This document shows, in pieces, positions 1-27,261 of a stretch of 27,261 nucleotides of DNA. The stretch covers positions 1 to 27,261 of the forward strand of contig JAYEOW010000044.1 in the NCBI GenBank assembly GCA_034723395.1. Direction: 5' to 3'. The translations under genes and the position numbers were made by a program. Numbering within the stretch: position 1 is the stretch's first letter; each line of letters begins with the position of its first letter. Origin of the DNA: Candidatus Margulisiibacteriota bacterium. Its GTDB lineage: Bacteria > Margulisbacteria > WOR-1 > O2-12-FULL-45-9. The notes under the pieces are model-generated. The model was not told where the DNA came from and made no database searches. It worked only from the letters and a program-made list of their open reading frames with translations.

Positions 1-130
1 TAATTGCCTCCGCTGCCCGGTTTTCAATTCCCTTTGGACCGCGAATCTCAAGAGCTAATGCCCTTCCCCGAAATTTAATATTTCTTGACACCTGCTGTAC
101 AAAAGTCAGTCTTGCTCCTGTAATTGCTAT
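1..130 (-). CDS. Hypothetical protein, 5' part only (runs off window start); apparent ATA start codon, possibly a pseudogene
   Basis: Minus strand reads AGGAGG-aaaataaa-ATA GCA ATT ACA GGA..., then an open frame (I/M)AITGARLTFVQQVSRNIKFRGRALALEIRGPKGIENRAAEAI to the window edge. Confidence 0.5.
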   Translation of the reverse strand, partial: MAITGARLTFVQQVSRNIKFRGRALALEIRGPKGIENRAAEAI

Positions 131-149
131 TTTATTTTCCTCCTATATT

Positions 150-178
150 TTGACTTACAGTTAATTAAGCACTATAAT
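150..178 (+). promoter_or_regulatory. Near-consensus sigma70 promoter
   Basis: TTGACT (150-155), 17-bp spacer, TATAAT (173-178). Confidence 0.6.
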
Positions 179-209
179 ATTATCGTAACATTTTACGGGA
201 AATTTCACT
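179..209 (-). promoter_or_regulatory. Putative sigma28/FliA-like promoter for the gene at 1-130
   Basis: Minus strand TGAAATTTCCCGTAAAATGTTACGATAAT. CGATAA resembles the sigma28 -10 (GCCGATAA); a same-spaced motif occurs at 23699-23726. Confidence 0.45.
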
Positions 210-240
210 TTTTTTGTGATTATTTTCAATTATTTTTATT

Positions 241-283
241 AAAATCGCTATTCGCGGGGTGTGGGGCGCGAATAGCGATTTTT
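241..283. terminator. Bidirectional intrinsic terminator-like hairpin
   Basis: Perfect 16-bp stem AAAATCGCTATTCGCG (241-256) / CGCGAATAGCGATTTT (267-282), 10-nt loop, T-runs on both strands. Confidence 0.75.
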
Positions 284-509
284 CCTAGTTTCCACATTCT
301 ATATAAATCCTTCTTCTTGCAGCCATGAATAGTGTTGGGGATGATCAGAGAAAAGGTTCGGAAAGGGACGACTCGAGCCATTTTTTTCAGCAGTCGAACT
401 CCCAAGGTGGGGCGGCGACCTTGAGTAAGTAAGGAATAGAAGACCCCACCCCTAAAAAGACTGGAATCAAGTTAATTCTTATCTAGAGGTGACTTTATCC
501 AAGTATCAC

Positions 510-722
510 TCAACTCACGAATAACTCTTTAATTCTATCCGATCCATAATAATAAACATTTCGGCCCTGTTTATTTGAAGTTAAAAACCCTTTATTAACC
601 AGATCTTTAGTTGCTGTCATGCGGGTTACCTGATTAATGTTTATATGCGTTTTTAATGTTGTATATTCATCTGGGGTGCTATGTAGATATTGCAGCAATT
701 GAACCTGGCGAACATTAAAGAA
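510..722 (-). pseudogene. C-terminal winged-helix remnant of a probable Fic-family protein
   Basis: Frame open from an in-frame TAA (723-725): FFNVRQVQLLQYLH...VTRMTATKDLVNKGFLTSNKQGRNVYY. This resembles the N.RQ..LL...TA..DL..L...G.L...K.GR wHTH tail of Fic proteins. No Fic catalytic motif, no RBS. Confidence 0.5.
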
Positions 723-733
723 TTAAAGGGTAA

Positions 734-1306
734 TTATTTGTCCTCAACAAAGACAATCGCACGGCCGTTAAAACGATAACTAGGATTGCTGTAGTTTTGG
801 TAGGGAAGGCCCGAACGGCGGAGAACAAAAGTATCGCTGATTTCTGTTTCTGTCCACACCCAGTTTTCCCCGGATAATTGCCCTTTCGCCTGTCCCTGTT
901 CCCACTCTGGTTCAGTTGGAAGCCTAAACTTTCTGCCGGTTTTCTCGCTTAACCATTTTGCAAATGCTTTGCCGTCATGTAAATGTACAAAAGTTACGGC
1001 TTTCCCCGCTTGCGACGGGTCATCAAGAACGGCCCGAAGTTTTTCAGCATTATGGCCTTCGATCTTATATCCGCTCTCCTCCACAAACTGCCTGAGTTGG
1101 CCAACGGTTAATTCGTGTTCCATGATCCCCAGATTTTTTGAGATCTCTATCGTTTCAGGGACCTCTATTTTAGCTTCCCGGGACAAGACTTCAGCCCCCC
1201 GGGATGATACTGCGGCGGTAACCTTCCCAATCTCACCCGCGGTAAGATTAGCCATATCTGCGGCACGGGCCAATCTATTAGGCTTTTCCGACAACCTTTT
1301 GCGCAA
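734..1306 (-). CDS. FGE-sulfatase (SUMF1)/C-type lectin-fold protein; candidate DGR target; N-terminus uncertain or truncated
   Basis: Motifs IMEHELTVGQLRQFV, VTFVHLHDGKAFAKWLSEKTGRKFRLPTEPEWE, GENWVWT. TTG start without SD, only 27 bp from the divergent gene. Confidence 0.8.
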   Translation of the reverse strand: MRKRLSEKPNRLARAADMANLTAGEIGKVTAAVSSRGAEVLSREAKIEVPETIEISKNLGIMEHELTVGQLRQFVEESGYKIEGHNAEKLRAVLDDPSQAGKAVTFVHLHDGKAFAKWLSEKTGRKFRLPTEPEWEQGQAKGQLSGENWVWTETEISDTFVLRRSGLPYQNYSNPSYRFNGRAIVFVEDK

Positions 1307-1333
1307 TTTTTTATACTTATGCTAGAATAATCC

Positions 1334-1942
1334 ATGCTTCACAAGATAATTGGCGCATTAACTATATTGTTCGCTTGTATTTCCATTGCAAACGCAGAGA
1401 TCTCTAATGCCACAAAATTCCCTACCGCCGAGATACAAGGGAAAGGGCCTCTCCCCTATAATTACCGGATAATCGACAAGTCCTTACACGCAGGCGGACA
1501 CCCGCTAAATCCCCGGACAAAATTTAAAAACAGCGACGAACAGGTATGGGCGATCCTCGACCATTTAGTATCTTATAATGTTAAAACAGTCATCGATTTT
1601 GAAAACAGCTGGGCGATCCAGAACAGGTATAAATATTTCCTTAAACACGCCGGGATAAACAGGGTCCATGTCCCGATGCACGCTTTTAAATTACCAAACA
1701 AACAAGAATGGAAAAAGATAAAAAAAGCAATAAATGAAGGCCCTGTCTATATCCATTGTAAGTGGGGCGCCGACCGCACCGGGTCGGTAATCGGCCGTTA
1801 TCTGGTTGAAGAAAAAGGATATGCGCCAGAAGAGGCCTACCGGGCGGTCATTTCAGGCGGGACACACGCCGGCTATTTAGGAGGGCTCAAGACCAGCTGG
1901 CCCTTTGAAAAGATGAAACAGTTTATCTGGCTGGGGCCTTAG
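1334..1942 (+). CDS. Exported cysteine-dependent (tyrosine/dual-specificity-type) phosphatase
   Basis: PTP loop VYIHCKWGADRTG (CX5R); N-terminal signal peptide ending ANA. Confidence 0.85.
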   Translation: MLHKIIGALTILFACISIANAEISNATKFPTAEIQGKGPLPYNYRIIDKSLHAGGHPLNPRTKFKNSDEQVWAILDHLVSYNVKTVIDFENSWAIQNRYKYFLKHAGINRVHVPMHAFKLPNKQEWKKIKKAINEGPVYIHCKWGADRTGSVIGRYLVEEKGYAPEEAYRAVISGGTHAGYLGGLKTSWPFEKMKQFIWLGP

Positions 1943-3156
1943 TCGGTCAAAACCTCCATTCTGCCGATATTTTTCCAGATCTCTTTCTCGTACACCTTAA
2001 AGACCTCCAAATCCTTCCCTTTTAACGGTTTCCTCTTCGGTTGGTTAAAGCGTAAAGGATTAAGCGTGCGGCCTCTACTCCTGATCTCATAATGGCAGTG
2101 CGGGCCGGTCGAGTGCCCGGTGCTGCCGACCAGCGCAACGACCTCCCCCTGAGACACTTTTTTTCCCGGCCGGACATTTATCCTTGAACAGTGGCCGTAA
2201 TAAGTCTCATAACCATTTGCGTGCCTGACCTTCACCAACTTCCCGTATGCCCCTCTCCACCCCGCGTAAGAAACAATACCTCCCGAGGTTGCGACGATCG
2301 GCGCCCCGTAATGGGAGGCAAAATCAACCCCGGTGTGGCGCCCATGCCTGTGGGTAATCGGGTCCCTTCTCGGCCCGTAATAAGAAGTTATCCTCCCGGT
2401 AAATTTAAGCGGGGATTTTAAGAACATCTTTTCGGCAGGATTCCCCTTAAGGTCGTAATAACCCGCTAGGTTATTCTCCGGCTCAAAATATACCGCGTCA
2501 AACGTTTCCCTCCCCTTATATTGCGCAGCCAGGATCTTGCCGTATTTAACAAATCTGCCGTCCTCGCTAAAGTATTTTTCAAAGTAGAGCCCTATCTTAT
2601 CCCCCGCCCTTGGATAAAGATAAAAGTCGATGTCCCAGGCAAAGATATCTACGATCGAAAAAAGCAGCGCATCTTTTTCTCCCTGCTTCCGGACCGCGTC
2701 GAATAAAGAGGTTTTAATGATAAGCTCTTTCTTGCTCATCTCTTTTTTTAAAAATATGGAGGGGATAAAAGAATTTAGCTCATCATCTTCCCCCCGCACT
2801 GCAAAATAGAGTTCAACCGGCGATTTTTCATAGATAAATTTCTGGACTTTATCGCTCTCATCGGTATAAATAGTGTATTTATCTTTAGCGCGGAGCTTCT
2901 GAAGGTTGAGGATGTCGCCGATGGAACCGATGATCTCATTGGCCGCTTCCCTGCTTATCCCACTTTCAACCAGAGAGGTAAAAAGGACCTGCCCCGGCTT
3001 GATCGATCCCCCGATCTTTTTGATCTTTGAATACTTGAGGTAGTTTTGATAGCGCTGGGCCCCAAAACGGACCGCAAAGATAGCGCTTACAACTAAAAGA
3101 ACGGAGATGATCACTATTATTACTCTTCTTCGGATATAAACCGAACGATCGGGCAT
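1939..3156 (-). CDS. M23 family metallopeptidase (peptidoglycan DD-endopeptidase, MepM-like)
   Basis: HTGVD, YGHC and STGPHCHYE zinc motifs; N-terminal TM helix; Csd3/OapA-like middle domains. Confidence 0.92.
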   Translation of the reverse strand: MPDRSVYIRRRVIIVIISVLLVVSAIFAVRFGAQRYQNYLKYSKIKKIGGSIKPGQVLFTSLVESGISREAANEIIGSIGDILNLQKLRAKDKYTIYTDESDKVQKFIYEKSPVELYFAVRGEDDELNSFIPSIFLKKEMSKKELIIKTSLFDAVRKQGEKDALLFSIVDIFAWDIDFYLYPRAGDKIGLYFEKYFSEDGRFVKYGKILAAQYKGRETFDAVYFEPENNLAGYYDLKGNPAEKMFLKSPLKFTGRITSYYGPRRDPITHRHGRHTGVDFASHYGAPIVATSGGIVSYAGWRGAYGKLVKVRHANGYETYYGHCSRINVRPGKKVSQGEVVALVGSTGHSTGPHCHYEIRSRGRTLNPLRFNQPKRKPLKGKDLEVFKVYEKEIWKNIGRMEVLTD

Positions 3157-3188
3157 TGTTTGATTATAGCAGAATTATCGGGGGATTA

Positions 3189-3653
3189 TTAATTAGCTAG
3201 TTTCTTGTACGGTATCGTGGGGATATTAAATATTCCGCCAACCAGGATCGACCACCACATATCAGCGACCGAAAACTGCCCGGTGGTCATAAAATACCAA
3301 TACGAGTAGAGCATAAGAGGAATAAATATCAATACGCCCGACATCGTCCCCGAAGAATACTTCCGATGCAGGACCATTAATCCGAGATGGGCCAAGGCAT
3401 TAACAAAAAGCGCCCACATTACTCCGAGACTTATGATCAGCATTTTACTGCCGATCAGGGCGGCAATGACCGTTCCGGGGAGCGCCCAAAGCAGCATCAC
3501 CGAGTAGAGCCACTGGAATGATTTTGGCGCCCTGCCGATCTTGATCAAAAACTCATTATAGTTTTTTAAAAACCCGCCAGCAGTGAAATGCTCTTCCAGC
3601 CCGTGGATTATAAAGCCGGCAACCATCGCCCAAAATACCCAGTCTTGGCCCAT
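3189..3653 (-). CDS. HXXEE domain membrane protein
   Basis: IHGLEEH motif, NALAH, YSSG, several TM helices. Confidence 0.85.
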   Translation of the reverse strand: MGQDWVFWAMVAGFIIHGLEEHFTAGGFLKNYNEFLIKIGRAPKSFQWLYSVMLLWALPGTVIAALIGSKMLIISLGVMWALFVNALAHLGLMVLHRKYSSGTMSGVLIFIPLMLYSYWYFMTTGQFSVADMWWSILVGGIFNIPTIPYKKLAN

Positions 3654-3680
3654 GCTTTTATTATATCACAACCAGTTATC

Positions 3681-3709
3681 TTGCAAAAACAATTAATAGT
3701 TAGTAAGAT
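3681..3709 (+). promoter_or_regulatory. sigma70 promoter for the VIT1-family gene, overlapping the divergent HXXEE promoter
   Basis: TTGCAA-17-TAAGAT; on the minus strand TGaTATAAT with -10 at 3660-3665. Confidence 0.55.
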
Positions 3710-3720
3710 AGGGCAACTTC

Positions 3721-4596
3721 ATGGCCACGACAAACGAAACGACCAAAAACAAGCTCCTCTCATTCCAAAAGAACGAGATAACCGAGCATTTTATTTACAA
3801 AAAACTCGCCCGCATCGAAAAAGGCGGGCACAACAAAGATGTTTTGCGCAAAATTTCCAAAGACGAGCTCCGCCATTACAATATCTGGAGAAAATATTCG
3901 GGGGATGATGTCCGGCCGGACAAAATAAAAGTTGCCTGGTATTTATTCATCGCGCGCGTTTTCGGAGTCACTTTTGGGATAAAACTGATGGAGGCCGGCG
4001 AAGAAAAGGCCCAAGATGCTTATCTTAAAGTTGTGCAAGACATTCCCGAGGCTGCCGGCATTAAAAACGAGGAAGAGCAACACGAAAACGAATTGATCGA
4101 AATGATCGACGAAGAGAAACTAAAATATATCGGTTCGATCGTGCTTGGATTAAACGACGCCCTGGTCGAGCTTACCGGGACTTTGGCAGGATTGACCTTC
4201 GCTTTGCAAAACGCGCGCCTAGTCGGCGTCGCGGGACTAATTACGGGGATCGCGGCATCCCTTTCTATGGCAGCATCGGAATATCTCTCCACTAAAACCG
4301 AAGGTGGAGAAAAAGATCCGCTAAAAGCCTCCTTTTATACCGGAGCCGCTTACGTGGCGGCAGTTACGGTATTGATCACCCCTTTCCTTGCCCTTAACAA
4401 TCCGTTCTTGTCGCTCTTACTCGCGCTAATCGGGGCGGTCTTTTTAATCTTGGTCTTCACCTTTTATTTTTCGGTAGTAAAAGGGGTCCCTTTTAAAAAG
4501 CGATTTTTAGAAATGATCGCGGTTAGCTTAGGAGTGGCATCGCTAAGCTTCATTATCGGCTTAGCGGTTAGATATTTTCTCGGGATCGATATTTAA
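3721..4596 (+). CDS. Ferritin/rubrerythrin-like domain + VIT1/CCC1 transporter (MbfA-like iron exporter)
   Basis: ExxH diiron motifs (DELRH, EEEQHE); VIT1 motifs VLGLNDALVE and SMAASEYLS. Confidence 0.88.
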   Translation: MATTNETTKNKLLSFQKNEITEHFIYKKLARIEKGGHNKDVLRKISKDELRHYNIWRKYSGDDVRPDKIKVAWYLFIARVFGVTFGIKLMEAGEEKAQDAYLKVVQDIPEAAGIKNEEEQHENELIEMIDEEKLKYIGSIVLGLNDALVELTGTLAGLTFALQNARLVGVAGLITGIAASLSMAASEYLSTKTEGGEKDPLKASFYTGAAYVAAVTVLITPFLALNNPFLSLLLALIGAVFLILVFTFYFSVVKGVPFKKRFLEMIAVSLGVASLSFIIGLAVRYFLGIDI

Positions 4597-4644
4597 ATCG
4601 GCCTGATAAGGTCGGAAATCCGCCCCGCGAAACAAGCATATGCA

Positions 4645-4672
4645 TTGACTCGTCCCCATAATGAGCTATAAT
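4645..4672 (+). promoter_or_regulatory. sigma70 promoter for the lipoprotein gene
   Basis: TTGACT-16-TATAAT followed by SD GGAGG before ATG 4702. Confidence 0.6.
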
Positions 4673-4701
4673 AACAGGATAAATTAAAGGGAGGAATAAG
4701 T

Positions 4702-5439
4702 ATGAAAAAGTATGTGTATTTTTTGGCAGGAATTACCCTTATCGTTGTTAGTGTGGCCTTTTTGGCATCTTGTTCAAGCACCTCATCAGGCGGGGGCGGA
4801 GGGGCAGAGATTTCGGTCCTTGGAGAGTTTTCGTATCCAAACATATACGTGACCGATGGGGACGTGGATTTTTCTAATTACTCCGAACCTATTAATGGGA
4901 ATGACGTTTCCGACGCAATTGTTACCGTTTCAAACGAAACCACCGGTGTTTCAACCGTGCTTGCCTGGCGGGCTGGAAACCCCATGCAGCATGGTTACTA
5001 CGGCGGGCTTCAAGCCCTTGCCCATGGAACCGGAGAAAAAGTCTCCCTTCGGATCGAAACGGCTAGTGGAGGCACGGTTACCGGAGACCCCACGGAAACT
5101 TCTGATTCAACGATAAGCTACACGGGCCCTGCAAGCGGGGCTTATGTACATATCCCTTTTACAATTACCTGGGACTTTACCGCTGGCACAAATCCCGCCT
5201 CCCATGTTTGGCTGCAATTGTATTCCGTATCAACACTTAATGAAGGTCATCAGGTAGTTTTACCCAACACCACCACCTCCCTTAACATAACTTCTGCGGA
5301 AGTAAACTCTTCAGGCAGTTATGTAATCAACATCGAACCGGTCACCTCTATGACCATAAATGGGGCAAAGGCCGGCTCCGTTGCTTATGTTAAACCTGCC
5401 ATAGGAGGGGCTGGCTCCCGTTCGATCACAGTTTACTAA
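4702..5439 (+). CDS. Hypothetical lipoprotein, beta-rich (possibly Ig/FN3-like)
   Basis: Lipobox LAS-C at residue 24, Ser/Gly linker SSTSSGGGGG, Thr/Ser/Gly-rich mature part, strong SD. Confidence 0.8.
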   Translation: MKKYVYFLAGITLIVVSVAFLASCSSTSSGGGGGAEISVLGEFSYPNIYVTDGDVDFSNYSEPINGNDVSDAIVTVSNETTGVSTVLAWRAGNPMQHGYYGGLQALAHGTGEKVSLRIETASGGTVTGDPTETSDSTISYTGPASGAYVHIPFTITWDFTAGTNPASHVWLQLYSVSTLNEGHQVVLPNTTTSLNITSAEVNSSGSYVINIEPVTSMTINGAKAGSVAYVKPAIGGAGSRSITVY

Positions 5440-5460
5440 GGAAAATGTAATTATATAAAC

Positions 5461-5491
5461 AAAAGCCCCGGAAAATCTTCCGGGGCTTTTT
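5461..5491 (+). terminator. Intrinsic terminator (bidirectional-type)
   Basis: AAAAGCCCCGGAA-aatc-TTCCGGGGCTTTTT. Confidence 0.85.
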
Positions 5492-5522
5492 ACCATCCCC
5501 CTAAAATAAGGAGAAAATAATC

Positions 5523-5897
5523 ATGGCAAAACACTTAGAAGTCTATAAATGTGAAATGTGCGGAAATATCGTTGAAGTGTTACACGGCGGAGAAGGAGAA
5601 CTAGTTTGCTGCGGAAAACCGATGAGATTAACGAAAGAAAACACGGTCGACGCAGCCAAAGAAAAACATGTCCCGGTTATCGAAAAAACTAATGATGGAA
5701 TTTTGGTTAAAGTCGGCTCTGTCGCCCATCCCATGGAAGAAAAACATTATATTGAATGGATAGAACTTTTAGCCGGTGGAAAAGCCTACCGGCAATTTTT
5801 AAATCCGGGGGAGAAGCCGGAAGCGCTATTCACGATCAAAGCAGATAAAGTTGAAGCACGAGAATACTGCAACCTGCATGGGCATTGGAAGGCATAA
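5523..5897 (+). CDS. dfx: Desulfoferrodoxin (2Fe superoxide reductase)
   Basis: YKCEMCGN...LVCCG desulforedoxin centre; EKHVP, HPM, HYIEWI, CNLHG. Confidence 0.95.
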
Positions 5898-5899
5898 TC

Positions 5900-6061
5900 A
5901 TGAAAAAATATGTATGTAAAGTATGCGGCTATATCTACGATCCCGCCGCGGGCGATCCCGACAACGGGGTCAATCCGGGAACCGCTTTTGGGGACGTTCC
6001 GGACAGCTGGGTTTGCCCGCTATGTGGGGCAGGCAAAGACCAATTCGAAGTGTATGAATAA
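5900..6061 (+). CDS. Rubredoxin (53 aa; below the ORF-track cutoff)
   Basis: [53 protein letters not shown]; two CxxCG motifs. Confidence 0.97.
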
Positions 6062-6063
6062 TA

Positions 6064-7242
6064 ATGAGCGCTAAAGAATTAAAGAAAAACATCTATTATG
6101 TCGGCGCATCGCACCGGGAGAGAAAAACGTTTGACGAGCTCATTCCCCTTCCCGATGGAACCAGCTACAACTCCTACTTGATCAAAGGGAGCGAAAAGAC
6201 CGCCCTGCTTGACACAGTCGACCCGGCAAAAAATAAGGAGCTGGTCAACAGCCTGCGCTCCTTAAAAGTCGACCGCATCGACTACATCATCTCTCACCAT
6301 TGCGAACAGGACCATTCGGGAGCGATCCCTACCCTCCTTACCCTTTATAAAATGGCCAAAGTAGTCACAAACCCAAAATGTAAAGAACTACTAAAAGAAC
6401 ATCTCTTGATCCCGGAAGAAAAATTCATCACCGTTAACGATCGGGAAACCCTCTCCCTGGGTGATAAAACATTAGAATTTATTTATACCCCTTGGGTCCA
6501 CTGGCCAGAAACAATGTGTACTTATCTTAAAGAAGATAATATTTTATTCTCTTGTGATTTTTTTGGCTCCCACATGGCAATCAACGACTTATTCGTAAAA
6601 GACAAAGAACATGTTTATACAGCGGCCAAAAGATATTACGCGGAGATCATGATGCCCTTCCGTCCCAATATAAGAAAGAACTTAGAAAAGCTCCATGACC
6701 TGAAGATTAAAACAATCGCTCCCAGCCACGGCCCGATCTATGATGACCCATCACTGATCGTTGATGCCTATAAAGATTGGGTTTCGGATAAGGTAAAGAA
6801 CGAGGTTGTGATCCCCTACGTTTCAATGCACGGAAGCACCGCCAAGATGGTCGATCACCTGGTTGAATCTTTGGAGAAGGCAGGCGCTAAGGTAAAACCT
6901 TTTAACCTTGGAGATATGGACCTTGGCGAGCTTGCCATGGCCTTGGTTGACGCGGCTACCGTTGTTATCGGATCCCCGACCGTCTTGGTTGGCCCTCACC
7001 CATTAGCGGTATACGCCGCTTACCTGACGAATGCCCTAAGGCCAAAGACCAGGTTCGTTTCAGTCGTTGGCAGTTATGGCTGGGGAGGAAAAATGGTCGA
7101 CAATCTAAAGAGATTAATCCCAACCATGAAAGTTGAATTGATCGAGCCGGTGGTCATTAAAGGGTTTCCTAAAGAAAAGGATTTCAAGGCTCTGGAGAAT
7201 TTAGCAAATACAATTAAAGAAAAACATCAGGAGGTAATTTAA
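6064..7242 (+). CDS. fprA: Flavodiiron protein, class A (O2/NO reductase)
   Basis: [25 protein letters not shown]; flavodoxin domain SMHGST...GSYGWGG. Confidence 0.93.
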
Positions 7243-7243
7243 T

Positions 7244-7822
7244 ATGGGAAAAAGCGTCAAAGGGACCAAAACCGAGAAAAATCTGCTCGCTTCATTTGCC
7301 GGCGAATCACAAGCCAGGAACCGCTATACTTATTTTGCCAGCGTAGCTAAAAAAGCTGGTTACGAACAGATCGCAGCGCTATTTCTTGAAACTGCGGAGA
7401 ACGAAAAGGAACACGCGAAAAGATTCTTTAAACTTCTCGAGGGAAGCACGGTCGAAATAACCGCCGCCTACCCTGCCGGCGTTATAGGGACCACCGAAGA
7501 AAACCTGGCAGCAGCCGCCGCGGGAGAGAATGAAGAATGGACCAAATTATACAAAGAGGCCGCCGATACCGCCCGGGCCGAAGGCTTTGAAGATATTGCC
7601 GACCAGTTCGAGCAGATCGCAAAAGTCGAAAAGCACCATGAAGAGAGATACCATAAACTTTTGGCCAACTTAAAAAACAACTCAGTATTTAAAAAAGATA
7701 CAAAGGTAACCTGGAAGTGCCGTAATTGCGGGTATGTAATTGAAGGGGCCGAAGCGCCGGAAAAATGTCCAGCTTGTGCTCACCCTAAAGCTCACTTCGA
7801 GTTACTTTGCGATAATTTCTAA
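7244..7822 (+). CDS. rbr: Rubrerythrin
   Basis: [20 protein letters not shown]-terminal CRNCG...CPACAHP. Confidence 0.95.
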
Positions 7823-7823
7823 T

Positions 7824-8216
7824 ATGAAAAGGATTCTTTTTGTTTGCATAGAGAACTCGTGCCGTTCCCAAATGGCGGAAGGTTTTGCAAAAAAATTGGG
7901 GGCCGGCAAGGTCGAAGCATATTCTGCCGGCTCAAGGCCTTCCGGTGCGGTTAACCCGCACGCTGTCGCCGTTATGCAGGAGATCGGAATCGATATTTCG
8001 GCACAAAAATCTAACGGTTTTTTCGATCTCCCCTACCAGAAATTCGATTACATTATCACCATGGGATGTAAGGATAGCTGTCCCCTCTATCCATCGAAGG
8101 AAACGATTGACTGGGAGATTGAACCTCCACATGGAAGCGATCTGGATCTCTTTCGCCGCATTCGCGATGAGATTCAAGAAAAGGTTAAGGGATTCTTAAA
8201 TGCGCTCAAGGCGTAA
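7824..8216 (+). CDS. arsC: ArsC/LMW-PTP family protein (thioredoxin-type arsenate reductase-like)
   Basis: MKRILFVCIENSCRSQMAEG, SAG, ITMGCKDSCP; start reassigned to ATG 7824 just after the rbr stop. Confidence 0.85.
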   Translation: MKRILFVCIENSCRSQMAEGFAKKLGAGKVEAYSAGSRPSGAVNPHAVAVMQEIGIDISAQKSNGFFDLPYQKFDYIITMGCKDSCPLYPSKETIDWEIEPPHGSDLDLFRRIRDEIQEKVKGFLNALKA

Positions 8217-8778
8217 AAAGAAAATCGTATTAGCCTCCACCTCCCCACGCAGAAAAAAACTGCTAAAAAAGATCTGTAGGAGCTTCCAGGTTATCCCCAG
8301 CCACCTTGACGAATCGAAGCTAAAGGCAAAGAGCCCTGAAGGATTTGCGGTTAAGGCAGCCATTGCCAAAGCCGAAGATATCGCCCTAAAAAAAAGGGGG
8401 ACATTGGTAATAGGGGCGGACACCATCGTTGTCCTCGGAAAAAAGATTTTGGGAAAACCAAAAAACAAAAAAGATGCGATTCGCATGTTAAAAAGCTTAT
8501 CTGGAAGAATCCACCAAGTTATTACCGGGATTGCCATCATTGATTCGGAAACCTTTAAAACCTCTGCCGATTATGTTGTAACTAAAGTGCAATTTAAAAA
8601 GTTATCAGACAAAACAATCTTCGACTATGTCCAATCGGGAAAACCCCTAGATAAAGCCGGCTCATACGGGATCCAAGAAATAGAAAATGAATTTGGCATT
8701 GAGATTAAAGGGGATTATAATAACGTAGTTGGCCTGCCATTAAAAGGGCTCAAAAAACTACTATGCCAAGTAAAATAA
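8200..8778 (+). CDS. maf: Maf family nucleoside triphosphate pyrophosphatase (YhdE-like)
   Basis: LASTSPRR, GADTIV, GKP, DKAGSYGIQ, VVGLP. Confidence 0.92.
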   Translation: MRSRRKKKIVLASTSPRRKKLLKKICRSFQVIPSHLDESKLKAKSPEGFAVKAAIAKAEDIALKKRGTLVIGADTIVVLGKKILGKPKNKKDAIRMLKSLSGRIHQVITGIAIIDSETFKTSADYVVTKVQFKKLSDKTIFDYVQSGKPLDKAGSYGIQEIENEFGIEIKGDYNNVVGLPLKGLKKLLCQVK

Positions 8779-9647
8779 TAATTCTTATCTCCCTTTCTAT
8801 TATCCTTGCCTCAACTTGCATCGCAAAAGATATCCCAAGCATGCTTTCTGATGCCAAAAAACTAAAATATGCCGAAAAATTAAATAAAGAAGTTGATGCG
8901 CTAATTGTAAAAGCGATCAGCAAGATAGAGCGCGGACTCAATCCAGAGAGGGTTTATCTCGACACCGAAAGAGAACTTTTTGATATGCAGAAAAGTGCTA
9001 ATCAATCCTGGAAAGGCCATGGGCCAGAGATATTGAAACCAGCGATGGAGAAATTGATAAATTATTACGACGAGAAAGAGCTCCCCGACCCCTCGGACCC
9101 ACTCTTGCTATCAATTAGTGCCTCACCCGAAGTTACCCAAGAAGGAGAAGTTTCCGAATTAACCGTTACCATAAAAAATCGTTCTTCCCTCCCAATTATT
9201 TTGATCGATTTTCAATTCGAAGGATTGGATTATTTAACCTTTGCCTGGCAAAAATCGATGCGTGGGGATTTAAGTTACGACGGAACAAAAGATGTTTTTG
9301 TCTATAACCCACTCGCCCAGCAAGAGACCTATCATCATTTTAACTTAGGGCTCCTTTTCCCAGGACAAACAACTACCTTCCATAAAACCGCCCGCATCCC
9401 CGAGCCAAAGCCGACTGCCTACCTCCGCTTTGTGCCGGTTAGCAGCTATGACCTGAAAAATATTTACTCAACCACCGATAGCACTATTTACTCTCAAGCC
9501 GACATATTCGAGCTTCAGCGCAATGCCCCGGTAGAAATCACTCTTTCCGATAAGAACACATTCCCGGGAAAAGGAACAATTATTTTTGATACTGAAGAAA
9601 GCATAATCCGGATGCAGTCCTTCACCTTGGATTTGGGCCCAAAATAG
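8763..9647 (+). CDS. Hypothetical exported protein
   Basis: 294-aa ORF overlapping the maf end; signal peptide; helical N-half then beta-rich segment (SELTVTIKNRS). Confidence 0.7.
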   Translation: MPSKIIILISLSIILASTCIAKDIPSMLSDAKKLKYAEKLNKEVDALIVKAISKIERGLNPERVYLDTERELFDMQKSANQSWKGHGPEILKPAMEKLINYYDEKELPDPSDPLLLSISASPEVTQEGEVSELTVTIKNRSSLPIILIDFQFEGLDYLTFAWQKSMRGDLSYDGTKDVFVYNPLAQQETYHHFNLGLLFPGQTTTFHKTARIPEPKPTAYLRFVPVSSYDLKNIYSTTDSTIYSQADIFELQRNAPVEITLSDKNTFPGKGTIIFDTEESIIRMQSFTLDLGPK

Positions 9648-9661
9648 GGTAAAATAATTCC

Positions 9662-11341
9662 ATGCAGCCCCGTATTCAGCTACTCCCCGAAGACCTTATC
9701 AACAAGATCGCTGCCGGTGAAGTTATTGAACGACCTGCCTCAGTGGTAAAAGAGCTGGTCGAAAATTCGATCGATGCCGGGGCTACCCGCATTACGGTCG
9801 ACATTCAAGGCGCCGGGGGTAAAATGGTCCGTATTTCCGACAATGGTCATGGAATGACCAAAGAGGAGGTCGAAATATCGGTCCAAAGGCACTCTACTTC
9901 GAAGATAAATTCGGTCGATGACCTTTTTAATATCCAAAGCCTCGGATTCCGCGGTGAAGCGATCCCCTCTATCGCCAGCGTTTCAAAACTTAATATTCTA
10001 AGCCAATCTAATGGATCCGGAACGAGGTTAAAACTTGAAGGGGGAAAACAAACCTTACTCGAAAATGCTGGAGCTCCCCAAGGAACAACTATTACAATCA
10101 AAGATCTATTCTTCAACACTCCGGCAAGAAAAAAATTTATGAAGTCTCCCGCGACCGAAATGGGACATATCGGAAATATCGTCTCAAAGTACGCGCTAGC
10201 CAACCCGAACATCTCCTTTAAGCTTATCTCCGACGGGAAACCTCTCCTCACCTCTCCTGGATCAGGAAATCTAAAAGACGCGGCAGTTGCGGTATATGGA
10301 ATTGATCTAGTAAAAGGGCTGGTTGAAACTGAATTTCAATTTCGCTTAGGAAAGGTTCATGGGTTAATCAGCCTTCCTACCCTAACCCGGATTGATAAAA
10401 ACTACGAAACCTTTTTTGTTAACAAAAGATATGTCCGTAATTTTCTCCTGAACCGCGCTTTGGAAGAGGGGTATCGAACATTAATTCCAGGGAATCGTTA
10501 TCCGGTTGCGATTCTGTTTATCGATATCGACCCCAAACAAATTGATGTTAATGTCCACCCCACCAAGCGGGAAGTTAAGTTTGTGAAAACGAACGAAGTG
10601 ATGCAAGCGATTTCTGATGCGGTTAGGAAAGCTCTTGTTAAAGACGATCAGAATATCGGAACATCAGAGCGAGATGATCAGATGATTAGAGTATCAGAGG
10701 AGCCGAATTTTCTTTTTAATTCAGCCCCTTTTATTCCAAGCCAAGAAATCGAGCTGGAGGTTTCCGGGATCCAACCACTATTCCCAATTTATCAATATAA
10801 GGGTACATATATTATTTGCACCGATGGCGAAGAATTGGTGCTTATTGATCAGCACGCTGCACACGAACGGATTATCTACGACCGCCTTAGTAAATTAAAA
10901 ACCGAAAACAACAAACAAACTTTGTTAATCCCGGAAAACGTCGAGCTAGCTCCAAAAGATAAAGCTACTCTCGCCGCAAATATTGATCAACTTAAAGATT
11001 ACGGATTCGAGATCGAAGATTTTGGGAATAATACTTATATAATCAGATCGGTCCCTGCGGTTTCAGCAAAGAGCGCCCCAAAACAGCTGCTAATCGATCT
11101 TGTTTCCGATCTAGGCAATCTTGGCAAGGCTACTCAATTGGAAATTAAAAAAGAAAACATTCGAAAGTTGATCGCCTGCCATAGCGCAATTAAGGCTGGG
11201 GATAAATTAACCGCTGAAGAGATGAATCAACTGATCAGAGATCTATATACTACCGAAACCCCCCTCACCTGCCCTCACGGCCGCCCAACAATGGTAAAAA
11301 TCGGTAAAGAGGAATTAAAAAAGCGCTTCGGACGGACGTAA
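9662..11341 (+). CDS. mutL: DNA mismatch repair endonuclease MutL
   Basis: IAAGEVIERPASVVKELVENSIDAG, GFRGEA, DVNVHPTKREV, DQHAAHER, ACH, CPHGRP. Confidence 0.98.
   Translation: MQPRIQLLPEDLINKIAAGEVIERPASVVKELVENSIDAGATRITVDIQGAGGKMVRISDNGHGMTKEEVEISVQRHSTSKINSVDDLFNIQSLGFRGEAIPSIASVSKLNILSQSNGSGTRLKLEGGKQTLLENAGAPQGTTITIKDLFFNTPARKKFMKSPATEMGHIGNIVSKYALANPNISFKLISDGKPLLTSPGSGNLKDAAVAVYGIDLVKGLVETEFQFRLGKVHGLISLPTLTRIDKNYETFFVNKRYVRNFLLNRALEEGYRTLIPGNRYPVAILFIDIDPKQIDVNVHPTKREVKFVKTNEVMQAISDAVRKALVKDDQNIGTSERDDQMIRVSEEPNFLFNSAPFIPSQEIELEVSGIQPLFPIYQYKGTYIICTDGEELVLIDQHAAHERIIYDRLSKLKTENNKQTLLIPENVELAPKDKATLAANIDQLKDYGFEIEDFGNNTYIIRSVPAVSAKSAPKQLLIDLVSDLGNLGKATQLEIKKENIRKLIACHSAIKAGDKLTAEEMNQLIRDLYTTETPLTCPHGRPTMVKIGKEELKKRFGRT
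10645..10698 (+). repeat. Degenerate 8-bp tandem repeat (nnATCAGA) inside the MutL linker
   Basis: cgatcaga atatcgga acatcaga (gcgaga) tgatcaga tgattaga gtatcaga. Confidence 0.55.
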
Positions 11342-11360
11342 CTGTCGACAGCTCGACATC

Positions 11361-11470
11361 CCCTCGACTCACTACATTCGCTCGGGGTAAACCAAAAATT
11401 CCTACTATTGTGGCAAAAACTGCTTGCACCGAGCGTAGCCACGAGCGCAGCGAGAGGCGGAGTCGAGGTG
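11361..11470. repeat. REP/MITE-like inverted element
   Basis: Left arm CTCGACTCACTACATTCGCTCGG; right arm CCGAGCG...GAGTCGAG; left arm 21/23 identical to 18282-18304. Confidence 0.7.
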
Positions 11471-11496
11471 GCAATAAGATTGCTCTCTTCTTAACG

Positions 11497-12042
11497 ATGA
11501 ACAATTTAATCCCGGCGGAAAGCATAGAAAGTAAAATTTTCCTGATCAGAGGGGAAAAAGTATTGTTGGATAAGGATATTGCTGAACTTTATGGTATCGA
11601 TGTAAAAATATTAAATCAAGCCGTAAGCAGAAATCTATCACGCTTTCCCCATGATTTCGCCTTTAGATTAACAAAAAGAGAACACAAAAACTTGATGTTC
11701 CAAATTGGAACTTCAAACTTGAAGTCACAAATTGTGACTTCAAGTTGGGGCGGAGCTCGTAAACTCTCAAGAGTCTTCACTGAACAAGGAATCTCCATGT
11801 TATCAAGTGTTCTTCGTAACAAAAAGGCTATACAGGTAAATATTCTAATTATGCGTACATTTGTGAAAATTAGAAAATATCTCTCAAGTCATGCCGATCT
11901 AGCAAACAAATTAAAAGAGCTGGAACAAAACTATAAAAAACATGATCATAAAATTCATTCTATTATTAATACAATCCAGAAACTAGTTGCTCATGAAGAA
12001 AAGCCAAAAAAGAGGATCGGCTTCATTACAGAAAAAGAATAA
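11497..12042 (+). CDS. ORF6N domain (KilA-N-like) DNA-binding protein
   Basis: IRGEKVLLDKDIAELYG, LNQAVSRNLSRFPHDF, FTEQGISMLSSVL, C-terminal KKRIGF; start reassigned to ATG 11497. Confidence 0.92.
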   Translation: MNNLIPAESIESKIFLIRGEKVLLDKDIAELYGIDVKILNQAVSRNLSRFPHDFAFRLTKREHKNLMFQIGTSNLKSQIVTSSWGGARKLSRVFTEQGISMLSSVLRNKKAIQVNILIMRTFVKIRKYLSSHADLANKLKELEQNYKKHDHKIHSIINTIQKLVAHEEKPKKRIGFITEKE

Positions 12043-12055
12043 AAAAGCTATTAGT

Positions 12056-12084
12056 TTGACAGAAATTGTCCCCTCTGTTAATAT
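12056..12084 (+). promoter_or_regulatory. sigma70 promoter of topA
   Basis: TTGACA-17-TAATAT with extended -10 TG. Confidence 0.65.
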
Positions 12085-12098
12085 GACCCTTACATTAT

Positions 12099-14282
12099 AT
12101 GGCAAAAAAACTTGTAATCGTTGAGTCGCCCGCAAAGGCCAGGACCTTAAAGAAATTCTTGGGTAAAGGTTTTGAAGTTAAAGCGTGCGGCGGGCACATC
12201 CGCGACCTCCCCAAAAAGTCTATCGGCGTAAAGATCGATAAGGACTTTGAACCCACCTATAAAGTAATCAAAGGTAAAGAGAAAAACATAAAGGAGCTAA
12301 AGTCCTTCGCCCAAAAAGCAGAGATTGTTTTCCTCGCACCCGACCCTGACCGTGAAGGAGAGGCGATTGCCTGGCATCTCAAATACTTGATCGGCAAAGA
12401 GGAGAAGGTGAAAAGGATCGAGTTTAACGAGATCACCAAAGAAGCGGTCACTAATGCAGTCAAAAATCCTCGCGAGATCGATATGCCCCGCGTCAACGCC
12501 CAGCAGGCCCGCCGCATTCTCGACCGGATCGTCGGTTATAAATTAAGCCCGCTCCTTTGGAAAAAAGTAAGGAAAGGGCTCTCCGCCGGAAGGGTCCAAT
12601 CGGTCGCGGTCAGATTAATCTGTGAACGCGAAGTCCAGGTTCAAAAATTTAAGCCCCAGGAATACTGGGATATTATCGCCAACCTGGCAAACAAGGATAA
12701 AACAGGATTCCCCGCAAAGCTCATTAAAAAGGGAGATAATTCTTTAGGCGTCCGGCCCAAAGAGAAAGGAAAGATTATCAGCTCCAAGGCCGAAGCCGAA
12801 AAAATCATTAAAGATCTTGAGGGCGCAAATTATGTGATCAACAAGGTCAACCGCAAAGAGCAAAAGAGGCATGCGGCTCCTCCCTTTATCACCAGCACCC
12901 TCCAGCAGGAGGCTTCCCGAAAACTGGGCTATTCAGCAAAAAGGACGATGGTTATTGCCCAAAAACTTTATGAAGGGATCGACCTCCAGGGCGAGGGTCG
13001 CGTCGGTCTCATTACTTATATGCGTACCGATTCGGTGAGGATCGCCAACGAAGCCGAAACCGAAGTCAGGAAATATATCAAAGAGAGCTTTGGGGATGAG
13101 TTTCTCCCGGCAGCCCCATTACATTATAAAAAGAAAAAACAGGCTCAGGATGCTCACGAAGCTATTCGCCCTACTTCTGCCCTCCGCCATCCTGAAAAAA
13201 TTAAAGACAGCCTAAGGCCTGACGAATTAAAACTTTATGATCTCATCTGGAAACGCTTTGTCGCCTGTCAGATGAATTCGGCCGTCTTCGACCAAACCTC
13301 AGTTGATATTGGGGCTAAAGATCACACCTTTAGGGCAACCGGTTCGGTCCTAAAATTTGAAGGATTTATAAAAGTATATCTTGAGGACGAAGACGACGAA
13401 GGGGAAAAAGAAAAGGCTGGAACCCTCCCCATGTTAAACGAAAAAGAAGTCCTTAACCTTATTTCCCTTATCCCTAGCCAACACTTTACCCAACCTCCCC
13501 CGCGCTACACCGAGGCGTCCCTTGTAAAGGAGCTCGAAAAAAAAGGGATCGGCAGGCCTTCTACTTACGCCCCGATCATCTCAACTGTCCAGGATCGCGG
13601 CTATATCGAAAAAGAGGGAAAAGCGCTCAAGCCTACGAAGATCGGAACCGTCGTTAACGGCCTTTTGGTAAAACATTTTCCGCAAATCATGGACTACACG
13701 TTTACCGCCCACATGGAAGACGACCTGGACGATATTGTTGCTTCTAAAATGGACTGGGTCGATACATTAAAAGAATTTTACGATCCGTTCTCGAAAGCGC
13801 TGGCCGACGCGGAACTGAAAATGGAAAAGGTCAAAAAAGAGATCAAGACCGAAGAGATCTGCCCGGAATGCGGCAAGCACTTGGTTATCCGCGAAGGTCG
13901 CTATGGCGATTTTATGGCTTGTTCCGGTTACCCAAAATGCAAATTCACCAAGAACCTGAAAGAAGAGGAAGAAAAAGCCCTGGAGGGTTCGGAAAAATGC
14001 GAGAAGTGCGGAAAGCCGATGGCCCTAAAGCATAGCCGTTATGGCAGCTTCCTCGCTTGTTCCGGCTATCCCGCATGTAAGAACATAAAACCCCTCCTAA
14101 AGAAGATTGGGATCCCCTGCCCAAAATGCGGGGAAGGAGAACTGGTCGAGAGAAGAACCCGTCGCCGAAAGATCTTTTACGGCTGCAGCAACTATCCAAA
14201 ATGCGATTACGCCACCTGGCAAAGGCCTACCACCCCAAAACCGGACGTGGAAGGAAACCAGAAGGAGGATAAAAATGATTAG
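12099..14282 (+). CDS. topA: DNA topoisomerase I
   Basis: LVIVESPAK, DPDREGEAI, SAGRVQS, LITYMRTDS, QDAHEAIRP; three C-terminal C4 zinc ribbons. Confidence 0.98.
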   Translation: MAKKLVIVESPAKARTLKKFLGKGFEVKACGGHIRDLPKKSIGVKIDKDFEPTYKVIKGKEKNIKELKSFAQKAEIVFLAPDPDREGEAIAWHLKYLIGKEEKVKRIEFNEITKEAVTNAVKNPREIDMPRVNAQQARRILDRIVGYKLSPLLWKKVRKGLSAGRVQSVAVRLICEREVQVQKFKPQEYWDIIANLANKDKTGFPAKLIKKGDNSLGVRPKEKGKIISSKAEAEKIIKDLEGANYVINKVNRKEQKRHAAPPFITSTLQQEASRKLGYSAKRTMVIAQKLYEGIDLQGEGRVGLITYMRTDSVRIANEAETEVRKYIKESFGDEFLPAAPLHYKKKKQAQDAHEAIRPTSALRHPEKIKDSLRPDELKLYDLIWKRFVACQMNSAVFDQTSVDIGAKDHTFRATGSVLKFEGFIKVYLEDEDDEGEKEKAGTLPMLNEKEVLNLISLIPSQHFTQPPPRYTEASLVKELEKKGIGRPSTYAPIISTVQDRGYIEKEGKALKPTKIGTVVNGLLVKHFPQIMDYTFTAHMEDDLDDIVASKMDWVDTLKEFYDPFSKALADAELKMEKVKKEIKTEEICPECGKHLVIREGRYGDFMACSGYPKCKFTKNLKEEEEKALEGSEKCEKCGKPMALKHSRYGSFLACSGYPACKNIKPLLKKIGIPCPKCGEGELVERRTRRRKIFYGCSNYPKCDYATWQRPTTPKPDVEGNQKEDKND

Positions 14283-14376
14283 GGACTTTTTTACTAAAAA
14301 TATTCACATCAAGGTCCTCGCGCTGGTCCTTGCTATTCTCCTTTGGGCGATCGCCCGCTTCTGGCTGATAAAATAG
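14275..14376 (+). CDS. 33-aa single-TM miniprotein resembling the CdaR/YbbR N-terminal helix
   Basis: SD AAGGAGG before ATG 14275; MIRDFFTKNIHIKVLALVLAILLWAIARFWLIK; overlaps the topA stop. Confidence 0.7.
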   Translation: MIRDFFTKNIHIKVLALVLAILLWAIARFWLIK

Positions 14377-14394
14377 TAACTCTTATTTAATATC

Positions 14395-15243
14395 ATGAAG
14401 CTAATAAAAACCTCCAAAGAGATGCATGAGCTCGCATCCAATATCCGCGTAAAAGGCAAAACCATCGGCCTCGTTCCTACCATGGGATATCTTCACGACG
14501 GGCACTTATCACTGGTTGAAGAGGCAAAAAAAAGATCGGACGTAGTTGTGGTAAGCATTTTCGTAAACCCGGCACAGTTCGGCCCGGGAGAAGACTTAAA
14601 AAAATATCCAAAAGACCTTGCCAGAGATAAAGCGCTGCTAAAAAGCTTTGGTGTCGATTTCCTGTTCTGCCCAAAAGTAAACGATATATATCCCGAAGGT
14701 TTTAACACTTTCGTCGAAGTAAAGGACCTGCCCGATAAGCTTTGCGGAAGAAGCCGCCCGGCTCATTTTCGCGGAGTAACCACAATTGTTGCAAAGCTTT
14801 TTAACATTATCTCGCCAACCTGCGCTTTTTTTGGCGAAAAAGATTACCAGCAACAGTTGATCATCAAACGGATGGTAAAAGATCTCGGCTTGCCGGTCGA
14901 AGTTATTTCGCTCCCAACAGTCAGAGAGTTTGATGGGCTGGCCATGAGCTCAAGGAATAATTATTTAAGCAATAAACAAAAGACCTCCGCCGCCTCACTT
15001 TATCGCGCCCTCTCCTTTGCCAGGCAGGAGATCGAAGGGGGAGAAAAAGGGAGCGGGAAAATAATTTCTCAGATGCGGGCTTTGATCAAAAAAAATCCCG
15101 GCATAAAGATAGATTATCTCGCAATTGTTGACCCTCAAACCCTTCGCGACGTTAAAACCATCAAAGGGCCCGCGCTCATTGCAATAGCCGCTTATATCGG
15201 AAAGGCTCGCCTGATCGACAACATACTAGCTTCAGTAAAATGA
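14395..15243 (+). CDS. panC: Pantoate--beta-alanine ligase
   Basis: VPTMGYLHDGH, SIFVNPAQF, FGEKDYQQ, GLAMSSRN, RLIDN. Confidence 0.97.
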   Translation: MKLIKTSKEMHELASNIRVKGKTIGLVPTMGYLHDGHLSLVEEAKKRSDVVVVSIFVNPAQFGPGEDLKKYPKDLARDKALLKSFGVDFLFCPKVNDIYPEGFNTFVEVKDLPDKLCGRSRPAHFRGVTTIVAKLFNIISPTCAFFGEKDYQQQLIIKRMVKDLGLPVEVISLPTVREFDGLAMSSRNNYLSNKQKTSAASLYRALSFARQEIEGGEKGSGKIISQMRALIKKNPGIKIDYLAIVDPQTLRDVKTIKGPALIAIAAYIGKARLIDNILASVK

Positions 15244-15629
15244 AAAAAAACATATCTGCCGGCAGGCAGGGTTTTACATTAATCGAACTGCTAATTGTGA
15301 TTTCAATCGTGGGAATTACCCTCTTTGCCTCTTTCCCCGGTATTAATCGTTTTTCAAAACAGCTTTCTTTGAGCGGAGCGGCAAAAGCGGTCGTCTCTGA
15401 GATCAGGTCTATCCAAAAAAACGCCCTCTTGCGACATGAGACGCTATCGCTTAATTTTAATAAAATATCGCTTCCCCCGGGGATAAATATTATAAAATCC
15501 AGCAATATCAAGTTTGCCTCTTCCGGCTATCCCCCTCCGGGAGGATCGGGAAGCATAATCCTGCAAAACCAAAACGGGCAGACAAAAAAAGTGATCATCT
15601 CTTCTTCCGGGAGGGTGCGCGTTGAATAA
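15240..15629 (+). CDS. Type IV minor pilin/pseudopilin (FimT/GspH-like)
   Basis: Class III signal G|FTLIELL; C-terminal SSSGRVRV. Confidence 0.85.
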   Translation: MKKNISAGRQGFTLIELLIVISIVGITLFASFPGINRFSKQLSLSGAAKAVVSEIRSIQKNALLRHETLSLNFNKISLPPGINIIKSSNIKFASSGYPPPGGSGSIILQNQNGQTKKVIISSSGRVRVE

Positions 15630-15963
15630 GCGGGGTTTTACTCTAATCGAACTACTGGTCGCTACCCTTCTTTTTCTTATTTCTGTCCTCTCCTTCGGCT
15701 ACATATTAAAAGTTGGCATGGTCTCGGTTGAAACCGCTTCCCGGCTAAACAATGGCTTATTCGTTCTTCAATCTAAGGCCGAAGAGCTCCGCGCCCGACC
15801 TTTTACTTCGCTAATGTTACTGAACGGTAAAACATTTGCAAACGGCAAAGGAAAGATCAAGGTTGTAAGCGCGCTGGCCGACCTTGCCAAGATCGACTTC
15901 GAGCTTTATTGGGACAGCAACAAAGCCCCAATAAATTTCACCACATTAAGGAGCAAATATTAG
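15622..15963 (+). CDS. Type IV minor pilin (PilV-like)
   Basis: TTG start; KRG|FTLIELLVA. Confidence 0.8.
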   Translation: MNKRGFTLIELLVATLLFLISVLSFGYILKVGMVSVETASRLNNGLFVLQSKAEELRARPFTSLMLLNGKTFANGKGKIKVVSALADLAKIDFELYWDSNKAPINFTTLRSKY

Positions 15964-15964
15964 G

Positions 15965-16381
15965 ATGGGCAGGAAGGGCTTTACTTTAATAGAATTAATC
16001 GTTTCTCTAATCATTTTTAGCGTTTTTATAAGCGGCCTTTTTTATTCATTCAAAGTGAACCTCGGATTTTGGGAAAAAATTACCGGCCAGTGCGAAAAAG
16101 AGCAAATTGCCGGATTCGTACTAGCTAGGATAACCCGGGATGGAAGGGTAGCGAAAGAGGTCCTCCCGGGATCCAGCCAGCATATGCTACGGCTTCAAAT
16201 AGGCGCTGATATTATAGAATATTCTCTTTACAACAATAAGGTAAAAAGAAAAAAGAACAATTATTCATCATATCTCACCGATGTAGACGACATAAACAAC
16301 TTGGGCTTCTCCTTCCCGAGCCCAGGACTAGTTGCCGTAACCATAGAAGACCTCAGCACGACAATTTATTTGAGGAATTAA
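15965..16381 (+). CDS. Type IV minor pilin (PilW/GspJ-like)
   Basis: RKG|FTLIELIVS; C-terminal IYLRN. Confidence 0.82.
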   Translation: MGRKGFTLIELIVSLIIFSVFISGLFYSFKVNLGFWEKITGQCEKEQIAGFVLARITRDGRVAKEVLPGSSQHMLRLQIGADIIEYSLYNNKVKRKKNNYSSYLTDVDDINNLGFSFPSPGLVAVTIEDLSTTIYLRN

Positions 16382-16382
16382 A

Positions 16383-16796
16383 ATGAAAAAAGGTTCTTCG
16401 CTTTTAATAGTTATAACCATAATCTCTGTATTTTTAATACTAGCTGTATTCCTTACCAAAATAGTCTATAATAACTATTCGGCGGTAAGGAATTCCGTTA
16501 TAAGGGAACAGGCATTTTACCTGGCCGAGGCAGGGATTGAAAAGGGAAAGGCTGAGCTTTCACACAACCCTGGATGGTATACGGACCTCCCTTATTATCT
16601 GTCTGATAATGATAAATGGCTTATCGGCTACGCGGTCGGGCAGCAGGAAAACCTGGGTGAAGGAGCTTATAAGATCGTTCGTGAAAAAGGAAAGAACAGA
16701 TTATATTCTATCGGCTATAAAGGAGAGGGGATCGTGGTCTTAAAGCTCACATTTACAAATCCCCCTTTTAAAAACCTGGAATGGTCTGAACTATAA
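16383..16796 (+). CDS. Type IV minor pilin (PilX/GspK-like)
   Basis: KKG|SSLLIV without Glu5; QAFYLAEAGIE motif typical of the PilX N-terminus. Confidence 0.8.
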   Translation: MKKGSSLLIVITIISVFLILAVFLTKIVYNNYSAVRNSVIREQAFYLAEAGIEKGKAELSHNPGWYTDLPYYLSDNDKWLIGYAVGQQENLGEGAYKIVREKGKNRLYSIGYKGEGIVVLKLTFTNPPFKNLEWSEL

Positions 16797-16863
16797 TTCC
16801 TCCCCACCCCCCAAACTCCCTAACAAGACAAGGAGGGGATGAGGAAAAAAAAGGAGAAATAAA

Positions 16864-17223
16864 ATGACAAACTATTTAGTTTTGGGAGTTTCGATATTAC
16901 TTGCAGCCATCGCACAACTTTTAATGAAAAAGGGGATGCTTCTTTTCGGAACGTTTCCGGTCAATCAGATCTTTATTAAAATCTTCCATATTTTCCTAAC
17001 TCCCTATGTTTTTATGGGGCTCGCCTGTTTTGCTTTAAGCTCGGTTTTTTGGCTTTTTGTTCTCTCCAGGCTTGAGCTTAGCCTTGTTTATCCGATGGTA
17101 AGCGTCGCCTATATCCTGGTTGCCCTTGCTTCAATGTTCCTGTTCAAAGAACAGGTAACTTTGATCCGTTGGACGGGAATATTTGTTATCATTTTCGGGG
17201 TTTTTCTAATCTCGCGGAGTTAG
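16864..17223 (+). CDS. SMR/EamA superfamily small membrane protein (ArnE/ArnF-like)
   Basis: Four TM helices, QLLMKKG, LSRLELSLVYPM, FKEQVT..RW.G. Confidence 0.8.
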   Translation: MTNYLVLGVSILLAAIAQLLMKKGMLLFGTFPVNQIFIKIFHIFLTPYVFMGLACFALSSVFWLFVLSRLELSLVYPMVSVAYILVALASMFLFKEQVTLIRWTGIFVIIFGVFLISRS

Positions 17224-17708
17224 TCTTTTTTATAATATTTGGTGAAATCTTCGGGCTTCATGTTCTGGATAAAGTCTTTAAATTTCTTTGTCTCTTCGGC
17301 ATCTTTTTCGGCGTTGATCAGCTTTGCCTGCATCATTACAACCTCTGAAACCATGATCGGAACATGGGTACGCACTGCAATGGCGATTGCGTCCGAAGGA
17401 CGCGAATCGATACTAAGCTTTTTTCCGTCATTTTCTACTTCGATATTAGCGTAGAAGGTCCCATCTTTAATGTCGTTAATAATAACCTTTTGTATCTTCC
17501 CGCCAAGTCTTTCTACGAAAGTCGCAAGCAGGTCATGGGTCATTGGCCGCGGGGGTTTTGTGTTCTGCAGCTCCATCGCGATCGCCGCTGCTTCGAATAC
17601 GCCGATCCAGATCGGCAAAAAGTTCATCTCTTCCTGATCGCGCAAAAGAACTATTGGAGATAGATTGCGGGGGTCAAAACCAAGTCCCCCGACCTGCATT
17701 TCGATCAT
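17220..17708 (-). CDS. Bifunctional nuclease family protein (DUF151)
   Basis: LPIWIGVFEA, PRPMTHDL, IDSRPSDAIAIA, PEDF. Confidence 0.92.
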   Translation of the reverse strand: MIEMQVGGLGFDPRNLSPIVLLRDQEEMNFLPIWIGVFEAAAIAMELQNTKPPRPMTHDLLATFVERLGGKIQKVIINDIKDGTFYANIEVENDGKKLSIDSRPSDAIAIAVRTHVPIMVSEVVMMQAKLINAEKDAEETKKFKDFIQNMKPEDFTKYYKKD

Positions 17709-18055
17709 TAACTTTTAATGGCCTCTAAAATTTTTTCGAAATCTTTAAGGTGGTTAGTTGCCAGGTCGGCCAAGGACCTTCGGTCAAGCCCGATTTTCTT
17801 CTTCTTTAAGGCTGCGATAAATTTGCTGTATGATATTCCTGCCGCTTTCGTAGCCGCGTTTATCCTGACGATCCAAAGGCGCCTCATGGTCCCCTTCTTC
17901 TGCCTTCGATGCCGGGTAGCGTGAACTCCGGCTTTATAAACGGCGATTTTAACCCGCCTGGTTTGGGTCCTTACCGTCCGGCGAAACCCTTTCGCTTTTT
18001 TTCTTACCTTTTTTCTTCTTCTGCGGGCGACAAACCCTCTTTTTACTCTTGGCAT
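17708..18055 (-). CDS. rplT: 50S ribosomal protein L20
   Basis: MPRVKRG, KAKGF, RRLWIVRINAA, SYSKFI, LDRRSLADLA. Confidence 0.96.
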   Translation of the reverse strand: MPRVKRGFVARRRRKKVRKKAKGFRRTVRTQTRRVKIAVYKAGVHATRHRRQKKGTMRRLWIVRINAATKAAGISYSKFIAALKKKKIGLDRRSLADLATNHLKDFEKILEAIKS

Positions 18056-18061
18056 CTTTAA

Positions 18062-18259
18062 CTATCCTCCTGGAAGCATCGCTTTTACGCGGGCAACATC
18101 TGCTTTCGCAACTTGTCCGCCGCGCTTGGTCTGTCTCATCTTTTTTGGCGACTTACACTCTAGAAGATGTCTCCGGTTTGCGTAACTGCGCATGACCTTC
18201 CCTTTTTTTGTTATTCTGAATCTTTTTGCTGCTGCTCTTCTTGTTTTTTGCTTCGGCAT
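18062..18259 (-). CDS. rpmI: 50S ribosomal protein L35
   Basis: MPKQKTRRAAAKRFRITKKGK; position between infC and rplT; SD AAGGAG. Confidence 0.96.
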   Translation of the reverse strand: MPKQKTRRAAAKRFRITKKGKVMRSYANRRHLLECKSPKKMRQTKRGGQVAKADVARVKAMLPGG

Positions 18260-18270
18260 CTTATCTCCTT

Positions 18271-18315
18271 GCCCTGAGTATCTCGACTCACTTCGTTCGC
18301 TCGGTATCGAGGGGC
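18271..18315. repeat. REP-like palindromic element in the infC-rpmI spacer
   Basis: GCCCTGAGTATCTCGACTCACTTCGTTCGCTCGGTATCGAGGGGC; core shared with 11363-11385. Confidence 0.7.
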
Positions 18316-18818
18316 TACTTTGGCGAAATAACTACGAACATATTTTTCCCTATTTTCCTTGGCGGCGCTTCCACCCTTCCCAAATCTCCTACCGCTACGA
18401 TCAATTTCTCCATTACCCTTCTTCCAATATCGACGTAAATATTCTCACGCCCGCGGAAGAACATAGAAACTTTTACCTTACATTTCTTTTCCAGACACTC
18501 TCTGGTCTTCAGCAAACGCACATTAAAATCGTGTTCGGCAATTTTGGGGGAGAGTTTTACCTCTTTTAATACCCCTGCCTTTTGCGATTTACGCGCCTCT
18601 TTTAACTTTTTGTTTAATTCGTACTTCAACTTCCCGTGGTTTGCTATGCGGCAAACTGGGGGGCTGGCGCCCGGAGAGATTAATACCAGATCAAGCCCCC
18701 GATCCCTCGCCAGACTCAAAGCCTCCGGAGTTGGAACAATCCCTAATTGCCCCCCCTGTTCATCGATCAGCCTGACTTCCCGACCTCGGATGCGCTCGTT
18801 AATTATATAGTCTCTAAT
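18315..18818 (-). CDS. infC: Translation initiation factor IF-3 (ATT start, 167 aa)
   Basis: Frame extends upstream of the ORF-track start to ATT AGA GAC TAT ATA ATT AAC GAG CGC ATC (INERI..REVRLID), preceded by SD GGAGG; LDLVLISP, FRGRE. Confidence 0.95.
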   Translation of the reverse strand: MRDYIINERIRGREVRLIDEQGGQLGIVPTPEALSLARDRGLDLVLISPGASPPVCRIANHGKLKYELNKKLKEARKSQKAGVLKEVKLSPKIAEHDFNVRLLKTRECLEKKCKVKVSMFFRGRENIYVDIGRRVMEKLIVAVGDLGRVEAPPRKIGKNMFVVISPK

Positions 18819-18844
18819 ACTAAAAAAACCTCCGTACTCCTTGT

Positions 18845-18873
18845 ATTATAGTCGATTTAGCCCTTATTGTCTA
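18845..18873 (-). promoter_or_regulatory. infC promoter overlapping the thrS 3' end
   Basis: Minus strand TAGACA-17-TATAAT. Confidence 0.6.
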
Positions 18874-20578
18874 TCTCTTTTTGAAGGGTCGAAAGGAAAT
18901 CTTTAAGCTCTTTAGCTCCGAGGTCCCCTTGACTGCGCGAACGGACCGCAACCATTTTCTCGCCCTGCTCTTTATCTCCAATAATCACCATGTAGGGGAT
19001 CTTTTGCAACTGGCCATTTCTAATTTTTGCCCCTATCTTCTCTTTTTTTAGGTTAAGTTCGACCCGAATCCCGTTTTTCCTAAGCTCGCCAGCTACTCTT
19101 TCGGCATATTCGTTATGCCGATCGGCAATTGGGAGGATATTGACCTGAACCGGAGCCAGCCAAAGTGGAAATGCACCGGAAAAATGCTCGATTAACGCGC
19201 CCAAAAATCGCTCCAGACTCCCCAAAATCGCCCGATGGACCATTACCGGCGTCTTTTTTGACGCGTCATCCGCAGTATAGGTTAAGTTGAATCTTTCCGG
19301 TAAGTTAAAGTCTACCTGAACGGTTGGCCCCTGCCACATTCTCCCCAGCGCATCTTTTAATTTAACGTCGATTTTGGGCCCATAGAATACCCCGGCTCCC
19401 GGATCGATCTCAAAGGGCACTTTTTTATCTTTTAGCGCTTTTTGAAGGATTGCGGTGGCTTTCTCCCAATTTTCTTCGGTTCCGGCAAATTTTTCTGGCC
19501 GGGTTGAGAGATTTACTTCGTATTCAAATTTAAAGACTTTCATCACATAATCGATGAATTCGAGAACCGATATAATTTCATCTTCAAGCTGGTCTAAGCG
19601 ACAGAAGATATGGGCGTCGTCCTGGGTAAATCCGCGAACGCGAAGCAACCCATGGAGCACTCCCGATTTTTCGTATCGATAAACCGTTCCGAGTTCAAAA
19701 TAGCGGATCGGCAAGTCACGATAGCTGATCAATCTCCGTTTATAGATCAAGATATGTCCCGGACAATTCATCGGCTTTACGACATAATCTTGCTTATCAA
19801 TTTGCATGAAATACATATTTTCCCGGTAATAATTTGTGTGGCCGGAAGTATTCCAAAGATCTATCTTTGCAATGTGGGGGATAGAAACCAGCTCATAACC
19901 CCTTTTAAGGTTCTCATCCTTCAAAAAGTTTTCCAGCAGATTCTTAACCATCGCCCCTTTAGGGTGATAATATACAAAACCTGTTCCGGCCTCTTCGTGG
20001 ATAGAAAAGAGGTCCAATTCTTTCCCCAGTTTTCGATGGTCTCTCTTTTTCGCCTCCTCCAGACTTTTTAAATACTGGTCGAGCTCTATTTGCGAATTGA
20101 AAGCGGCGCCGTAGATCCGCTGCATCATCGGGTTCCCTTCGATCCCGTGCCAATAAGCGCCAGCAATTGATAAAAGTTTGAATGCTTTGATTTTTCCGGT
20201 CGATTCAACATGCGGTCCGCGGCAAAGGTCGACAAAATCCCCGTTTTTATAAAGGGTGACCCTCCTGTCTTCAATCTCATGGAGCAGCTCAACCTTATAT
20301 TTCTCCCCTTTTTCTTCCATCAATTTAATTGCTTCATCTTTGGGCACTTCAAACCGCTCAAATTTATGGTTCTGGCGGATGATATGCTTCATTTTCTTTT
20401 CGATCTTAGGCAGGTCTTCAGGGGTAATTTGTTCCGGCATCTCAAAATCATAGTAAAAACCGTTCTCAATCGCCGGACCGATCCCAAGCTTTACGCCAGG
20501 AAAAAGCTCAATCACCGCTTGGGCCATAATGTGGGAGGTTGAATGTCTTAGCGTATCAAGACCAGTTTTCTTTGCCAT
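18857..20578 (-). CDS. thrS: Threonine--tRNA ligase (short form lacking the N-terminal TGS domain)
   Basis: RHSTSH, DLCRGPH, RDHRKLG, KPMNCP, RVRGFTQDDAH, FYGPKID, GSLERF. Confidence 0.98.
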   Translation of the reverse strand: MAKKTGLDTLRHSTSHIMAQAVIELFPGVKLGIGPAIENGFYYDFEMPEQITPEDLPKIEKKMKHIIRQNHKFERFEVPKDEAIKLMEEKGEKYKVELLHEIEDRRVTLYKNGDFVDLCRGPHVESTGKIKAFKLLSIAGAYWHGIEGNPMMQRIYGAAFNSQIELDQYLKSLEEAKKRDHRKLGKELDLFSIHEEAGTGFVYYHPKGAMVKNLLENFLKDENLKRGYELVSIPHIAKIDLWNTSGHTNYYRENMYFMQIDKQDYVVKPMNCPGHILIYKRRLISYRDLPIRYFELGTVYRYEKSGVLHGLLRVRGFTQDDAHIFCRLDQLEDEIISVLEFIDYVMKVFKFEYEVNLSTRPEKFAGTEENWEKATAILQKALKDKKVPFEIDPGAGVFYGPKIDVKLKDALGRMWQGPTVQVDFNLPERFNLTYTADDASKKTPVMVHRAILGSLERFLGALIEHFSGAFPLWLAPVQVNILPIADRHNEYAERVAGELRKNGIRVELNLKKEKIGAKIRNGQLQKIPYMVIIGDKEQGEKMVAVRSRSQGDLGAKELKDFLSTLQKEIDNKG

Positions 20579-20620
20579 GATGGGGAATAGTATATCATGC
20601 GAGGAAAGCGCAAGTAAAGT

Positions 20621-21763
20621 TTAAGCTAAAACACTCTCCCGTGACCACTTGTCTGCCGCCAGGATATCGTCAAGGTTTGGACCCTCTTTATTCTGGTGCT
20701 TGTCCATTATCTCTTTTATTTTTTGGGGGAATTGTGCAAAGTTAATCTTTCCCTTAAAGAATAACTTTACTGCCTCTTCATTTGCCGCATTTAAAACTGC
20801 GGGTAAAGTTCCGCCGGCATTGCCTGCATCATAAGCGTACTGCAAGCAAGGGAACTTCTGTTTATCCGACTGAAGGAAGGTCATTTGTGAGATTTTCGAA
20901 AAACTCAACCGGCTCCAGTGATTAGCTGCTCTTTTATGTTCAAGCAGCGCGTATTGAATAGGAACCCGCATGTCGGGAGCGCCCAATTGCGCCTTAATCG
21001 ACCCATCGACAAACTCGACCATAGAGTGAATAATGCTTTGCGGGTGGACAACAACTTCGATCTTTGAATAGTCCAGGTCGAAAAGATGATGTGCTTCGAT
21101 AACTTCAAATCCTTTGTTCATTAAGGTCGCGGAATCGATCGTGATCTTTGGCCCCATCTTCCAGGTCGGATGTTTTAACGCTTCCTTAGCAGTAAGCGAA
21201 GCAAATTTTTCGGCCGGTGTTTTTAGAAACGGCCCGCCGGAAGCAGTGAGAATAATTTTTGCGATCGTATTGTTATCTTCTCCCTGCAGACATTGCACAA
21301 TGGCGCTATGCTCAGAATCGATCGGATAAACTTTTACTCCGGCCTCTTTGACCGCACTCATAAAAATGTCGCCGGCCGTGACCAGAACTTCTTTGGTTGC
21401 TAATGCAATATCTTTTTTGGCTTTAACCGCTTCAAGCACCGGAACCAGAGAAAGCGATCCGGGGATCGCGGCAACGACCATTTTCGCCTCGGGAATGGTT
21501 GCGACCCTGGTTAACCCTTCCTGCCCGGTTAGAATTTGGACTTTTGAGGGGCCGAGTTTTTGCTCTACTTTTTGTTTTACATCTTCACTTAGAACGGATG
21601 CTATCTTTGGGGAGAATTTCTTGATCTGCCCAACAATAAGGTCGACTTCGTCCTTTGCCGCTAAAGCGACCACGGTTAAACTGCTGGGGAAGATAGAAAC
21701 AATTTCTAAGGCCTGTTTACCAATTGATCCGGTCGAGCCTAAAATCGCTAATCCTTTTTTCAT
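20621..21763 (-). CDS. dxr: 1-deoxy-D-xylulose 5-phosphate reductoisomerase
   Basis: ILGSTGSIG, LATKE, PIDSEH, TASGGPF, HPTWKMGPKITIDSATLMNKG; start reassigned to MKKGLAIL at 21763. Confidence 0.97.
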   Translation of the reverse strand: MKKGLAILGSTGSIGKQALEIVSIFPSSLTVVALAAKDEVDLIVGQIKKFSPKIASVLSEDVKQKVEQKLGPSKVQILTGQEGLTRVATIPEAKMVVAAIPGSLSLVPVLEAVKAKKDIALATKEVLVTAGDIFMSAVKEAGVKVYPIDSEHSAIVQCLQGEDNNTIAKIILTASGGPFLKTPAEKFASLTAKEALKHPTWKMGPKITIDSATLMNKGFEVIEAHHLFDLDYSKIEVVVHPQSIIHSMVEFVDGSIKAQLGAPDMRVPIQYALLEHKRAANHWSRLSFSKISQMTFLQSDKQKFPCLQYAYDAGNAGGTLPAVLNAANEEAVKLFFKGKINFAQFPQKIKEIMDKHQNKEGPNLDDILAADKWSRESVLA

Positions 21764-21821
21764 GGTAGACATATTATAACACATGAGACTTAATGGTATA
21801 ATAACGGCAGAGGTGCATAGC

Positions 21822-23675
21822 ATGAAAAAACTTATAAAATGGGGCTCAATAATTGTTGGTTCTCTTATCGGTTTGCTAACCATTGCCGCAATCGCCTTCC
21901 CTTTTGTCTTCCCGCTCGAAAAAATCAAGGAGATAGCAACTAAGCAGATTTCCGAAACCATTAACCGGGAAGTGACGATCGAAAAAGTCTCTTTTAATAT
22001 ACTTAAGGGGATCAGCCTGGAAAAACTCTCGATCAGTAACCGCCGCGGATTCGCCCGCAAGCCTTTTGTCTCTGCCGACGCCATCATCCTGCGCTACGCT
22101 TTCTGGCCGCTCTTTAAGCGGCAGGTACTGGTAAAAGAGCTCCGCCTGGAAAAACCGGAGATTTTGATCGAAAAGTCTGCCGGCGGCGCTTACAACTTCT
22201 CCGATATGACTCAGCAGCGAAGACGCCCTGCACCCAAGAAAAAAGAAGAAAAAGCCCCTCCTTTTTCTCTGATCATCGACACCTTTACTATTCGCAACGG
22301 AAAAATTATCTATTCTGACCATGGAACGAGAACCAGCAGCGAACTTAAGGATGTTAAGCTAACCGTTTCCGACATCACACTTGCGCTAATTAAGCCGATC
22401 GGTCTCGACTTCTCGTCGACCGCCGTCTTTAAAGAAAAAGATATCCCCCTATCGCTTAAAGGCCAGGTCGAAACAAACTTAAAAGAGAACAAATTCAACC
22501 TCCCGTCGCTTTCGCTGTCAATCGCCGGTGAGAAAGCGAATATTTCTGCTGCCGTATCAAACCTTAAATATGGACCCAATATTAATCTTTCGATTACTTC
22601 AAACAGCCTAACTTTAGATCCGCTCCTCGCCATTTTTTCTGCCGGCGCTACGAAGAAAAAAGAAAAGCTCCCCTATGGAGTCGCTACAAAAAATCTCAGT
22701 CGAACATTAGCCAGCCTCCCTTCACGACTAAAGCTTACTGGAAATATCAATATTCGAAATTTAAAATTCCAAGAAGTTAAGGTCGATAAGGTCAATATCG
22801 GCGTTAGTGTGGCCAACAAAATTCTTAACGCTGATTTAAAAGAAATTAAGGCTTTTAGCGGTACCCTTTCTGGCAAGGCCAGAATTAACCTTGCCGCCCA
22901 TGGTCTCTCCTATAATGTAAGCACTTTAAAGCTCGACAATTTAAACGCAGCTCCTTTTTCAAACGCAATGGTCGAGACCTTCCTGACCAAGCTTTCTAAT
23001 TACAAAGATCTAACCAATAAAGTATATGGAACATTAAGCGCCCGCCTCATCCTTTCTGGTCGGGGGATTGAAGTACAAGATATTATGAAAAACACTTCGG
23101 CGCGAGGTTCTTTCCGGCTGGTTGATGGCGAGCTAAAAAGACTTAAAACCATCGACGCGATTGCCGAGAAAATTAAAACCCCTGGGCTCAAACAAGACCT
23201 TAAAATATCCGATCTTTCTGCCGGGTTCACCTACCAAAATCAGGTCGTAAACATTAAAGACCTCGCCTTAATAGATCACGATATCCAGATGGGCTTCGAT
23301 GGAGGGATTAATTTGGCTAGTAAAACTTATGTCTCAGGAAATCGCTTAACCATCAAGGCTTCGCCGCGTTCGACTAAGGGATTATCGAGGGAATATAACC
23401 TGTTGCGCGACGATAAAGGGTGGCTGGAGATGACCTTTGAACTCCGCGGATCGCTGAAAAAGCCGATCCCTTTCCCGATCCTCGCAAAGGCCTTTGAAAA
23501 AGGGGTAGAAAAAGCGAAAACTAAGGTTCAAGAAAAAGCTCAGGAAGAAATAGATAAGACAAAGGCAGCTGCACAAAAGAAGGCCGAAGAAGAGAAGAAA
23601 AGACTTGAGGAAGAGGCCAAGCAAAAGCTAAAAGAAGAAGCCGAGAAAAAAGCAAAAGAATTATTCAAGTTCTGA
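21822..23675 (+). CDS. AsmA family protein
   Basis: N-terminal TM anchor, repeated beta segments, AsmA-like C-terminal region, K/E-rich tail; SD GAGGTG before ATG 21822. Confidence 0.85.
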   Translation: MKKLIKWGSIIVGSLIGLLTIAAIAFPFVFPLEKIKEIATKQISETINREVTIEKVSFNILKGISLEKLSISNRRGFARKPFVSADAIILRYAFWPLFKRQVLVKELRLEKPEILIEKSAGGAYNFSDMTQQRRRPAPKKKEEKAPPFSLIIDTFTIRNGKIIYSDHGTRTSSELKDVKLTVSDITLALIKPIGLDFSSTAVFKEKDIPLSLKGQVETNLKENKFNLPSLSLSIAGEKANISAAVSNLKYGPNINLSITSNSLTLDPLLAIFSAGATKKKEKLPYGVATKNLSRTLASLPSRLKLTGNINIRNLKFQEVKVDKVNIGVSVANKILNADLKEIKAFSGTLSGKARINLAAHGLSYNVSTLKLDNLNAAPFSNAMVETFLTKLSNYKDLTNKVYGTLSARLILSGRGIEVQDIMKNTSARGSFRLVDGELKRLKTIDAIAEKIKTPGLKQDLKISDLSAGFTYQNQVVNIKDLALIDHDIQMGFDGGINLASKTYVSGNRLTIKASPRSTKGLSREYNLLRDDKGWLEMTFELRGSLKKPIPFPILAKAFEKGVEKAKTKVQEKAQEEIDKTKAAAQKKAEEEKKRLEEEAKQKLKEEAEKKAKELFKF

Positions 23676-23698
23676 GTTCCTTACCAATCAAGGAAGAC

Positions 23699-23726
23699 GC
23701 AAGTTTTCCCGTCATAAACTCGATAT
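23699..23726 (+). promoter_or_regulatory. Putative sigma28-like promoter
   Basis: GCAAGTTTTCCCGTCATAAACTCGATAT; same spacing as the motif at 179-209 (minus). Confidence 0.4.
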
Positions 23727-23747
23727 ATATAGTAGAGGGTGAGCAAC

Positions 23748-24029
23748 ATGAAAAAATGGATTGCCGCTATCTTAATAATCGGGTTTTTTGCCGGCCAGGG
23801 AACCTTTGCTTCCCCGCTAAATTACAGCGTAAAAGAGCTTTATGCCAATCCTACCGAAAATTCCAGGCTTATCTATAAAATACCGGTCGAAGTCACCCTA
23901 TTAGATGTATCCGAAAATGCCAACTGGCACAAGGTAAAGATCTCCTACAATGTCGGGCCCTTCCGCTACGAGTATGTCGGATGGGTCCAAATTCCAATTG
24001 GTAAAACCATCAACCTTGCCTCTTTTTAA
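23748..24029 (+). CDS. Small exported protein, SH3b-like
   Basis: Signal peptide; LYANPTENSRLI...VTLLDVS...WHKVKI...GWV pattern. Confidence 0.65.
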   Translation: MKKWIAAILIIGFFAGQGTFASPLNYSVKELYANPTENSRLIYKIPVEVTLLDVSENANWHKVKISYNVGPFRYEYVGWVQIPIGKTINLASF

Positions 24030-24053
24030 TCCTACTGTTATAATTCTTATAAC

Positions 24054-24566
24054 GTGAAAAATGAATTAATTAAGCTTTTCAAGGATACAGGCGCCTTTAG
24101 GGTCGGGGATTTTACCCTCTCTTCCGGAAAAAAGAGTGATTTTTACGTTGATTGCCGCAAAATTTCCCTGCACCCCCAAGGGGCAAAATTGATCGCAAAG
24201 ATCATTCTGGAAAAGATTAAGGGGCTTAAGGTCGACTCTATCGGAGGGTTAACCCTAGGAGCAGACCCCATCACTTCTGCGGTTGTGACGCTTAGCAATA
24301 TTCCCGGCTTTATTGTCAGAAAAAAAGAAAAATCGCACGGAACCCAGCAGAAAATTGAGGGCCTGATCGCTCCCGGGCAGAATGTCGTAGTTGTGGAAGA
24401 CGTTGCGACAACCGGGGCTTCCGCCCTGCAGGCAATCGAAGCAGCTGAGGCCGCCGGCGCAAAAGTTGTAAAGGTAATTTCTGTTGTCGACCGCGAAGAA
24501 GGCGCAGTTGGAGCCCTTAAAAACTACGACTTCGACCCCATCTTGAAAAAGTCCGACCTTCTTTGA
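24054..24566 (+). CDS. pyrE: Orotate phosphoribosyltransferase
   Basis: FTLSSGKKSDFYVDCR, RKKEKSHG, VVVVEDVATTGAS, VDREEG. Confidence 0.95.
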   Translation: MKNELIKLFKDTGAFRVGDFTLSSGKKSDFYVDCRKISLHPQGAKLIAKIILEKIKGLKVDSIGGLTLGADPITSAVVTLSNIPGFIVRKKEKSHGTQQKIEGLIAPGQNVVVVEDVATTGASALQAIEAAEAAGAKVVKVISVVDREEGAVGALKNYDFDPILKKSDLL

Positions 24567-24582
24567 TATACTAGTAAAGTAA

Positions 24583-24655
24583 GCCCGTGTAGCTCAGTTG
24601 GCAGAGCATTTCCATGGTAAGGAAAAGGTCGCCGGTTCAATTCCGGCCGCGGGCT
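24583..24655 (+). tRNA. tRNA-Thr(GGT), CCA not encoded
   Basis: Acceptor GCCCGTG/CGCGGGC, D-arm GCTC/GAGC, anticodon arm TTTCC-ATGGTAA-GGAAA, T-arm GCCGG-TTCAATT-CCGGC; upstream of tuf as in thrT-tuf loci. Confidence 0.97.
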
Positions 24656-24663
24656 TAGATTGC

Positions 24664-24694
24664 TTGACAACCCCCGGGGGTAATGTAGTATAAT
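24664..24694 (+). promoter_or_regulatory. tuf promoter with a 19-bp spacer containing a palindrome
   Basis: TTGACA (24664-24669), ACCCCCGGGGGT, TATAAT (24689-24694). Confidence 0.6.
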
Positions 24695-24748
24695 GCTTCG
24701 TTGTTCGTAAAAGTCGGAACAAAAATATTTTTTTAGGAGGAAAAAGAA

Positions 24749-25942
24749 ATGGCAAGGGAAAAGTTTGAGAGAAAGAAACCACATTTAAACGTCGGAACGA
24801 TCGGTCACGTCGACCATGGAAAGACCACATTAACGTCTGCAATCACCAAATATCTAGCAGGTAAGGGGATGGCAAAAGCAAAGGCTTTCGCAGATATCGA
24901 TTCGGCCCCTGAAGAAAAGGCACGTGGCATCACGATCGCTATCGCTCACGTCGAATATGAGACCGACAAAAGACACTATGCCCACATCGACTGTCCGGGA
25001 CACGCTGACTATGTTAAAAACATGGTTATCGGAGCCGCCCAGATGGACGGTGCGATCCTGGTTGTTTCTGCCGCCGACGGCCCGATGCCTCAGACCCGCG
25101 AGCACATCCTGCTTGCGCGCCAGGTAAACGTACCCGCAATGGTCGTTTTCTTGAATAAAGTTGACATGGTTGATGATGCAGAATTAATCGACCTGGTTGA
25201 AGTTGAAACTAGAGACCTTCTGAAGAAATATGAATTTCCAGGAGACGACACTCCAATCATTAAGGGATCTGCTTTAAAGGCAATGGAAGCAGCAGATTCA
25301 AGCAGCCCGGACTGCAAGCCGATCCAGGATCTTTTAGACGCCCTGGACAGCTTCATCCCCGAGCCAAAAAGACCGCTTGATCAGCCTTTCTTAATGTCCG
25401 TCGAAGACGTCTTCTCGATCACCGGCCGCGGAACCGTAGGAACGGGAAGAATTGAGAGAGGAAAGGTCAAAACCGGCGAAGAGGTCGCGGTTATCGGTCT
25501 CGGAGCACACAAGAAAGCAGTCGTTACCGGAGTCGAGATGTTTAGAAAAACCCTGGATGAAGGTATGGCTGGAGATAACTGTGGATTGCTACTGCGCGGA
25601 GTCACCAAAGAAGAGCTTAAGCGCGGAATGGTCTTGGCTAAACCGGGCAGCATTAAGCCTCACAAGAAATTCGAAGCCCAAGTCTATGTTCTAACCAAAG
25701 AAGAGGGTGGAAGACACACTCCTTTCTTCCCGGGATATAAACCGCAGTTCTTTATCCGAACCACCGACGTTACCGGAGAAATCAAGCTGCCTGATAAAGT
25801 AGAGATGGTAATGCCGGGCGATAACATCACCATGACGGTTACTTTGATCACCGATGTCGCGGTCGAAGAAGGATTAAGGTTCGCCATCCGCGAAGGCGGA
25901 AGAACCGTAGGCGCAGGAGCCGTTACAAAGATAATTGAGTAA
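24749..25942 (+). CDS. tuf: Elongation factor Tu
   Basis: [48 protein letters not shown]. Confidence 0.99.
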
Positions 25943-25967
25943 AAGCCCAAAGAAAGATTTTAATTAT

Positions 25968-26000
25968 AAAGAAGGGAGCAGAATTGCTCCCTTCTTTCAT
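25968..26000 (+). terminator. Intrinsic terminator after tuf
   Basis: AAAGAAGGGAGCA-gaat-TGCTCCCTTCTTT. Confidence 0.85.
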
Positions 26001-26012
26001 TTAAACTCCTTC

Positions 26013-27261
26013 ATGCGCACAACGCTGAAGTTGGCAGGGTTTTTTGCCTTTGCTTCGTTATTGATAGCCGTTTCCATGGTCTCTTATGATTATATCAAGA
26101 CTCGCGGGGCGTTCCCTCCCAAAACCTACATATATACTGTCGACGTTTCCTCCCTTACTAAAGGAGAGGCAGAGCGTAAGTTAAAAAAAATCCCCTTAGC
26201 AGAGCTCTACGCCCCCTGCGTCAGCTTTGAAGCCGAGGGAAAATACTATTCCTTTCCGCCAGATGAGGCGGGAGTATATCTTCTGATTAAAGAAACAGTA
26301 GGCAATGCCTTCTCGATGACGCATCAAGACAATTACATTGACGAACTGAAAGAGCGGATCAGCGTAGGGGCAGTTTATGCCCCGCTCATCCTTGGGATTG
26401 ACGAAGACCAGCTGGAAAAAGTCCTTGAAAAATTCGCCAAAAAAATCGAGACCGAGCCAAAAGATGCCGGGATAGTTTTTTACGAAGATACCGGAGGATA
26501 CCATATTGAGCCCGAAATCCCGGGAAGAAAAATTGATATTGATAAAACCATTAAACGCTTTAAGGCCTCTCTTTACCAGGAAGGGGGAGCTACACCGGTA
26601 AAGATCAACTATTCCTACCCGGCAATTAAGGAGCTTGAGCTTCGGGCAAGCCCGCCAATCCATAAACTTTCTGCCTATACCACTTATTACGGAAGCCACG
26701 ATTCGCCAAATCGCATTCATAATATTAAGCTTATCGCCTCCTGGATCGACGGCACGCTGCTGATGCCGGGAAAAGAGTTCTCCGTTGCTGAGATTCTAGG
26801 AGATGTTGGGCCAGAACAGGGGTTTAAAGAGGCCTTTGTAATCGTGGGGGGGGAGCTAATCCCTCTGTTAGGCGGAGGCGCATGCCAAATAGCCACCACT
26901 CTCTATAACGCGGTCGCCCTCGCAGACCTGGAGATTTTACAACGCAAGAATCACTCTTTCTATTTTAATATATACCCTCTAGGAAGAGATGCCGGGGTAT
27001 ACCCAGGACAGGTCGATTTTAAATTTAAGAATGATTCTGGACACCCTCTCCTGATTAAAACCGTCGCCACAAAGAGGAAACTCTCTTTTCGAATATACGG
27101 GACCCCTTCAGGAAAAAAGGTGCGCTTCTCTGGAGCAAGCATTTTAGGAAAAGATGGGTCTGGGAAGTACGTACCCATGACCTTAAAAAAGGTCATCGAT
27201 CTTGATGTCCCCTTTAGAACCTTAGTTACCCGCAAGGTTTATGATAAAAACTGGCGGCTCC
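26013..27261 (+). CDS. VanW family protein (YoaR-like), 3' truncated by the window edge; absent from the ORF track
   Basis: Open frame from ATG 26013: N-terminal TM, ...PNRIHNIKLIASWIDGTLLMPGKEFS...GGGACQIATTLYNA...RKNHS...YPLGRDA...DFKFKN. Confidence 0.9.
   Translation, partial: MRTTLKLAGFFAFASLLIAVSMVSYDYIKTRGAFPPKTYIYTVDVSSLTKGEAERKLKKIPLAELYAPCVSFEAEGKYYSFPPDEAGVYLLIKETVGNAFSMTHQDNYIDELKERISVGAVYAPLILGIDEDQLEKVLEKFAKKIETEPKDAGIVFYEDTGGYHIEPEIPGRKIDIDKTIKRFKASLYQEGGATPVKINYSYPAIKELELRASPPIHKLSAYTTYYGSHDSPNRIHNIKLIASWIDGTLLMPGKEFSVAEILGDVGPEQGFKEAFVIVGGELIPLLGGGACQIATTLYNAVALADLEILQRKNHSFYFNIYPLGRDAGVYPGQVDFKFKNDSGHPLLIKTVATKRKLSFRIYGTPSGKKVRFSGASILGKDGSGKYVPMTLKKVIDLDVPFRTLVTRKVYDKNWRL

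What the first reader, a model, noticed from the sequence alone, without database searches (positions are those of the whole stretch)
734..841. Orphan DGR-type variable region at the 3' end of an FGE/C-lectin-fold gene
Seen: of the 32 codons from ATC (841) to GTT (746), 29 end in C/T, and many (GGC, TAC, AAC, TAC, AGC, AAT, AGT, TAT, AAC, GGC) derive from AAC/AAT by changes at A only. They sit between scaffold-like codons (GTT CTC CGC ... CCT ... CGT ... GCG ... GTT GAG GAC), and a pyrimidine-rich TTACCCTTTAATTCTTT follows the stop. Established: FGE-type CLec domains are a classic DGR target fold (e.g. Treponema TvpA), with the VR at the extreme C-terminus and A-specific mutagenesis from an AAY-rich template. 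Inference: this is a remote (trans) target of a DGR whose RT/TR/Avd lies elsewhere, or a relic of one. I found no TR or RT in this window. This is the strongest candidate for an unusual system here.
Basis: partly seen in the sequence, partly recalled or inferred. Interest (0 to 1): 0.8.

Follow-up and report, generated by a model that had tools for sequence, protein, structure and literature searches.

The report
Orphan, probably fossil DGR variable region
The end of this small lectin-fold gene is a real leftover of a retroelement-driven hypermutation system (DGR) that relatives still carry intact, but here the machinery is gone from the locus and the region looks frozen, a known kind of decay.

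Summary
29 of 32 codons (841-746, minus strand) end in C/T, which is the top 0.01% of 32-codon windows in this genome.

The gene (734-1306, minus) is a compact FGE-sulfatase/C-lectin-fold protein. Its last ~30 codons are homologous, codon for codon, to variable regions (VRs) of intact target-Avd-RT-TR cassettes in related genomes. In G057, for example, 14 of 14 TR/VR differences fall at template adenines. Our gene also keeps the VR-specific end GAGGACAAATAA and the first 21 nt of a conserved post-stop pyrimidine element. So it is a DGR-type VR.

It does not look like a working target:
- No Avd or RT lies beside it, and none is in the 97%-complete assembly.
- The genome does hold a TR 3' end, cut off at the ends of contigs C25 and C39. 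Our VR differs from it at 13 of 32 non-adenine sites.
- Residues invariant in the 11 aligned homologs are changed in ours.
- The downstream element is truncated and followed by unrelated DNA.
- One contig of the source run crosses the VR without variants, which is weak evidence.

Best reading: a fossil orphan VR (about 0.6). A live trans target of an unassembled TR remains possible (about 0.25). Remote and degenerate DGR targets are already in print.

The parts
734..1306 (-). Gene for a compact FGE-sulfatase/C-type-lectin-fold protein. It is 190 aa from the TTG at 1306; the database's own call starts 4 codons later and gives 186 aa (P0002).
   Evidence: ORF, translation. Pfam PF03781 E 1.9e-13 over residues 43-157. 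PDB sequence and fold matches are all FGE-like proteins (ToxD, PvdO, OvoA, FGE), but the model is weak at mean pLDDT 58.7.
744..829 (-). VR-homologous segment, from TTT GTT CTC CGC ... to ... GTT GA. It has the same length and codon register as the 88-nt TR/VR repeat of relative G057.
   Evidence: There are 19 codons between GTTCTCCGC and GCG, as in the G057 template. P and R scaffold codons sit at the same places. 16 of 27 template-A sites and 20 of 56 non-A sites differ from the G057 TR.
734..745 (-). VR-specific 3' end GAGGACAAATAA (last codons plus stop). It is the counterpart of the element that distinguishes VR (GAGGAC...) from TR (GAATACTTAA) in the relatives' cassettes, so it is IMH-like by position.
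   Evidence: The pattern GTYGAGGACNNNTAA is unique in the own genome (1 exact match).
713..733 (-). First part of the conserved post-VR pyrimidine-rich element (TTACCCTTTAATTCTTTAATG). Similarity to relatives stops after it.
   Evidence: Alignment of 15 VR 3' flanks, raw flanks.
510..698 (-). 62-aa ORF that looks like the C-terminal winged-helix piece of a larger gene. It sits where relatives have the rest of the post-VR element and avd. It is not a DGR part and marks replacement of the downstream cassette.
   Evidence: Only sub-threshold Pfam matches to wHTH families, E 0.006-0.03. No Avd or RT similarity anywhere on contig C44.
444..459 (-). CTTTTTAGGGGTGGGG, a possible displaced remnant of the G-rich end of the post-VR element (relatives have ...CTTTGAGGGGTGGGGYGGCCGG just before avd). 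Weak.
   Evidence: AGGGGTGGGG occurs 9 times in the genome, and the T-run-preceded form occurs once, here.

Best explanation
The gene encodes a small, non-enzymatic FGE/C-lectin-fold binding protein. Its C-terminal ~30 residues were once written by a diversity-generating retroelement (DGR).

In this bacterial lineage a conserved cassette has the order target gene with 3' VR, then avd, then RT, then TR. It copies an AAC-rich template into the VR with errors at adenines. That process leaves NNC/NNT codons between fixed scaffold codons. The VR ends in GAGGAC..., where the template has GAATAC..., and a pyrimidine-rich element follows the stop.

Shown: the window's gene carries all of these marks, so its codon pattern is a footprint of mutagenic retrohoming.

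Inferred: at this locus the cassette has been lost and the downstream DNA replaced. The VR no longer matches the one template end that the genome still shows. It is now a frozen ('fossil') orphan VR that evolves by ordinary point mutation and encodes a single fixed binding surface.
For: DGR origin:
- Homologs occur in 36 of 61 related genomes and RVT_1 in 17 of 61.
- In 6 genomes a homolog lies directly upstream of an RT on the same strand.
- Self-BLAST of 6 such loci gave TR/VR pairs with adenine-biased differences in 5. Differences at template A were 14 of 14 in G057, 19 of 21 in G029, 18 of 26 in G012, 14 of 17 in G007 and 13 of 16 in G032. G048 gave no clean pair.
- The cassette genes are bAvd (E 4.3e-18) and RVT_1 (E 4.7e-25).
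- Our segment has the same length and register as the G057 template.
- It has the same GAGGACAAATAA end and post-stop element.
- 14 homolog tails show the same codon bias, 22-28 of 32 ending in C/T.

Relic status:
- No RVT_1 in the assembly.
- No Avd or RT by tblastn with 11 cassette proteins; best E was 0.39.
- The only bAvd-like hit is sub-threshold, on C46, with no RT nearby.
- No TR-like copy by BLAST or by an adenine-tolerant scan.
- The genome's only TR piece (45 nt at the ends of C25 and C39) differs from our VR at 13 of 32 non-A sites.
- Against the G057 TR we have 20 of 56 non-A mismatches, the most among the 10 same-length VRs compared. The other nine have 0, 2, 6, 6, 7, 9, 9, 13 and 13.
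- The 3' scaffold that is near-constant elsewhere (GCGGTTCGTCTTGTCGA) reads GCGATTGTCTTTGTTGA here, changing AVRLV to AIVFV.
- The post-VR element is cut after 21 nt.
- One 5,408-nt contig of the source run spans 352-2000 with 0 differences, and no alternative contigs cover the VR.
- The closed genome G031 has 4 homologs and no RVT_1, so such orphans persist without the machinery.
Against: - The ORF is intact. The 12-nt VR end and 21-nt post-stop element are better conserved than the coding VR scaffold. That would fit continued use, or a VR written by a different template rather than decay.
- The genome does contain a DGR template end on two contig ends, so RT, Avd and a full TR may simply be unassembled. 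Only 45 nt of that TR are visible.
- TR scaffolds differ between relatives, so mismatches to foreign TRs do not by themselves prove decay.
- The run is held only as contigs, which drop rare variants, so cannot exclude low-level diversification.
- No close ortholog exists (best 56% identity), so the age of the VR cannot be estimated.
Confidence: 0.6

Rival explanations
1. Live remote (trans) target. A complete DGR exists in this organism but was not assembled or binned. It still rewrites this VR, using the conserved GAGGAC end and post-stop element as its landing signal.
For: - TR 3' ends with the lineage's conserved TR flank sit at the ends of contigs C25 and C39, so at least part of a DGR is in the genome and the assembly breaks inside it.
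- The VR end and 21-nt post-stop element are intact and the ORF is intact.
- Remote targets are documented for other DGRs (Wu et al. 2018, PMC5758913, passages read; Dore et al. 2024, PMC10907252, passages read).
- Relatives carry several VR- or TR-like copies per genome.
Against: - The visible TR piece mismatches the VR at 13 of 32 non-A sites. The field's criterion for a trans target is identity at non-adenine sites.
- The two contig ends carry the same TR, not two different ones.
- No RT or Avd was found in a 97%-complete assembly.
- No variant contigs cross the VR.
- A search of public metagenome contigs for a template with this VR's own 3' scaffold gave 2 matches. Both are unrelated DNA without an AAC run or TR flank.
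Confidence: 0.25
2. Not DGR-related. The C/T-ending codons reflect amino-acid composition and ordinary codon usage at the C-terminus of an FGE-like domain.
For: - The stretch is rich in F, Y, N and S(AGY), whose codons must end in C/T.
- No TR or RT lies in the window.
Against: - The bias also holds in four-fold boxes: 14 of 16, P 0.003.
- Only 44 of 454,107 genome windows are as extreme.
- The segment is homologous in register to VRs with proven adenine-specific TR partners.
- Non-coding sequence after the stop is shared with those VRs.
Confidence: 0.04

Closest known systems
Treponema denticola TvpA and its remote paralogous DGR targets (as described in Wu et al. 2018, PMC5758913; passages read)
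   Same: FGE-type C-lectin fold without enzyme function, a VR at the extreme C-terminus, and several related target genes scattered in the genome away from the RT.
   Different: Treponema's remote VRs match the TR apart from adenine sites. Ours does not match the only TR piece seen (13 of 32 non-A sites differ). Our protein is much smaller, and only half of the FGE profile is matched. No sequence or structure comparison with TvpA itself was made here.
'Degenerate' DGR loci and candidate remote targets of Thiohalocapsa PB-PSB1 (Dore et al. 2024, PMC10907252; passages read)
   Same: The genome has DGR loci in which key machinery is missing or pseudogenized. It also has targets without a local RT, including one non-varying target.
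   Different: [quoted passage not shown] Here the match fails and no variation is visible in contigs. The lineage and target family are also different.
Intact target-avd-RT-TR cassettes of related genomes found here (e.g. G057:C4, G007:C29, G029:C189)
   Same: Same target family, same VR length and register, same VR end and post-stop element, and the same TR 3' flank as the TR piece in this genome.
   Different: Ours lacks avd, RT and TR at the locus. Its post-VR element is truncated and its scaffold codons are changed.

Membership tests
DGR variable region (by descent) | Sequence homology, in register, to VRs that have a cognate TR with adenine-specific differences | tested here: met
   5 of 6 relatives' loci have such pairs. 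Our segment has the same length, the same scaffold codons (GTTCTCCGC, CCN, CGN, GCG) and AAY-derived codons opposite template AAC/AAT.
DGR variable region (by descent) | VR at the 3' end of a C-type-lectin/FGE-fold target gene | tested here: met
   Pfam PF03781 above cut-off. The VR segment is the last ~30 codons. Fold support is weak: pLDDT 58.7, and top Foldseek hits are FGE-like at TM about 0.3.
DGR variable region (by descent) | VR-specific 3' end (IMH-like) that differs from the TR end | tested here: met
   GAGGACAAATAA in ours and in relatives' VRs, against GAATACTTAA in all 8 TRs collected and in the own-genome TR piece. That it functions as an IMH is inferred from position only.
Active DGR target (cis or trans) | A TR in the same genome identical to the VR at non-adenine sites | tested here: not met
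   BLAST and the adenine-tolerant scan find no copy. The TR piece at the C25/C39 ends differs at 13 of 32 non-A sites. Only 45 nt of that TR are assembled.
Active DGR target (cis or trans) | DGR reverse transcriptase in the genome | tested here: inconclusive
   No RVT_1 match and no tblastn hit below E 0.39 with 6 RT and 5 Avd queries in a 97%-complete, 55-contig assembly. However, the assembly breaks inside a TR, so the RT may be unassembled.
Active DGR target (cis or trans) | Accessory gene avd | tested here: not met
   tblastn was negative. The only bAvd-like hit is 25 bits against a cut-off of 40, on C46, with no RT nearby.
Active DGR target (cis or trans) | Population-level hypervariation confined to the VR | tested here: inconclusive
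   One contig of the probable source run spans 352-2000 with 0 differences and no alternative contigs. Contigs drop rare variants, and no raw reads were available.
Formylglycine-generating enzyme (catalytic FGE) | Complete FGE domain with the catalytic cysteine pair in the C-terminal part | tested here: not met
   Only profile positions 22-139 of 255 are matched. Residues 130-190 contain no cysteine. That FGE uses a Cys pair is recalled, consistent with the C336S/C341S entry titles.

The most novel reading that the evidence does not exclude
The VR is still a live landing pad. An unassembled DGR of this genome rewrites it in trans, recognising only the conserved 33 nt at and after the stop (GAGGAC end plus polypyrimidine element). 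That element, conserved across a whole class of small-genome bacteria and lacking an obvious hairpin, would be a new type of DGR target-recognition signal that tolerates a diverged 3' scaffold.
Probability: 0.15. Interest if true: 0.55.

Novelty: new member of a known kind. Interest (0 to 1): 0.35.

Why it matters
- A DGR footprint (NNY codons, VR-specific end, post-stop element) can be recognised from sequence alone even when RT and TR are absent.
- In this lineage of small-genome uncultured bacteria, compact FGE-fold DGR targets are common and are often left as orphans after the cassette decays. 25 of the 36 genomes with homologs have no RVT_1 hit.
- Fossil VRs of this kind are natural records of 'frozen' binding specificities. 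They also warn against counting DGR targets only next to RTs.
- For this genome, the finding flags an assembly gap that hides a DGR, at the ends of contigs C25 and C39.
- No new mechanism is implied.

Tried and rejected
- A TR in the own genome by BLAST and by an ungapped adenine-tolerant scan. Nothing was found. The best non-self windows were A-rich tracts. These scans missed the TR piece because it is cut by contig ends. It was found only with the 13-mer of the relatives' TR flank.
- A cognate VR for that TR piece in the assembly. None was found; the best other site had 11 non-A mismatches of 32.
- The same TR piece in public metagenome contigs, as a 50-nt exact pattern: 0 matches.
- A template carrying this VR's own 3' scaffold: 2 matches, both unrelated DNA.
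- The paralog on C53 (153 aa) as a second VR gene. It ends soon after the WTES motif, and no VR remnant appears in any frame.
- Synteny of the flanking phosphatase-like and M23 peptidase genes with relatives' loci: no hits within the held flanks.
- A conserved hairpin in the post-VR element. RNAalifold gave only a weak G-U-rich pairing (-7.2) and single DNA folds disagreed with each other, so no structure is claimed.
- tRNA or Rfam genes in 1-2000: none apart from a sub-threshold 23S-methyl match, 24.7 bits against 50.
- The search for related loci with alignment A2 failed for lack of a conserved stretch. With P0004 it returned one record titled only 'uncultured bacterium', so no taxonomy was gained.
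- Read laying on runs X2 and X3 of the same study. They hold next to none of the stretch and say nothing either way.
- Structure prediction: the VR part has pLDDT below 50, so no statement on surface exposure is made.

Full report
**Observation.**

On the minus strand the ORF 734-1306 ends ...ISDTFVLRRSGLPYQNYSNPSYRFNGRAIVFVEDK. The genome average for ORFs of 150 aa or more is 0.51. Only 44 of 454,107 32-codon windows reach 29, and they lie in 9 ORFs including this one.

The bias is not just amino-acid choice. 14 of the 16 four-fold-box codons end in C/T against 0.518 genome-wide, P = 0.003. The protein matches Pfam FGE-sulfatase (E 1.9e-13, residues 43-157 on profile positions 22-139 of 255).

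**Own genome, first pass.**

The window is the whole contig C44 of a 1.68-Mb, 55-contig, 97%-complete assembly.
- BLAST of 700-900 finds only itself.
- An ungapped scan that tolerates mismatches at adenines finds nothing better than A-rich tracts.
- RVT_1 has no match.
- FGE-sulfatase has two matches, this gene and a 153-aa paralog on C53. The paralog stops shortly after the WTES motif and has no VR remnant.

**Relatives show what the segment is.**

The protein database holds only three non-self relatives, at 56, 45 and 30% identity. Six-frame searches of 61 genomes (this one and 60 relatives) find homologs in 36, often several per genome, and RVT_1 in 17. In six genomes a homolog lies just upstream of an RT on the same strand: G007, G012, G029, G032, G048 and G057.

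Self-BLAST of these six loci gives repeat pairs in five. Their differences are concentrated at adenines of one copy: 14 of 14 (G057), 19 of 21 (G029), 18 of 26 (G012), 14 of 17 (G007) and 13 of 16 (G032). G048 has no clean pair and a shortened RT.

The layout is target gene with a 3' VR, then a 113-aa bAvd protein (E 4.3e-18), then a ~340-aa RT (RVT_1, E 4.7e-25), then the TR. These are ordinary DGR cassettes.

**Homology of our segment to those VRs.**

Our codons GTT CTC CGC ... GCG span the same 19 intervening codons as the G057 template. Pro and Arg scaffold codons sit at the same places, and AAY-derived codons sit opposite template AAC/AAT.

All relatives' VRs end GTCGAGGAC-NNN-TAA, where their TRs end GTCGAATACTTAA. 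Ours ends GTTGAGGACAAATAA. After the stop, 15 aligned VR flanks share a pyrimidine-rich element, and ours matches it for 21 nt before diverging.

Fourteen homolog tails have the same codon bias, 22-28 of 32.

**A template end does exist in this genome.**

The relatives' TR flank 13-mer occurs exactly twice in the assembly, where about 0.05 would be expected for a random 13-mer. Both copies are at contig ends: C25, a 3.7-kb contig, and C39. Both ends read ...AAC CCT GAG AAC CGT TAT AAC AAC AAC GCG GCC CGT CTT GTC GAA TAC TTA A, followed by the conserved post-TR region. They are identical for about 125 nt and then diverge. The assembly therefore breaks inside a TR, and RT, avd and the cis target are missing from the bin.

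C25 continues with an AlbA_2/HATPase_c_4 gene and a tRNA-Tyr.

Our VR is not a copy of this TR. Over the 45 visible nt it differs at 13 of 32 non-A sites and 7 of 13 A sites, and no other site in the assembly fits that TR better than chance.

**Signs of a fossil.**

- Against the same-format G057 TR our VR has 20 of 56 non-A mismatches. This is the most among the ten same-length VRs compared; the other nine have 0, 2, 6, 6, 7, 9, 9, 13 and 13. Three further VRs differ by one codon in length and were not counted.
- Positions that are invariant or nearly so in the 11 aligned homologs are changed in ours: L to S, R to Q, E to S, and AVRLV to AIVFV. At DNA level the last change looks like a one-base loss and a one-base gain six bases apart in the otherwise constant GCGGTTCGTCTTGTCGA (my reading).
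- Downstream, relatives continue with the G-rich end of the element and avd, or with avd remnants in several orphans. Ours continues with about 240 nt of unrelated DNA carrying a 62-aa winged-helix fragment. A possible displaced CTTTTTAGGGGTGGGG lies at 459-444 (weak).
- In the only run that holds the stretch, which is the probable source and is kept as contigs, one 5,408-nt contig covers 352-2000 with no differences and no alternative contigs cross the VR. Contigs drop rare variants, so this is weak evidence.
- G031, a one-contig genome, has four homologs and no RVT_1. One of them keeps 28 of 32 C/T-ending codons and the full post-VR element. Orphans of this family therefore persist without the machinery.
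- By my count, 25 of the 36 genomes with homologs have no RVT_1 hit. Many of these assemblies are incomplete, and some RVT_1 hits are of non-DGR size.

**What keeps the alternative alive.**

The ORF is intact. The non-coding 33 nt at and after the stop are better kept than the coding scaffold. TR scaffolds differ among relatives, so part of the mismatch could reflect a different, unseen template rather than decay. The genome demonstrably hides DGR parts.

Searches of public metagenome contigs gave no help. The TR piece had 0 matches. A template with this VR's own scaffold had 2 matches, both unrelated DNA.

I put the fossil reading at about 0.6, a live trans target at about 0.25, and a non-DGR origin at under 0.05.

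**Function.**

PDB sequence hits (ToxD, PvdO, CalU17, OvoA) and Foldseek hits on a weak model (mean pLDDT 58.7, VR part below 50) are all FGE-like folds. Only half of the FGE profile is matched, and no cysteine occurs in residues 130-190, so catalysis is unlikely. By analogy with TvpA (passage in PMC5758913), the protein is a ligand-binding lectin-fold module whose binding face was the VR. What it binds and where it sits in the cell were not tested. No hydrophobic N-terminal stretch is evident (my reading; no predictor was run).

**Comparison with what is known.**

Remote targets and the A-only criterion for assigning them are described in Wu et al. 2018 (PMC5758913; passages). Degenerate loci, trans targets and one non-varying orphan are described in Dore et al. 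2024 (PMC10907252; passages). Roux et al. 2021 (PMC8144416; passages) note that metagenome surveys miss remote targets. The finding is thus a new member of a known kind.

I did not test that. Two full-text searches found no paper that treats DGRs in that group:
- 'diversity-generating retroelement' with 'Margulisbacteria': 0 papers.
- 'diversity-generating' with 'Margulis': 6 papers, none about this by title or abstract in the listing.

Supplementary tables of the surveys, which may list phyla, were not opened.

Noticed in passing
G000 contig C25 3689-3741 (minus) and contig C39 32561-32613 (minus); loci L058, L059: Both contigs end inside a DGR template repeat followed by the lineage's conserved post-TR region. 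They are identical for about 125 nt and then diverge. RT, avd and the cis target are missing from the assembly, so there are two genomic contexts or strain variants of one DGR 3' end.
   Followed up: partly
relatives' loci L012-L030, L051-L056 (VR 3' flanks); window 713-733: A conserved non-coding element lies between the VR stop and avd: repeated CTTTTA-like pyrimidine blocks, then GAGGGGTGGGGYGGCCGG. It is kept even in orphans and in an RT-less closed genome. No convincing hairpin was found, and its role is unexplained (target recognition, avd promoter or leader).
   Followed up: partly
L012 (G036:C13), L015 (G012:C40), L028 (G027:C13), L030 (G015:C125), L018 (G031:C1): Several 'orphan' homologs are followed by truncated or deleted avd remnants. 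These are decayed cis cassettes at different stages.
   Followed up: partly
G012:C45:3318-3433 and G029:C143:571-658: Second TR-like copies whose matches extend into the TR-specific flank, in genomes that already have a cassette. This implies several DGR loci per genome.
   Followed up: no
window 1-215 and 327-422: Window 1-215 is 99.5% identical to the start of contig C2. Window 327-381 and 378-422 recur on C25 (2015-1961 and 1856-1812) in the opposite orientation relative to the upstream gene. The source run has an alternative contig with 14 differences over 241-350. This is a tangle of short repeats near the contig end.
   Followed up: partly
window 241-279 (minus strand): A GC-rich inverted repeat (ATCGCTATTCGCG...CGCGAATAGCGAT) followed by TTTT. 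It is terminator-like and lies downstream of the VR gene and the wHTH fragment. It overlaps the sub-threshold Rfam 23S-methyl match on the plus strand (189-287, 24.7 bits against 50).
   Followed up: no
G000:C53 (L010 1405-1866 minus; 1877-2368 plus): A 153-aa paralog of the FGE-like gene lacks the VR part. It abuts a 163-aa ORF that I took for a transposase or integrase fragment by eye, but Pfam gave no match.
   Followed up: partly
window 1306-1334: Only 27 nt separate the TTG start of the VR gene from the ATG of the divergent neighbour. That neighbour has a signal-peptide-like N-terminus and an HCKWGADRTG phosphatase-like motif by eye, not searched. There is little room for two promoters. 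Expression of the VR gene is untested.
   Followed up: no
G000:C46:1960-2259 (L061 1390-1818 plus): A stand-alone four-helix-bundle, Avd-like ORF (bAvd 25 bits, below the 40-bit cut-off) with no RT nearby. It is probably the common 23S-IVS-type protein and not a DGR part.
   Followed up: partly
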